Assembly (NCBI GenBank): GCA_964458565.1
Contig: CAYWJO010000001.1
Location: 1-64,000 of the forward strand
Direction: 5' to 3'
DNA: 64,000 nt
From: an uncultured archaeon
GTDB taxonomy: Archaea; Asgardarchaeota; Thorarchaeia; Thorarchaeales; Thorarchaeaceae
In this document: positions 1 to 64,000 of the stretch, in pieces
Layout: every line of letters starts with the position of its first letter
Position numbering within the stretch: the stretch's first letter is position 1
Made by a program: the position numbers and the translations under genes
Notes under the pieces: generated by a model
Seen by the model: the letters and a program-made list of their open reading frames with translations, nothing else
Told to the model about the DNA's origin: nothing
The model's database searches: none

Positions 1-46
1 GTTTTTTTGCCTCTTATTTACCCGATAAATTACTACGAGAGGATAT

Positions 47-2599
47 ATGATGAAACAGAGAATTATTGCATCACTATTGATTGCAGCGTTCGTTATTACA
101 ACCATCGGAGGAATCATTCCACTTGCTATACCTGTTACTCAAGACAGTAGTCTTGGTGCAACGAATAACCATTTTGAGGTAGCAGATGGAGAGATTGGGA
201 ACCTAATTGTTCCTGTCCTTGCTGATGAAGTTGTCACACAAACTTATCCAGATTCAAACTGGGTAGGTAATAATGCCCGTGGAGGTCTATGGGTTGGACA
301 CGAAACTACTGATGGGATTGCCAGAACGTGGCTCATGTTCAACTTATCGCACATTCCCAAGGAGATAGGATTTGTTCGAGCTACTCTAGTCAGTTATCTG
401 AACGATGAATGGAATACAACTCAGGATGCTCCAATTGGTGCATACTACGCTGAAAATGACACATGGACTGAAGAGAGTCTGACATGGAATAATCAACCCG
501 AATTCATGGAGCAGCCGCAGGACGTGATTTCTAGTCCTGAGGGAGCAGATATGTTTGTAATTGGGAATTGGTACCAGTGGGATGTCACTCAAGCTCTACG
601 GCACGCATTCCAGACTGACATGATACTCTCCCTTGTAATGAAGGATGAGAATGAAACAGCAGCATTTGAAACATGGGAGTACTTTATGGATGCAGATGTT
701 GATGACTTCTTAAAGACCTACATCTCAATCGAATATACCGTTCCCGGAATAGACGATATAACAGTGGATGGTATTTCATCTGCACCCTTGATTGATTATA
801 TCCAAAATGATAATCCACAAATCGCATGGGGACCAGATCTCAATGATGAAGGTGATTTCCAGCGGGATTACCAAGTAGAGGTATGGAATAACGAAACCTT
901 TGATGATACCTTAATGTTTGAGGACAGTCATGGAACCACATTCGAAGTAGCATCTGGTGGTGTTGGAGGTTCAAATTCACGACCATTCAACACGCATGAC
1001 GAAATGAGATATCAGATGAAGTGGCATGAAGATTACATTGGAGTGGGAGGTATTGTAGATAGATTGCAGTTCGAAGTTGGGTCCGAGCAGACATGTGTTT
1101 TTGAGGACTTGACTATCTACATGCTCAATATCCAAGATGATGGAAATCTGACAGCTGACTTTGATACAAACTATGAGTTTGGAGACCCAATTATAGTTCT
1201 GTCTAGAGAACTCTATGAGCCCGAATACACTGATGGCTGGGTTATTTTTGACATCGATAACGTATTTTCTGTTAGTAAGGATATGAATCTGTTAATCGAA
1301 ATTCGATTCAGAAATAATACTGGAGAGGGGTTACAGTCACCCGTTGATTATGACACCGGCGTGGGTTCAGTCGCATATACGTGGGGACCAGGTGCACTCA
1401 CTTCAACTGTAGCAGACATTGTCTACAACCGCGTACATGGACTTCGTTTGGACATTGCATCCACTGAAGTGTTCGAAACTACATCGATGATAGAAAATGA
1501 TTATCCATTTGGAGTTGATCCAGAGACTGAGGGCAGGTTCCAGATGCTCTACGACCAAACATTGATCAATGATGATGGGATAATTGATAGGTTGTACTTC
1601 AGAACTAGTAATCCGAACGGAACTGTAACATATCGGAATCTTCAGGTGTACTTACTGGAAACACCTGGTTTTGATTATATGTCACCAATCTTTGAGGAGA
1701 ACTATGCAGGTCTTGAACCAATGCTAGTACTCGAGGCTGAATCTTACACGGTAGCTAACTTAGGACAGCTGATGATGATAGACATTGACAATGTCTTCCA
1801 CTACTCAAACAATAATGATCTACTCATTGAGATGCGATGGGAAGCACTGGTTGATGGTTCTGCAGCGCTATATCGCACAGTGGGAGGTGGTGGCTATAGA
1901 GCGTGGAATGTAAGTTGGGGTGGTATAGTGGTTGGAAATGATACCAGAACGTACGAGATGTATCTCGATTTCATCCACAACATTCCTGCAGTGGTATATG
2001 ATGGTCTTCCACTTGCCAATAGCACAAGATATTGGATCAGAGCACGAGTGATGGACAGCACCGGTCAATGGACCTCTTGGAACACTCAGACCTTCAAGTA
2101 CGAAGTGTTGACAAGTGGTCCTAAATGGGAGAGTCCGGTCAATGACCCCAATCCCGCAACTGCAGGTAGTCCTGTCACAGTCTCAATCAATGTGACGCAT
2201 GTTACTGGTGTCGATTACGTATTAATCGAATTCGGTGGAACAAATCATACGATGAGCGCAGTTGGTGACACGTATTCGTACGAATGGTCACCTGCGTTAG
2301 ATGGAATCTTGAACTATACAATCTATATGTACAGTGAAATTGGAACTTCAAATACTGTAGAAGGTAGTTTCATAGTTAATCCACCACCAACAACTCCATC
2401 GGTAACAACTACAACATCTGCAACATCGACATCCGCAACATCGACATCCGCAACATCGACACCCACAACATCAACACCTACAACTACGAACACGACTGCA
2501 CCTCCACTTGGTGACTACACTACAATAATCATTATCATCATTGTAGCTGGTGGGGTTGTGCTGATAATCATCATCATTGTAATGAAGAAGCGAGGATGA
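47..2599 (+). CDS. Secreted, membrane-anchored surface protein (DNRLRE/disaggregatase-like domain, FN3-like domain, Thr/Ser linker, C-terminal TM + KKR)
   Basis: Signal peptide; 'RTWLMFNLS...WTEESLTWNNQP...WYQWDVT' resembles DNRLRE domains; hydrophobic C-terminus ending MKKRG; GAGG SD upstream. Confidence 0.75.
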   Translation: MMKQRIIASLLIAAFVITTIGGIIPLAIPVTQDSSLGATNNHFEVADGEIGNLIVPVLADEVVTQTYPDSNWVGNNARGGLWVGHETTDGIARTWLMFNLSHIPKEIGFVRATLVSYLNDEWNTTQDAPIGAYYAENDTWTEESLTWNNQPEFMEQPQDVISSPEGADMFVIGNWYQWDVTQALRHAFQTDMILSLVMKDENETAAFETWEYFMDADVDDFLKTYISIEYTVPGIDDITVDGISSAPLIDYIQNDNPQIAWGPDLNDEGDFQRDYQVEVWNNETFDDTLMFEDSHGTTFEVASGGVGGSNSRPFNTHDEMRYQMKWHEDYIGVGGIVDRLQFEVGSEQTCVFEDLTIYMLNIQDDGNLTADFDTNYEFGDPIIVLSRELYEPEYTDGWVIFDIDNVFSVSKDMNLLIEIRFRNNTGEGLQSPVDYDTGVGSVAYTWGPGALTSTVADIVYNRVHGLRLDIASTEVFETTSMIENDYPFGVDPETEGRFQMLYDQTLINDDGIIDRLYFRTSNPNGTVTYRNLQVYLLETPGFDYMSPIFEENYAGLEPMLVLEAESYTVANLGQLMMIDIDNVFHYSNNNDLLIEMRWEALVDGSAALYRTVGGGGYRAWNVSWGGIVVGNDTRTYEMYLDFIHNIPAVVYDGLPLANSTRYWIRARVMDSTGQWTSWNTQTFKYEVLTSGPKWESPVNDPNPATAGSPVTVSINVTHVTGVDYVLIEFGGTNHTMSAVGDTYSYEWSPALDGILNYTIYMYSEIGTSNTVEGSFIVNPPPTTPSVTTTTSATSTSATSTSATSTPTTSTPTTTNTTAPPLGDYTTIIIIIIVAGGVVLIIIIIVMKKRG
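2405..2479 (+). repeat. In-frame 15-bp tandem repeat (GCAACATCGACATCC), about 5 units, two perfect; encodes the ATSTS linker
   Basis: Units read directly at 2420, 2435 and 2450, with degenerate units at 2405 and 2465. Confidence 0.9.
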
Positions 2600-2612
2600 T
2601 GAATGAGATTAA

Positions 2613-2654
2613 AGTGTCAGTCTAGTGTGACTGACACTCTCTCTTTCTTTTTTT
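2613..2654 (+). terminator. Hairpin plus T-tract terminator
   Basis: AGTGTCAGTC/GACTGACACT 10-bp stem followed by a T-rich run, between convergent genes. Confidence 0.7.
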
Positions 2655-2670
2655 ATCAAAACAATAGAGT

Positions 2671-5574
2671 CTACTCTATAAATAGAGATACTCTTCCAGG
2701 TAGTGCGAATCGGGATTTGTTCTGAGGATCATAGTCCGGTTTCTCAGACGTATGTATAACAACTTCTAATCCAATTTCCGAAGATATGAATCCAGCAGAG
2801 TCATTTAGAACTTGTGTCTCATCTTTTGCAGATACGGAGTGATCCCATAGTCCATTCTCCTTTGATATTCGATCTACAATAGATTTGACATCTTTTCCAT
2901 GCTGTCGGAAATCTGGGTTGGACATCAGGTGCTTCATGATATCACCTACGACCAGTTGTAGGTTCGCATCCCTGATGCCATTCATGGCATCGAACATCCA
3001 TTGAGGTGCAACATAGACATGTACCTTTGTGGCCTTCTTGCCCTTCAGCAACTTCATGATTTCTCGAATGTCGTGTAGTGTAGCCTCAACAACCTCATAG
3101 GCCATCTCAACATCAGTATCAATGAGTTTCTTGTCAGCCTTAGGCCATTCAGCTAGTGAAACGTATCCTTCTCTCTTCATCTTAGACCATAACTCCTCAG
3201 CGGTATGAGGGGCCATAGGAGCCATTAATCGGACCCAGACATCACAGATGTAAGCCATCGTTCCTTCTCGTTCGTCCTTTGGAACCTCAGCTCTTCGTAG
3301 ATACTGGTTAATCGTTCGCGTCATCTCTGAGGTGGCATAGATAGCATAGTCACGCAGTTTTAGATTCTCAATGAAGTCAGTACAATTCTGGACAATCGTA
3401 TTTACTCTGGATAATACCCATCTTGTGGCAGTAGTTGGTTTATCCTTTTTACGATAGATATGTGGTGTCTTGATAGCAAATTTCTTCACAATCGCCATGA
3501 ACTGATTCAAACGGTTCCTAACTGCGGGAACATCCTTCTCTCTCCATTCCATCAGGGATCCAGGTTCAGCCGCTGAAATTGCATAGGTACGATAGACATC
3601 TGCACCGTACTTCTTGGGAATCTCTACCAATGGGATGACATCTCCTTTACTCTTTGACATCTTACCACTCCCCATTACTAGATGTTCATTCAGACTGATA
3701 CACTGTAGCCAGTATTTTTCGGGGAAGATAGCCACATGATGAAAGATAGCAAAGCTCAGGTGGTTCGAGATATGTGATGGGGCTGTGTGACGTTGGTCAT
3801 TAGGATACCAGTACATGAATTCATCATGCATTGTCTTCAATAGTCTTGCGTCAATTCCCGTTTTCTCTGTCACCTTCTTGAGTGTGCCCTTTCCCAAGAA
3901 GACGTAGTCATAGAATTCCAAAGTCAGACGCTCGGGCTTTATCTTATTGCCTGTTAGATGATGCGCGATTGTATAGAAAGCCATGTATATTGTTGAATCG
4001 GATAATGCTTCAATTATCCATTCAGGGTCAAATGGTAATTTAGTGCCGATACCTCGTTTTCTAGCACATGGTCTCTGTGTCAGCCAGTTGAATGTAGCTT
4101 CAAATAAGTTCCTAAACATTTCAGGTACAATTTCCATGTTATTCAGAGCTTTCCAAGCTTTGTCTTTCCAACCAGGGCTCATGTAGTCCAAAAACCATTG
4201 TCCAGCAAAGACTCCCACCTGTACATCAGTTCCGCATTTGCAGACAACAGGACGTGTGTCAGGTTCATAGAATACATCAGCTACATTCATTTTCTTCATC
4301 CATGAGACAACATCGTCTTTGACATCTTTGATAGACCGACCTGAAAACTGCATGCAGTTGTCTTTCATAACACCATCATAGAACTCGGCTTTGTATATCT
4401 CTTGAGTAGCATCCTCCAACTGCTCATCTTCTTTCTGAGATTTGATTCCCCTTCGCTCGACTGCATCCTTCGCAGGAAACTCACTGTAACCGTTCATGTC
4501 AATCATGCTGATAATCTCAATACTCCTGACATCCTCTGTGGAGAGCCCATACTGCTCTAGTCCAGATGGATTTTCCCACAGGTCGCGTAGAGCAATATAG
4601 TCAAATGGTGCATGACCAGGTACTGAGTAAACTACTCCAGTTGCATTCTCTGGATTTACAAACTCAGCTGGTAGAATGAGTATCTTGTGATCATCATGGA
4701 TGGCTCTGAAGTGCTTACCGATGATCTTTGAGCCTGGAAACGCCTCAATTATTTCAATTTCTTTGGCTTGCAACTTCAACTTCTCTGCAGCCTGCTTTGA
4801 GACCACCCACTTCTCTCCATCCACTTTTGCCCAGACATAGGTCGCACTGGGATTAATCCACATATTTGTTACACCGAATATGGTTTCGGGTCTCAATGTA
4901 GCAGCGACTAGATAGCCATTTTCGAAAGGCCATTTGATAGCAGTGAATTCCTTGATTTTAGCGGTTTCACCCTGTAGCAAGTCGTCCTCTCCAACTGGGT
5001 TGCCACAGTGTGGACAGTACAATAGTGGGTAATTACCCTGCTTGATGTATCCCTTTTCCATCAACTTGTGGTATTGCCACTCGATGAATTTATTGTATAT
5101 CTTATCACCAGTTGTGAATGCACGTCGCCAGTCTATGCTATATCCCAAGGCGTCAAAATCTTGGGAGATAACTTTAGCAAAGAAGGATGCTATGATCCAA
5201 GGATTAGTAAACTTCGCTAACTGCGCTTCAACCTCTTCTTCAGTATCAAAGTATAGTCGTAGGTCTCGTTTGTACTGGTCTATTGCTTTCTTATCACCTG
5301 CCTTGACACGTTCAAGCATTCCCAAGATAGGAGTACCCGTTACATGTGATGCCATCGGAAACAGGACATTGAATCCTTGCATTCGCTTGTATCGAGCTAT
5401 TAGGTCTGCTAGCGTGTAGGTTCGTCCGTGACCAATGTGCAGTGCCCCGTTTGGATATGGATAGGGGCTGGTGATATACCACTTCTTGCGTTTGGGATCA
5501 GGGTCGGCTTCGAAGACCTTGTCTTTCTTCCATCGCCTCTGCCATTTCTTCTCATACTTGGCAAATTCACTCAA
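2671..5574 (-). CDS. leuS: Leucine--tRNA ligase (archaeal/eukaryotic type)
   Basis: HIGH and KMSKS motifs, ATLRPET editing-domain motif, ALPGR C-terminus. Confidence 0.97.
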   Translation of the reverse strand: MSEFAKYEKKWQRRWKKDKVFEADPDPKRKKWYITSPYPYPNGALHIGHGRTYTLADLIARYKRMQGFNVLFPMASHVTGTPILGMLERVKAGDKKAIDQYKRDLRLYFDTEEEVEAQLAKFTNPWIIASFFAKVISQDFDALGYSIDWRRAFTTGDKIYNKFIEWQYHKLMEKGYIKQGNYPLLYCPHCGNPVGEDDLLQGETAKIKEFTAIKWPFENGYLVAATLRPETIFGVTNMWINPSATYVWAKVDGEKWVVSKQAAEKLKLQAKEIEIIEAFPGSKIIGKHFRAIHDDHKILILPAEFVNPENATGVVYSVPGHAPFDYIALRDLWENPSGLEQYGLSTEDVRSIEIISMIDMNGYSEFPAKDAVERRGIKSQKEDEQLEDATQEIYKAEFYDGVMKDNCMQFSGRSIKDVKDDVVSWMKKMNVADVFYEPDTRPVVCKCGTDVQVGVFAGQWFLDYMSPGWKDKAWKALNNMEIVPEMFRNLFEATFNWLTQRPCARKRGIGTKLPFDPEWIIEALSDSTIYMAFYTIAHHLTGNKIKPERLTLEFYDYVFLGKGTLKKVTEKTGIDARLLKTMHDEFMYWYPNDQRHTAPSHISNHLSFAIFHHVAIFPEKYWLQCISLNEHLVMGSGKMSKSKGDVIPLVEIPKKYGADVYRTYAISAAEPGSLMEWREKDVPAVRNRLNQFMAIVKKFAIKTPHIYRKKDKPTTATRWVLSRVNTIVQNCTDFIENLKLRDYAIYATSEMTRTINQYLRRAEVPKDEREGTMAYICDVWVRLMAPMAPHTAEELWSKMKREGYVSLAEWPKADKKLIDTDVEMAYEVVEATLHDIREIMKLLKGKKATKVHVYVAPQWMFDAMNGIRDANLQLVVGDIMKHLMSNPDFRQHGKDVKSIVDRISKENGLWDHSVSAKDETQVLNDSAGFISSEIGLEVVIHTSEKPDYDPQNKSRFALPGRVSLFIE

Positions 5575-5780
5575 TGTCTATGACCTCGACTGTATTTGTA
5601 GATGTGATTAACAAGCCAGAGATACTGTCCGCTATAAAGGACTCGCAAAAGCAATATGCGCTAGTTTTTGAGAACGCAATCCATCCTGGCTCACTTCCCA
5701 TCTGGTTTGAACATTATGCCTTATTAGAGCTATGGTTAAGAGAAGCTATCCATTTTCTATTTATTGGGATCACATTCTAA

Positions 5781-6560
5781 TTATATCTCAGCAGTTGTTT
5801 GTCCCTTCTTGAGACCAAAAAGCACTGAGCTTTGAATCAGGAGCTGACCAATTGCATAAGTCACTCCGACAAAAGCGGTTCCACTCATGAGAGAACTATC
5901 TCCGAGATATCTTATTCCAAGAACCCAATCGGATATGAAGAACAAAGAGAACCCAAGAATCAGAGCCACCTTGAAATAAAGAGGATATTCGTCAAACCAC
6001 TTTGTAATGGCGAATGCTAGAGCAGATACCAAGAGAATCCCATATCCGAAGGCACCAATACTTACTATTTGGTCACTAGGATTGTACACTGTCAATTGAA
6101 ATAGAATGATAACAATAATTATACTCACAATCCATACAATCAGATTGTTCCGTTTCAGACTACGATACTCCATTCTTGTATCAAACAGTAATGGCGAGGA
6201 TTTTTTTAGTGCAAGAAGATAGAAAACATGACCTATTGCAAAGTACAGTATACCGTTAATAAATGCAATATCTGTGGGGAGAAGGAATATACCAGGCATG
6301 GCAAAATCACCAAGAGACCCAAATATCATGGCTAAAAGTAAAAGCACTGAATATCTTCTCCAAGATACCATTCTCTCAGCATCTGAATATTGGACATACA
6401 GTAGATTCACTAAGGAGTATAAAATTAGAAGAAGAGATGCGGTTAGGAAGATATCAAGAGTCGTTCCCGCAGTCACCGTATGATAAGCAATTAGTGACAC
6501 GATAATAATAACCAGGATATATTGAAGATATCTAAGATATGTGCGACGAGTCATTCTCAC
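5781..6560 (-). CDS. YhhN/TMEM86 lysoplasmalogenase-like membrane protein
   Basis: Multi-TM; 'SLGD', 'FAIGH', 'FFISD', 'TYAIGQ' YhhN-type motifs. Confidence 0.75.
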   Translation of the reverse strand: MRMTRRTYLRYLQYILVIIIVSLIAYHTVTAGTTLDIFLTASLLLILYSLVNLLYVQYSDAERMVSWRRYSVLLLLAMIFGSLGDFAMPGIFLLPTDIAFINGILYFAIGHVFYLLALKKSSPLLFDTRMEYRSLKRNNLIVWIVSIIIVIILFQLTVYNPSDQIVSIGAFGYGILLVSALAFAITKWFDEYPLYFKVALILGFSLFFISDWVLGIRYLGDSSLMSGTAFVGVTYAIGQLLIQSSVLFGLKKGQTTAEI

Positions 6561-6635
6561 TCACCCATAATATCGAACTAAGTGATGTAAGAACTCAATC
6601 GTATCAATAAATCTGCCTAATCCAAAAGGTGGAGA

Positions 6636-7595
6636 TTATACAGCTGTCCAATAATAGAATATTTGCCTTTTTGTTTCTTCGAATCCAAAAGTTCTGTACA
6701 ATTTAAGAGCTGGTTCATTTGAGCTTGATACATCAAGTGTAACAATCTGAATTCCCTGTCGTTTCATTTCGTAGAGGCTATTACTTAGCAGACTATTACC
6801 TATACCTTTACCTCTATGAGAGGGAATTACTCCGATTGGACCGATGTAGGCATCATCCTTCTCAACACGTGCAATTGTGAATCCAACACACCTATCTTCG
6901 AATAAAACAGCATATGATGCTTGATCGACCATTGGTCGTGTCCTATTGAACCAATAATCGAATGCAACGATTTGTTGCTTATCAGTCATTGACAGAAAGA
7001 GATCGTCGTGACTCTGTGTAAAGGAATCAAAAAATGGCTTTCTGATAACCTCATTTCCAAGTTCTCCGATTGGTACAAGCAGGTAATTCGTTGGAAGTGG
7101 TACTTTTTCGAGCTCCAACGATTCAAGATTTGTATGCATTCCGATTTCTTCAGCAGCCCATCTGAAACTAGCATCGTCATACCATGAAGCGCACCTCTTC
7201 AACAATTCTGGATGGGATGCAGCATTGGTAAATTCAATTTCAAGCCGTTCTTTTCCTATCTCGACAATATGTTCCTTTGCTTTCTCTATAAGTAATCGCG
7301 CGATTTCATCTGCATGTTCATTCGGTGTTACATATGGATGCCAATTATCGATAAATGCAATTCTAGGGAAACCAAGATAGATACTGAGCCAACCATCAAT
7401 GGAATCCAATTCATTGTAGGAAATCAGGAATATAGTGTTACCAGCATCCTGTACGCTTTCTTTGATGAGTTGTTTCACTCCATCGATGCTTCTGGTTCCC
7501 TTGTGGAATGTAGTGGATTGGAGCCAATCAAATGCAATTCTTGCTAAAGCAGGAATATCGGATTCCCGAAGATATGTAGCTACGACTTGTTTCAT
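6636..7595 (-). CDS. Tandem GNAT-family acetyltransferase
   Basis: 'IGVIPSHRGKGIG' acetyl-CoA motif and 'NEPALKLYRTFGF'. Confidence 0.85.
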   Translation of the reverse strand: MKQVVATYLRESDIPALARIAFDWLQSTTFHKGTRSIDGVKQLIKESVQDAGNTIFLISYNELDSIDGWLSIYLGFPRIAFIDNWHPYVTPNEHADEIARLLIEKAKEHIVEIGKERLEIEFTNAASHPELLKRCASWYDDASFRWAAEEIGMHTNLESLELEKVPLPTNYLLVPIGELGNEVIRKPFFDSFTQSHDDLFLSMTDKQQIVAFDYWFNRTRPMVDQASYAVLFEDRCVGFTIARVEKDDAYIGPIGVIPSHRGKGIGNSLLSNSLYEMKRQGIQIVTLDVSSSNEPALKLYRTFGFEETKRQIFYYWTAV

Positions 7596-7698
7596 TTCAT
7601 AAAGCTCAACAACTTCGATTTTGTTTCTTTTATATAGCGAGCGGTTTGTGGTAAATCCATTTCAATACAGCCAAAAAGGGTACACATTTGGAGGGCAT

Positions 7699-8322
7699 AT
7701 GGATTCTTGGATGAAAACTGCAAATGATGAATTCAGAGATATTCATGAAAAACTTCGAAGTTACAATGAAGTTCTAAAATTTCTTCAGGTTGTTGAGAAA
7801 GAAATTGGGATACTGAGCTACTGTAATGGAGCCAATTCATCAGCACGTTGGATATTTCAGATTTTTAATAAAGAATTCATTGACTCAATCTCAAAATTAT
7901 TAGAAAAAGAAACCGGACTAATTCTGGAAGTAATGGCCGGCGATGGAAAACTAACCGAATTCCTACAACCCAGAATTGACACTGAGATAGTAGCCACAGA
8001 CACCAGGAGAGACTCACATGATATAGCATATCCCAAATGGGTCATTGAGTCAGATGCATTTCAAGCAGTACGCGATATCAATCCCTCAATTGTGATTCTA
8101 TGTTGGGAACCGCTATATTCAGATGTCAGCCTCAATATAGTGGACGAGGACATCCCACTCATTTGGATTGGAGATCCTAGAAAATGCGCACCAAACTCAG
8201 GTTTGTTGGATAGAAAACATATCAAATATAATTCCAGCTTTGCCTTAGGCCGATACGATAGCGTTATTGATCAATCATTTAACACTGATATTTACCTATT
8301 CAATTTTGAAAGAAACAATTAG
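7699..8322 (+). CDS. Class I SAM-dependent methyltransferase-like protein
   Basis: 'ILEVMAGDGKL' motif I; start moved to ATG 7699 after a GGAGG SD. Confidence 0.6.
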   Translation: MDSWMKTANDEFRDIHEKLRSYNEVLKFLQVVEKEIGILSYCNGANSSARWIFQIFNKEFIDSISKLLEKETGLILEVMAGDGKLTEFLQPRIDTEIVATDTRRDSHDIAYPKWVIESDAFQAVRDINPSIVILCWEPLYSDVSLNIVDEDIPLIWIGDPRKCAPNSGLLDRKHIKYNSSFALGRYDSVIDQSFNTDIYLFNFERNN

Positions 8323-8387
8323 TGTGTTACACTGTTTCTTATCATTCGGGTCAATAATTATCGCACTAGCAAGAGGAAGTTCAAAAA

Positions 8388-9317
8388 ATGGTGAAAGCAT
8401 CTGTAGAAGCCATTGATATTGACCCAAAAACTGGTACAACATTGGGTTTCTATACATTTGGAGAGGACCGTCCAAATATTCTGATACTATCAGCAATGGA
8501 TGGCACATCTGCCACATGCGTTTATGCTAGTTACCTCATAATGAAACTCTTTGACGACATTGATAGAATAGATGGGTCAATTACAGTCCTTCCGGTAGCA
8601 AATCCTCTTGCTTTTCGACTTGGTACGCCTATTTCCCCATTAGATTCAAAGGATCTTGATGCAATTTTTCCAGGTGACGAACATGGTACGGTTACTGAAA
8701 GAGTTGCGTGGGAGATTTGGCGGAGAGTTTCACAATCAGATTCCGTAATCCAACTGAAGACTTCTAAACAACAATGTGTAAGCCACATAACGGGAATGCA
8801 TCGCGACTTCATACATGTCAGGAATTTGGCGTCTCAGATTTCATTACCATTGGTGGTTCAAAGTTCAGGACATCGTGGAGCATTGATAACCGAAGCAGCG
8901 CATGAAGGAATTCCAGCTGTCAGGATAGAGATGAGAGGAGAACCTCAGGGGGTCGACTCCCAAGCGGCTGTTGAAGTTCGTGAAGCAATCTTAAATCTAT
9001 TCAGACTTAAGGACATGATTCCAGGAGAACGAATTGATACATCTTCAACTCACACAGGTAGATTTCAGTGTGTAAATGTGGATGAGGAGGGATTCTTCAC
9101 ACCCATTGCACGTTTAGGTGAGTTTGTTAAAACTGGTGACTTGATAGGCAGAATCCAAGATAAAACAGATGTGATAACACCATATGATGGAGCATTAATA
9201 TCACTCAGCCAAATGAGATACGTCTTTGATGGAGATATGATAGCTCGAATTGCACCTCCAATTGGAGGTGTTACTAAAAACGAAGAAGATGTAGCACAGC
9301 CAAGGAGGAAATGGTGA
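8388..9317 (+). CDS. Succinylglutamate desuccinylase/aspartoacylase (M14) family protein, Zn ligands degenerate
   Basis: 'LPVANPLAF', 'FPGD..GTVTER' and C-terminal barrel-sandwich segment; HxxE and DLH motifs absent. Confidence 0.75.
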   Translation: MVKASVEAIDIDPKTGTTLGFYTFGEDRPNILILSAMDGTSATCVYASYLIMKLFDDIDRIDGSITVLPVANPLAFRLGTPISPLDSKDLDAIFPGDEHGTVTERVAWEIWRRVSQSDSVIQLKTSKQQCVSHITGMHRDFIHVRNLASQISLPLVVQSSGHRGALITEAAHEGIPAVRIEMRGEPQGVDSQAAVEVREAILNLFRLKDMIPGERIDTSSTHTGRFQCVNVDEEGFFTPIARLGEFVKTGDLIGRIQDKTDVITPYDGALISLSQMRYVFDGDMIARIAPPIGGVTKNEEDVAQPRRKW

Positions 9318-9763
9318 ACATGAATTGTGACTGTGGATGCAAAGGTAAACTCATGTGTACAAATGTTGGAGACGACAAAATCAGAGAGAAAGGTCAATTG
9401 CTCTTGATTGGTACATGTATGGCTGATCGATATCCGGAGATAGTAGACGAATTTACACGATCAGGGGGAGGACGCGCTGTATTACATGTCTGTTTAGAGG
9501 AAACTCATGTCAATCAAGCAGGTTTCAAGATCGGGTCAATAGTCCGATACACTGGGATTAAGAAAGTCACGATTCTAACAGTGGATGGCAGTCCACATTG
9601 TGTACAACTTCATTATGTTATAGAGGACATAAAGAAACACTTCACATCAGATATTGAAACATTTCATTTCGTGGTGGAAAAGGGGCAAGTCCATGAGGTA
9701 TCAAGCACAGCTGTAAAGAAATCAAGGCATCTGTCCAAGATTCAAACTATGCTTGATAATTGA
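9311..9763 (+). CDS. Cys-rich putative Fe-S cluster-binding protein
   Basis: Spaced Cys in 'IGTC', 'VCLE', 'DGSPHC'; overlaps the upstream stop. Confidence 0.6.
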   Translation: MVNMNCDCGCKGKLMCTNVGDDKIREKGQLLLIGTCMADRYPEIVDEFTRSGGGRAVLHVCLEETHVNQAGFKIGSIVRYTGIKKVTILTVDGSPHCVQLHYVIEDIKKHFTSDIETFHFVVEKGQVHEVSSTAVKKSRHLSKIQTMLDN

Positions 9764-9779
9764 TTGTATTACTTGATTC

Positions 9780-10364
9780 CTAGCTACCAATCTTGGGAAT
9801 GATAAATCCTACATTCTTCGCATATTCCAGATAGGTCTCGCCATAATGGAGAATCAGTTTTCGTTCCTCAAAATATGCTCCTACTAATGTATAAAGAACC
9901 ATCCCAGCGACAAACACTAAAACACGAGGATTAGGGTAGATAAATCCTATCGCAAGGAACATCACAATCGTCGCGAGATATAGAGGATGTCGAATTCTTG
10001 AATAGATACCATCTGTAATGAGTTCGGGCTGGCGATCAGTCCGCATATCAGCAACAGTACTAACTGAGATTACACTTGAGGCTTCAAATGCAATATATAA
10101 TCCGGAAATCAAAAATACGAATCCAAGGATAAGGAGAGGAATAACAATTAGGTGGGGAGCGAAGATGAAATACAACCAATCCCAATAGTTCATGCTCAGG
10201 AAAGCAATACTAACTGCTAAGACCGATGAAACATTAAATATGGTAGCATAGGTTTCCTTACTCCATCTATCGATAATGGCATTCTTAACTCGTAGTGAGG
10301 AGATACCACTATGCTGAACTCCAAAAATAGTGACTCCAATCACGATTATAATATTCTCAATCAT
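9780..10364 (-). CDS. Isoprenylcysteine carboxyl methyltransferase/PEMT family membrane methyltransferase
   Basis: 'LITDGIYSRIRHPLY' and 'EERKL...YG..Y..Y' signatures. Confidence 0.85.
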   Translation of the reverse strand: MIENIIIVIGVTIFGVQHSGISSLRVKNAIIDRWSKETYATIFNVSSVLAVSIAFLSMNYWDWLYFIFAPHLIVIPLLILGFVFLISGLYIAFEASSVISVSTVADMRTDRQPELITDGIYSRIRHPLYLATIVMFLAIGFIYPNPRVLVFVAGMVLYTLVGAYFEERKLILHYGETYLEYAKNVGFIIPKIGS

Positions 10365-10500
10365 TTATTTGACCTCTTTTTTTACAACTTCGTTTTCTTA
10401 TTTCACTGACAGACTAACCATCCTTCAGTTAACATAAGGCTTATATCCATTAATGTTATATTAAATATAGTTAATTAAATATTGTTAAGGTGATATTTCT

Positions 10501-11070
10501 ATGGAGAATATGCCAATGAATCCGTTTGCACCTATTGAGGTGTGGACAGACACTCGAGTTAAAGTCAAAGATAGCGATGACGAAAATAAAATGGTGGATG
10601 CGAAGCATTACCATGTCAGATATGTCGTTGGAGAGAGCCAAGACAAGAGGTTCGTTGATGCTGGAACAAGCAACATAGACAAAATGGAAGAAGTTTCCAT
10701 GTACATCGTGCCTTCAATCCATCGAGTTAAAGGAGAGCCCTTCCACTATGATGTATCAGCAGTAGAGAAATTTGTTGGTACCAATGGAAGTAAGCGAGAG
10801 CTCAAGCGCGTCGATGTTTGTGAAGATCATGAAATGGTAGAGATAACATACCAGAGCCCTGGTGTGGAATGCTGCCCAATGTCGAAGGAAGAGGCAGACA
10901 AACAGACAGTTCCTCTACAGTACCTTTCTGGATACATGCTTGGTAAAAGTGACGATTTGTACAAGATTGCTTCAGTAAAAACTGTCTTGGACACAGGTGA
11001 AACCATCTACGATGGTATTAGAATCATACCAAAAGCTGTCGTTCAACGCGTAGATTGCTTGAGTGATTAG
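10501..11070 (+). CDS. Hypothetical protein
   Basis: 189-aa ORF with GGTGA SD; no recognised motif. Confidence 0.6.
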   Translation: MENMPMNPFAPIEVWTDTRVKVKDSDDENKMVDAKHYHVRYVVGESQDKRFVDAGTSNIDKMEEVSMYIVPSIHRVKGEPFHYDVSAVEKFVGTNGSKRELKRVDVCEDHEMVEITYQSPGVECCPMSKEEADKQTVPLQYLSGYMLGKSDDLYKIASVKTVLDTGETIYDGIRIIPKAVVQRVDCLSD

Positions 11071-11451
11071 AAGCTTAGTATATCGAACTATAAAACACAG
11101 ATGGATGTCCGGTAGTTTCCTTCATCTCTCAGGCTTCCAAAAGGTGGATATCCAGCATAAGTTTCCTTCAAATCTCTCCTACACTACAAGAGCGTTGCCT
11201 CATCCGTGTTGGATATCCATCTACCCTTTTCTACTATCGGATTCGATCATTTCCAATGATACCACCATCTACTTCACGAAAACTATACTCATAACACCTA
11301 CTATCCTTCAAGCCTGTTCTGCATACTCTAATCTTTGCAGAGACGGAATAGTTCCCGCAATGCGGCACGTGAGAAATATGATTTAAATTCCTCAGATAGT
11401 CGAATTGGTGCATATTGATTGTTTTAAGCGCGAGAAAATACTGAGAGTTGG

Positions 11452-12837
11452 TTAAAGTTGTTTTTGTAACCAGGAAGGAACAATGTCTGCGATATCATGT
11501 TGATTCTCCATGACAATTCTGTGGAAGTTTGTTCGAGACTTGAAGACTCCAAATCTCTCATAAAGAAAAAGAGCATGAGTTAAAGCTAACCGGAAGTAAT
11601 TCCCCATTTCGTAGACTAGTTGGTAATTGCTTTCATCGATTCGTCCCCCATGTTCCACTTTGTTTCGTACCTCTAATTGATAGTCATTCATTACTTGTCT
11701 TATGTTATCTCTGTTGTCCCCATATGCAAGAAGTGCTATCAACAGTTCGTAACTTGATCTGTTTGTTTCATCACGCGCAAAAGCATCAATCGCGCTCGAT
11801 AGAGCATTAGCTGCTATATCGGGGCTATCTTCTGCAATCAGTCTATTGTATTGAAGTAGAGCAGTTTGATAGTCTTCATGATAACTAGTGGCAGGTTCAT
11901 TTCGATACCTTGAGAAAAGATGCCATAAATGTTTGATTTCATCAACCTCTTCACGATGGATATATACGGGTTCGAAGAATCTTGGAACCATTCCTGACTG
12001 AAATGGACCTGTATAACCAATCATTCTCGAATATTCCCATCTTGGAAATCCTGCTTTCTTTAGTTCTGGTCTTGGTTCAACACTTGTAATGTTATCCCAT
12101 GTCCCAAGACCAATCCATATATTTCCAATTGTCACATTTGTATCTCTGTACAATCTCAGACACATAGCCACATCTTGAATTATACCTCCTGCTAATCTTT
12201 GAACACTGCAATCACGGATTTGTTCAAAGCCTATCTGGTCCAATTTGGATCCTTTGTATTCAATTATACAAGGTGAAATTAAAGAAGGATAACCATCTAT
12301 TGTTGATTGAGGAAGCTCGATACTATTGTAGAAGTCGCTGTGTTTAATGGATTGTTCTTCAAAGAATGACATATAGCGAAGTCGAACGTCTTCATCTAAC
12401 TCAATGCATCGCGGACTGAGGATAGTCCGTCCTATGATGGCAAAAGCTCTTCTATTAGGTATTCCAACTCTCAGATCATCATTCAACCTTCTGACAGCTC
12501 TCTCAACCTCATCTCCAGTGGGATAGATATCTTCTGGGGGAATTCGATATGCATCTGTTGATGCGATATAGTCAATTAGTGCCAACTCCACCCATCCTTC
12601 CCTCGATGTAACACGATGCAGTGGGTCTAATACACCACTTTCCTGTACCTGATTAGCAAGTTCTACAAATTCGGACAGTTCAATAATTCTCTCTCGATAG
12701 GGATGGGTCCTTACCGCTTTCAGGAAATTCATTCTATGGTACATGCCAAATTTCTTGAATTCATTCTCTATTAGAGGAACAATAATCGCTCCCACTCTTT
12801 CAATTAATTCTGAGAATTGTTTCGAATAGTCAATCAA
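11452..12837 (-). CDS. HEPN-domain protein (ApeA-like architecture), putative RNase
   Basis: C-terminal Rx4H motif 'EVRNKVEHG' in a helical domain. Confidence 0.55.
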   Translation of the reverse strand: MIDYSKQFSELIERVGAIIVPLIENEFKKFGMYHRMNFLKAVRTHPYRERIIELSEFVELANQVQESGVLDPLHRVTSREGWVELALIDYIASTDAYRIPPEDIYPTGDEVERAVRRLNDDLRVGIPNRRAFAIIGRTILSPRCIELDEDVRLRYMSFFEEQSIKHSDFYNSIELPQSTIDGYPSLISPCIIEYKGSKLDQIGFEQIRDCSVQRLAGGIIQDVAMCLRLYRDTNVTIGNIWIGLGTWDNITSVEPRPELKKAGFPRWEYSRMIGYTGPFQSGMVPRFFEPVYIHREEVDEIKHLWHLFSRYRNEPATSYHEDYQTALLQYNRLIAEDSPDIAANALSSAIDAFARDETNRSSYELLIALLAYGDNRDNIRQVMNDYQLEVRNKVEHGGRIDESNYQLVYEMGNYFRLALTHALFLYERFGVFKSRTNFHRIVMENQHDIADIVPSWLQKQL

Positions 12838-13348
12838 TTGTAATCGTGTCTTTCATGATTTCGGATATTAAAGAATCATACCTTCTTATTCATTTCTGAA
12901 CGTAATAGAGTTGAGGAAAATAGTAACAAACGTCTGTATTCCCATTGCATGGCATTTGAATAGGATAATGAACTTGTGTTCATATACTATCAGCTTAGCA
13001 TTTTGTTCGGGTTTAATGTAAACAATTTTCATAGAAAGTTTGTGTCAATTGAAGTAGTAGTGGATTTGAGGAGTTTATTTGATGATAAGAGAATTAGAAA
13101 CTAGGTAGGGGGCGTCTTTTTTAATACCTCATTACACACAATCTCCAGCCACATTATCTAACTTCTACCTTTTTTATGTTGAAATCAAACTTATGGTTGT
13201 TCGGTGAATAATGAAACAAGAAATAATGTAAATGATGATGTTCACTCAGACATGGCGTCTTACAAATATATTCCAGCAACTCTAGGTACTGTGCGAGTCA
13301 CACTTTTAGTCTGCACGCCTCGGACATTAGTAGCGGTGAGCTGAATAC

Positions 13349-15286
13349 CTACACCTTTGATTCATCAGATAGACCTCGTACAGCCTCTCTCTCTTCATCC
13401 TCAAGTTCCTCCTGTTTCATCCTCGCTCTTCTTGCTCGATGCCAAAGTACGAGTGCTACAGTAATAAGAATGGAGACCACTATGGCTACAGAACCCACTA
13501 TGATGAGCTGTTGTGTCTGAATTGTCTGAAGCGGCTCCAGTGGGTCCAGCGGGTTGAATCCGTTCTCTAGCTCCCATCCATCATCGAAGGTGTCATTGTC
13601 ACTATCAGCTAGCAATGGCGATGTTCCATACACAAACAACTCCTCTGCATCATTGAGCGAGTCCTGATCAGTGTCTGCTGAGAATCGGTCAGTCCCATAG
13701 AGGGACTCCTGGTACTCACTTAGTGTGTCATTATCGCTATCACTGAAGTCAGCCAGTCTGTAGAGGAAACAGTCCTCACTTCCATTCAGTGTGGAGTCAA
13801 ATGGATCAACAAGGGGAAAGTCGGACGATATCGTGAATCCCCCCACATATGCTGTTCCATACTCATCGATAGCGAGCCCACGGGTGAAGTCGTTTCGCGA
13901 TCCTCCAACAAAGGTGGAGTACATCAGTTTATCACCCTGTGGAGAGAACCGAGAGACGAAGGATTCTACCCCTCCATTCGATGTGTTGTCATATGCCAAT
14001 AATGTTGGAAAATCTGATGACCTGGTCTCTCCTGCGACGTAGACATAACCACCCGCATCTACCCGGATAGACTGACCTATGTCTTCACTTGAACCACCTA
14101 GATACGTGCTGTACAGAAGTCCGTTTCCCGTGCTGTTGAGTCCTAGAACAAAACACTGGTCATCTTCTTCTTGAAGTCCGTCGTATTCGGAGTCATAGGC
14201 GTTCTGCAAGGGAAAATCAGTCGATTGAGTATATCCTGTAGCATATACATTTCCTTCCCCATCAATATCAATGTCTTGTACTTCATCTTTACCAGAACCT
14301 CCCAGATAGGTACTGAATACCACGTCATCACCTGATGGAGTCAATTTTGCAACAAACCCATCCCGATAGCCGCCAACTGTGTCATCGAACGCATTCACCA
14401 AGGGAATATCAAAAGAAGTAGAACCTCCTATGTAGATGTAACCATGTTCGTCAACTATGATGCTGTTACCCCGTTCGCTACCATACCCACCAAAATAGGT
14501 CGAATAGAGAATCTCATCACCATCTGGACTCAATTTGGTGATAAAGCAGTCATCCAGTCTATTTCTCCCATAGGTACTATCAAAGGCATGTACTGTGGGG
14601 AAGTCACGTGAGAATGTGTACCCTGTGATGTATGCACATCCAGAGGAATCCACATCGATGGCGTTGGCACGCTCCTCATTGTTACCCCTGATGACCATTG
14701 AATAGAGAAGTTCATCTCCGGTTGGGCTCAACTTAAAGACAAAACAGTCAATCCCACCACTCCAATTACCATACCAAGTCGTTGCAGGAAAATCACTGGA
14801 GTAGGTAGAGCCCGCCACATAGATATTACCCTCATCATCTACAACTAAATCATTGGGATAATCATTTGTTATTCCTCCAATGAATGCAGTAAATACCAAT
14901 CCAGTCTTGTTAAACATGGATACAAAACAGTCTGATTGTGATGGTGTATAACTTCCATTTGGTAAGTCATATTCAGCAGTTTGTTTCGGGAAATCATCAG
15001 AGAAGGTTGAACCAGTGATGTAAACAACATCATTGTCAGAAATGCACACTGAACTGATTTCCTCATATCCATGCCCACCGATGAAGGACGAGAAGAGAAG
15101 ACTTTCAGAATTACTGATATTTTGATTCAGGAATTCATAATGTTCCATGTTATCAATCAATTGATTAGAATCAAGAAATTCAGAATGAGCGCCAGTGTTG
15201 TCTGAAATTGTGAGGACTAACCCAAGTAGAAAAATCATGGTCAAAATAGCACATTTGGTCTTCAAAACTTTTTCATCCCCATTCAT
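13349..15286 (-). CDS. SBBP (beta-propeller) repeat surface protein with Ca-binding DxDxDG-like repeats and C-terminal TM
   Basis: Repeated 'YST(Y/F)xGG..D....I.VD..G..Y..G.T.S.DFP'; 'DSDNDTL', 'DTDQDSL', 'DSDNDTF'. Confidence 0.85.
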   Translation of the reverse strand: MNGDEKVLKTKCAILTMIFLLGLVLTISDNTGAHSEFLDSNQLIDNMEHYEFLNQNISNSESLLFSSFIGGHGYEEISSVCISDNDVVYITGSTFSDDFPKQTAEYDLPNGSYTPSQSDCFVSMFNKTGLVFTAFIGGITNDYPNDLVVDDEGNIYVAGSTYSSDFPATTWYGNWSGGIDCFVFKLSPTGDELLYSMVIRGNNEERANAIDVDSSGCAYITGYTFSRDFPTVHAFDSTYGRNRLDDCFITKLSPDGDEILYSTYFGGYGSERGNSIIVDEHGYIYIGGSTSFDIPLVNAFDDTVGGYRDGFVAKLTPSGDDVVFSTYLGGSGKDEVQDIDIDGEGNVYATGYTQSTDFPLQNAYDSEYDGLQEEDDQCFVLGLNSTGNGLLYSTYLGGSSEDIGQSIRVDAGGYVYVAGETRSSDFPTLLAYDNTSNGGVESFVSRFSPQGDKLMYSTFVGGSRNDFTRGLAIDEYGTAYVGGFTISSDFPLVDPFDSTLNGSEDCFLYRLADFSDSDNDTLSEYQESLYGTDRFSADTDQDSLNDAEELFVYGTSPLLADSDNDTFDDGWELENGFNPLDPLEPLQTIQTQQLIIVGSVAIVVSILITVALVLWHRARRARMKQEELEDEEREAVRGLSDESKV

Positions 15287-15366
15287 ACAAGAAAGACAGT
15301 ATCATCTGGAATATCTCAAAATAAAAAAGAGATAAAGGATTGGATGATGCAATCCTTGTTTTTAGT

Positions 15367-16416
15367 TCAGGGTGTATATCCATATTCATAGAGCAGGTCC
15401 ATCCATTTTATCCATGTGTACACTTGTTGATGGTAGTCATCCGAGGTGTCATCCTCGAGACCAAACAGCAACCAGACAGTTGTGTCCGTATCAGTGAACG
15501 AGGAACTCAGCTCAGTGTGTTTTTCGATATCACCATTGTTTGTGAAATCATAGGACCAAGTTCCCATGGTTGATGGATTTATGCAATCATCATCAAGAAG
15601 ACGTACATATGCATGACGATATTGAATGTCATCTGCTACCGCTGAAATCTTGAATCTGAAGTTCGTTTTTAGTGTTGTTGAACTGGGATCAAACCCTGTA
15701 GGCCAGAATGTTGAATTGAAATAGAGCTTATACCCTACATAATAGTAGGACTCATTGACGTCGTTGTTGTCAGCAGTTATATTGACCATACTACGTTGAT
15801 TTGCCACGTTGAAATAATCATACCATCCGGTATACTCCCAAAAGTATTCGTTTGGTCCGCCTGAGTTATCCATGTATTGTACAGGAGAAGTTGGTGATGT
15901 GAACATAAAGAAAGTATGGCAACCCCACTGTCCATATTTCAGACTGGAAATGGTCATGGGACGTGCGGCCCCAGCAAATTGAAGTAGATTGTATGGGAGT
16001 GAGAGAGTTCCTTCCGTCAAATAACTCATTCTGAGAGTACCATTACCAGTATGGTCACCATGTGTGCCTTGTGAATCCATAATGCATGGAAATGGAGAGT
16101 TCAAGTGAACTCCACTAAAGAGATGTGTAAGTTCATGAATAGTCTTTCCGACAGTTTGGTTGAAATAATAAGATATTTCTGGATTCACCATTACGATGGC
16201 CATAGCTGCATCAACAGCCCATCCTGCACCTACACCCCTTGATTCGTTTACACCACCAACAATTCTGGGAATACCCATGAATCCAAATCCAATGTCAAAT
16301 CCATGATTCTCTCTCATTGTAAAGGTTTCTTACGATGGATGTGTAGCAGTATAACCGTCAACATGAATATTCTCAAATGAATTACAATAAGATTGAGCAT
16401 CAGTGTAACCACTCAT
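15367..16416 (-). pseudogene. Metzincin-like zinc metalloprotease, N-terminally disrupted
   Basis: 'HELTHLFSGVH' plus Met-turn 'CIM'; the frame continues upstream through an in-frame TAA (16330-16332) to ATG 16416; no signal peptide. Confidence 0.55.
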
Positions 16417-16561
16417 TTTGATGGATAATGCTCAGTTTGGATTTCATTTATACCTACAAGAATTAGATTTACTTAATCTTACAATTTGGCATGTGTTTTC
16501 AAACTGAAACAAAAACCGACCCCCTTATTCTGAATTGTACAAATACTCGTATATGCTTAGA

Positions 16562-16683
16562 CTTATATACTCATAAAACTCGAACTTGAAGAGCATTCTC
16601 TTTGGGATTGCAATTTTATCAAATAATTGACGAATCATATCGAAGGCTAAATCCCGAAGAGTAGACAATTAGGTGAATCAATA
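16562..16683 (+). promoter_or_regulatory. TATA box and structured 5' leader of tfb
   Basis: CTTATATA at 16562; 12-bp stem 16598-16609/16650-16661; AGGTGA SD. Confidence 0.5.
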
Positions 16684-17628
16684 ATGGCGAGACCAGTCCG
16701 AGCGATGAGCGATAGACCACATGGAGCAATGGCTTGCTCTATTTGTGGCGGCAATGAATTCTACGAGGACTTGTCACGAGGTGAAAATATCTGTACATCT
16801 TGTGGCTGTGTTATGTCCGAACGTATTTTAGATAATGGTCCAGAATGGAGAGCGTTTACAGCAGAGGAAAGGAACTCTCGAGCTAGGACCGGATCTCCAC
16901 TGACTCTAACAATGGCAGACAAAGGTCTGGCCACAACCATCAGTTGGAGTGATCGCGACGCGAATGGACGAAGTATCTCAGCCAACAGCCGTGCAGCAAT
17001 CTATAGAATGCGAAAATGGCAGATCAGAACGCTCGTTCACAGTTCTCAACATAGGAATCTCAGTATTGCAATGAGCGAGATGGACAGACTTACCTCCCAG
17101 CTGGGTATTCCACGAGAGACCAAAGAAACCTCCGCTCTCATCTACAGGAAGGCACTATCAAAGAGATTGGTTCGAGGTAGAAGCATTGAGGGTATGGTTG
17201 CAGCTTCAATTTATCTCTCATGTCGAATCCATAAAATTCCAAGACAGCTTGACGAGATTGTGACAGAGGCTCGTGTGAACAGAAAGGAGCTTGGTCAGTG
17301 TGTACGACTTATTCTCCGCAACGTTCCAGTCAAAGTTCCAATTCCATCAGCAAACGATCTTATGCCAAGAATTTCTGCAGACCTAGCATTAGATGGAAAG
17401 ACCGTGCAGACTGCAATGAATATCATCAATGAAGCCCGTGAAAGAGGCATTACTGCTGGGAAGGACCCAGGTGGTCTTGCAGCAGCCGCACTCTACATTG
17501 CAGGTATTATTGAAAATGATAGACGCACACAACGTGAGATTGCTGAAGCATCAAACGTTACAGAGGTCACAGTACGAAATAGGTACAAAGACTTAGCAAC
17601 AAGTCTTCAAATTACAATTAAACCATAG
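16684..17628 (+). CDS. tfb: Transcription initiation factor IIB
   Basis: Zn ribbon CxxC..CxxC, B-reader 'GPEWRAF', two cyclin repeats, 'VTEVTVRNRYK'. Confidence 0.97.
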   Translation: MARPVRAMSDRPHGAMACSICGGNEFYEDLSRGENICTSCGCVMSERILDNGPEWRAFTAEERNSRARTGSPLTLTMADKGLATTISWSDRDANGRSISANSRAAIYRMRKWQIRTLVHSSQHRNLSIAMSEMDRLTSQLGIPRETKETSALIYRKALSKRLVRGRSIEGMVAASIYLSCRIHKIPRQLDEIVTEARVNRKELGQCVRLILRNVPVKVPIPSANDLMPRISADLALDGKTVQTAMNIINEARERGITAGKDPGGLAAAALYIAGIIENDRRTQREIAEASNVTEVTVRNRYKDLATSLQITIKP

Positions 17629-17641
17629 TCTATTGGTAATC

Positions 17642-17677
17642 GGGAGCAAGAATTGCTCCCCTGTTACTTTCTTTTTT
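17642..17677 (+). terminator. Hairpin plus T-tract terminator
   Basis: GGGAGCAA/TTGCTCCC stem followed by TTTCTTTTTT. Confidence 0.7.
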
Positions 17678-17863
17678 CCTAAGATAAATCCATCATCACC
17701 TGAGTCTATGATTCATTAGTGATCATGTATGAAACTAAGGAGGGGTATCCTGTAATACCTATCTTGTTGATTCCGGAAGCTAATAGTGGATATCGTATAG
17801 TGAATTCTTGGTTTCTAACATAGAATTATTCAACTACTTTGGATACGTTAAATTCGACTAGAT

Positions 17864-18625
17864 ATGAACCAATTCCTGCTAGTACTCTGTGGACTTCCTG
17901 CATCCGGAAAGACCACTTTGGCAATGGAGATTAAAAAACAAGCGGCTCCAGAAATTGAGATACAGATAGTCAGTACTGACAAGTGGCGTGATGATGCATA
18001 CTACGCTGAGTTTCGTCCAGAGAATGAACAGACAGTTCGAGAGAGGGCATTACGCAGTACAGACATGCTTCTAAACACTGGAAAGAATGTCGTTCATGAT
18101 GATACGAACTACTATGCAAGTATGAGACACGAACTCTATGATATTGCTAGAATGACGGAGTGCGTCTTTGCGGTGGTTCATGTGAATACACCCCTAAAGA
18201 CAGCTCTTGATTGGAGTCTGACCCGGAAGCCTGTGATTCCTGAACACGTGATAACTAGTATTAATGAGAGATTTGACATTCCAGGTTCCAAGTATAAATG
18301 GGATCAGCCAATTCATTCAGTGGACCCGTCAACTGAGGAGCTATGGATAGCTGCAGGACAGATACTTGACTGTATCCAAACACTCAAACCGCTCAGCTTG
18401 GAGAAACCCTACACTGGAGAAACGATAGAGGACCTTAGGGACAGGGTGACAAGACGAGTAGTATCAAAGTTCTTGTGGGAGAACCCGTTTCACAGAAAAG
18501 ACCCCGAAGTTCATCAATTGAGAAAGAGTATGCTACGAGAGGCAAAGAAAGAGGATCTCACAGCAAAAGAAACTAGAGAACGCTTATCCAGACAACTAGC
18601 AAGGTTGACACGAAGAGTATCTTAG
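17864..18625 (+). CDS. pstK: O-phosphoseryl-tRNA(Sec) kinase
   Basis: P-loop 'CGLPASGKTT', 'DDTNYYASMR', 'KYKWDQP'; adjacent to tRNA-Sec. Confidence 0.9.
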   Translation: MNQFLLVLCGLPASGKTTLAMEIKKQAAPEIEIQIVSTDKWRDDAYYAEFRPENEQTVRERALRSTDMLLNTGKNVVHDDTNYYASMRHELYDIARMTECVFAVVHVNTPLKTALDWSLTRKPVIPEHVITSINERFDIPGSKYKWDQPIHSVDPSTEELWIAAGQILDCIQTLKPLSLEKPYTGETIEDLRDRVTRRVVSKFLWENPFHRKDPEVHQLRKSMLREAKKEDLTAKETRERLSRQLARLTRRVS

Positions 18626-18647
18626 ATAAATAGATCAACAAGAAAAG

Positions 18648-18738
18648 TGGCGGCTTCCTCAGAGAATCGAACTCTCATCGCTTGCACGATCATGGGTTTG
18701 AAGCCCACGGAACCGGACCACCAGCCCTGGAGGAAGCC
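18648..18738 (-). tRNA. selC: tRNA-Sec (anticodon UCA), 9/4 fold, CCA encoded
   Basis: Reverse complement folds as: 9-bp acceptor GGCTTCCTC/GAGGAAGCC, 7-bp D stem with TGGT loop, 6-bp anticodon stem with CTTCAAA loop, variable arm ATCG/CGAT, 4-bp T stem with TTCGATT, G73-CCA. Confidence 0.97.
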
Positions 18739-18742
18739 CTAA

Positions 18743-19405
18743 TTATAGATTAATTGCCAGGTATTGCTCAATAAATAATTGGGTATCTCTCTTCCACTCG
18801 ATGGATTTCTTTGCTAAATCAGTGGCTATGTCGTTAGGCATCTTCTCGTCTCGTGGTAGATTCTCAATCTTTGATAACCAGCCACTTGTAGATAGTGTAA
18901 TCGGATGCAAATCATCTCCCTCAGTAGCTTTAATCATCATCTCACGACCATGGGCTAATTGGTAATAGATAGAACTTACAACTTCTTTGTTGAGAATGTC
19001 ATGAACTATATGATCCCAACAAGTCTTAGCTACAAGGGCTCTACGCAAGCGACTTTGGTCTTCAGGTTCCAATTCATTATACTTATTGAGACAGGCTTGA
19101 ATAAATTGTGATGTTCCATTCAGATAATTCTTAAGAATAGCCTCATCGTCACCGAAGGCTTTGAGTTCGATGACCTTCTTTGAACCCATAACAGAGACTC
19201 GTATTGCAATGGAAGTATCTTCCACCTTACCCGAAAACTGTGCAACTCCTTCAAAATCTGTACTCTCAGCCTCACCATATCCGGAGAGAAGCATTCCCGA
19301 TTGGGAACCAACTACGTACCAAGCAATTCTGAATACGACATCGGCTTCTGGAACCGAATAAGACAGTGACACTGATTGCGTGTGTTTACTTTCAGGGTCG
19401 TCCAA
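18743..19405 (-). CDS. Hypothetical protein inside the Sec operon
   Basis: 220-aa ORF, GGAGG SD, lies between sepsecS and tRNA-Sec. Confidence 0.75.
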   Translation of the reverse strand: MDDPESKHTQSVSLSYSVPEADVVFRIAWYVVGSQSGMLLSGYGEAESTDFEGVAQFSGKVEDTSIAIRVSVMGSKKVIELKAFGDDEAILKNYLNGTSQFIQACLNKYNELEPEDQSRLRRALVAKTCWDHIVHDILNKEVVSSIYYQLAHGREMMIKATEGDDLHPITLSTSGWLSKIENLPRDEKMPNDIATDLAKKSIEWKRDTQLFIEQYLAINL

Positions 19406-19434
19406 ATGTTCATCCTCCCTTCAGGCGGCAATTG

Positions 19435-20751
19435 TTAGGATTGAAGTCCCTTATAGAGTTTGGCTGTTGCTCCCTCAATATCTGATTTTCGACATCCGAT
19501 TGCAGCGTTCATTACAATATAATCATGGGGGTATTCATTAATACAAGAGCCATATTGTCCCTTTGGAATTGCGCGAGGACCTGTCACACGTAAATTGTAT
19601 ATCTTTGCTCCAATTTCTCGTGCGTCAAGCCCATCAAGTGTCATTGCGCAAGCAATATCATTCTTGACCTCAAGCATCCTTTGACCAACAGATTCTGCAA
19701 CACCTTTGACCAATTTCTGAAGCAAAGCAAGATTCGCTCTCTGTTCTTTTCTTAGTGTTTGATAACCATTCAAGCCAAGAAGCAATAAAGATACCAGCGT
19801 CTGAAGAATTGGTGCTGCAGATGCTCGTCCTGCGTACCCGGATGAAATGGATTCTATTGTTGATCTCAAGGGAGTAACAATGATTGAGGCGCCAACAGGA
19901 GATAAAAAGTTCTTATCACTACTCTGAACGATAGCATCAACTCTACCTGCGTCAATCGCAGCTCGTATACTTGCCATGATTTCTTCAGATTGTATACCAT
20001 ATGCATTGTTTATAACCAATGGAATATCTGATTCCTTGCAAAACCTGGCAAGCTCTTTTGGAGGGTCTGATTCTCGTGGTGGAAAGAAAGTTGTTGTGGC
20101 TAGAATCGCACAATTCTGTGTATTGCTAACAGATTCCTTTACAGCCTCTATGTCCATCTGAACTGCATCACCAACAAGTCGATTCTCAATTGATACCAAT
20201 CTAAGTCCTGCGAATGCTATACCTGTAGGAGGCGAAGTATGATCAATTCGTGGATATATAATCGTGTCAACACCGAGTTGCTGTCGTAGATAATTACAGA
20301 CGAGTGCAAGACTCATACCAGTTGATAGTGGCGTGACAACACCTGCGTGTACATTGCTCAGACCGAGAGACCTGATCGCATCCAGTGCGACATTATTTGC
20401 TAGCTTCTGCATTAGTGATGCACCTGCAGCCTTAGGCTGTGGAGCAGTCAACTGACCGCTTCGTCCCACACCATGATTGAAACCACCAGATAGACGTTCC
20501 AATAATGGACCTGCAATTCGACCCTCCCTTTCACCTACCCTTGAAGCAGTAGGATCTTTATCTGTATCCATAGATGATAGTAATCTAATCAAGAGGTCAA
20601 TCTGTAATTCCGATAATGCGATGTCTGGAAACTTACTCTGATTAATCAAGTCTTTTAGTGGACTTAGAAATGCATCCAGAGTTATTCTACCACGGTCGGC
20701 GATATTTTCAGGGATTAAGTCGATTAATTTACGTTCGAGATCCATATTCAA
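19435..20751 (-). CDS. spcS: O-phosphoseryl-tRNA(Sec) selenium transferase (SepSecS)
   Basis: 'GEREGR', 'HGVGRSG.L.APQPKAAG', PLP-lysine motif 'SSDKNF'. Confidence 0.96.
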   Translation of the reverse strand: MNMDLERKLIDLIPENIADRGRITLDAFLSPLKDLINQSKFPDIALSELQIDLLIRLLSSMDTDKDPTASRVGEREGRIAGPLLERLSGGFNHGVGRSGQLTAPQPKAAGASLMQKLANNVALDAIRSLGLSNVHAGVVTPLSTGMSLALVCNYLRQQLGVDTIIYPRIDHTSPPTGIAFAGLRLVSIENRLVGDAVQMDIEAVKESVSNTQNCAILATTTFFPPRESDPPKELARFCKESDIPLVINNAYGIQSEEIMASIRAAIDAGRVDAIVQSSDKNFLSPVGASIIVTPLRSTIESISSGYAGRASAAPILQTLVSLLLLGLNGYQTLRKEQRANLALLQKLVKGVAESVGQRMLEVKNDIACAMTLDGLDAREIGAKIYNLRVTGPRAIPKGQYGSCINEYPHDYIVMNAAIGCRKSDIEGATAKLYKGLQS

Positions 20752-22126
20752 ACACCTCTTCAGTCAGCCGCTCATAGATTACTGAATCACCAAGATTTAC
20801 TGGTGTATCAAACTGAACAGATAAAACACCTCTAGTTCCGAAGGTTCCACATACCGTTCCATTCACACCTGTGACAGTCTTAATTCTTGCGCCAATCAGT
20901 TGTTGAGCGACCTCTTTCCCACTTGCAAGACCTTCAACGAGTATATCATGCTCCCTAAGTCTGTGAACTCGTCCAACTCGTTTCCGTTTCTTGTAAAGCA
21001 TAACGGAACTCAATGATTTTTGAACAACACCAGACGCAAGAATCCTCATAGAAGTTGGAGGTAAATCAGTCCTCATTAATAATACCTTCATCCCAGGTCG
21101 CACGGCTAGATTCTGTTGCAGCAAAATCACACAATCAAAATCATCATGCGTAATTTCCGCACTTACAACACTCTTGTCATCAAAAGTTTCAACTGGAATA
21201 AGCTCTGCTGTAACTGTGGGCATACCGATTGTAGCTGATACAATCATACGAAATGTGACACGACCCTTGTAGTGAGGGTTCCGTTTTAATTTGGTATATA
21301 CACTCTTTACAGGTACAAGAGAAGCATCTTCTGAAAGATAGCATCCACGAAAAATATCTTGGGGATTCACTTCGGAAATATTAACGCCAACACGGTCGCC
21401 CGCTTTAGCTGAATCTCTTGCCTCACCAAAAGTCTGAATTGATCGAACTCTTGTGTCATATCCCAAAGGGCTCAATTGTACTTTTTGACCAATCCTAAGA
21501 GTTCCTCCGAGAATCGTTCCTGTTATGACTGTGCCATGGCCTTTGATGGTGAATGCATGGTCGATTGGAATGAATAAAGGCGCATCAATTTTACGAGCCT
21601 TGGGCTGTACCGTTCCTATACATTTACGTAGTTCATCAATTCCCTGTTTGGTGTGAGCTGAAACTTGGACATAATCTACTTTTTCAAACCCTGAGCCATT
21701 AACAATGGATTTCATCTTCTTCATAATGGAGGATATTGCTTCATCTGTTACAAGATCGATTTTCGTTATTGCAACAATTAAATGCTCAATTCCCATAGCG
21801 CGAAGCACAATAACATGTTCCCCCGTCTGAATCATTGGTCCTTCATCAGCAGCAACAACAAGAATCGCTCCATCAATTATTCCAGCACCAGCAACGACAC
21901 TACGTATGAGATCAGCATGTCCTGGAGAATCAACTAGAGTAATTACTCGATCATCTTGAGTAAACATAGTAAAGCCCAAATCAATTGTGATTCCTCGTTT
22001 CTTAGATTGAGGGTGTGCATCAAGACCTGCGGTAGATACTTTCTCACTCAGTACCTCTGCTAATGCGGTCTTTCCATGGTCAATATGACCCATTAGACCT
22101 ATATGCACAGGAATCAGATTATCCAT
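20729..22126 (-). CDS. selB: Selenocysteine-specific elongation factor (archaeal SelB/eEFSec type)
   Basis: GHIDHGKT, RGITIDLGF, DSPGH, TKID; C-terminal domain IV 'GTFGTRG'. Confidence 0.95.
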   Translation of the reverse strand: MDNLIPVHIGLMGHIDHGKTALAEVLSEKVSTAGLDAHPQSKKRGITIDLGFTMFTQDDRVITLVDSPGHADLIRSVVAGAGIIDGAILVVAADEGPMIQTGEHVIVLRAMGIEHLIVAITKIDLVTDEAISSIMKKMKSIVNGSGFEKVDYVQVSAHTKQGIDELRKCIGTVQPKARKIDAPLFIPIDHAFTIKGHGTVITGTILGGTLRIGQKVQLSPLGYDTRVRSIQTFGEARDSAKAGDRVGVNISEVNPQDIFRGCYLSEDASLVPVKSVYTKLKRNPHYKGRVTFRMIVSATIGMPTVTAELIPVETFDDKSVVSAEITHDDFDCVILLQQNLAVRPGMKVLLMRTDLPPTSMRILASGVVQKSLSSVMLYKKRKRVGRVHRLREHDILVEGLASGKEVAQQLIGARIKTVTGVNGTVCGTFGTRGVLSVQFDTPVNLGDSVIYERLTEEVFEYGSRT

Positions 22127-22216
22127 TCCGCAGACCTCAAACTCATAATGATTATGATAGAAATAAACCCTTAGTCATCCGAGTAGTTTATTGGGAGCTT
22201 CCAGGAGATAACAAAT

Positions 22217-22627
22217 ATGGTATCACGATCTCTTGAAAAGATGATGCTTATAGCTATCGGACTCTCAGCTGCAGTTATTGTGGGAGTTCCTGTTTTATTG
22301 TATTCGATGAATCTTCTGAATAACACGGGAAGCTATCAAGCAGCTGAAAGTTTTGCAAACCAGTTGCACTCATATGTTGACACAGTAGATAAGACAAATA
22401 CAAGTGTGATTCAAGATTATATTTCTGTACCAGAGGGAGTTACTGTGAGTTCCGATGGAAATATCTTAACAGTGACATATTATATATCAAGTCAGAACCC
22501 TGTCACTTGGATTGAAACTTACAATCACGCGATTGATTTGATACCCCCTGCAGTAGCGGATAATCAAATAGTAAGAGTAGAATTAGTGGGTGATGATATT
22601 CAAATTCGCTTCATGCCTCACCCATAA
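22217..22627 (+). CDS. Small pilin-like or secreted protein
   Basis: N-terminal 'SLE' followed by a hydrophobic helix and a beta-rich domain. Confidence 0.45.
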   Translation: MVSRSLEKMMLIAIGLSAAVIVGVPVLLYSMNLLNNTGSYQAAESFANQLHSYVDTVDKTNTSVIQDYISVPEGVTVSSDGNILTVTYYISSQNPVTWIETYNHAIDLIPPAVADNQIVRVELVGDDIQIRFMPHP

Positions 22628-22710
22628 TTTGTTCTGAAACTCAACACAACGTTTTTAATGATGACTCAGGTCATCGCCGATACGACCGCCTCAGATGAGG
22701 ACTGAATGCG

Positions 22711-23766
22711 ATGGCCGAAGATGCCGATAAGCCTGAAATGGTTGATTCCGATGAAACTGAAATGACCGAAGAGGTCGAAGAAAAACCCAAGAAGCAAACA
22801 AAGGAATCAACAAAGAGAAGCTTTAGTGTTTCTATGATTCTTGGACATGTGTTCAACACTAGAATGTTACGTAGGGTTGTACAAATCGTATTCTTTCTAG
22901 GAATAAATGCATATATTTTTGCATCTTGGTTTGGAAGCGATGCAATAATTGCTTTCTGGTCAAACTTCAGTAAACTTCTACCAACACTTCCAGTCATTGC
23001 ACCTCTTGAAGCTCCAGCAGCAATCTTGGCAGGTTCATTTGATACAATGCAACGAGAGCTGACCACGGGGATATTTCCATTCTTCACATTAGGCGCAATG
23101 GTGATTATTCTGATCATACTCGGTCGAACAACATGTGGATGGATTTGTCCAATTGGAACCATTCAGGACTTTGTTACATTGCCTAATAGGTCAAAAACAA
23201 GACCTGCACCCAGCACTGAGAAAGAATTTCGTCGTGTGAAGGCATATCTATTCATACTTGTAATATTCTTTGCAGCTTGGGTAGGAATCAGTGTGATTCT
23301 TGGTTCTGCTGAGAATTTAATTGCTGCTCTTGGTCCGTTTGCGGATGCTGCTTTTGCACCTTGGAATCCAGCTTACATTATATTCGTTGAAACTACTAAT
23401 CAAGTCTGGCCAACTAGTTTTGAGAACCTTTGGATTGTATTATCATGGTCACCAATTTTCTGGCTTCAGCTAGCCTTTGTAGCAATAATTGCAATAGTTG
23501 GTTTCTGGGTCCCAAGATGGTTCTGTAGATGGCTCTGCCCTGCTGGATGGTTATATGGATTCTTCTCAAGAGATGCAATCATTAGCATTGGAAGAAATCC
23601 TGCGCGATGTACTCCGGACACATGTAATGTGTGTGAGGTCGTATGTCCGATGAATATTCAGATTCGTAAATTTCCATACAAGAAAATGCATAGTCCAGAT
23701 TGCATCATGTGTCTGGATTGCAGAAGTCATTGTCCTAATGATGCGATTGTGATACGAATAGGATAG
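22711..23766 (+). CDS. NapH/MauN-like membrane 4Fe-4S protein
   Basis: CGWICP, CRWLCP and two ferredoxin-type Cys clusters. Confidence 0.85.
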   Translation: MAEDADKPEMVDSDETEMTEEVEEKPKKQTKESTKRSFSVSMILGHVFNTRMLRRVVQIVFFLGINAYIFASWFGSDAIIAFWSNFSKLLPTLPVIAPLEAPAAILAGSFDTMQRELTTGIFPFFTLGAMVIILIILGRTTCGWICPIGTIQDFVTLPNRSKTRPAPSTEKEFRRVKAYLFILVIFFAAWVGISVILGSAENLIAALGPFADAAFAPWNPAYIIFVETTNQVWPTSFENLWIVLSWSPIFWLQLAFVAIIAIVGFWVPRWFCRWLCPAGWLYGFFSRDAIISIGRNPARCTPDTCNVCEVVCPMNIQIRKFPYKKMHSPDCIMCLDCRSHCPNDAIVIRIG

Positions 23767-23790
23767 AACGAGAAATCAAAGGATGCTGCA

Positions 23791-24147
23791 TTACTTGGTC
23801 ATGATTTGATCAAAGACCATCATTAACTGATAATATTTATCGATAAGACGAAGCCCTGCTTCTGTAACAACTGCTCCACCACCACCAGAAGAGCCACCTT
23901 TCCGGGTATCAAGAAGTTTCAAATCCAACTTCTTCTCGATCTTCCGAATAACGCCCCATACATATCGATAGGACATTCCAAGTGCTTTTGCACCCTCAAC
24001 AATCGTTCCATTATCCCGGATACTTTTCAACATTGCAAAAGCTCCCGGACCAAGCACATATCCCCCATCATCCTCAAGCCATATCTTCCATCTGGCTTGC
24101 AATCTATCAATCCTCTCTAGGTCACCTGACATCTCAAAATCCTCCAA
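23791..24147 (-). CDS. ModE-like winged-helix regulator
   Basis: 'LGPG..ML..I...G.I..GAK.LGMSYR' and 'KGGSSGGGAVVT'. Confidence 0.85.
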   Translation of the reverse strand: MEDFEMSGDLERIDRLQARWKIWLEDDGGYVLGPGAFAMLKSIRDNGTIVEGAKALGMSYRYVWGVIRKIEKKLDLKLLDTRKGGSSGGGGAVVTEAGLRLIDKYYQLMMVFDQIMTK

Positions 24148-24174
24148 AGGAATTTATTATGATAGGAGGTCTGT

Positions 24175-24429
24175 TTAATGACCCCATCGAAGCCGTTCTG
24201 GTTTTGTTTCCTTTTTGTAAGCTTTTTTCACAGTCTTCCAGTGGTCTTGACATAGGTATGTCTTTCTATCCCGAGCATCCTTGACACGTAGATTCGACTT
24301 GCTAATGCTCTCACTGATTCGTACTGTAGCAAATGATCGCTTTGATGCTTTATCGCAGCCAACAATGCTGCAGGTCTTCTTTAATGATGACACTGTCCAC
24401 ACTTCACTGTTGCTCGTGAAGTATTCCAT
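24175..24429 (-). CDS. Small conserved archaeal Zn-binding protein
   Basis: 'CSIVGC' ... 'LCQDH' C3H ligand set; true start probably a little downstream. Confidence 0.65.
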   Translation of the reverse strand: MEYFTSNSEVWTVSSLKKTCSIVGCDKASKRSFATVRISESISKSNLRVKDARDRKTYLCQDHWKTVKKAYKKETKPERLRWGH

Positions 24430-24452
24430 TATAACTATGACGGAGTCAGAGT

Positions 24453-25463
24453 TTACGAACTGCTTTTCGGGGTTAATATTGGTCCCTTTGAATAATCAAA
24501 CATCACACGTTCTTCATCATTCAATCTTAGTGTAAGCTTCTGCGTTTCATCAACGGTGCCTATAACAGAGATAGACATTTCATGTTCACCGGCAATTGAT
24601 TTTACTCGATTGATATTTGATTCAGATGTTGCTACCAAGAATCCTAATGAGATAAACATCCTCAACCAATCAGTGAGGTCTATTGTTTCTGGTTTTATAG
24701 TATTTAGTGCATCTATATTTATTATGCCACCGCAGCCAGAATATTCCAACATCATTCCTGCTGTGCCTATCACTCCAGCTACAGAAACGTCCTTTGATGC
24801 ATGAAGAATTTTTTCTTTAGCGAGGTGGTTCATAACAGACAAACGCTTAATGATTTCATCAGGACTTCGGCCTGTAACTGAATCCCATCCAAGTGAATAG
24901 CTTGATCCACGTTGACCCTGTTTGTCAAAAATGAGAACAAGAACGTCATTATTACAAGCACCTCCAGCTGTTATGAGATGTGCTCTCTCAATGATGCCTG
25001 TTGCAGAACCAACAATATATGTAGACGTAGAACTTGGATTTGTATGACCTCGTACAATTGGAACTCGAAATGCGTGTGAGCCCTCTATTAAACCCTCCAA
25101 GAGTGCCGCACCAATATTTTCATCTGAATATGATAATGCAACGGCAAAGGATGTTGGCGTACCACCAGCTGCATAGATATCCATTACGTTTGCTAGAACT
25201 ACATTGAAACCTGCAGCACGAGGATGATGAAGGCATAACTCCTCAACAATCGCATCAGTTGTGTGTAACACAAAATCTGACCGATTCATTCCAATAGCTG
25301 CTGAATCCTCTCCAAGTGAAAAAGGTAGGTCACCCTTGTATGAATGATGACGCAGTTTACTGATGATTTGAGGTAATACAAACTTACGAGATATTCCATC
25401 AAATTCATGAAGAAGCGTAATTATATCATCAAGCGTAGTCAACTCTTCACGCTCATACAACAA
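24453..25463 (-). CDS. AIR synthase/PurM-fold protein (SelD/ThiL/HypE superfamily)
   Basis: 'GEDSAAI', 'ANVMDIYAAGG', 'RGHT', 'SKDVSVAG'. Confidence 0.8.
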   Translation of the reverse strand: MLYEREELTTLDDIITLLHEFDGISRKFVLPQIISKLRHHSYKGDLPFSLGEDSAAIGMNRSDFVLHTTDAIVEELCLHHPRAAGFNVVLANVMDIYAAGGTPTSFAVALSYSDENIGAALLEGLIEGSHAFRVPIVRGHTNPSSTSTYIVGSATGIIERAHLITAGGACNNDVLVLIFDKQGQRGSSYSLGWDSVTGRSPDEIIKRLSVMNHLAKEKILHASKDVSVAGVIGTAGMMLEYSGCGGIINIDALNTIKPETIDLTDWLRMFISLGFLVATSESNINRVKSIAGEHEMSISVIGTVDETQKLTLRLNDEERVMFDYSKGPILTPKSSS

Positions 25464-25669
25464 GATAGCTAAGGAGGACCTAAGAAACCAAGAGCATAAG
25501 CCGTTTGACTTAAGATAATACCGATACCCAAAAGTGACAAACCAACCATCAAATAAATCAATGCTCTCATCTCTGAACGGACTTCTTCTAGCACTTTCAG
25601 TTCACCTTGATAGTTACGAATCCCAATTCTATTGCTTATAGAGGTTGTGGGGAGTCTATGAAATTTTCT

Positions 25670-25978
25670 TCATTTCTTTTTGATTTTCTTTTCATATTCT
25701 TTTGGAATATAACTGGGATCTACGAAATCATCAATGAAATCATCTTGTGTTCTTTGTGAACCAGTTACAGGTTTACATCGATAATCATCAGTCATTCTTC
25801 GATCAAGACATATTCCAAATTTACAATATGGTCCATCGCACTCGTCTTCTACCCAAGTGCACCATAGTACCTTTTTCCCACGTTGTTGTTGGATTTTGAG
25901 AGCTAGGGGTTTCTTATCACAACGGAATTTCTTGCACATAGGTGTGCACTCCTTCATTTGAGCCTGCATAAGTGACAC
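25670..25978 (-). CDS. Cys-rich hypothetical protein
   Basis: Eight Cys in 102 aa; GAGGTG upstream. Confidence 0.65.
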   Translation of the reverse strand: MSLMQAQMKECTPMCKKFRCDKKPLALKIQQQRGKKVLWCTWVEDECDGPYCKFGICLDRRMTDDYRCKPVTGSQRTQDDFIDDFVDPSYIPKEYEKKIKKK

Positions 25979-25987
25979 CTCAATATA

Positions 25988-26755
25988 CTATATTTTTGAT
26001 TTTACTAATAATTGAATCTCATCCATTTTCGAAATTGAACATTCTAGCAGCATGATTAGTCGTGTGAGTTCCGTACGACTTGAATCATAGGAGGTCCTTG
26101 AAATCTCACCAATCTTAAATTGAGCTTCAAGTTTCCCAAGAGTCTTCTCCAGCTTGCTTATTGATTTTTTGAATTCCTTAATCCAATCATTAAGAAGTTT
26201 CGATTCGGTTTTAATTTGTTTAACAAGAGATTGCCTTTCTGATTTCAGTCGCTCTTTCTGTTCCTTGTAAACATCTTTTTCAAGAGCGTCTGATGCATCT
26301 TCGAGTTTTCCTTGTTTTGTTTCAACCAAATCGAGATCTTCAATCACAGTTTCAATCATGAGTGCAGTAGGAGCTTTGAGTAAGGTTTCCTTACGCATTT
26401 TGAGCTTCTCAAAGGTCTCACGGAGCAGCTCAGCTCTGGCGGTAAGAACCTCGCTCTCAACATTTTCCAACTTCAAAGCCTGTCTTGTAGCACGTATTTG
26501 TTCGATAATATCTTCCAACTCATCATTGATTATTCCCAGTTCCACCTGTGATAATAGAGGAGTTATTGTTCGAATCTCAGCTTTGGAAAATGAAATACCA
26601 AAGTCAATGTGAGGGATTTCTTCTTTCGAGTCATCAGTAACAATATCACTACGTTCAGTTATTAGTGATTGAAGTGATGCTCCACAGAATCTGCAGTATG
26701 GTCCACCTTCTATTTCTGCACCACATGATGGGCATTGAAGCAGCCTTGCAGACAA
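25988..26755 (-). CDS. Zinc-ribbon plus long coiled-coil protein (CdvA-like coiled coil)
   Basis: CPSCG..CRFCG; heptad-rich body; 'QFKIGEISRTSY'. Confidence 0.6.
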   Translation of the reverse strand: MSARLLQCPSCGAEIEGGPYCRFCGASLQSLITERSDIVTDDSKEEIPHIDFGISFSKAEIRTITPLLSQVELGIINDELEDIIEQIRATRQALKLENVESEVLTARAELLRETFEKLKMRKETLLKAPTALMIETVIEDLDLVETKQGKLEDASDALEKDVYKEQKERLKSERQSLVKQIKTESKLLNDWIKEFKKSISKLEKTLGKLEAQFKIGEISRTSYDSSRTELTRLIMLLECSISKMDEIQLLVKSKI

Positions 26756-26829
26756 ATCACCTTACACCCCGATTGGCGTTCGCCAAGATTAGTTTGTTAC
26801 AATTTTGACTTTTTGATGGTTAAAATTGA

Positions 26830-27147
26830 TCAAGTAAGAGAACCTAGTTTAGCTGCAGCTGCATCTAATTTGGCTTTTGAGGTCACGATTGTATCAGCAC
26901 CATAAGTTGGTAAGACCTTTAGCTCTTCGATCAGCAGAGCTATAGCAGTATTTGGAGGGATTTCTTTCTTATCCAATGAGCCATCTGGAAAAGTTATCGA
27001 AGCTTCAATCCACTGCTCCTTGCTATCATTAGTAGGATATAGGCAGTAAATATAGTCATCATTACTGCATATGAAAGACGGAGTGTTTTCCCACGCCTGT
27101 GCCAGCAGTGCACCGATAGCTTTTGCGTTTTCTGCCTTGTCTGCCAT
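26830..27147 (-). CDS. Hypothetical protein
   Basis: 105-aa ORF in a co-directional gene string. Confidence 0.65.
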   Translation of the reverse strand: MADKAENAKAIGALLAQAWENTPSFICSNDDYIYCLYPTNDSKEQWIEASITFPDGSLDKKEIPPNTAIALLIEELKVLPTYGADTIVTSKAKLDAAAAKLGSLT

Positions 27148-27218
27148 GAAGATTCACTCTCTTAGTCAGATGAGATGTGTGTTCAATGTAGATACTCCTT
27201 ATTTGTGTTGCTCATGTG

Positions 27219-27782
27219 TTATGGTCGATGCCAAACAAAAGAGTAATACATAATTTCGCCAGTTTCTTTTACTGTGGCGATAATGAACTTCTTTCGAACA
27301 CTTGTTGCCAATCGCCCAGCTCTAACAATATCCAGAGGAACAACTCCATTCTTCTGGGAGATGACGTGCACCAAAAATGGCGCGTGATCTTTTCCAGGAC
27401 CATGTTCATAGACTGCAAAATCAGTACCGAACTTAAGTCCAGGTCGTACTACATATCCACGTTGCCTAAGGTGAGTATATACTTTGTAACGGTCTTTAAA
27501 ATCCACGTTCTGATTTAGACCTAGTTTCAGAATCTCAGATATTGAGAGGACTCTTCTCTTTCTCGAGTCATGTAAATTTAAACGACCAGTTTCGGTAAGA
27601 AAAGCACATTCAATCAAGGATAACTCAAGGGGTTTATCAAATTCAGGAGACTTAGGTTTACGAATACCCACAGGTTGACCGAAATATCCAACATTATACA
27701 GATGCATTCCTTGTTCAGGGTTCCATACTATTCCTCTATCCTGCACAAGCTCAGCTGTTATAGGACTTTCAAAAGCAGACAA
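27219..27782 (-). CDS. endA: tRNA-intron endonuclease (single catalytic unit)
   Basis: 'GLKFGTDFAVY..GPG..HA' with catalytic Y/H and 'RLATSVRK'. Confidence 0.93.
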   Translation of the reverse strand: MSAFESPITAELVQDRGIVWNPEQGMHLYNVGYFGQPVGIRKPKSPEFDKPLELSLIECAFLTETGRLNLHDSRKRRVLSISEILKLGLNQNVDFKDRYKVYTHLRQRGYVVRPGLKFGTDFAVYEHGPGKDHAPFLVHVISQKNGVVPLDIVRAGRLATSVRKKFIIATVKETGEIMYYSFVWHRP

Positions 27783-27801
27783 TATTATTCACACCGAGTA
27801 A

Positions 27802-28464
27802 TCAAGTATTCAACGTTAGTGAAAGACCTCTAATTGATATAGCAGCATCTTCACTGAAGTTAGCAACATCTTCCATCATGTTTAGGAAATCACGTAGCCG
27901 AAGAAGAGTTGCAAGAGGTAATTCAGATGGATAAAGTACACCTATAATTTCTCTCTGGAGGAGGTCAATTCTTTTCTCAATTCTACATATCTCGTCAGCC
28001 TTCTCTATTGATTTCTCAATATTCAGAGAGAGAAATCGAACAGCTTCCCTCTGTTCTGTAATAATATCAGTCATTGCATCTCCTAGCTCGAGGAGTTTCG
28101 CTTTCAGTATTCCTTCAGGCACCCATGAATCAATAATTACAGAGAGGTGGTATAATAGAATCTCAGCGCCATCAATCTGCTTGTCATTATAATGGAGAAG
28201 ACGCAACAAGTCTTCTTTTTGCAGAAGTGTATCAGCCTGAGATAAGTGATTCAAAACTTGTCGTTTCAGCACATCACCCTTCTCTTCAAGTTCGGTGATT
28301 GTCTTGAGATCATCATTAGATATCGATTTGCCCTCTTCTAACCAGGCAAACAAAGAACTGATTACCATTTTGTTGGCAGATTGAGCTATTCTGAAATGCG
28401 CCTCTAACATTTGTGTGACATTTGCCAACTCTTGTGAATGAAACCTCTTATCGTCAAGGACCAA
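27802..28464 (-). CDS. DUF47/PhoU-like phosphate transport regulator
   Basis: 'LEEKGD.LKR', 'IEKRID', 'EDVANFSED'; start moved to TTG 28464 after GAGGTG. Confidence 0.8.
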   Translation of the reverse strand: MVLDDKRFHSQELANVTQMLEAHFRIAQSANKMVISSLFAWLEEGKSISNDDLKTITELEEKGDVLKRQVLNHLSQADTLLQKEDLLRLLHYNDKQIDGAEILLYHLSVIIDSWVPEGILKAKLLELGDAMTDIITEQREAVRFLSLNIEKSIEKADEICRIEKRIDLLQREIIGVLYPSELPLATLLRLRDFLNMMEDVANFSEDAAISIRGLSLTLNT

Positions 28465-28548
28465 GACATAACACCTCAACAAACACGTCTGCCCTTGCGA
28501 GTGTCTTTTAAGTCTTCTCAAATCCATTATGGCGAAGGAGACAATAGT

Positions 28549-29346
28549 TTGGAACCTTGGCAAATCATTGTTGGACTCATACAAGGTCTCGTAGAATGGC
28601 TACCAATAAGCAGTGAAGGTCAAGCAGTTTTATTCCTCTATAATTTCAGTAATATTCCTCCTGATGAATTGCTTGTTCTAGTAGTATGGCTGCATTTGGG
28701 TACTGCTCTAGCTGTTCTTGTAAGATATCCAAGAGACATCCTCAATGTATTAGCGCTTCGGGACAGAAAATTGTTTAGACATTTGCTAATCGCAACAATT
28801 TGTACAGCTGTAACTGCAATCCCACTCTATGTCTTCTTGAAAGATAACCTCTCAGTATTTCATGGAGAATTCCTAAATATTCTAGTAGGTGGACTTCTTT
28901 TAGTAACCGCATTGGTATTGTATTTACCAACAAGAAGAACCAAAGATGACAGCCATTCTTTGGAGGTTATAGAAGTATCTGATAAAGAAGCAGTAATCAC
29001 AGGATTTGTTCAAGGATTTGCTGTACTTCCAGGGTTAAGTAGATCAGGAGTGACAGTTTCTGCTTTATTGATGCAGCGAGTGGAAAAGGAGAAAGCACTA
29101 AAGTTCTCATTCTTGATGAGCGTTCCAGCAGTTATTGGGATCCTTGCCCTGGAGGTGGTGAGTGGAACACCATTACCGAGCTCAATTGGGATCTTGGACC
29201 TGATTCTCATTGAATCAATCGTGTTCTTAACAGGTCTAGCGTCAATGGAGTTCTTACTTCGATTAGCACAGAAGATTGATTTCTGGAAATTATGTCTGGT
29301 ACTTGCAGGTATTGCAATCTTGTTTGGCATACCGATTTTCTTCTAA
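28549..29346 (+). CDS. uppP: Undecaprenyl-diphosphate phosphatase (BacA family)
   Basis: 'QGLVEWLPISSEG' and 'LPGLSRSG'; start TTG 28549 after AGGAG. Confidence 0.9.
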   Translation: MEPWQIIVGLIQGLVEWLPISSEGQAVLFLYNFSNIPPDELLVLVVWLHLGTALAVLVRYPRDILNVLALRDRKLFRHLLIATICTAVTAIPLYVFLKDNLSVFHGEFLNILVGGLLLVTALVLYLPTRRTKDDSHSLEVIEVSDKEAVITGFVQGFAVLPGLSRSGVTVSALLMQRVEKEKALKFSFLMSVPAVIGILALEVVSGTPLPSSIGILDLILIESIVFLTGLASMEFLLRLAQKIDFWKLCLVLAGIAILFGIPIFF

Positions 29347-30068
29347 CTCTCACGTTTTTGGAACATGATAGCAATAGGAGCGTTGGCCTTCCGCCACTCA
29401 GCAAGTTTTCCTTCATAATCAAGGGGTATTGGAGTGCGTCCATGGTTACCAATCACAATGAACAAAGTCCCTTCACGTGCCTGTCGTTTAAGCACTTTAA
29501 TCCAATTATCAGTTCGTCGCACAATTTTCTCTAATAATTTCTCAGGAGGCGTTCTATGACCATATTGGGCATAGAGACTCTCAAAATCCAGAAAATGGAC
29601 ATAGAGGAGTTCACTTCTAAAGATGTATTTCGTTGATTCAATATATGCACTCATATCATCACGAATATGAGACGTGCAAGTCTGGTCGAAACCAAAGGCA
29701 TACATATCATCTTCCCGGCAAACAACTTGAACCACTTTGCCATAACGCTTGACATAGTCGAAAAGATGAAAATCTCCAACTCGATTTCCGCGTAAAATTG
29801 TATTGATAAGTGATGAAGCGTACGGACCATCCGTTTCGATAAGGGCTAAAACCTCCATGTTCTTGATCAAGCCCTCAGGTTTGTAGACGACAGCCTCGAA
29901 AAGTCCAAAATTATCAATCATGATAATTACAACTGCTTTGGGATTGAATTTTTGAGTGATTTCTTCGCTTGGAGCTGGAAAGTCCTCTGGAACGACTATT
30001 CCCATTAGTTTCAAAATTGTCGAGGGGAATTGAACTGCTGTGGTGCGTACTTGAGGAAATGAGACCAT
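29343..30068 (-). CDS. Alkaline-phosphatase-superfamily protein with degenerate metal sites
   Basis: 'IIMIDNFG', 'LYVHFLDFE', 'IVIGNHG' map onto the AlkP core strands. Confidence 0.6.
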   Translation of the reverse strand: MVSFPQVRTTAVQFPSTILKLMGIVVPEDFPAPSEEITQKFNPKAVVIIMIDNFGLFEAVVYKPEGLIKNMEVLALIETDGPYASSLINTILRGNRVGDFHLFDYVKRYGKVVQVVCREDDMYAFGFDQTCTSHIRDDMSAYIESTKYIFRSELLYVHFLDFESLYAQYGHRTPPEKLLEKIVRRTDNWIKVLKRQAREGTLFIVIGNHGRTPIPLDYEGKLAEWRKANAPIAIMFQKRES

Positions 30069-30223
30069 TTTTCACCATCCAATACGAACTATAATATCCT
30101 AGATAAGAGTACTGCATAAAATTGTACCTGAACAAGATGCAATCCTACAGAGAGTAGTAGTTCCAAAAATGGTAGCATATAATAGGACGTGTTAATTAGA
30201 AATGGAGAGGAGGAATCGTAATT

Positions 30224-30634
30224 ATGACTGAAATTCCAATTCCAGGAGCTGGTAAGACATATACAACTCCAGGAGTCAGAACATTTGGTATAATGATTGT
30301 TATAACACTACAGGTAATTCTAGCAATAGTTTCATTTGGCTTGGGAGGATTAATTCTGATATCCTATCAGTTTGATTATATTGAATATACTATCGGATCA
30401 ATCGCGCTGATTTTCGTAGGAATTCTCTTTATATTCGCATGCTTCGGATTGTGGAATATGCAACCATGGTCATGGATAGTGACTGTGTTAGCAAATATTA
30501 TTCAAATTGGAGGATATATTGCCTTTATGATTTTCACAGCCATGCCACCAATCTTTGGTATCGGTCAAATAATCATCAGTGTATTGATTTTCCTCTATTT
30601 CCTCATGCCTACGACAAGGAGCCACCTCATGTAG
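30224..30634 (+). CDS. Small four-TM membrane protein
   Basis: 'FGLWNMQPWSW' pattern; GGAGG SD. Confidence 0.7.
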   Translation: MTEIPIPGAGKTYTTPGVRTFGIMIVITLQVILAIVSFGLGGLILISYQFDYIEYTIGSIALIFVGILFIFACFGLWNMQPWSWIVTVLANIIQIGGYIAFMIFTAMPPIFGIGQIIISVLIFLYFLMPTTRSHLM

Positions 30635-30726
30635 ATAAAAAGAAGATAATACAGAAACAAACTCACATTTAGGCTATGCCAAAAGCCTCATTATTGAACA
30701 GTTATTCAAGTCCATAGGCGAATCAA

Positions 30727-31695
30727 TTGACAATCCGTGATATACTCTATACAGATTCAATCAAATTCATTCTGAGTGGCGGGAAAGGTGGCGTTGGTAA
30801 AACTAGCTGTGCAGGTGCAATGGCAGTCCTTTCTGCAAAACATGGCTTTCGCACACTAGTACTTTCAACAGATCCAGCTCACAGTCTCAGTGATAGCTTT
30901 GACCAAGACTTGTCGGGTGGCGACATCGTCGCAATCGAGGGGATAGACAACCTCTGGGGCCTGGAAATTGACTCCAAGAAAGGAATGAAGGAATTTCAAG
31001 ATAATCTACAAACAGGAGGAACAGGTGCAGAATTCGAAATGGCATCCCAAATGCTTGGTGATGTCTCAGGGATGTCACCTCCAGGATCGGACGAAGCAAT
31101 GGCGTTTGGTAAGATGCTTGAGTTTCTTGAGGATACATCATATGACAGAGTGATTTTTGATACAGCTCCTACTGGTCATACTCTGAAATTATTAGAACTA
31201 CCAGATTTGCTAGATAGTTGGTTAGGAAAGGTTCTAACTTTTCGTCAGCGGATAAGTTCCATGATGTCCGGTCTGCGAGGAATGTTTGGTGGAGGTCAAG
31301 ACGAAGACTCTTCATGGGAAATGATACAACGTACGAAAGATAAGATACGAGCTGCAAAACTACAATTACAAGATTCTGACGTGACGCAATTTGTTGTTGT
31401 TTTAATCCCTGAAGCAATGGCCGTCTTTGAAACCCAGAGATTGTTAGGAAGTTTAAATGGTTGGAAAATACCAGCTAGTCATCTAGTCATCAATCAGTTG
31501 GTGCCTGAGAATCCATCATGCAAGTTTTGTGACCAGAGACGCCAGATGCAGCAATCAAACTTGAAAGATATACGGGAATTGTACTCAGATCTTGATATAA
31601 CACCCGTACCACTTTTCGAAGGTGAAATTAGAGGTATTGATGGATTACAGAGACTGGGAGAAATACTCATTCGCGAAAAGGAGGTCGGACTATGA
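30727..31695 (+). CDS. get3: Get3/TRC40-like ArsA-family ATPase (single domain)
   Basis: GGKGGVGKT, STDPAHSLSD, DTAPTGHT, Met-rich insert, CxxC (CKFC). Confidence 0.85.
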   Translation: MTIRDILYTDSIKFILSGGKGGVGKTSCAGAMAVLSAKHGFRTLVLSTDPAHSLSDSFDQDLSGGDIVAIEGIDNLWGLEIDSKKGMKEFQDNLQTGGTGAEFEMASQMLGDVSGMSPPGSDEAMAFGKMLEFLEDTSYDRVIFDTAPTGHTLKLLELPDLLDSWLGKVLTFRQRISSMMSGLRGMFGGGQDEDSSWEMIQRTKDKIRAAKLQLQDSDVTQFVVVLIPEAMAVFETQRLLGSLNGWKIPASHLVINQLVPENPSCKFCDQRRQMQQSNLKDIRELYSDLDITPVPLFEGEIRGIDGLQRLGEILIREKEVGL

Positions 31696-31790
31696 GATAT
31701 GCCTTGAAGAGAAAAATAGTTTCTGCCTTTTTTGTCTTGATATTCATAGGATCAATTATGGCAGCAGTATGGCTACTATTCAAACCTTGA
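31692..31790 (+). CDS. 32-aa single-TM micro-protein (MRYALKRKIVSAFFVLIFIGSIMAAVWLLFKP)
   Basis: ATG overlaps the get3 stop (ATGA) and follows GGAGGT; basic N-terminus then about 21 hydrophobic residues. Confidence 0.65.
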   Translation: MRYALKRKIVSAFFVLIFIGSIMAAVWLLFKP

Positions 31791-31808
31791 GAAGCAGTAT
31801 CTGAGGGT

Positions 31809-31952
31809 CTATGCACCTTTGACTCTCTTGACAACAGGGGGTCTAATCTTGTATAATATTCTTCCACCACAATAAGGGCACTTGACACCAGGTAAAGTCT
31901 TCAAGCCCTCGGGTGTAACTTGCTTGTGACAGGTATGGCAGACATAAACCAT
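31809..31952 (-). CDS. rpoP: DNA-directed RNA polymerase subunit P (Rpo12)
   Basis: Hand translation MVYVCHTCHK...KCPYCGGRILYKIRPPVVKRVKGA; GAGG SD; below the ORF-track length cutoff. Confidence 0.93.
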   Translation of the reverse strand: MVYVCHTCHKQVTPEGLKTLPGVKCPYCGGRILYKIRPPVVKRVKGA

Positions 31953-32028
31953 GAGTTATACCTCGTATATCGGACTTGTAGTGATGCTTTGAGTGGTAAT
32001 AAGAAGTTTTTCTTCTGGCTGTTTGGAC

Positions 32029-33618
32029 TTAATCCCTTTTGATGGCCTTCGCTTCTAATAACCCAGGACTAAGTACACTAACTACGCGTACCGTCAATAG
32101 AGTCCCAGGAGAATATTCACCCCGAACTGTCATCAAAGGTCCTTCTCCCAAGGGATAGAACATTGTGTACTCTTTCTTAGCCCAAGAGGGCTCTGATGCT
32201 ACAGCTCGTAATTCTTTACCAATATATTCATCCTTTTTACGTCGGTTTATTCGCTGCGCTTCTTCCTGCATCTTCTGACCAAGTAAATAATCTCGCTTCG
32301 GTTCAGGAAAATCCTGAAATGCTGAACCAGGCAGGGCTCGAAAGCCATAAAGTATTATTCGTTCTGCACCAGATTGACTGACTGACCTCATTAATTTCAC
32401 TGATTCTTCAACAGTTTCGGATGTTTCCCCTGGAAGACCAAATATAAAGTAGACATATGGAGACATACCGTATTCTTTCGCTAATTTCACTGCACGGAGA
32501 ACATCTTGAGGGGATCCGCACTTCCCAATACTCTCCGCATGTTGAAATGAACCGGTCTCAAGACCTATGTTAGGTGATGTAGATGGCAATATCTCCGATA
32601 ATAATTGAGCGACATGTTCTGAGAAGAGACACGCCTTAATATTCTCAATTGAGAGATGAGCTTGGTCTTCTTGAAACCATGGAAGTGCAGTGATGGTCTC
32701 AAGTAAGGTCCTAATATTTGTAGTATTTGCAGGAGGGGAGCAAGGGTCAGTAAGGAGAGTTTCACTGCGCTGGAAATCCAAGAAATCTGGGGATTCCAGA
32801 ACGATTCGTCTTGCACCTAATGTGAGCAACTCTTCAACTTCATTGACAATGGCCTTAACTGAACGACTTCTAGGAGCACCCCAAGTTCCTGGCACAGAGC
32901 AAAAACCACAACCAGGAGGTATATCCTCAGGACAGTTGACGCGGTCACCAAAATTGGGCGAGTCACAGTTTGAACAGTCACTACACTCTCTACCATCAGG
33001 AAGAGGTAATCGAGTTCGTTTGAAATTTGAACAACCCCGAGTCACTTCAACGTAGATTCTACTTGCTTGATATCCTTGATAATCAGTCACTCTCACCGTC
33101 GAGGGGATAAATTGGTCGGACATCTCTTGAGAGGTCAAGAAGGCTCGTCGTTCTGTAATCCTAACTCCGTCCGAATCTAGAAATCCAATTCCTGGTATCA
33201 AGTCGAGTTCGATATCCTCGGAGAGAAAATTTAAAGAGAGCAATTCATTCAATGTGGACTCACCCTCTCCAATTATCATAACATCGGGTTTGATCTGCTT
33301 GACAATGCTATGATCATTTGCAATTGGTCCACCTAAGAGTGTTCGACCCCGTTTTCTAACATTACTCCATTTTCGGACGAGCTGGTTTACAATAGGAACA
33401 TCCATTGTCATCGCACTGATTGCAAGATGGTCGAAATCTTTCATGCGAGGTTTTCTGACAAAGTCTTCCGCCCTTATTATTCGACATTGAACTGAGTGTA
33501 ATTCAAAGACGCCTGCTATTGCTCTAGGTCCACATCCAATTGAGTCACGAGAACTAGTCCTCTTTCCATGTCCTGCACTTAATGCATCTACAATGAGAAC
33601 CGATTCAGTCATTTTCAT
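32029..33618 (-). CDS. B12-binding-domain radical SAM protein with C-terminal TRAM-like domain
   Basis: 'LLGGP', 'IIGEGE', 'EVTRGC...GCGFC', 'IGLETGS', 'YFIFGLPGET'. Confidence 0.85.
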   Translation of the reverse strand: MKMTESVLIVDALSAGHGKRTSSRDSIGCGPRAIAGVFELHSVQCRIIRAEDFVRKPRMKDFDHLAISAMTMDVPIVNQLVRKWSNVRKRGRTLLGGPIANDHSIVKQIKPDVMIIGEGESTLNELLSLNFLSEDIELDLIPGIGFLDSDGVRITERRAFLTSQEMSDQFIPSTVRVTDYQGYQASRIYVEVTRGCSNFKRTRLPLPDGRECSDCSNCDSPNFGDRVNCPEDIPPGCGFCSVPGTWGAPRSRSVKAIVNEVEELLTLGARRIVLESPDFLDFQRSETLLTDPCSPPANTTNIRTLLETITALPWFQEDQAHLSIENIKACLFSEHVAQLLSEILPSTSPNIGLETGSFQHAESIGKCGSPQDVLRAVKLAKEYGMSPYVYFIFGLPGETSETVEESVKLMRSVSQSGAERIILYGFRALPGSAFQDFPEPKRDYLLGQKMQEEAQRINRRKKDEYIGKELRAVASEPSWAKKEYTMFYPLGEGPLMTVRGEYSPGTLLTVRVVSVLSPGLLEAKAIKRD

Positions 33619-33825
33619 CCCAACTCGTCAGAGATTACTGTAAAAATACTACGAGGTGGCACTTATATGGGTCACCTACGCGTACTGAAAAACTCGATGC
33701 CTATATCTCTCTTCTTGATGCTACACACCAGCTATATGCGTTTTGAGGGATTATAGACAGACTTTTTAATTCTAATTCTGCTTACTCTACAATACTTAGA
33801 CCGAATTTAAGGAGTAATCAGCTTA

Positions 33826-34170
33826 GTGAGTACAGACGAAGGTGGCATATGCCCAAATTGTGGGTTACCTACGGACTTGTGTGTCTGTGAAACAATTGCA
33901 CAAGAGGAAGCCCGAATTACTGTGACTGTTGAACGTAGAAAGTGGGGACGCCTCACAACCGTTGTTGAAGGTTTTGACAAGAATATCGATCTTGGAGACC
34001 TAGCGACCAAGCTAAAAGGCAAACTTGCCTGTGGTGGGGCTGCAAAACATGGACATATTGAACTTCAAGGAGACCATCGTGGAGTAATCCAAGGTGTTCT
34101 TGCAAAACTTGGATTTCCAGAAGAAATGGTCCATATCGACTGGACGTTTATGTCAAAAAGAAGAAGGTAG
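33826..34170 (+). CDS. sui1: Translation initiation factor aIF1 (SUI1)
   Basis: 'CPNCGLP.DLCVCE', 'LACGG', 'IELQGDH'. Confidence 0.95.
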   Translation: MSTDEGGICPNCGLPTDLCVCETIAQEEARITVTVERRKWGRLTTVVEGFDKNIDLGDLATKLKGKLACGGAAKHGHIELQGDHRGVIQGVLAKLGFPEEMVHIDWTFMSKRRR

Positions 34171-34182
34171 TCCAAGAGATAA

Positions 34183-34222
34183 ATCGCATGGGACCTCACT
34201 TCAATCGAGGTTTCCGTGTGAT
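34183..34222 (+). terminator. Long hairpin between the convergent sui1 and tfb genes
   Basis: ATCGCATGGGACCTC pairs with GAGGTTTCCGTGTGAT (G-U pairs, one bulge). Confidence 0.45.
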
Positions 34223-34270
34223 GTCTTTACAGACTATTGTATGAGGTATGCCTTTAATTTCTCTAGAAAT

Positions 34271-35236
34271 TTAAGCTAGATTCAGTGAGTCAATACCCAG
34301 TTTTTTGACTAGTTCTTTATATCGATTCCTCACGGTTACTTCAGTGACACGTGCAACCTCTGCAATCTCTCTTTGAGTGCGACGTTCATCCATCATGATG
34401 GATGCTACATAGATAGCTGCGGCTGCAAGACCAAGAGGGTCGCGTCCAATCGTAAGACCAAAGTCGCGACTACGCTCGAGGAGCTCAACGGTGCGCAACT
34501 GAACAGGGCTTGAAAGCCTCAATTCTGATGCAAATCGAGAGATATAATCAACTGGGTTGCTCAAAGGCACTCGCACATTCAAACTGCGAAGTAACAAACG
34601 ATAGCACTGTCCAAGTTTCTTTCTATCGACACGTGATGCATCTGCAACCTCATCAAGAGGGCGTGGTTTCTGGCGAATCCTACAGGCAGCATAAAGCGTG
34701 GCTGCTACCATCGCCTCAATTGAACGACCTCTAACCAATTTCTTGATGATAGCCTTTCTATAGAGCAGAGCTGCTAATTCGCGTATGGGTTTTGGTAATC
34801 CAAGTTGCGATGAGAGACGTTCAAGTTCGGACATTGCCTGCGCCAGGTTACGATCCAAAGAGCTATGTACTCTCGAGCGTATCTGCCATTTTCGAAGGCG
34901 ATACATCTTCGATCGACTCTCTGGACTTAATTTTCTACCAGCAGTATCGCGATCTTTCCAGTCAATAACTGTTGAAAGCCCCTTATCATGTACAGTATAT
35001 CTCATTGGAGCTCCAACTCTACTACGAGCATCTGATTCTTCTGCGCTGAAAGCTCGCCATTCTGCACCTGAATCGATTCTGTGATCAGAAAGAACTAGAC
35101 CACAACTGGCACAGACCCGCTCCCCGCGCCGTGCATCGTCCACTATGGATTTACTTCCGCATTCAGAGCAGGCAACAATTTCTGCTGATATAGAACTATC
35201 CCTTTTCTCCGGTGCAACCCCTCTTGATTGATCCAC
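34271..35236 (-). CDS. tfb: Transcription initiation factor IIB, second paralog
   Basis: Zn ribbon, 'GAEWRAF', two cyclin repeats; start moved to GTG 35236 after GGAGGT. Confidence 0.96.
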   Translation of the reverse strand: MDQSRGVAPEKRDSSISAEIVACSECGSKSIVDDARRGERVCASCGLVLSDHRIDSGAEWRAFSAEESDARSRVGAPMRYTVHDKGLSTVIDWKDRDTAGRKLSPESRSKMYRLRKWQIRSRVHSSLDRNLAQAMSELERLSSQLGLPKPIRELAALLYRKAIIKKLVRGRSIEAMVAATLYAACRIRQKPRPLDEVADASRVDRKKLGQCYRLLLRSLNVRVPLSNPVDYISRFASELRLSSPVQLRTVELLERSRDFGLTIGRDPLGLAAAAIYVASIMMDERRTQREIAEVARVTEVTVRNRYKELVKKLGIDSLNLA

Positions 35237-35399
35237 AATCGGACCTCCACGCATTAAGCCCGAATCGAACTGTCTGAAATCACGGGCCAGTCGAAGAATC
35301 AAGGGACAGTCTCACGGACTTGCTCATTAATTACAGTAACTTATGCATTTAATGATTGCGGGATTGATTTTTTAGCTGATTCAATTCGGGTTTTTTGAA

Positions 35400-36338
35400 T
35401 TAAGTAGTCTGTTCATGACCCTTTTCTGTGATTATGACAGTGTGCTCAGATTGAGAAACAAACTCACCCTTTTCTTCAGCAAGAATATGATGGCCAATTA
35501 AAGCACCGTTCTTCTCAAGCTCCCTAATTGCCATTTTTAGTGTGGCATGCTTCATTTTTTCTGCAAGCCAACGCTCTGCAAATGGAAATTCTTTGTACTC
35601 CTTTCTTGCGATACCTAGAAATTGTTTTGTGCCTTTGAAACGTACAGGGACTCTGATTGGTAGAAGTTGATAGATAAGTGGGTTTGGAAGGTCTGTTACA
35701 TTTCCACTACCCGTACTAGCGAAGGTTTCAATCGCATATACCTCACCTTCCTCAACGAGAACTTCAGATTTTCCTGAAATACAAGGCACCTGCTTCTCGG
35801 AGTGCAGTTCATACTGATTGAGTTGGTGACCAGATAATTGTTTTATGGGTTCAAAACCATAACTCTTGATTGTGTCCTCAATCAACGCTCCTATTGTATT
35901 CAATTTGGCACCAGGTCGCATCATGCGTATTGCAATTTTCGTGGCCTCCTCTGATGCTTTGACCAAGTCCGAATGATCAGGATTAAGAGCGATAGTAAAA
36001 GCACTGTCAGAGATATAGCCATCAACATGTGCTCCAACATCTACTGTAACTAGGTCACCTTCTTGTATGACCGTTTCATCATTCAAAGGAGAGGTATAAT
36101 GTGCAGCGATGTTGTTCAATGCAACATTGCATGGAAATGATGCACCAGAAGAATTTTCGAAGATGTGTTTTTCAGTTGCTTCAACAATATCTAATACCTT
36201 CGTACCAGGTTCGATCATACCTCTAGCAATATCTAGAGCTTCTTTTGCCACAATACCGGCTTTTCTCCATGGTCCCCATTCATCTTCATTACTGTCATCA
36301 GTAGATTCTTGTGGTTTTTCTTCAGGCATTTCATTCAC
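35400..36338 (-). CDS. map: Methionine aminopeptidase type II
   Basis: 'AAHY', 'DVGAHVDGYISDSA', 'GH', 'AIETF', 'SEHTV'. Confidence 0.95.
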   Translation of the reverse strand: MNEMPEEKPQESTDDSNEDEWGPWRKAGIVAKEALDIARGMIEPGTKVLDIVEATEKHIFENSSGASFPCNVALNNIAAHYTSPLNDETVIQEGDLVTVDVGAHVDGYISDSAFTIALNPDHSDLVKASEEATKIAIRMMRPGAKLNTIGALIEDTIKSYGFEPIKQLSGHQLNQYELHSEKQVPCISGKSEVLVEEGEVYAIETFASTGSGNVTDLPNPLIYQLLPIRVPVRFKGTKQFLGIARKEYKEFPFAERWLAEKMKHATLKMAIRELEKNGALIGHHILAEEKGEFVSQSEHTVIITEKGHEQTT

Positions 36339-36387
36339 CTAGAAAACTTGCAATATTTCGCCTCTGTATATGAGTATAAAGGATTCG

Positions 36388-36786
36388 TTAAAGGACCTTC
36401 TCTATTTGCGTAGCAATGCGCGACATCATGAAGAATAGATATCCAAGGTTGACTTTCTTGTTTGTCAGAACAGAAAGGAGTGCATCTTCTCCTGCACCGG
36501 TAATAATCACATAACCGGTTTCACCCTCAATCAGCATTCTAACCAATGAGCCACGTTTCAGTTCTTTGAATACTTTGGCGGTGGCCATTTGAATCTGCAT
36601 AGATCGACCAGAAACTACATCTTCATCCGGAATTAGACTTGTATCAATATCATCAGGGTAGTAAGAAAATATTGGAAGTCCTTGAGACCGGGAGATGATA
36701 AGGCTTACCTGAATATTCCCTTGGGAGGCTCTACTAAGATCAACAAGTAACTCATGAAGCATTTCAGTCTTTGAGGACAAGGTCAT
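36388..36786 (-). CDS. Roadblock/LC7 domain protein
   Basis: 'SQGLPI', 'ELKRGSL..MLIEGETG', 'NLG.LF' pattern. Confidence 0.85.
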   Translation of the reverse strand: MTLSSKTEMLHELLVDLSRASQGNIQVSLIISRSQGLPIFSYYPDDIDTSLIPDEDVVSGRSMQIQMATAKVFKELKRGSLVRMLIEGETGYVIITGAGEDALLSVLTNKKVNLGYLFFMMSRIATQIEKVL

Positions 36787-36829
36787 TTTCCTCCCTAGGA
36801 TTTCTTTTGAACTTGGGGCATACGTGTAT

Positions 36830-37603
36830 TTAAACTCTCTTCGCTCCAGCTCTTTTAAGCGCTGTAACTATCTCAGCTAATCCCTTTATTTCTTTGTCAC
36901 GCATGTTCTTTTCAAGATATGTACCTTGAACAACAATCGAAGCACCAGCATCAACAGCCTCAGATACCGACTTCGCATCATTGAAACCGCCACCTGTAAT
37001 TAAGGGAATGCCAATGGATTGAGATACAGTAGAAATCATTTCTGGGGGTACACCACCACCCTCTGCACCACTACCTGCTTCGAGATAAACGAGTTTGAAA
37101 CCGAACATCTCAGCTGCCATAGCGTATGCAAGTGGTAATTTTGGTTTATCACGTGGAAATGGTTTAGCATCTCCAACCCAAGCAGCAGTCTTTCCTGGAG
37201 CAACGATGAGATATGCCATAGAGATTGGTTCTATTTTTTGCATCTTGATACTAGCTGCAGCAAGTGCCTGCGTACCAACAATGTGGTATGGATTTGTGCT
37301 GTTGAAAAGGCTCATGAAGAATATTGCATCCGCATGACTACAGATTCCGGAGATACCCCCAGGAAATAATATAGTGGGGATGTCAATTTGATCAGAGATG
37401 GCTTTTGTCGCTTCGTCAATAATGAGAAATGCAGTGCTGCCTCCAATCATTATCGCATCAGATCCAGCATCTTCAGCATACTTTGCCATTTTCCCTGCTA
37501 CTTCTGGAGTTATCGAGAATGGATCAGGATCTATCAAACTAAAATGCAATGCACCATCTGATTCAATCTTATCAGTGATATATTTCCATACCTTGCCGGT
37601 CAT
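36830..37603 (-). CDS. Geranylgeranylglyceryl phosphate synthase (group II)
   Basis: 'LIDPD', 'IMIGGS', 'YLEAGSGA', 'GGG', 'VQGT'. Confidence 0.92.
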   Translation of the reverse strand: MTGKVWKYITDKIESDGALHFSLIDPDPFSITPEVAGKMAKYAEDAGSDAIMIGGSTAFLIIDEATKAISDQIDIPTILFPGGISGICSHADAIFFMSLFNSTNPYHIVGTQALAAASIKMQKIEPISMAYLIVAPGKTAAWVGDAKPFPRDKPKLPLAYAMAAEMFGFKLVYLEAGSGAEGGGVPPEMISTVSQSIGIPLITGGGFNDAKSVSEAVDAGASIVVQGTYLEKNMRDKEIKGLAEIVTALKRAGAKRV

Positions 37604-37707
37604 CAGGTGTCCTCCAAATGACTAAACCTCGGCGGTCGGCGATGCTTTTTACGGTTTTGGTAAATCCAAAAGTGGTGTCAGAAGTGATTTTGAAAAGTTG
37701 GAAACGA

Positions 37708-38337
37708 TTAGGAGCGATTCAGTTTCGGAAAAAACCTTCCAGTTCGCGAAATATAGAGTTGATATTCATCTCCAAAACTGGATATCAGGAGTCCCTCTTC
37801 TTTGAGAGCAACAATATAGTATCCAGGAATACCGATTATAGTAATAAAAGAAAGAATTGAAGGCAATAACAAGAGAACACCAACGATACACAAACAATAG
37901 GATATATAGGAGAGGTGGCGGATTCTCGAATAGGGACCTTTTACAATCAGTCTATGTTTTTCACTCATCGCGCAAGACGCGGCCATATCTTGTCTAGCAT
38001 AGCGAGACTATGAATGTAAAATCATTCCCAGAATCAGAAACAGAAACCCAAAAACCCATACTAGAAAAACAGGATTGCAAATTGTAATTATTGCACTTAG
38101 TAGCCATTCTGCTCCAAGCCAAATCCATGCTATGGGAATGAACAGAACAAGAAGAAAAAGAAGTAAAGTTGAGATGATGACCATCGCCATGGCATACGGT
38201 GGGACACTAGATGCAGGCTCACTGAAGCGAGATTTACCTCGTTGAAATGACTTCTGTAAATCAAGTTTAATGTGAAGTACGATATCAAGAAAGGCAGCTA
38301 ATGTGATAACTGGATTTAATATCGCCAAATCAATCAC
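37708..38337 (-). pseudogene. ICMT/PEMT-family methyltransferase interrupted by an in-frame TAG
   Basis: ORFs 38008-38337 and 37708-37986 share a frame, joined by TAG (38008-38010) + SRYARQD; 'GPYSRIRH', 'EE..L...FG.EY..Y'. Confidence 0.7.
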
Positions 38338-38450
38338 GATTAGAAAATAATTCGTCTCTTTTTCTATTCTTCCTAGTTATCTATTGTCAATTATCCTGAG
38401 CCGTAATCCTTTATTACTCAAATGTCCGCGGCGGAGTTATTCAGAGTTCA

Positions 38451-40442
38451 ATGTTCCATTCATCCGAGGCCAGCAATATGCAAGAAAAAAGGATTGGCGT
38501 CTACCTCTGCCATTGTGGAAGTAACATAGCAGGAGTTGTTGACATAGAGAAAACAATGAAGGCTATGAAGAATCTCAAAGGAGTTGTACATGTAGAGGAT
38601 TACAAATACGTGTGTTCAAAACCTGGACAGCAGATGCTTATTGACAGCATCAAGAAATTTAACCTGGACGGAGTCGTGATTGGTTCATGTTCGCCACGGA
38701 TGCATGAATTGACTTTCAGAAACACACTTCGACGAGCTGGACTCAATCCATTTTTGTTGGAGATTGCAAATCTCAGAGAGCATAATTCATGGATACATTC
38801 CGACGAACCAGAAGCTGCAACGGAGAAAGCTATCGATTTAATGCGAATGGCGGTTGCTCGAGCTCGATTATTGGAATCTCTTGATGAACCAGAAGTTGAG
38901 ATTAAGAAAACAACCATGGTGATTGGAGCAGGAATAGCAGGGATTTCCGCAGCTCTTGATCTTGCTAATGCGGGATTCAAAGTACATCTGGTTGAGAAGG
39001 AACCCACTATAGGCGGGAAAATGGCAAGATGGGACAAGACGTTTCCAACCCTAGACTGTTCAAGTTGTATCCTCACACCGCGAATGGCAGAAGTTGGAAG
39101 TCATCCCAGCATCAATTTGTTAACCATGGCGGAGGTAGATGAAGTTGATGGCTATGTAGGGAATTTCCAAGTAACAATCAAGCAGAAACCTCGATATGTT
39201 GACATTGAGAAGTGCACCTCATGTGGAGACTGTTCTGAGATATGTCCCGTGGATATACCCTCTGAGTTTGATGCGAATCTTACCTATCGCAAGGCGATAT
39301 ACATTCCATTCGCACAGGCAGTACCCTCATCTTACTTACTAGACATGGATAATTGTCTTGGAGTGGATGCGGTACGATGTGGAAAATGCAAAGATAAGTG
39401 TGGAGCTGAGGCTATCAATTATGATGATTCTGAGAGAACCATAAATCTCACTGTTGGCACCATTATTGTTTCTACAGGCTTTGAATTATTTGATGCTGCA
39501 ATAAAGGAGGAATATGGATTCGGAATATATCCCAATGTCGTAAACATTGGTGAAGTTGAAAGAATGCTTAGCTCAGCGGGTCCAACGGCGGGGCATATTG
39601 TGAGACCCTCTGATCTCGTAGAACCCAAGAAGATAGTTTACATACAATGTGTTGGAAGTCGTGACGAGAGAACGAACAAGTACTGTTCCCGGGTGTGTTG
39701 CATGACAGCAATAAAGCAAGCACGAATGATACGGGATAAAACTGGAGCACAGATTTGGATCTTTTACATCGACCTTAGAACTTTCGGAAAAGGCTATGAG
39801 GAGTTCTATGAGTCCACCGCCTCTGCAGGAGTTCAATTCGTACGAGGGCGTGTAGGAGAGATTCTTCAAAATGATAAAACAGACCAATTGATTGTACGGG
39901 GTGAAGATACACTTCTTGGTAAACCAATCTTTCTAAATGATATAGACCTCGTTGTGCTTTCAACGGGCGTAGTATCGCCCCCTTCAGCAGACAAGGTGGT
40001 AAGGGTTTTGAACCTCAGTAAATCTCCAGACGGATTCCTTATGGAAGCGCATCCCAAACTAAGACCCGTTGACTCATTTAATGAGGGAATCTTTGTTGCA
40101 GGCATGGCACAAGGTCCTAAAGATATCCCAGACACAGTTGCTCAAGCAAAGGCTGCAGCGTCTGGTGCAATGGCACTCATGGGTAGGGGAAAAATTACCA
40201 TTGAACCATATTACTCTGTAGTTGATGAAGATCGGTGTGTAGGGTGTCAGGTCTGCATTTCTGTTTGTCCATACAATGCCATCGCTCTTAATGATAGAGA
40301 GCGAGCTGAGGTCAATCCTGCTCTCTGTAAAGGGTGTGGTACATGCACTGCAACATGTCCTAGTGGTGCGATTCGTTCACAACATTATACAGACGGTCAA
40401 ATAGCGGCTATGATTCAGGAATATCTGTCTGCTGAGGAATAA
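38451..40442 (+). CDS. hdrA: Heterodisulfide reductase subunit A (Cys form)
   Basis: CHCGSNI, GAGIAG, 'KTFPTLDCSSC', 'QCVGSRD', 'CSRVCC', HPKLRPV, GPKDI, ferredoxin motifs. Confidence 0.95.
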   Translation: MFHSSEASNMQEKRIGVYLCHCGSNIAGVVDIEKTMKAMKNLKGVVHVEDYKYVCSKPGQQMLIDSIKKFNLDGVVIGSCSPRMHELTFRNTLRRAGLNPFLLEIANLREHNSWIHSDEPEAATEKAIDLMRMAVARARLLESLDEPEVEIKKTTMVIGAGIAGISAALDLANAGFKVHLVEKEPTIGGKMARWDKTFPTLDCSSCILTPRMAEVGSHPSINLLTMAEVDEVDGYVGNFQVTIKQKPRYVDIEKCTSCGDCSEICPVDIPSEFDANLTYRKAIYIPFAQAVPSSYLLDMDNCLGVDAVRCGKCKDKCGAEAINYDDSERTINLTVGTIIVSTGFELFDAAIKEEYGFGIYPNVVNIGEVERMLSSAGPTAGHIVRPSDLVEPKKIVYIQCVGSRDERTNKYCSRVCCMTAIKQARMIRDKTGAQIWIFYIDLRTFGKGYEEFYESTASAGVQFVRGRVGEILQNDKTDQLIVRGEDTLLGKPIFLNDIDLVVLSTGVVSPPSADKVVRVLNLSKSPDGFLMEAHPKLRPVDSFNEGIFVAGMAQGPKDIPDTVAQAKAAASGAMALMGRGKITIEPYYSVVDEDRCVGCQVCISVCPYNAIALNDRERAEVNPALCKGCGTCTATCPSGAIRSQHYTDGQIAAMIQEYLSAEE

Positions 40443-40493
40443 GAATTTCTGACGATAAAAAGTACTATTCCAAGTTATCAGAAGTGAAAATAG

Positions 40494-41123
40494 ATGAACA
40501 AATCAGAACTGACTGTAGGTATTCTTGCGGGTGGTGAATCAACGCGGTTCAAGTCTGAGAAGGCTTTGGCAAAATTTCGAGAGAAAACGCTTGTAGCAAC
40601 AATGGTGGATATTGGCAAAGCACTTTCAAGCAATGTAATGATTGTTGCATCAAGTGAAGAGCAGAAAGCCAAACTAAATACAGTAGTAAACGCGATATCA
40701 ATAATTGTGGACCCAGAAGATTGTGTACGCTGCGCACTTACAGGTACTATCACTGCTCTTGAGTTTTCGGAAACCAAATATACCATGATACTCCCGGTGG
40801 ATACGCCACTAGCGAAAGTGTCTGTCTTACGTACGATTGCTAAACTCGTACCAGGACATGGAGCTGTAGTTCCAACGTGGCCCAACGGGTACATCGAACC
40901 ACTACACTCGGTTTACCTCTCGGAGCATGCATATGCAAAGGGTGTGGATCTGTTAGAAAAAGGGAATCTGAAAATGAGTAAATTTCTGGACACTCTGACC
41001 AATGTGCTCTATGTGTCAACAGAGGTTTTAAAACACCAAGACCCAAACTTGGAAACCTTTGCCAATATTAACACTGAAGGAGACCTTAGACATCTTGAAA
41101 ACAGTGGAAAATCTAGAGGTTAA
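40494..41123 (+). CDS. mobA: Molybdenum cofactor guanylyltransferase
   Basis: 'ILAGGESTRF..EKA', 'PVDTP', 'EPLHSVY', 'NINT'. Confidence 0.9.
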   Translation: MNKSELTVGILAGGESTRFKSEKALAKFREKTLVATMVDIGKALSSNVMIVASSEEQKAKLNTVVNAISIIVDPEDCVRCALTGTITALEFSETKYTMILPVDTPLAKVSVLRTIAKLVPGHGAVVPTWPNGYIEPLHSVYLSEHAYAKGVDLLEKGNLKMSKFLDTLTNVLYVSTEVLKHQDPNLETFANINTEGDLRHLENSGKSRG

Positions 41124-42210
41124 GGTTTTCTAGTCTTATTCTACAAGTACCTTCATGACCTACCATACATGGACCATAAGGATTTGCCACTGTACATCTA
41201 CTACCAAACAACGAGCAATCCTCAGGTTTGGTTATACCTAAAATAACTTCATGGCAGCGACATCCGGGAAGAATATCGATTGAGTCGGTTATCGGTATAT
41301 TGAATTTAGCACGTGAATCAAATTCTTGAAACTCATCTTTCAAGTAGTAGCCGGACTTTGGAATAATTCCAAGCCCGCGCCAAGGTGCATCATCAATCCT
41401 AAATACTTCATTAAGAATTCGAATTGCGTTCAGATTGCCTTCTGGTTTTACAACACGTGTATATTCATTCTCGGAATCACTACGCCCTTCATCTATTTGT
41501 AAAAGAAGCATACGTATAGACTCAAGTACATCAAGGGCTTCAAACCCAGCTGCTACACAGGGAACACCATATTTCTTCGCTATTGGTTCATATACCCTTG
41601 TTCCAATGATAGCTGAAACATGTCCAGGTGTTATGAACCCATCAACCGCAAATCCCTCGATATTTACTAAAAGTTCCATAGCAGGGGGGATCAATTTCAA
41701 GGACGTGAGAATTGAGAAATTCTCAGGAGGGCCTCGGAGGATTTCAACAGCCATTGTTGGTGCAGTTGTTTCAAATCCAACACCCACAAAAACCACGTCT
41801 TTATCTGGATTTTTTCTTGCAATCTCGATGGCATCATTGACTCCATAGATTATTCTGACATCCGCACCAGATGTTTTCTCTTTAGAGAGTGATGATGAAG
41901 TTGAAGGGACTCGGATCATGTCACCGAATGTTGTGATGGTAACGCCAGCTTTTGCTAGTTCGATGGCCATATCAACATCCTCAGCAGAACAGACGCAAAC
42001 CGGACAACCCGGTCCAGCTACTAATTCTATACTAGAGGGAAGTAGAGTCCTAAGTCCATGTTGACTAATGGTGTCTTCATGCGTTCCACATACATGGACG
42101 ATTCTTGTGTTCCGGCCTGCATTCAATCGAGTGAGTTCATTTACGAGCGCTTGAGTATATTTCTGCAAATTTGCTCTATCATGCTTCAGCACATTGTTCC
42201 ACTCTGACAT
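41113..42210 (-). CDS. hypD: Hydrogenase maturation protein HypD
   Basis: CGTHE, GPGCPVC, GFETT, PGHVS, GPCMV..EGTC. Confidence 0.97.
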   Translation of the reverse strand: MSEWNNVLKHDRANLQKYTQALVNELTRLNAGRNTRIVHVCGTHEDTISQHGLRTLLPSSIELVAGPGCPVCVCSAEDVDMAIELAKAGVTITTFGDMIRVPSTSSSLSKEKTSGADVRIIYGVNDAIEIARKNPDKDVVFVGVGFETTAPTMAVEILRGPPENFSILTSLKLIPPAMELLVNIEGFAVDGFITPGHVSAIIGTRVYEPIAKKYGVPCVAAGFEALDVLESIRMLLLQIDEGRSDSENEYTRVVKPEGNLNAIRILNEVFRIDDAPWRGLGIIPKSGYYLKDEFQEFDSRAKFNIPITDSIDILPGCRCHEVILGITKPEDCSLFGSRCTVANPYGPCMVGHEGTCRIRLENLNL

Positions 42211-42261
42211 CTACTAAGTGATGTATAATATAAAAGAACGACTCTATAGTGGTAGGAGTAT

Positions 42262-42468
42262 TTATTCTAGAGAGTCGGCAAGAATTACTAGTGCTTCGCC
42301 AAATGAGATTGACAATTTACTCGCAAGTTCGCGAGGTGTAATATTGGGGGTTCTAGGTAAAATCTCAGTACGAATATATCCAGTAAGGTTGGAATATAAT
42401 GGACTTCTTCGAGCTGTTTCGACAAGTACATCCCACAAAATATTGGACTTGAGGTTTCTTAAGTCCAT
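42262..42468 (-). CDS. Small HTH-like hypothetical protein (68 aa)
   Basis: Start moved to ATG 42468 after GAGG; 'ITPRELASKLSISFGEA' is HTH-like. Confidence 0.55.
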   Translation of the reverse strand: MDLRNLKSNILWDVLVETARRSPLYSNLTGYIRTEILPRTPNITPRELASKLSISFGEALVILADSLE

Positions 42469-42807
42469 ATCCTCAAATAATGAGGAACTGGGAGTGTGTT
42501 TTTTTGGAACAATTACATCTGCAGTTGGTTTGGAAAACTCATTAAATGATTTGTCATTAATCTTGACTTGTTTCAACTGTTCTGCACTCCATCCCGGCAA
42601 AGCCCAACATGGGCTAACTTGTTATGGTAGCTTATAGGTTAAAAGCCTTGGGGAATCTTGCACACAAACGCGCCATCAGTGACTTATAATAAACAGAGTA
42701 TCTAATAAATATGATATTTGTCTTAATAATGGATATAATGTCCTCTGTAGTAAGGTTTAACAAGTAATTATATAGGAAATCGAATATCCCGACCTAAAAG
42801 GTCGAAG

Positions 42808-43122
42808 TTGGGGTTTGATCTTAAAGTGCCTGAAGGCATTCGTCGAATAGTATTAGATGTTTTGAAACCGCACACTCCACGTCTGACAGATCTCGCAATG
42901 ATGTTGTCCAGAGACCCAAATGTTATTGGAGTCAATCTGTCAGTAAAGGAAGTTGATGCTAACACGGAATCAATCACAATAACTCTTGAAGGAAATGAGC
43001 TAGAATTTGATTCAATCAAAGCGATATTGGAAGCTGCAGGAGCTGTAGTGCATTCAATAGACCAAGTTGTCGCTGGAAAAAGATTTGTTGAAGAAGTTAC
43101 GCTACATCCTGAGAACAGTTGA
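42808..43122 (+). CDS. DUF211 family protein
   Basis: 'IRRIVLDVLKPH' and 'GAVVHSIDQVVAG'. Confidence 0.88.
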   Translation: MGFDLKVPEGIRRIVLDVLKPHTPRLTDLAMMLSRDPNVIGVNLSVKEVDANTESITITLEGNELEFDSIKAILEAAGAVVHSIDQVVAGKRFVEEVTLHPENS

Positions 43123-43153
43123 TACAAATTCTTAGTATTAAGAAATCTTGGAG

Positions 43154-43762
43154 TTACTGTTGACCCAGTTGATTCAGTAAATGATTGCTCTCATCATCTA
43201 TCTTCTTGAGAACTATTCTATACACTTCTTGCTCAAAAGCAGAGGGGATTATCTTAACAACATTGCAGAGGCGGTCAACAATCTTCTCAGCAAGTGCCTC
43301 TGATGAGAGCATTGCTCCCCGAACAATAGTACGGACAACTTCTTCTCCAACACTACTCCGAACCACGGAATTGATTACACTCGAAATGGTACCTTTTGGG
43401 TCAACAAAAAAGGGAAAATGGTTACTATCATGAAATTTTACAAATCTCAGCTTTTCAACGATGCTTTCGGTGTACCAATCAATACTTGATTCCTTAATCC
43501 TGAAACGGCTAGCGAATTCTGTCTTTGTTAATGGATTTGGATAACTCCATGGATGTCTTGTAACCACATACAAGGCGGCTGCAAATAATGAGTCAGGTTC
43601 TCTTGGCATTCCTTCGGATGATACATATCTTCTGATAAGGTCAAGTGCTACGTCCTGATATCTAATATCAATACGATTCTCAACAAAGAACTCGTGTGCG
43701 TCACGCACATTACTCACTACTATTTTTGGGCTCACTGCTATAGCGATATCCTCAGAATGCAA
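43154..43762 (-). CDS. Protein with one TFB-like cyclin box plus an unknown C-terminal domain
   Basis: 'PREPDSLFAAALYV...LTKTEFA...IKESSI' aligns with TFB repeat 2 'GRDPLGLAAAAIYV...RTQREIA...VTEVTV'. Confidence 0.6.
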   Translation of the reverse strand: MHSEDIAIAVSPKIVVSNVRDAHEFFVENRIDIRYQDVALDLIRRYVSSEGMPREPDSLFAAALYVVTRHPWSYPNPLTKTEFASRFRIKESSIDWYTESIVEKLRFVKFHDSNHFPFFVDPKGTISSVINSVVRSSVGEEVVRTIVRGAMLSSEALAEKIVDRLCNVVKIIPSAFEQEVYRIVLKKIDDESNHLLNQLGQQ

Positions 43763-43882
43763 TGTTCACAATCTCCTTTGAACTGAGTGATTAACCCGAA
43801 CAACATTTCATCCGTAATCTTTACTTATTACGATTCGTACAGTGGAAAGTGAGGCCTGTTGTTCCGCGCGAATTATTAGTGT

Positions 43883-44500
43883 TCATCGTGCCCGATATAT
43901 CTTTTCTAAGGACCATCTTAGAGTACGTTCGATCTCATCAAGTCGGGTGTCATCACCATAATTACGTACCACTATCTCTTGAAGAATTCCATCATCCGCC
44001 ATTACTTCAAAGTCAAATGCTTCTTCCCATTCCATTAGACCATTTTCTACATTCACCCTATCTTCTTGTTGGAATGAACCTAAAATCTTCTCAACAAAGA
44101 AACGTGCGAATGCACCACGTTTTATATCATAGAGAGCGTGAGATGCGGGAACTACCTTCAAAGTGTTACCAGCAACCTCAATTGTTGCAAGCTCCAAATC
44201 CTTATCCTTCGCACGGATTGTAATTGTTCTATCTTCGTCTGTGACTCCAATATCGGAAGGTTCTGGTTCTACTACAGGTTCACTCTCAAACTTACCAAGA
44301 GCTGTATCAGCTGTACTAAAACTGCCTGTACCAATTGTTGAATCCAACGCCTGGATGTACTCCTCAATTTGCGTTATACGATTCTGTAAGTTCACTAATT
44401 CATCTTCAAGATCTTTTCGCAATTGCAATAGGATTTGAATTCGAGGGTCTTCCAATATAGTCACCTGTAATCGACTCGTGAACAATTCTACTTGTTTCAC
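43883..44500 (-). CDS. Conserved hypothetical protein with N-terminal coiled coil
   Basis: Long ORF; likely start TTG 44455 after GGTGA. Confidence 0.65.
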   Translation of the reverse strand: MKQVELFTSRLQVTILEDPRIQILLQLRKDLEDELVNLQNRITQIEEYIQALDSTIGTGSFSTADTALGKFESEPVVEPEPSDIGVTDEDRTITIRAKDKDLELATIEVAGNTLKVVPASHALYDIKRGAFARFFVEKILGSFQQEDRVNVENGLMEWEEAFDFEVMADDGILQEIVVRNYGDDTRLDEIERTLRWSLEKIYRAR

Positions 44501-44556
44501 AAGTATTTATTGTCGTGTAATATATCAAGTCATTTCTATTAGATTTGAAGGCAAAT

Positions 44557-44778
44557 CTATTCAGATGTGTGAACGGAAATTGCAAAATCTGGACAATGAA
44601 CCTCACACAGTTTGCAGACCTTACACGCCTCAAGATTAATTACGCGGGGTAAAAAGAACCCACGATTGTCAACAGTGTCAGATTGTTCAAGAACACCATG
44701 AGGACAGACGAATATGCAAATGTGGCACCCCTTGCATAAACGAGGGTCTATCAATATTCTCGCGGCGCTCTTTGCCAT
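44557..44778 (-). CDS. 2[4Fe-4S] ferredoxin (2-oxoacid oxidoreductase delta-like)
   Basis: CKGCHICIFVCP and CKVCKLCEVHCPDFAI. Confidence 0.9.
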   Translation of the reverse strand: MAKSAARILIDPRLCKGCHICIFVCPHGVLEQSDTVDNRGFFLPRVINLEACKVCKLCEVHCPDFAISVHTSE

Positions 44779-44865
44779 AATAGTCTACTCCAATCGGGAC
44801 CCAGTCTATCAAAGATATAATGATTCTCATGTAACCATATAGAGCCATGATTATATACTCTTAAC

Positions 44866-45606
44866 GTGAATAGTATATTGAGTTCGGTTGTGAATGAATT
44901 GAAACAATATTTCGTTTTCATGTGCTCTAAATGCAGAAATTTTACTCTTGCACCAATAACCCAGAAGAGCAGAAGATGTAGCTATTGTGGTAGTATCATA
45001 GACATCAAAAAAGCTGCGAAGGCTCTATTCGAAACACCTGAAACAGCCACGAAAGCAGTCAAGGAGTTTAATGCAAGAGGCTCAGATGAATTCGAGAAGG
45101 CAGTTGAGCGCTCAAAAGAGCGTGTGAAGAGTTTGTTGCCTAAAGAACGTATTGAAGCTGAAAGTTTGGATTCAAGAGGACAAGATCTCCCGTCTGGTAA
45201 GACGCAAAGACTTATGCTACTACTAGAAAGAGAGGCCAAAGACAAACCAAGATCGTTAGGTGAAATCGAGGGATTGTGCAATCGTTATCAATTAGAGTGG
45301 GCATGGGTTGAAGAACAGCTGAGCAAATTATCAAATGCAGGTGTTGTGATTTTTCCTCGACCCTGGACTTTGAAACTTGTTCCATCTGTTGAGACCACAG
45401 ACAACGAGAGAGGTAACATTGTAGATGTGTCTAAAGAGATAATGGAGTTTTTACGTCAGAAAGGGAATCAAACAACACTGCAGAGAATTGTATCCTATTT
45501 TGAAACCAAAGGAGTATCAAAGGCATCAGTAGAATCATCACTAGCAAAATTATTGCGAGATGGCGAGATATTCGAACCTAAATCAGGAACTGTTAATCTA
45601 GTATAA
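44866..45606 (+). CDS. DUF1922-like Zn ribbon plus winged-helix protein
   Basis: 'CSKC', 'CSYCG'; two wHTH-like ends 'LSNAGVVIFPRP' and 'LLRDGEIFEPKSG'. Confidence 0.65.
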   Translation: MNSILSSVVNELKQYFVFMCSKCRNFTLAPITQKSRRCSYCGSIIDIKKAAKALFETPETATKAVKEFNARGSDEFEKAVERSKERVKSLLPKERIEAESLDSRGQDLPSGKTQRLMLLLEREAKDKPRSLGEIEGLCNRYQLEWAWVEEQLSKLSNAGVVIFPRPWTLKLVPSVETTDNERGNIVDVSKEIMEFLRQKGNQTTLQRIVSYFETKGVSKASVESSLAKLLRDGEIFEPKSGTVNLV

Positions 45607-45645
45607 CAATTCAGCTAGTTCATTAACACCCATGTATACATAGAT

Positions 45646-46044
45646 GTGAGTAAAATGCCAATGGTAGAACTTGTAGCAAAGAGAACTATCGAAAAGCATC
45701 CAGATATCGGTCTGAGTGTGATAGATCTAATAGTTTTACTATGGCTGTATTCGAATCCCTACTCCACAAGCCGCCGTCAAATATCAAGCATCAAATTCGT
45801 TCTTAAAATGAGTGAAACCTTGCAGTCACCGGATGGTAAGATTCCCATTACTGAGGACGAATTAACGCAACTGGTACTTGGAAGCTTACAGCGATTGAAA
45901 AGCAAGGGATATGTCTATCTACGATCAGCTGGTGTACACTACGTCATAGGCACATTGACTCAAGCAGCAATTGACCTAGCGGACAAAAATATAACCAAAC
46001 CAGCATTACGAAGAGTCACATCAGAATTTGGCAACAATCCATAG
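45646..46044 (+). CDS. Winged-helix hypothetical protein
   Basis: 'SLQRLKSKGYV...LTQAA' MarR/PadR-like wing. Confidence 0.55.
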   Translation: MSKMPMVELVAKRTIEKHPDIGLSVIDLIVLLWLYSNPYSTSRRQISSIKFVLKMSETLQSPDGKIPITEDELTQLVLGSLQRLKSKGYVYLRSAGVHYVIGTLTQAAIDLADKNITKPALRRVTSEFGNNP

Positions 46045-46098
46045 TTAATTCTCACACCTTTCGGAAGTTTTAAATGTAAAATTCAAGCGGCTCCTCCT

Positions 46099-46290
46099 TA
46101 ACGCTCTCTGTAGATGATCGTTTAGGAACTGATGGAATCAGTGCAAGCCTCTAGTTCTGCTCGCGAGAACGGCTTGTATACGTGTGCCGGTATGTTCCTT
46201 AGTGGTTGTTTGAGGGTGTAATACAGAACAGTTCACACAGACTGGTCTAGTGACTGGTCTATTTGAAGTTCGTATCACCGGAAGTGATAG
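46099..46290 (+). promoter_or_regulatory. Structured 5' leader of the ribosomal protein operon
   Basis: TTTTAAA TATA near 46068; long G-U-rich helix, internal hairpins and a hairpin over the SD-like site. Confidence 0.6.
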
Positions 46291-46758
46291 ATGATGCCAT
46301 CGTATCGATACTCCATAATAGGAATTGACCCAGATAGAACTGCAGTAGCTAGTGGCAGGGATATGAGGGTTTCTCCAAAGCAATGTAGAGAAGTCTGCAA
46401 TGCAATCAAAGGTTTAATGGTTGACAAAGCCATCGAACTGTTAGAGAGCGTTATAGAGGAAAAGACATGGATTCCTTACCGACGCCATTATAAAAAACGT
46501 GGACACCACAGTGGAATGAAGAAATGGGCTGCTGGTGGTCATCCAGTAAAGGCTTCACAAGAAATCCTCAAGGTAATTAGAAACGCTGAGGCAAACGCAG
46601 ACAACAAAGGGCTCGATATAGATCGACTTCGAATTATGCATGCTGTAACACATCGTGGCAGAGCATACAAGAAGTTTATCGAAAGAGCTTTTGGGAGGAG
46701 TACTCCTTATGTTGAGAACACAAGTCACGTTGAAATTGTTGTGGAGGAGATAATGTAA
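46291..46758 (+). CDS. rpl22: Ribosomal protein uL22
   Basis: 'RVSPK..REVC', 'NAEANA', 'RAFGR'. Confidence 0.96.
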   Translation: MMPSYRYSIIGIDPDRTAVASGRDMRVSPKQCREVCNAIKGLMVDKAIELLESVIEEKTWIPYRRHYKKRGHHSGMKKWAAGGHPVKASQEILKVIRNAEANADNKGLDIDRLRIMHAVTHRGRAYKKFIERAFGRSTPYVENTSHVEIVVEEIM

Positions 46759-47681
46759 TGTCAGCATTGAAGTATTTCATAGAACAAAATGCCAGGCGTT
46801 TAATGATCGACGAATTCCTTGCTAAGGAACTTAATTCTGCAGGATATGGTGGTGTTGAAATCCGTAAGATGCCTATGCGAACAGAAGTTATAATTCATGC
46901 ATCAAGACCCGGAGTTGTTATTGGACGCAGAGGGTCAAAGATACGTGAGCTCACAGAAATCCTAGAGTCAGATTATCAAATTGCAAACGTTCAGTTAGAA
47001 GTCAGCGAGATTGAAAACCCATGGCTCAATGCACAAGTGATGTCATCAAGACTAGCTAGACAGCTTGAAAGAGGTGTCCGATTCAGAAGGATGGCATATT
47101 GGATACTTCGAAGAGTGATGCGTGCTGGTGCAATTGGTTGTGAAATCATTGTTAAGGGTAAGCTTTCAAGCCGACGTGCAAGATATCAGAAATTTACTCA
47201 AGGAACAATTGCGAAGACAGGGGAACCAGCGGACCTATTTGTAGATGAAGCTGATGATACAGCGATTCTCAAACCTGGTGCAATAGGAATCAAAGTCCGT
47301 ATTATGAAACCTGATTCAAAACTCCCAGGAGTTATTCATGTTAAAAAGCCCAAATACAAGCCGCCACAGGAGGTGGTTCTTGTAGCTCCTGCTTCAGAAT
47401 CAGACATTACTGACGAGGAAGAAATCGTTGAGGCGTCTATGGAGGGAATCACAGACATTGAAGAACTTCGTGAACTTGAAGAACTTGATGGCTTAGAATT
47501 GGTTGATGAGGAAAAAGACGAGGATAAGAAAGAAACGGTAGCGAAGTCACCTCCTAAAACTGTGGAACCAGAAATCACTGATGATGATTCAGATAAGACA
47601 GACTCCGAGATTGAAGAAAGCACCCTGAAAGAGTTAGAGGAACTCGATGAACTTGATATAGTGGACGGGGAGGAAGACTAA
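46758..47681 (+). CDS. rps3: Ribosomal protein uS3 with long acidic tail
   Basis: KH motif 'PGVVIGRRG', 'GAIGCEI', 'GIKVRI'. Confidence 0.96.
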   Translation: MSALKYFIEQNARRLMIDEFLAKELNSAGYGGVEIRKMPMRTEVIIHASRPGVVIGRRGSKIRELTEILESDYQIANVQLEVSEIENPWLNAQVMSSRLARQLERGVRFRRMAYWILRRVMRAGAIGCEIIVKGKLSSRRARYQKFTQGTIAKTGEPADLFVDEADDTAILKPGAIGIKVRIMKPDSKLPGVIHVKKPKYKPPQEVVLVAPASESDITDEEEIVEASMEGITDIEELRELEELDGLELVDEEKDEDKKETVAKSPPKTVEPEITDDDSDKTDSEIEESTLKELEELDELDIVDGEED

Positions 47682-47684
47682 CAG

Positions 47685-47894
47685 ATGGCAATGAAACCAA
47701 GAGATATCAGACGACTCACATCAGCAGAGAGAGAGAAACGACTTGCAGAGCTGTACAATGAACTCTCAAGCATAAGAATTCAAACTGCAACGGGCGGTGG
47801 TACAGAGAACCCATATAGAGCTAAAAATGTGAGGAAGTCGATTGCACGGATTCTTACAATTAAAAGAGAAGAAGAGGAGGCAGTGGAAGAGTAA
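47685..47894 (+). CDS. rpl29: Ribosomal protein uL29
   Basis: 'RKSIARILT'; operon position. Confidence 0.95.
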   Translation: MAMKPRDIRRLTSAEREKRLAELYNELSSIRIQTATGGGTENPYRAKNVRKSIARILTIKREEEEAVEE

Positions 47895-48172
47895 TGAATC
47901 CAAGAGAGATTGTAAATCAGGAAATCATTGGACTGCATACAAATGTAGTATCATCCACAGATCCAACTCTCATATCAAGAGGTGGTTTGATTATAGATGA
48001 AACTAGAGAAACCATCAGAGTTCTTGATAATGAAAATGAACTAACCATAGCAAAAACAACCTGTGTCTTTGACTTGGTCGTGCCATCTGGCTTCACGGTT
48101 CGGGTTGATGGACATCATTTGAGAGGGGTTCCTGAAGACAGGCTGAAGATGCGATTGCGTAGGAGATGGTAA
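47894..48172 (+). CDS. rnp1: RNase P protein Rpp29
   Basis: 'EIIGL', 'GLIIDET', 'PEDRLK'. Confidence 0.92.
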   Translation: MNPREIVNQEIIGLHTNVVSSTDPTLISRGGLIIDETRETIRVLDNENELTIAKTTCVFDLVVPSGFTVRVDGHHLRGVPEDRLKMRLRRRW

Positions 48173-48537
48173 TAATGGAGAATGCTGAGAAAAAAATCCG
48201 TAATATCGGAATTCCAAATGTGGACCCACCAGAAAATATCTGCGATGATAAGTTGTGTCCATTCCATGGAAGTCTTCCTGTTAGAGGACGAGTTATGGAG
48301 GGAATAGTCACCAGCACGAAGATGCAGAGAACCATCACATACCAGATGGACTATCTGAGTCTTGTGAAGAAATACTCACGTTATGAAAGAAGAAGGTCAA
48401 AGAAACACGCACACTTACCGCCTTGCATTGAGGTGGGAGTAGGAGATATGGTGAAAGTAGTGGAATGCAGACCCATAAGCAAGACCGTATCTAGCGTTGT
48501 CGTTGCGGTTACGAAGAACCCATCTAAGGAGGAATAA
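48166..48537 (+). CDS. rps17: Ribosomal protein uS17
   Basis: 'CPFHG.L.VRG', 'KYSRYERR', 'ECRPISKT'. Confidence 0.96.
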   Translation: MVIMENAEKKIRNIGIPNVDPPENICDDKLCPFHGSLPVRGRVMEGIVTSTKMQRTITYQMDYLSLVKKYSRYERRRSKKHAHLPPCIEVGVGDMVKVVECRPISKTVSSVVVAVTKNPSKEE

Positions 48538-48540
48538 GCC

Positions 48541-48963
48541 ATGTCAAGAAAGGTCGGAAGAGGTATTCGAAAGTTCATACCAAGAATTGCACGTGGATTA
48601 CCTGTTGGTGCAAAGATATTATGTGCTGATAATTCAGGAGCTCGAGAGCTCAAACTGCTTACAGTATTTGGATACAAAGGCAAACTACGTAAGTTGGGAA
48701 AAGCTGGAATTGGCGATCGGGTTAATGTCACTGTTACTAAAGGAAAACAAGAACTAAGAAAACAGGTCCTGCAAGCAATCATTGTTAGACAGAAACAACC
48801 CTATAGAAGACCTGATGGAACATGGATGCAGTTTGAAGATAATGCTGCGGTTCTGATAAAACCTGGAGGAGAGCCGCAAGGATCAGAACTGAGAGGACCA
48901 ATGGCAAGAGAAGTCACTCTAAAGTGGCCTCGCGTTGCAGCTATTGCCTCCAAGATAGTCTGA
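48541..48963 (+). CDS. rpl14: Ribosomal protein uL14
   Basis: 'CADNSGA', 'FEDNAAV'. Confidence 0.97.
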   Translation: MSRKVGRGIRKFIPRIARGLPVGAKILCADNSGARELKLLTVFGYKGKLRKLGKAGIGDRVNVTVTKGKQELRKQVLQAIIVRQKQPYRRPDGTWMQFEDNAAVLIKPGGEPQGSELRGPMAREVTLKWPRVAAIASKIV

Positions 48964-48974
48964 GGTTGATAAGA

Positions 48975-49361
48975 ATGACAAAGAAAGTCAGTTCAAAGGC
49001 CCCACGAAAACAAAGGCGTAGTATTCGTAATGATCCGATACATGCCAATAAGAAACGACTCCGTTGCAAGCTTGATGAATTCCTAGCAGAAGAGCATGGT
49101 ATCAAATCTCTAGTAATCAAGAAGGGGGACCTTGTAAGAGTTATGAGAGGACAATTCAGGGACACTGAAGGTACAGTAACACGTGTCAGTTATGGAAAAG
49201 CACGTGTCTATGTGGATAGTGCTACAACAACAAAAGCAGATGGGAAGGAAGCAAACATACCTATTCATCCATCCAATCTTTTGATTGTGAAGCTATCTAT
49301 GAATGATGACAGAAAAAGAGCCATTGCGAAAAAAGCGATGACTGTAGTGGAGAGTGAGTAG
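48975..49361 (+). CDS. rpl24: Ribosomal protein uL24
   Basis: 'PRKQR', KOW 'GDLVRVMRG', 'IHPSN'; start moved to ATG 48975. Confidence 0.95.
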   Translation: MTKKVSSKAPRKQRRSIRNDPIHANKKRLRCKLDEFLAEEHGIKSLVIKKGDLVRVMRGQFRDTEGTVTRVSYGKARVYVDSATTTKADGKEANIPIHPSNLLIVKLSMNDDRKRAIAKKAMTVVESE

Positions 49362-50111
49362 ATGGCAAGACGAGGAATAAAAAAACATCTGAAGCGTTTA
49401 CCAGCACCAAAGCATTGGCCAATTAAAAGGAAAATGGCGAAGTTTACCACAAAACCACGTCCTGGTCCCCATGCCAAAGAAGATTGCTTCACATTGGCAG
49501 TCGTTCTGAGAGAGGTTTTAGGCCATGCAGAAATAATGCGAGAGGCCAAAGCCATACTCTCTAGTGGTCAAGTAGTAGTTGATGGTAGAATTAGAAAAGA
49601 TCCAAGATATCCTGTGGGAATAATGGATGTTATTGAGATTAAAAACGAAGGCGTATTGTACAGAATTCTTCCAAAGCAGAAAGGTGGACTCAGACTTCAC
49701 CAAATCAAAGAAACAGAAAGCAAATTCAAACTCTGCAGAGTCGAAAAGAAGATGATGACTCATGGAGGAAGATTGCAGATGACACTGCATGATGGGAGAA
49801 ATGTATTACTTCCTAAGGAGCAAAAAACATCCGAATATACAACCCTTGATACATTAAAGATTTCGTTGCCTGATCAGGAGGTACTTGGAAAAATATCACT
49901 TAAAGAAGGAGCTATTGCTCTTGTGACAAAAGGGAGAAACGTGGGAATCCAAGGTAAGATTGTAGAAATTAATCGCAGATTTGGAACCCATGCAAGCACG
50001 GTTACGATAGAGGATTCTGGTGGCGAAAGACTTCAAACTGCACTTGAATATGTCTTCGTCGTTGGAGAGAACAAACCAGAAATTGATCTTGGAGAGGGAG
50101 GTGTTTCTTAA
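49362..50111 (+). CDS. rps4e: Ribosomal protein eS4
   Basis: 'HLKRL.AP.HW', 'PGPH', 'LHDGRN'. Confidence 0.97.
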   Translation: MARRGIKKHLKRLPAPKHWPIKRKMAKFTTKPRPGPHAKEDCFTLAVVLREVLGHAEIMREAKAILSSGQVVVDGRIRKDPRYPVGIMDVIEIKNEGVLYRILPKQKGGLRLHQIKETESKFKLCRVEKKMMTHGGRLQMTLHDGRNVLLPKEQKTSEYTTLDTLKISLPDQEVLGKISLKEGAIALVTKGRNVGIQGKIVEINRRFGTHASTVTIEDSGGERLQTALEYVFVVGENKPEIDLGEGGVS

Positions 50112-50704
50112 TGAGCGCATCAGATGAAGTACCATTACCTAACACAAACCTGTACAAAGCAGACTGGCAAGCTTATCCAATGCGGATGCCAAAGATAGAG
50201 AAAGTCGTTATTGATATCTGTACTGGAGGAGGCGAATCACTTGATAGAGCTTCAACAATTCTACAACAATTAACAGGACAGACTCCAAGCCAATCAAGAG
50301 CAAGACAGACTGTCCGAGATTTTGGTATTCGTAGAAAAGAACCAATAGCTGTCAGAGTTACACTTAGACATGGTCATGCTGAGAGCTTCCTACGTAGGGC
50401 TCTTGAGGCAAAGGACAAGATTCTACTAATTAAGAACTGGGATGATGATGGTAACTTTGCATTCGGAATCAATGAGCATATTGACATTCCAGATGTAAAA
50501 TACGATCCTCAACTTGGTATTCAGGGAATGAATATCACAGTGTGTGTAGAACGACCAGGCAATCGTGTAAAACGTAGGCGAAAATGTAGGACAAAAGTGC
50601 CTTACAGACATCGCATGACTCCGGAAGAGAGTATGGTCTTCATCAAAGACAAATTCGGTGTAGAGATACTTGAGAAGGAACGTGAGCGGACATACCTATT
50701 TTGA
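50111..50704 (+). CDS. rpl5: Ribosomal protein uL5
   Basis: 'DFGIR..EPI...VTLR', 'YDPQLGI.GM'. Confidence 0.96.
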   Translation: MSASDEVPLPNTNLYKADWQAYPMRMPKIEKVVIDICTGGGESLDRASTILQQLTGQTPSQSRARQTVRDFGIRRKEPIAVRVTLRHGHAESFLRRALEAKDKILLIKNWDDDGNFAFGINEHIDIPDVKYDPQLGIQGMNITVCVERPGNRVKRRRKCRTKVPYRHRMTPEESMVFIKDKFGVEILEKERERTYLF

Positions 50705-50715
50705 GGTGAGTTAGT

Positions 50716-50883
50716 ATGAGTAAGAAAGAAGGAACTAGACAACGAAAGAAAATGGGTAAAGGAAATCGAAGATGTCTCCGTTGTGGAACACATCAGGCAA
50801 TCATCCGTTCATATGGACTTTACATGTGCAGACGCTGTTTTAGGGAAACAGCCGTGAAAATGGGATTCCGAAAATATAGTTAG
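50716..50883 (+). CDS. rps14: Ribosomal protein uS14 (Zn-binding)
   Basis: Hand translation [24 protein letters not shown]...[12 protein letters not shown]...MGFRKYS; GAGGTGA SD. Confidence 0.96.
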
Positions 50884-50898
50884 GAGGTCCTTGAAAAT

Positions 50899-51291
50899 AT
50901 GACGTTATTAGATCCACTGGCTGATGCGATGTCAAGCATCTACAACAGTGAACTTGTTGGTAAACCCGAAGTACTAATCACACCAGCATCCAGTATAATT
51001 GAGAGAGTTCTGCGCGTTATGCAGATAAACGGCTACATAGGGGAATTCGAAAAGATTGATGATGGAAAATCAGGTCGATTCAGAATTCAATTGATGGGGC
51101 GGACTAACAAATGTGGAGTGATTAAGCCAAGATTCCCAGTGAAACGTGACGGATTTGAAAAATTCGAGAAACGTTTCCTACCAGCCTATAACTACGGTAT
51201 TCTCATAGTCACAACACCCCAAGGAGTAATGACACACAAGGATGCTAGGTCTAAGGGTATCGGTGGTCGATTGCTTGCTTATGTATTCTAG
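50899..51291 (+). CDS. rps8: Ribosomal protein uS8
   Basis: 'DPLADA', 'GYIGEFE', 'GGRLLAYV'. Confidence 0.97.
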
Positions 51292-51302
51292 GAGGTTAAA
51301 GA

Positions 51303-51866
51303 ATGTCCAAAGAAGCACTCTACGATAAACGGATTGAAATTCCAGAGGACGTTAGTGTCACTGTAGAAGGAAAAACTGTACAAGTCAGTGGAACTAAGGG
51401 TACTCTGGTGAAGACATTCCCAGAACCTCAAACCACGATAAATCTAGAAGGAAATGAGCTTGTCGCAGCGACATGGATAAACAGAAAACGGACTCGAGCT
51501 CTAGTTGGAACTGTCGTAGCTCATGTTAGAAACATGATAATTGGAGTTCAGCATGGTTATACGTATGAGATGAAAATTGTCTATAGTCACTTTCCAATAA
51601 CAGTAGAAATTCACGGCGAGATAGTGTATATCAAGAATTTCATTGGAGAGAGAGGAATAAGAAAAGCACGGCTTATTGGCAACGTGGATGTAAAAACCAC
51701 CGAAGATGAAGTAATCATTAGTGGAGTGGATATAGAGCACGTTTCACAGAGTGCAGCGAATATTCAGTTGGCAACCAAGATACGTGATAAAGACCGCCGA
51801 GTGTTCCTTGATGGCATCTATGTTATCAAGAAGAGATTGGGTGAGGAAGTAAAAACCATCGTATAG
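51303..51866 (+). CDS. rpl6: Ribosomal protein uL6
   Basis: 'YSHFP', 'NFIGER', 'DRRVFLDGIY'. Confidence 0.97.
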   Translation: MSKEALYDKRIEIPEDVSVTVEGKTVQVSGTKGTLVKTFPEPQTTINLEGNELVAATWINRKRTRALVGTVVAHVRNMIIGVQHGYTYEMKIVYSHFPITVEIHGEIVYIKNFIGERGIRKARLIGNVDVKTTEDEVIISGVDIEHVSQSAANIQLATKIRDKDRRVFLDGIYVIKKRLGEEVKTIV

Positions 51867-51878
51867 GAGGCGATATGA

Positions 51879-52892
51879 ATGTCCAAAAAACCAGAACTTG
51901 AAGATGTGCCAGGAATTGGCCCAAAAACGGCTGAAAGCCTCAGAGAAGCAGGATTTAAAACAGTAAAGAGTTTGGCAAAAACGGATCCTGCAAAATTGAT
52001 GGTGAAGGTAGAGGGGATTGGTGAAACAACTGCAAAACAGATAGTTGAAGAAGCCAAGAAACTCGTTCCTGAGGATAAACCAATACCCAAGAAAACTGAG
52101 AAACCGAAACCAGCTGAAACAAAGAAGAAAGAGGTAAAGGAAAAACCTGAGAAACCAAAGAAGGTCGAATTGACGGATGTTCCAGGTGTCGGACCAAAAA
52201 CCGCTGACAATCTTAGGGATGCGGGATTCAAGACCGTGGCAAGTCTTGCAAAAACAGATGTTGCTAAGCTAGTGTCAAAAGTAGACGGGATTGGTGAAAC
52301 ACTAGCAACTCAAATAATAGAAGAAGCAAGAAAGTTAGCTCCTGTAGAGCCATCTGAGAAACCAAAAACACAGAAAAAGGCGGAATCCAAGAAGGAACCG
52401 ATTAAAAAGGTAAAGAAGAAAGAACCAAAAGAAGTGGATATTTCGACAAGAGAAACTCTTGTTGAAAAACGGCTTCTCCGCATTGCACAAGAGAAACGTA
52501 GAAGACAGCCAAAGTTCAGGCATGAACAGGCACATCGGTGGATCCGGATAAAGGATTCTTGGAGAAAAGTAAAAGGTATCGATAGCGCAACTCGAGAGAA
52601 ACGCAAAGGCCGTATTTCGATGGTGTCTGCGGGATATCGCAAACCAAAAGCAGTGAGAGGACTTCATCCATCATTATATGAAGAAGTACTTGTTCATAGA
52701 CCTGCAGATTTAGAAATACTCGACCCTGAAATTCATGCTGTCAGGATTGGAGGTTCAGTTGGTTTAAGAAAACGTCAAGAAATCATCAAAAAAGCTGATG
52801 CAATGCTTTTGCGTGTTCTAAACCCCGGAGTTCCAGAAGAAGTAGAAGAAGAAGAACTGTTTGCAGAGCTTGATGATTTGGAGGTTGATTAG
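51879..52892 (+). CDS. rpl32e: Ribosomal protein eL32 with two N-terminal helix-hairpin-helix modules
   Basis: C-terminal 'WRK.KGIDS..R', 'GYRKPKAVRGLHPS'; duplicated 'VPG(I/V)GPKTA..LR.AGF'. Confidence 0.92.
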   Translation: MSKKPELEDVPGIGPKTAESLREAGFKTVKSLAKTDPAKLMVKVEGIGETTAKQIVEEAKKLVPEDKPIPKKTEKPKPAETKKKEVKEKPEKPKKVELTDVPGVGPKTADNLRDAGFKTVASLAKTDVAKLVSKVDGIGETLATQIIEEARKLAPVEPSEKPKTQKKAESKKEPIKKVKKKEPKEVDISTRETLVEKRLLRIAQEKRRRQPKFRHEQAHRWIRIKDSWRKVKGIDSATREKRKGRISMVSAGYRKPKAVRGLHPSLYEEVLVHRPADLEILDPEIHAVRIGGSVGLRKRQEIIKKADAMLLRVLNPGVPEEVEEEELFAELDDLEVD

Positions 52893-52893
52893 A

Positions 52894-53346
52894 ATGAAGC
52901 TCACTACACAAAAGAGACTAGCCGCAGCAGTAATGAAAGTCGGGGAATCAAGAGTATGGATTGATCCCGAATTCTTAGATGAAGTAAGTCTCGCAATTAC
53001 AAAAGAGGACATTAGACGTCTTATAGATGAAGGAGCAATCCAAAAGAAACCTGTACAAGGCGTAAGCAGAGGCCGAGCTCGATTCATACTGCGTCAGAAA
53101 CGAAAAGGACAGAGGCAAGGACCAGGTAGGAAAAAAGGTAAGGCTACTTCCAAACTCTCAAAGAAAGAACGCTGGATGCATAAAATACGACCTCTAAGAA
53201 AAGAATTGAGAGGTCTTAGAGATGATGGACGCATAACACGCCGAGTATACAGAGAACTCTATCTCAAAGCAAAAGGAAATGCGTTCCGAAACAAAGCACA
53301 CCTCAGAACGTACATATCTGAGCAAAGGTTGGAGGTGAAGAAATAA
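52894..53346 (+). CDS. rpl19e: Ribosomal protein eL19
   Basis: 'QKRLAA', 'RVWIDP', 'GPGRKKG'; start moved to ATG 52894. Confidence 0.96.
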   Translation: MKLTTQKRLAAAVMKVGESRVWIDPEFLDEVSLAITKEDIRRLIDEGAIQKKPVQGVSRGRARFILRQKRKGQRQGPGRKKGKATSKLSKKERWMHKIRPLRKELRGLRDDGRITRRVYRELYLKAKGNAFRNKAHLRTYISEQRLEVKK

Positions 53347-54101
53347 TGGCACAAGGTCCAACATACAGGGTCAAATTCAGAAGACGAAGAGAAGGTAAGA
53401 CAAACTACTATCGACGGCAGAGATTACTCAGCTCTAGACAATCACGTCTTGTGATAAGAAAGACGAACACCAGAATCATAGCACAGATTATCAACGCCAA
53501 GGTTACTGGAGATGTAACAGTAGCTTCTGCAATATCTTCAGAGCTTGGAGATTATGGTTGGATAGCTGGAACAGGAAATCTTCCATCATCTTACCTCACA
53601 GGGTTCTTACTAGGACTAAGAGCATCTGCAAGGGGTATAGATAATGCGGTCTTGGATATAGGACTTCATCCTCCAACAAAAGGTTCCAGAATCTATGCTG
53701 CTCTTAAAGGCGTGATTGATGCTGGAATGAATATTCCGCACAATGAGGAAATATTGCCAGATGAATCAAGACTGAGTGGCGAACATATAGTTGAAGCATT
53801 CAAACACTTTTCAGATGATAAGGATTCAAGAATGTTTTCAGATCTCGGAAAGAAGAAGACTACTATTACTGGGATACCCAAACAATTTCAAACTGTGAAA
53901 GCTACACTTCTTGAGATTCCAAAAGCAGAACTAAAGAAAAAGAAAAAGACCAAACCAACTAAGACAGAAACAAAGCCTAAGAAAACCAAAACGATTAGAG
54001 AAAAACCTGAACAGAAGCCTCCTCGTGCTATACCTAGGAAGCCTAAACCCAAGAAGTTGATTGCTCGTGGTAAGGGTAAGAAAGGAAAGAGGAGAAAGTG
54101 A
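53346..54101 (+). CDS. rpl18: Ribosomal protein uL18 with Lys-rich tail
   Basis: 'RRRREGKTNY', 'YLTG', 'LDIGL'. Confidence 0.96.
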   Translation: MAQGPTYRVKFRRRREGKTNYYRRQRLLSSRQSRLVIRKTNTRIIAQIINAKVTGDVTVASAISSELGDYGWIAGTGNLPSSYLTGFLLGLRASARGIDNAVLDIGLHPPTKGSRIYAALKGVIDAGMNIPHNEEILPDESRLSGEHIVEAFKHFSDDKDSRMFSDLGKKKTTITGIPKQFQTVKATLLEIPKAELKKKKKTKPTKTETKPKKTKTIREKPEQKPPRAIPRKPKPKKLIARGKGKKGKRRK

Positions 54102-54113
54102 GGGTGAATCATT

Positions 54114-54791
54114 ATGAGTAATAGAAGAAAACGGAGAGCACCACGTGCCGAATCAGATCCTCTTGCGGAATGGATTCCCAAGACGCATCTTGGGAAAATG
54201 GTCAAAGAGGGCCATGTCAATAGTTTGGAAGAGATATTTCTAAACAACTATGTGATTCGAGAAGCAGAGATCGTTGACACACTCTTTCCAGAACTTCGCC
54301 AAGAGGTAGTGGATGTAACTATGGTCCAACGTCAGTCTGACAGTGGTCAGCAGAAAAGCTTCAGAGTCACCGTTGTAGTTGGTAATGGTGAGGGAGTCAT
54401 TGGTGTTGGTATTGGAAAAGCTCCCGAATTCGTACCAGCTGTACGTTCAGCTGAAGTACGTGCAAAAATGAATATCACACTCTTCCGAAGAGGTTGTGGT
54501 TCTTGGGAATGCAGGTGTAATGATCCACACAGCATTCCATTCCAAGTGAAAGGTAACTCAGGTTCTGTCAATATAACTCTTCGTCCTGCACCAAAAGGGA
54601 CTGGACTAGTAACAGCGGATGTTGGTAAAACTGTGCTTAGAATAGCAGGACTACATGATGTCTGGTCAATAACTAAGGGAAGATCAAGAACATCGTCAAA
54701 TTTTGCTAAAGCATTTGTTGATGCCCTGACAAAGACCTACCATATGCTACCACCTCAAGAATGGCAAAGTACAGGAGTTGTTGAGTCATGA
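54114..54791 (+). CDS. rps5: Ribosomal protein uS5
   Basis: 'WIPKT.LG', 'RGCGSWEC', 'PAPKGTGL'. Confidence 0.97.
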   Translation: MSNRRKRRAPRAESDPLAEWIPKTHLGKMVKEGHVNSLEEIFLNNYVIREAEIVDTLFPELRQEVVDVTMVQRQSDSGQQKSFRVTVVVGNGEGVIGVGIGKAPEFVPAVRSAEVRAKMNITLFRRGCGSWECRCNDPHSIPFQVKGNSGSVNITLRPAPKGTGLVTADVGKTVLRIAGLHDVWSITKGRSRTSSNFAKAFVDALTKTYHMLPPQEWQSTGVVES

Positions 54792-55270
54792 GCTCTGATG
54801 AAAAAGTAATCCTTGCAATAAGAGTAAGGGGACAGGTAAGTGTCCGACCACAGATAGAAGACACTCTCAATAAACTCAAGCTTGGCAGACTTCATCAAGC
54901 TAGGTTATTGAAGATGACTCCGAGCATTCAAGGCATGGTCATCAAATCAAAAGACTACATTACTTGGGGTGAGGTCGATGAACATGTTGTAGAACAACTA
55001 GTGCAAAAGAGAGGGCGAATATCTGGAAACGATCGAGTGACAGATGCATACATCAAAGCAAATTCTGGTTTCAAGAGTATCAAGGATTTCGCAAAGGCGC
55101 TTACATCAGGAAACGCATCCACAAGTGATGTCGAAGGTCTCAAACCAGTATTCAGATTACACCCTCCAAAGAAAGGATACAAAGGCAAGCGAAACCTGCC
55201 TGTAGGTATGGGCGGAGTCACAGGTTATAGAGGCACAAGCATAAATGAACTCGCAATTAAAATGATATGA
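54788..55270 (+). CDS. rpl30: Ribosomal protein uL30
   Basis: 'IRVRG', 'YITWGE', 'FRLHPP.KG'. Confidence 0.96.
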   Translation: MSSDEKVILAIRVRGQVSVRPQIEDTLNKLKLGRLHQARLLKMTPSIQGMVIKSKDYITWGEVDEHVVEQLVQKRGRISGNDRVTDAYIKANSGFKSIKDFAKALTSGNASTSDVEGLKPVFRLHPPKKGYKGKRNLPVGMGGVTGYRGTSINELAIKMI

Positions 55271-55280
55271 GGTGTTATAG

Positions 55281-55832
55281 TTGTCTTGGGACGATCCAAT
55301 TGATGATCCATTTGATGATGATCCACGTCGCCAACTTCGTAAATGGTTGGGCGATTTTCTACCTGAGTCTGTTTTTGACCAGATTGAAGAAATGATGGAA
55401 CGAATGCTGAGTGAAATAGGTCAAGGTGGAGTGTTTGATAAGGATACTCTTGATGAACTCATGAGAAACCCACAGGGCACGATGCCATTCATGTGGGGTT
55501 TTCAGATGCGAGTAGGACCCGATGGAAAGCCAATGATTCAACAATTCGGTAACGCCCATCCTGGTGAAGGAGGGACTGAACTCACATCACATTTAGAGCC
55601 ATTGGTAGATGTCATTGAAGAGAATGGTGACATAGTTGTTGTAGCTGAACTACCTGGGGTTGAGAAGGACGAAATCAAGGTCAGAGTAAAGGGAATGACT
55701 CTGACAATTGATGTTGACAACCCATCAAAACCATATCATAAGACAGTTGAATTACCAACCAAAGTCCAGAAAGAAGAAGCAAAATCATCAATCAGAAACG
55801 GTGTACTAGAAGTCCGACTGAAAAGAGCATAG
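55281..55832 (+). CDS. hsp20: Small heat-shock protein (archaeal Hsp20)
   Basis: 'GPDGKP..QQFGN', 'EPLVDV', 'AELPGV.K', 'NGVLEV'; GAGGTG SD overlapping the uL30 stop. Confidence 0.92.
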   Translation: MSWDDPIDDPFDDDPRRQLRKWLGDFLPESVFDQIEEMMERMLSEIGQGGVFDKDTLDELMRNPQGTMPFMWGFQMRVGPDGKPMIQQFGNAHPGEGGTELTSHLEPLVDVIEENGDIVVVAELPGVEKDEIKVRVKGMTLTIDVDNPSKPYHKTVELPTKVQKEEAKSSIRNGVLEVRLKRA

Positions 55833-55848
55833 AATAGAGTTGAATATC

Positions 55849-56304
55849 ATGACAATAAAACGAAAACCCAAAAAAATCAACAAAATGAGAGGGAGAAGGT
55901 CTGCCGGATATGGTTTCAGTGCAGGACATAGAGCCTCAGGTCAACGTGGTGGAAAGGGTAACGCAGGTTCTAAGAAACATCACTATCTCAAAGTGATTGC
56001 TGAAGATCCTAATTACTTTGGAAAACATGGTTTTAAACGTCCTCAAAAGCTCCTTGCGGAAATTGTCGCGATCAACATTGGAGAGATAGACAGCTCTGCG
56101 GACGTACTGGTTGAACGAGGTCTTGCTGAGATGAAGGGGAAGAGATACATGATTGATGTATCAAAACTAGGGATTGACAAAATTCTTGGGTCTGGAAAAG
56201 TCACTAGGAAAATGGATCTCACCGGAGTCAACGCTATAACTGCACAAGCCCGTGAAAAAATAACTGGCATTGGCGGTACAATAGACCTGCCAGTAGATAA
56301 GTAA
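55849..56304 (+). CDS. rpl15: Ribosomal protein uL15
   Basis: 'RGGKGNAG.KKH', 'FGKHGF', 'KILGSG'. Confidence 0.95.
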   Translation: MTIKRKPKKINKMRGRRSAGYGFSAGHRASGQRGGKGNAGSKKHHYLKVIAEDPNYFGKHGFKRPQKLLAEIVAINIGEIDSSADVLVERGLAEMKGKRYMIDVSKLGIDKILGSGKVTRKMDLTGVNAITAQAREKITGIGGTIDLPVDK

Positions 56305-56319
56305 TTCTTACATCTGACG

Positions 56320-56483
56320 CTCTGAATCAGTTTCAGGAACGTCTTCCTACTTGAAGATAGCATAGAATCTTCTAATGAACGCCATTGCTTCCAAGCAGAA
56401 CCTGAAATTAGTGGAGGAATCTAATCTGCTTGTGGGTTGGTTCAATTTTCATGAAGTAAAAGGCATATACTTTGAACAACCAC
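56320..56483 (+). promoter_or_regulatory. Structured intergenic RNA upstream of secY
   Basis: AGTTTCAGG/CCTGAAATT helix enclosing three hairpins, then a second long hairpin. Confidence 0.45.
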
Positions 56484-56492
56484 TAGTCTTAA

Positions 56493-58043
56493 ATGGCATC
56501 TCAATCTGGAGGCGCAAAAATAACACCTGCAGGAGAAACTAGGCCTATGCCATCTTTGTTTCTAAGAGTATTGTCACCATTTGTCAGGGTCATGCCTGAA
56601 GTCAGGGCACCAGAAAAAGAGGTGTCTTTCAGAGAAAAAATCATGTGGACGATAATAGTCCTAATTATTTTTCTAATTATGTCCCATTTGCCGCTTTTTG
56701 CAGTGGATAAGAACACAGGGACAGACTATCTATGGGCAATGCGAGTTATTCTCGCAAGCACACGTGGTACATTGATGGAGCTGGGTATAGGACCTATTGT
56801 CACTGCAGGTCTGGTCATGCAGCTACTGTCAGGTTCGAAAATAATCGACGTAGACTTTGGTGATCCGGACGATCGAGCGTTGTTCACAGGTGGACAGAAA
56901 GTCCTAGCTCTGTTCATGACTGGTTTCCAAGCATTTGCATACATTGGGGGTAATGCTTATGGTCCTCTGACTGCCAATGCCGCAATAATTGTCTGGCTTC
57001 AGTTGATGGTAGCAGGAATCATTGTGATTCTTATGGACGAACTTATCCAGAAGGGTTGGGGGCTCGGTTCAGGAGTATCCCTCTTCATCATGACAAACGT
57101 CGCAGGACAGGTCGTGTTCAACATGTTCAACATAACTCAGTATGAAGGCGCAGCTCCGGTAGGTTACGCTGAGGATTCGACAAATCTTCCAGTAGGAATC
57201 CTCGCAGCACTGGTGACTAATCTCCTGAGAAGCGTAGGGATTGGCTCTGATGTTGGTCCACCAGTTGACCTCTCATGGTTTATGATCCGCGACGGGGTGA
57301 ATCCGAGTGTTCTCGCACTCATTGTCACGTTTGGTATATTCGCTGCAGTGATATGGTTGGAAAGCGTCCGTGTGGAGATACCATTACAGTATGCTAAATA
57401 CAGAGGCATGAAGGCTAGGTATCCCATCAAGCTGCTGTATACATCAAATATCCCGGTGATTCTTGCACAAGCACTGTATGCAAACATCATCTTCTTCGGA
57501 CAGATAATATGGAGTAACTGGAATCGGAGTGGTTTGAATCCCTTCCTGAGCTGGATAGGAATATTCCAAGAGCAGGGGAATCGGCTCGTCGCGGTGTCGG
57601 GCCTTGCGCGGTACATAACACCGCCGCAGGGCATACTCGGAATCATTAGTGAAGGCGATGGCTGGTTGCATGTCATACTCTATACCGTGATGATGGTACT
57701 TCTCTGTTGGGGATTTAGCTCCATCTGGGTTGAGATCAGTGGTATTGCACCGCGTGATGTGTCACGCCAACTCTTAGGATCAGGGTACATCGTTCCAGGC
57801 TTCAGAAGGAGCGAGAAGGTGCTTGAACGTCTGTTGGAGAGATACATCCCCATTGTGGCGGGGCTGGGAGGATTCCTTATCGGAATACTCGCGGCGACTG
57901 CAGACATTCTGGGTGCGCTTGCCAGCGGTACCGGTATCTTGCTGATGGTTTCGATTATAAAACAATACTACGAACAGATCGCGAAGGAGCAACTCGCAGG
58001 CATGGGCGGCGAGGGCGTCCAAGGGCTGTTAGGGATAATTTAG
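56493..58043 (+). CDS. secY: Preprotein translocase SecY/Sec61-alpha
   Basis: 'GTLMELGIGPIVTAG', 'KGWGLGSGVSLFI', 'YPIKLLYTSNIP', 'SGTGILL'. Confidence 0.97.
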   Translation: MASQSGGAKITPAGETRPMPSLFLRVLSPFVRVMPEVRAPEKEVSFREKIMWTIIVLIIFLIMSHLPLFAVDKNTGTDYLWAMRVILASTRGTLMELGIGPIVTAGLVMQLLSGSKIIDVDFGDPDDRALFTGGQKVLALFMTGFQAFAYIGGNAYGPLTANAAIIVWLQLMVAGIIVILMDELIQKGWGLGSGVSLFIMTNVAGQVVFNMFNITQYEGAAPVGYAEDSTNLPVGILAALVTNLLRSVGIGSDVGPPVDLSWFMIRDGVNPSVLALIVTFGIFAAVIWLESVRVEIPLQYAKYRGMKARYPIKLLYTSNIPVILAQALYANIIFFGQIIWSNWNRSGLNPFLSWIGIFQEQGNRLVAVSGLARYITPPQGILGIISEGDGWLHVILYTVMMVLLCWGFSSIWVEISGIAPRDVSRQLLGSGYIVPGFRRSEKVLERLLERYIPIVAGLGGFLIGILAATADILGALASGTGILLMVSIIKQYYEQIAKEQLAGMGGEGVQGLLGII

Positions 58044-58051
58044 CAATGGTA

Positions 58052-58085
58052 GTGGCTCGTAATAAAACGAGCCACATTCCTTTTT
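58052..58085 (+). terminator. Hairpin plus T-tract terminator
   Basis: GTGGCTCGT/ACGAGCCAC 9-bp stem followed by TTTTT. Confidence 0.7.
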
Positions 58086-58256
58086 GTTGTCAGAGTCAAT
58101 AACCATTATTTTACTTTCCGAAAACCAGATAGTAAAAGTATCAGAACAGATTTCTCTCTGTCTATTCAGGACATCAACAAAGATGATGCTAGTCGCGAAG
58201 CCCTTCTTAATCACCAACGCTACGCCCAGCTTATTCTCATCCTCTGAACATTCCTT

Positions 58257-61200
58257 TCATTCTTGGTTTCTCCAAGTTATCTCGTATTGTTTCATTAATT
58301 CTTCAACAGACATAGCTATTGAACCAGAATATTGGTCATATTGCCTCTTATCTCCAACAAGTTTGACTTTAAGGTGGCTTCTGAATGGATGAGAGAGTAC
58401 AACAAATTTCAATGACGGGCAACTAAACAGACCTGTTATGTCCAATGTCAAATGATTGAGCGAATTTAGAATCAATTTTGAAAGATGTTTTTTTTTTCGG
58501 ATAGTGGTTGCAAATCAAGAAAAGTATGCTGATTTGCACTGAGATTGAATGTATGCAACCTAGGGCAGTTCATTAATGGAGTAAGATCAATCTCACGGAT
58601 GTTATTCTTTCTAAGCAATATAACTTGGAGTTCTGTACATCTCTGAAGAGGTAACAAATCAATACGATCAAGGTTCATGTCACCTAGATTAAGATGTTCA
58701 AGGGAACCACAATCCTTGAGAGGATTCAAATCTATGTTTCCAACAAAATTAGAACCGAGGGAAAGTATCTTTAAATTACATGAACCGGACAAAGGTTTCA
58801 GGTTGATTTCTGTCATTGAATGAAATTGGCCACTAATATCGAGTTCTTCTAATAGACTACATTTTGACAAAGGGGTTAGGTCAAGATCTGAGAGCATATT
58901 CGGTCCAGCCCTATTTAGTAACAATCGCTTCAAATTGGTACAGTTAGAGATGGGATTCAAATCCAATGTTCTAAGCCTATTTCGAGATAAATCAATAGTC
59001 TCAAGTGAATCACAATCCGATAAAGAGGAGAGGTCAATTTGTGATAATCGGTTGTTTTTCAGTATTATCTCTCTTAAGGTTCTACAGCTTTTGAGAGGGC
59101 TTAAATCGCAAAAATCCAGTTCTGTATCTGAGAGGTCAATAATGGATATGTCTTGTTTGCACAGTTGACGTATTACATCATATCCTTTCAGAAATTTATT
59201 GAGTCGAGTAAGAGCGGTTTCAGATTCTGATTCTTGTCTAGCCTTAAGAGCCGCCTCTATACCAATCAAACCAATTGGTCCAAGTACCTGCATTGATGCG
59301 TCAGCCTGTTCATTTGTGCCTATTGATATGAGTTCAATCAGAGGCTCAATTACGAGTTCTCCAGAGGATTCCAAGAGACGAGCTATATCAAAATTCATAT
59401 ACTTACCATCGAGAAGCAATCGATCAATAAGAAGTTCGACAAAACTTGAGGAAGGTAAGATTGCTTTTAATCCGTTAATTATTGCAATCCTTGCTCGATA
59501 TGCGTTCGAGTGTTCCCAATCTGAATAGCGTAACATAATGAGTTTATCATATATTTGAAGTAGAAGAGATGGAATCGTTTCATCGCTATAAGATTCCAAA
59601 ATGTTGACCACAGATTCTAGTAAATCGTCTAGGCTGTGTGAAGCATGTTTCGGTGGTGCACTATCCTCTTCAACAAAATGGGGGATCAACTTCAACAGAT
59701 TTAGAAGTGAAGGCAGAATCGTTCTATCATGATGCCTTTCTAGTGCTTTTAGTAGGGTTGCATATAGTGTTGACCGGCTATAGTTGGACCTATCGAAGTT
59801 CCAATGGGTTCCAAGCAGACCTCGCAAACGTGGAAGAACACGTTCATCATCAATGCAACCCATTGCATCAACGATTTCTAATAGTGGAACTGGCTTTTCA
59901 TTTCTTGTCCAACCGTAATAATCTATGTCCTGTTTCCACTCGAATCGGAGCTCTGAGGGAGAATGAATTAGAGGAACAATCAAATCTAAGGTTTCTGGAT
60001 GTTTCGTTTCACCAAGTTGATATACACCCTCAACTAAAGCTCTGTAATTTGCAATTGAATCTATTCTCTTGTTGAAGATTCTAGTGTCATCATTATCAGC
60101 CTGTTTTTGAAATCCATATCCTTCTACAATTGGTAAATTCAGTTCAAGTTCTTTAAACCTCTCAAGAATTGTAGACAGTGTCCGCTTACTACAAAATTTC
60201 CAAACCTTCATTGCCGAAAGAACTTCGTATCCATAACTGGTTGACCAAAGCTCACGCAGGTCCACACATGATTCCTTTACAGGGAGTTCTATTTCCTCAA
60301 TCTCTCTCATTCGTGCCTGCAAAATGAGGGGGATGAGCTTTGATGCAGACGATGATCGAAAAGCGTTAATGTCAAGTCCACGAGTGGAGTTATTGTTCTG
60401 TATATAATTTTCAATAGATTGCGATATCTTATCAGACAAGTCTGAGCACAACCTATCAAAATCGTCATGATACGTTGTGTTCATTAGCACATCTTTTATG
60501 TCACCCTCGTAACCTGCATATTCATCCATTCGAAAGATTTTGAAGAAATTCCTTCTTGCATCATGTATTTCAGTAAAGTCAATCCAATCGTTTTGAAATC
60601 CCCAGTCTAATGTCATCAACTCTTGTAGAAGCGCGATTTTGACTAGATCCCATCCCTTTGTATCAATGAGTGAAATAATTTTGGTTTGATATTTATCTAC
60701 TGAGAATGACTCATCAGAATCAGCATGTAAAGAAATATCTAATTTGAAATAGTCCTTCAACCAATCAAAAAGTGGGTTTTCCGATAAAAATTCCAAAACT
60801 GCGGTCCATATCTTTGGACATGTTCGTAAGGTTGGAGTTTCATAAATAGCCTCTATTACAGGTTCAGGATGATCTGATTCATTCAGTTCAAATAACAATT
60901 CGTTAACAAATGGTTCACATAAGAGCACCGCGGGTATTTCTTTGATGGCTTCTACCATTTCTTTCGGATATACATCGTATCTAAAGCTCTCCTTGAAAGA
61001 CTCCTCGTTGCTTATCACAGCTTGTGTTATTTCACCGTCGTTTTGTAGGATTTTCAAATCAGGAAGAATCCTGTAATAGAAATCAAAAGCTTCGTTACTT
61101 TCCTTCAGGTACCCTAGCAGATAGTTCTTTAATAGATGCGCCATGTGCTCCATATTTGTCTTCTTGATAAGTTCAGGTAGGAGTTCCCAGATGAAATGGA

Positions 61201-61468
61201 ATTGCGTTTCCTCATCATCGAATACTGCATCCAATAGCAGATTCACAAGAGCTTCATTCATTTGCAGCACATCATTGCTTAGTATTTTGTCAGATAGTTC
61301 GATGATGTTTATATCATCGTTCAATAGCATATACAAATTCTCAAGCAGGGCATTCTGAACATCCATATCCGATAAAACCTCATCAGAATACAGATCAATA
61401 TCATTCCAAGCGTCTATACCAAACAGATTGAGGCTCTTCAGGAGGGCTTTCTTTTCATGCACATCCAA
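58257..61468 (-). CDS. HEAT-repeat plus leucine-rich-repeat protein; last LRR and C-terminus in the -1 frame after an A10 run
   Basis: LRR units 'LxxLxLxxNxLxxIDLxPLxxC'; main ORF 58472-61468; LRR pattern continues in ORF 58257-58475. Confidence 0.75.
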
Positions 61469-61611
61469 TTATTAATCCCCCATTGATGCTTTCATATTGT
61501 TATGCATTTCTCCCTCATGCACCAAATCATTCATGGGACACACCTACAGTATATCATGTTGATATCCGTGATTTAAGCTCATCTCATGCTTCTTCCACTT
61601 TTCAGTATGAT

Positions 61612-61647
61612 GCTGGAGATTACTCCAGCCACTCTCACTTCTTTTTT
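61612..61647 (+). terminator. Orphan hairpin plus T-tract
   Basis: GCTGGAG/CTCCAGC stem then a T-rich run, with no clear upstream + strand gene. Confidence 0.35.
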
Positions 61648-61699
61648 CCCAATAATAAATATAAGACACAAAATCCATTCACAGAATCGTGAGTTTCGT

Positions 61700-63733
61700 A
61701 TGCGCGTGAAAACACTTATTGGAATACTGATTTTTGCCAGTCTTATCATTAACATACCGAATGTAGGAGTTGAACCAAGTACATCTTGGCTCCATCCAGA
61801 ATTACCCTCAACAATGGATAGAGGAAAATCTTCCGCTTATACACCGCATGCACCGATTGTAATCACTAATGACACAGATTTTTCCACTCAAGGATGGAGC
61901 GGAAGTGGAACTGAAGAGATACCATATGTAATCGAAAATCTCTCAATTGAAAGTGATAGTTACTGTATCGCGATTTATAATACCAGTGCCAATTTTGAAA
62001 TACGAGATTGCTATCTGCGATCAATATCGGGAGATATGGGAACAGGAATATATTTTGATAATGTGACACAGGGAGCCGTGTTATATTGTGATATATCGTA
62101 TCTGGATTATGGTATACAGGCCGATTATTCCTATAATTGCTCGGTATTCCAAAATTCAATATCATACTGTAAGGGTATAGTTCTTTTTCATAGCCAAGAC
62201 ATCTTTATTGATTCAAATACGTTCTCTAACCAAGGAAACTCGTTCTTTGGATTCTATATGGATCGCATTAACTTTACAAATAACATAATGGTAGAGAACA
62301 TCACAGTTCCAATATCAGGTCTTGATCTGGACTATTCATTGATATATAACAACACAATGAAAGCAACAGGATCAACTTGTATCGGACTTGAGGAATCTGA
62401 TCTGACCAGAATTGAATTGAACAATATCTCCGGAGGAAGTTATGGAATTAAGACGGAATATTGTGGTTGGATAAATATAACCAAGAATATCATCAACAAT
62501 TCGAATGGGATTTACTTCTATCACCAGTTTATGCCAAGAATGGATGGAAACACCATCTTGAATTCTGGTAGTAGACCAATAACAATCAATTTCCCCGATG
62601 AAATACAATTCTATAAATTCCTCAGTTTTACGAATAATACATGGAATGGAAATGACATCTACTTAATTCAGGATGAATACGATTTTGTTCTTAGTGCAGA
62701 TATGGGTTTAGTCATTGTGATTGATTCGCAGTTGGTCACCATATCAAACCAGCATGATGGATACATCGACTGTTACTATTCAACTCTAATAGAGATATCA
62801 GATTGTACCTTCAATACAGGCGGGATTAGGATTGAGGAATCTGAGAATGTTACTATTAGTCACTTACAGATGAACGGAGGATCAGGAATATACCTTCGGA
62901 TATGTTGGTATGTTGACATTATTGAGAACATTATACTAAACACTGATTCAGGTATTAGCTATTATGGAGGATATTATGTAACTGTCAAGAATAACACCAT
63001 AAGAAATTGCACAAACGGCATCAGTACTTTCTATGGTGGATGGTTAAACATTACAAAGAACTTAATCGATTCTTGTGAAACTGGAATAGATCTCGGAAAT
63101 GAATTCAGTACATCTATTGTCGGTAATAGAGTATCAAACTCAACGAATAGATGCATTCGTTTGTATTCTTCAGATGAAGCGACTGTATATCTTAATTCAT
63201 TTGACGGTTTTGCAGAAGGAGTCTTTCTTGATGATCCTGAAGAACCATCAGTTTGGGATAATGGAACAGTGGGTAACTATTGGAGTGACTATGCAGGTAT
63301 AGATGCTAATTCTGATGGTATTGGGGACCAGCCATATATAATCGATACCTCCAACCAAGATAATTATCCATTGATGAGTGATGACTTAGTGCTTGAATAT
63401 CTTGGACGACCAAGTAATGGTGATGAACCCACAACCACACAAATGACTAATCCAACCACTACACCCTCGGTTTCACAAACGAGTAGCACTATAGCGACTA
63501 GTGGCTCTACACCAACTTCATCTGAGTCTTCAGTATCAATATCTATTATAACGTCGACATCTGCTTCGACATCCAGTTCATCTGTCAGCACGTCAAGAAG
63601 CACATCTACATCAACAAAACCCAGTTCTAATACTGCACAAACAAATCCAATTGATACTTTCTCAGTGATATTGATTGCAGGTGGAGCTGTATTAGTGATT
63701 GTTATAATCGTTATAATGAAGAAAAGAACATAA
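61700..63733 (+). CDS. NosD/right-handed beta-helix surface protein with Ser/Thr linker and C-terminal TM + KKR
   Basis: 'HAPIVI...F...GWSGSGT...PYVIENL', PbH1 repeats, 'GNYWSDY.G.D.NSDGIGD.PY'; start ATG 61700. Confidence 0.85.
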   Translation: MRVKTLIGILIFASLIINIPNVGVEPSTSWLHPELPSTMDRGKSSAYTPHAPIVITNDTDFSTQGWSGSGTEEIPYVIENLSIESDSYCIAIYNTSANFEIRDCYLRSISGDMGTGIYFDNVTQGAVLYCDISYLDYGIQADYSYNCSVFQNSISYCKGIVLFHSQDIFIDSNTFSNQGNSFFGFYMDRINFTNNIMVENITVPISGLDLDYSLIYNNTMKATGSTCIGLEESDLTRIELNNISGGSYGIKTEYCGWINITKNIINNSNGIYFYHQFMPRMDGNTILNSGSRPITINFPDEIQFYKFLSFTNNTWNGNDIYLIQDEYDFVLSADMGLVIVIDSQLVTISNQHDGYIDCYYSTLIEISDCTFNTGGIRIEESENVTISHLQMNGGSGIYLRICWYVDIIENIILNTDSGISYYGGYYVTVKNNTIRNCTNGISTFYGGWLNITKNLIDSCETGIDLGNEFSTSIVGNRVSNSTNRCIRLYSSDEATVYLNSFDGFAEGVFLDDPEEPSVWDNGTVGNYWSDYAGIDANSDGIGDQPYIIDTSNQDNYPLMSDDLVLEYLGRPSNGDEPTTTQMTNPTTTPSVSQTSSTIATSGSTPTSSESSVSISIITSTSASTSSSSVSTSRSTSTSTKPSSNTAQTNPIDTFSVILIAGGAVLVIVIIVIMKKRT

Positions 63734-63858
63734 TCTATAGAACCCGAATTAGTGGCCAAATTCAACAATCAGAATGATGTCTTTGTGTTCTTTTCCAGCC
63801 ACACCCTCCTTTTTTTTCTATACACAAAGTTCGAGAGAGTAAAACAATGAAGAAGAAT

Positions 63859-63999
63859 TCATTTCAGTAATTTCTTGAGCCGCAGTTTTTCATCAGGTTC
63901 AAGAAATCGATATCCGTCCATCTTTTCAATGGGTACATCAAGTGCCGGGCCAATACATTTCGCATGATGCCATCGATATGTTAGATGGTCTTCGTATAA
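63859..63999 (-). CDS. Partial gene (3' end only): PARP-type zinc-finger C-terminal half
   Basis: Hand translation LYEDHLTYRWHHAKCIGPALDVPIEKMDGYRFLEPDEKLRLKKLLK*; runs off the window edge. Confidence 0.6.
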   Translation of the reverse strand, partial: LYEDHLTYRWHHAKCIGPALDVPIEKMDGYRFLEPDEKLRLKKLLK

Positions 64000-64000
64000 G

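Follow-up and report, generated by a model that had tools for sequence, protein, structure and literature searches.

A platform and Vps28-C-like protein encoded among the selenocysteine genes of a Thorarchaeaceae archaeon is probably not the missing selenocysteine factor

Protein X, the working name used here for a 220-aa product encoded among the selenocysteine (Sec) genes of an uncultured Thorarchaeaceae archaeon, is probably not the missing Sec factor of archaea. Our computational analysis shows that X is independent of the Sec trait, that its whole length is homologous to the module at the C-terminus of Asgard PCI/Ig/platform/Vps28-C proteins, and that its gene position is ancestral. The reading we favor is that X is a minimal, ancestral adaptor of the appendage/Vps28-C class, probably related to ESCRT. 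The whole stretch of DNA analyzed (the window) comprised 64,000 nt of contig CAYWJO010000001.1 (assembly GCA_964458565.1).

Gene Locus and Family Assignment

The following features of the X locus were identified in the window:

18743–19405, reverse strand: gene X, 220 aa, TTG start, NCBIfam NF045535 Sel_Asgard
19414–19418, reverse strand: Shine–Dalgarno sequence GGAGG of X, 8 nt before the TTG
18648–18738, reverse strand: tRNA-Sec (UCA), found by ARAGORN; Rfam RF01852, 57.6 bits
19435–20751, reverse strand: sepsecS, TIGR03531, 434 bits
20729–22126, reverse strand: selB/EFSec, TIGR00475, 293 bits
17864–18625, forward strand: pstK, convergent; TIGR03574, E 1e-37, below cut-off
22217–22627, forward strand: 136-aa gene, whose homolog directly flanks X, together with tfb, in Sec-negative genome G311
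24175–24429, reverse strand: small basic C2CH zinc-finger gene, directly adjoining X in four Sec-negative families
24453–25463, reverse strand: PurM/AIR-synthase-like gene (marker 2, sll0787-like); methanogenesis marker 2, below cut-offs

X is separated from the stop codon of the upstream sepsecS by 29 nt, and tRNA-Sec begins 4 nt past the stop codon of X; this position, as well as the presence of its own Shine–Dalgarno sequence, agrees with the first-pass annotation. The genome also carries selD (contig C2:141341-142162), which contains a single in-frame TGA and probably encodes a selenoprotein; the Sec system thus looks complete. A sigma-70 promoter scan, a method ill-suited to archaea, gave nothing above shuffled sequences. 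At 13349–15286 of the window (reverse strand), inspection by eye showed a 645-aa protein that combines beta-propeller-like repeats with acidic repeats of a Ca-binding-like type and carries a membrane anchor at its C-terminus.

X is a real gene with 304 homologs at E ≤ 0.001, among which Thorarchaeota was the commonest organism name, and with dN/dS of about 0.1 in Thor pairs. It had been taken for an unknown protein, but the family is already catalogued: X scores 196.7 bits with NF045535 Sel_Asgard, “putative selenocysteine system protein” (cut-off 132), and covers model positions 4–194 of 195. The family is restricted to Asgard archaea; all named matches were Asgard, and none of the 14 control genomes contained it. 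A hypothetical protein confined to Asgard and often located near secS, efSec, and pstk (e.g., MBD3157761.1) is described in the accessible part of Huang et al. 2024 (PMC11227280); it probably belongs to the X family. X resembles these records in scoring above the cut-off, in its Asgard-only occurrence, and in its position beside secS/efSec/pstk; they differ in that neither a fold nor retention in Sec-negative lineages is given in NF045535 or in that part of PMC11227280. Since the family is present in both sources, its association with Sec genes is not new.

Pfam gave nothing consistent for X and 67 family members, and L7Ae was not among the families listed; X itself matched no Pfam family, in line with the earlier statement that it has no L7Ae motif. 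The protein is acidic, with a pI of 4.9 and a whole-chain net charge of −11, confirming the description of X as not strongly basic. Within the family, the median pI was 5.4, and 15 of 67 members had values above 8. A weak search, which also missed known long paralogs, revealed no longer X fusions (e.g., with SepSecS).

Distribution among Asgard Genomes

The same 400 Asgard genomes were searched for X and for SepSecS. Family f1 corresponds to Thor and f14 to Hermodarchaeia, while f22 (Loki) and f28/f29 (Odin-like) were assigned from named relatives. Most assemblies are incomplete, and related genomes are not independent; the meaningful count is therefore five families with X and without Sec against three the other way.

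Co-occurrence was high in the two large Sec-positive families: X was found in 78/85 and SepSecS in 71/85 genomes of f1, and in 134/135 and 130/135 genomes of f22, respectively. The two proteins also agreed in several small families and were both absent from f9–f13 and f24–f27. X without SepSecS was found in f14 (19/19), f29 (3/4), f28 (2/3), f6 (3/4), and f2 (1/1); the fourth f29 genome contained only a paralog of X. In these five families, X was thus present in 28 of 31 genomes and SepSecS in 0 of 31. SelB was detected in none of the 30 genomes tested from them, while positive controls were detected. Among the X-bearing Sec-negative genomes, G304 consists of one contig and is 98% complete. 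The two best candidates for tRNA-Sec in Sec-negative genomes G299 and G304 were rejected as tRNA-Leu(TAA) and tRNA-Ser(GCT). The former, located at a contig end (L117:4-89, G299:C43), is a false positive that exceeds the Rfam gathering threshold for tRNA-Sec; by eye, it resembles a bacterial sequence, and contamination is possible.

The opposite pattern was found in three families. SepSecS was encoded in 5/5 and SelB in 3/5 genomes of f30, where X was not found with two profiles (0/5), including two genomes rated 100% complete. Sec-positive families f18 and f19 had only a 118–144-aa C-terminal half of X (loci L045, L049, L050, and L114), whose gene is either about 11 kb away from sepsecS or on a different contig; in 3 of these 4 genomes, the marker-2 gene follows sepsecS within about 80–220 nt. 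Half-length copies in loci L070, L073, and L074 lie between PEP-synthase-like and ribosomal uL16-like genes (names assigned by eye). Outside Asgard, the control M. jannaschii contained SepSecS and SelB but no X.

X, single-copy in at least 14 families, therefore fails the profile test as a dedicated Sec-pathway factor: it is kept after Sec loss and is missing or halved in some Sec users. The first-pass annotation had presented it as a candidate missing Sec-pathway factor, a claim to be given up if orthologs occurred equally in Sec-negative genomes; orthologs in 28/31 genomes of five families lacking SepSecS and SelB are largely such a case, and the claim was not upheld.

Selection and Orthology

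The dN/dS values were calculated by the Nei–Gojobori method, and many pairs were near saturation. The median was 0.065 in f14 (51 unsaturated pairs) and 0.18–0.23 in the small Sec-negative families (1–3 pairs each), compared with 0.10 in Thor and 0.13 in Loki. The Sec-negative copies are orthologs under purifying selection (dN/dS 0.07–0.23). Residues D131, R154, and E155 are invariant in all 67 aligned members, Sec-positive or Sec-negative, and Y147 and K205 are nearly so. X of Sec-negative G311 retains the invariant residues along with a Thor-specific helix 2–3 motif and groups with Thor proteins at 100/99 support in the tree. The backbone of the tree was unresolved, and only the grouping of f2 with Thor was taken as an order of events.

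Fold and Homology

The structure of X was modeled by AlphaFold2 with 67 sequences (pLDDT 93.1, pTM 0.90). Five strands and two helices (residues 1–111) are followed by four helices (114–216), which matches the earlier description of a beta-rich N-terminal and a helical C-terminal half. The two domains are encoded as follows:

19073–19405, reverse strand: residues 1–111, alpha/beta domain of the adaptin-appendage platform (TBP-like) type, according to the AlphaFold2 model and fold matches
18746–19072, reverse strand: residues 112–220, Vps28-C-like four-helix bundle with D131, R154, E155, Y147, and K205

The N-terminal half matched the appendage platforms of beta2-adaptin (3h1z, Z 10.6), gamma-COP (1r4x, Z 10.2), alpha-adaptin (1w80, Z 9.9), and beta4-adaptin (Z 9.4), with rmsd 2.5–3.1, 92–104 aligned residues, and 5–10% identity. 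This platform fold scored equally with START/KA1/COR folds (KA1 Z 9.2–9.7, including the KA1 fold of the RNA-binding enzyme TUT1), and the context of the long paralogs favors the appendage. X shares the platform fold with the adaptin/COPI appendages of AP-2 alpha, beta2, AP-4 beta, and gamma-COP; it differs from them in beginning directly at the platform, the preceding Ig-like beta-sandwich being absent, and in that peptide binding by X is only predicted. An N-terminal steadiness box was not found in X, whose N-terminal half is the five-stranded alpha/beta domain.

The C-terminal half aligned with the yeast Vps28 C-terminal domain (CTD) over 93 of 94 residues (Z 11.0, rmsd 2.2). When the bundle was folded alone and searched by Foldseek among 350,542 PDB chains, the two best matches were Vps28-CTD (2j9w; TM 0.75/0.80, rmsd 2.0, probability 1.0, with E of only 0.06). 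In VIA-align, Vps28 was tied with unrelated four-helix bundles. Both folds of X are common and tie with unrelated ones; hence, structure alone is not decisive. Whole-protein Foldseek matches to RnlA and KICSTOR were discarded as spurious (rmsd about 14–15 Å). A feature-based search of the ESM Atlas gave no usable match. The top-ranked Atlas entry for X was the 788-aa PCI cluster, in agreement with the appendage + Vps28-C class.

Sequence evidence for the Vps28-C homology is independent of the structural evidence. The NF045535 model matches, over its whole length, the end of 530–800-aa Loki-group proteins containing PCI/winged-helix repeats, many of which have Pfam VPS28 in the last 90 residues and some a weak GAE match (Ig-like, GAE_BBS1) before the platform/Vps28-C module. 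In HHalign, the X family aligned with the C-terminal 214 aa of the Loki PCI proteins over 203 columns (99.0%, E 3.4e-18). In about 20 ESCRT loci, a bundle profile built from X orthologs and paralogs picked the canonical Vps28 gene that adjoins the Vps22 gene. An X-only bundle profile aligned with Asgard Vps28-C at 81% and E 1.2e-5, most strongly over helices 3–4; the score was 34–35, compared with at most 15.7 in 30 column shuffles and 14 for the reversed profile. Pfam VPS28 was not reached by X orthologs, and Vps28 was also missed when PDB sequences were searched with HMM profiles of X (the paralog profile gave only E 0.71).

Multidomain Asgard proteins with an adaptin appendage and Vps28-C were described by Makarova et al. 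2024; as far as the consulted sections of PMC10936438 define the class, X is its platform + Vps28-C tail standing alone. They have in common the platform followed by a Vps28-C-like bundle, with full-length homology of X to the Loki PCI tail. In contrast to the class as presented there, X has neither an Ig-like subdomain nor a longin/TPR/PCI/HTH extension and is single-copy and widespread, while the multidomain architectures are patchy. With eukaryotic and canonical Asgard Vps28, X shares the C-terminal four-helix bundle but lacks the steadiness box, lies outside the ESCRT cluster, and conserves other helix-2 residues. The R154/E155 motif is not common to canonical Vps28-C, so the partner of X may differ.

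Several related proteins were recorded in passing. Conserved 790-aa Loki proteins (L075:6932-9295 and relatives P0142–P0261) have an N-terminal Cys-rich region followed by UFL1/DDRGK/PCI-like winged-helix repeats, an Ig-like domain, the platform, and Vps28-C. Protein P0123 (268 aa) carries the C-terminal 130 residues of X behind an unrelated N-terminal region, being either a fusion or a chimera. Bundle-ended relatives were found in the genome of the window (C4:9042-10085, C15:29574-30104, C57:18254-19123, and C5:101794-102390) and in loci L036, L037, and L040; those inspected have a coiled-coil N-terminal half and an R-[DE] motif on helix 2 and form a further Vps28-C-like group.

Gene Neighborhood

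The gene sepsecS is located directly upstream of X in 28 of the 30 top-scoring loci (Thor and Loki) and is the most persistent upstream neighbor of X in Sec-positive lineages. This adjacency was found in seven families, including f4, f16, f17, f21, and f23, and was kept in Loki, where selB has moved. Linkage to Sec genes is thus conserved; the C-terminal halves of f18/f19 lie away from sepsecS.

In f4 and f16, the order is selB–sepsecS–X–marker2–zinc finger, which suggests that this order is ancestral. The marker-2/AIR-synthase-like gene follows sepsecS–X in f4, f16, and f17; it was considered as a better Sec candidate and rejected because it is present in Sec-negative f14 (14/14) and f6 (3/4). 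The X block of f14 and f29 is as in the window, with the zinc finger, a zinc-ribbon coiled coil, a 105-aa gene, endA, DUF47, and uppP; in f28 and f6, X stands beside the zinc-finger gene. In G311, X is flanked by tfb on one side and by the 136-aa gene's homolog on the other, the locus being the neighborhood of the window minus pstK, tRNA-Sec, sepsecS, and selB. This synteny points to an old Asgard block selB–sepsecS–X–marker2–zinc finger, near endA, DUF47, and uppP, from which the Sec genes would have been lost several times while X stayed; X would stand among Sec genes because it is a member of this block.

The zinc-finger protein (C-x4-C...C-x2-H, basic) is the most persistent neighbor of X after Sec loss. 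Its gene is located 3–66 nt from X in most loci of four Sec-negative families; in f4 and f16, which are Sec-positive, it lies 1.4–1.5 kb downstream of X. The pair is convergent in Hermodarchaeia and is not co-transcribed there. Searches of Pfam and NCBIfam gave no family above noise for this protein, only a weak SAP30L match (E 0.05). Beside X in G280, an ORF (L072:7310-7771) looks like the N-terminus of HypA joined to the C-terminus of the zinc-finger protein and is a fusion or an assembly chimera.

ESCRT Context

The ESCRT cluster of the same genome was located as follows:

C2:45760-50835 (L084): Vps22/36-like, Vps25, Vps4, ESCRT-III, and Znr-PH-CC-SB genes

Vps22/36-like was named by Pfam and the others by eye. 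The Vps22/36-like protein of this cluster has an N-terminal steadiness box. No canonical Vps28 was seen in the cluster; X or its coiled-coil relatives may therefore supply that domain in this genome. The bundle-only copies of f18/f19 retain the helix-2 face, so it is not there merely to pack against the platform. Vps22/36 was found in the five Sec-negative X-bearing families (19/19, 2/2, 3/4, 4/4, and 1/1); as Vps22 is nearly universal in Asgard, finding it together with X has little diagnostic value, and X is missing from many lineages that have ESCRT. When X was co-folded with the Vps22/36-like protein of its genome, the score was 0.00 against a mark of 0.32, a result that counts neither way on binding. 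Among the loci examined, X was never within an ESCRT gene cluster; this absence, set against the persistent sepsecS–X adjacency, counts against an ESCRT function.

Proposed Role and Alternatives

We propose that X is a soluble two-module adaptor, the smallest of the Asgard appendage + Vps28-C class, in which the platform binds a partner and the bundle docks on ESCRT; we consider the chances that this full description is correct to be even. According to the sections of PMC10936438 consulted, appendage platforms serve as hubs for peptide binding, and Vps28-C connects ESCRT-I with ESCRT-II. By analogy with these families, the platform would recognize a short peptide motif in a partner or cargo, in the manner of adaptin appendages. 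The bundle would dock through the conserved helix-2 face (Y147, R154, E155) on the ESCRT machinery, with ESCRT-II or the zinc-ribbon ESCRT-I-like protein as a candidate target. X would thereby join cargo to ESCRT without a steadiness box. The first-pass idea of an adaptor rather than an RNA binder fits the fold and charge of X, while the dedicated Sec role attached to it does not stand.

An adaptor of the same fold might have been co-opted from ESCRT to other housekeeping of the block, such as tRNA processing, translation, or protein turnover, possibly by binding the zinc-finger protein, which we regard as possible but not likely. The finger gene stands directly beside X in four Sec-negative families and near it in f4 and f16, the block contains endA, tfb, and pstK, X is acidic and the finger basic, the invariant residues of X are unlike those of canonical Vps28-C, and yeast Vps28-CTD does bind a zinc finger (the Vps28-CTD/NZF complex, 2j9u). 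However, the finger is basic and of the C2CH type, which sets it apart from NZF, and it has the look of a nucleic-acid binder; the gene pair is convergent in Hermodarchaeia, and adjacency within an ancestral block needs no physical link. A non-essential scaffold that bridges PSTK, SepSecS, and Sep-tRNA-Sec and also has another job independent of Sec is kept alive by the persistent sepsecS–X adjacency in 28/30 Thor and Loki loci and in f4, f16, f17, f21, and f23 and by the joint presence and joint absence of the two proteins described above; it has a precedent in SepCysE, the scaffold of the tRNA-dependent cysteine pathway (PMC5424206), and a Sec link is suggested by NCBIfam and in the available part of PMC11227280. 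We nevertheless find it unlikely: the Sec-negative family with the best sampling shows no relaxation of selection (0.065 vs. 0.10–0.13), the invariant residues and the Thor-specific motif persist in G311, Sec-positive f30 has no X, f18/f19 lost X from the sepsecS–marker2 junction, and M. jannaschii uses SepSecS and SelB without it. SepCysS was rejected as a substitute partner after Sec loss because it fits f28/f29 only; it was absent from f14 (0/19), f6 (0/4), and f2 (0/1) and cannot replace the partner in these 24 genomes. No match to SepCysE appeared in the family, PDB-sequence, or fold lists for X; the absence of SepCysE and L7Ae folds from the fold-search lists does not exclude them.

That X is the SBP2 equivalent, binding the eukaryote-like Asgard SECIS and recruiting SelB, appears highly improbable. 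X lies in the Sec locus of an Asgard archaeon, a group in which no SBP2 is known according to the part of PMC11227280 consulted; its N-terminal half resembles KA1 folds, including that of TUT1, and the 15 of 67 members with pI above 8 are in favor. However, X and SBP2/SECISBP2 are alike in proposed role only: X has no L7Ae, is acidic (pI 4.9, family median 5.4), and has a distribution untied from Sec, being kept in genomes without SelB and SepSecS, where the two best tRNA-Sec-like matches checked were tRNA-Leu and tRNA-Ser, and absent or halved in Sec users. A combination, in which an ESCRT-derived X physically binds SepSecS or the PSTK–SepSecS–tRNA-Sec complex in Sec-using Asgard and is retained by a second job in lineages that lost Sec, seems to us rather improbable; if true, X–SepSecS binding would couple selenocysteine synthesis to the ESCRT/membrane system or provide a SepCysE-like scaffold.

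Significance

The X family and its Sec neighborhood were known; the literature searched contained neither the assignment of X to platform + Vps28-C nor its distribution independent of Sec. One published candidate for the SBP2 equivalent still missing in archaea is struck off the list by these results, which also suggest that the NCBIfam name of NF045535 is misleading. X emerges as a widespread, single-copy, and probably ancestral Asgard protein composed of two eukaryote-type trafficking modules. As a small and soluble protein that occurs in an Odinarchaeia-like thermophile lineage, it would make an easy bait for the partners of Asgard Vps28-C domains.
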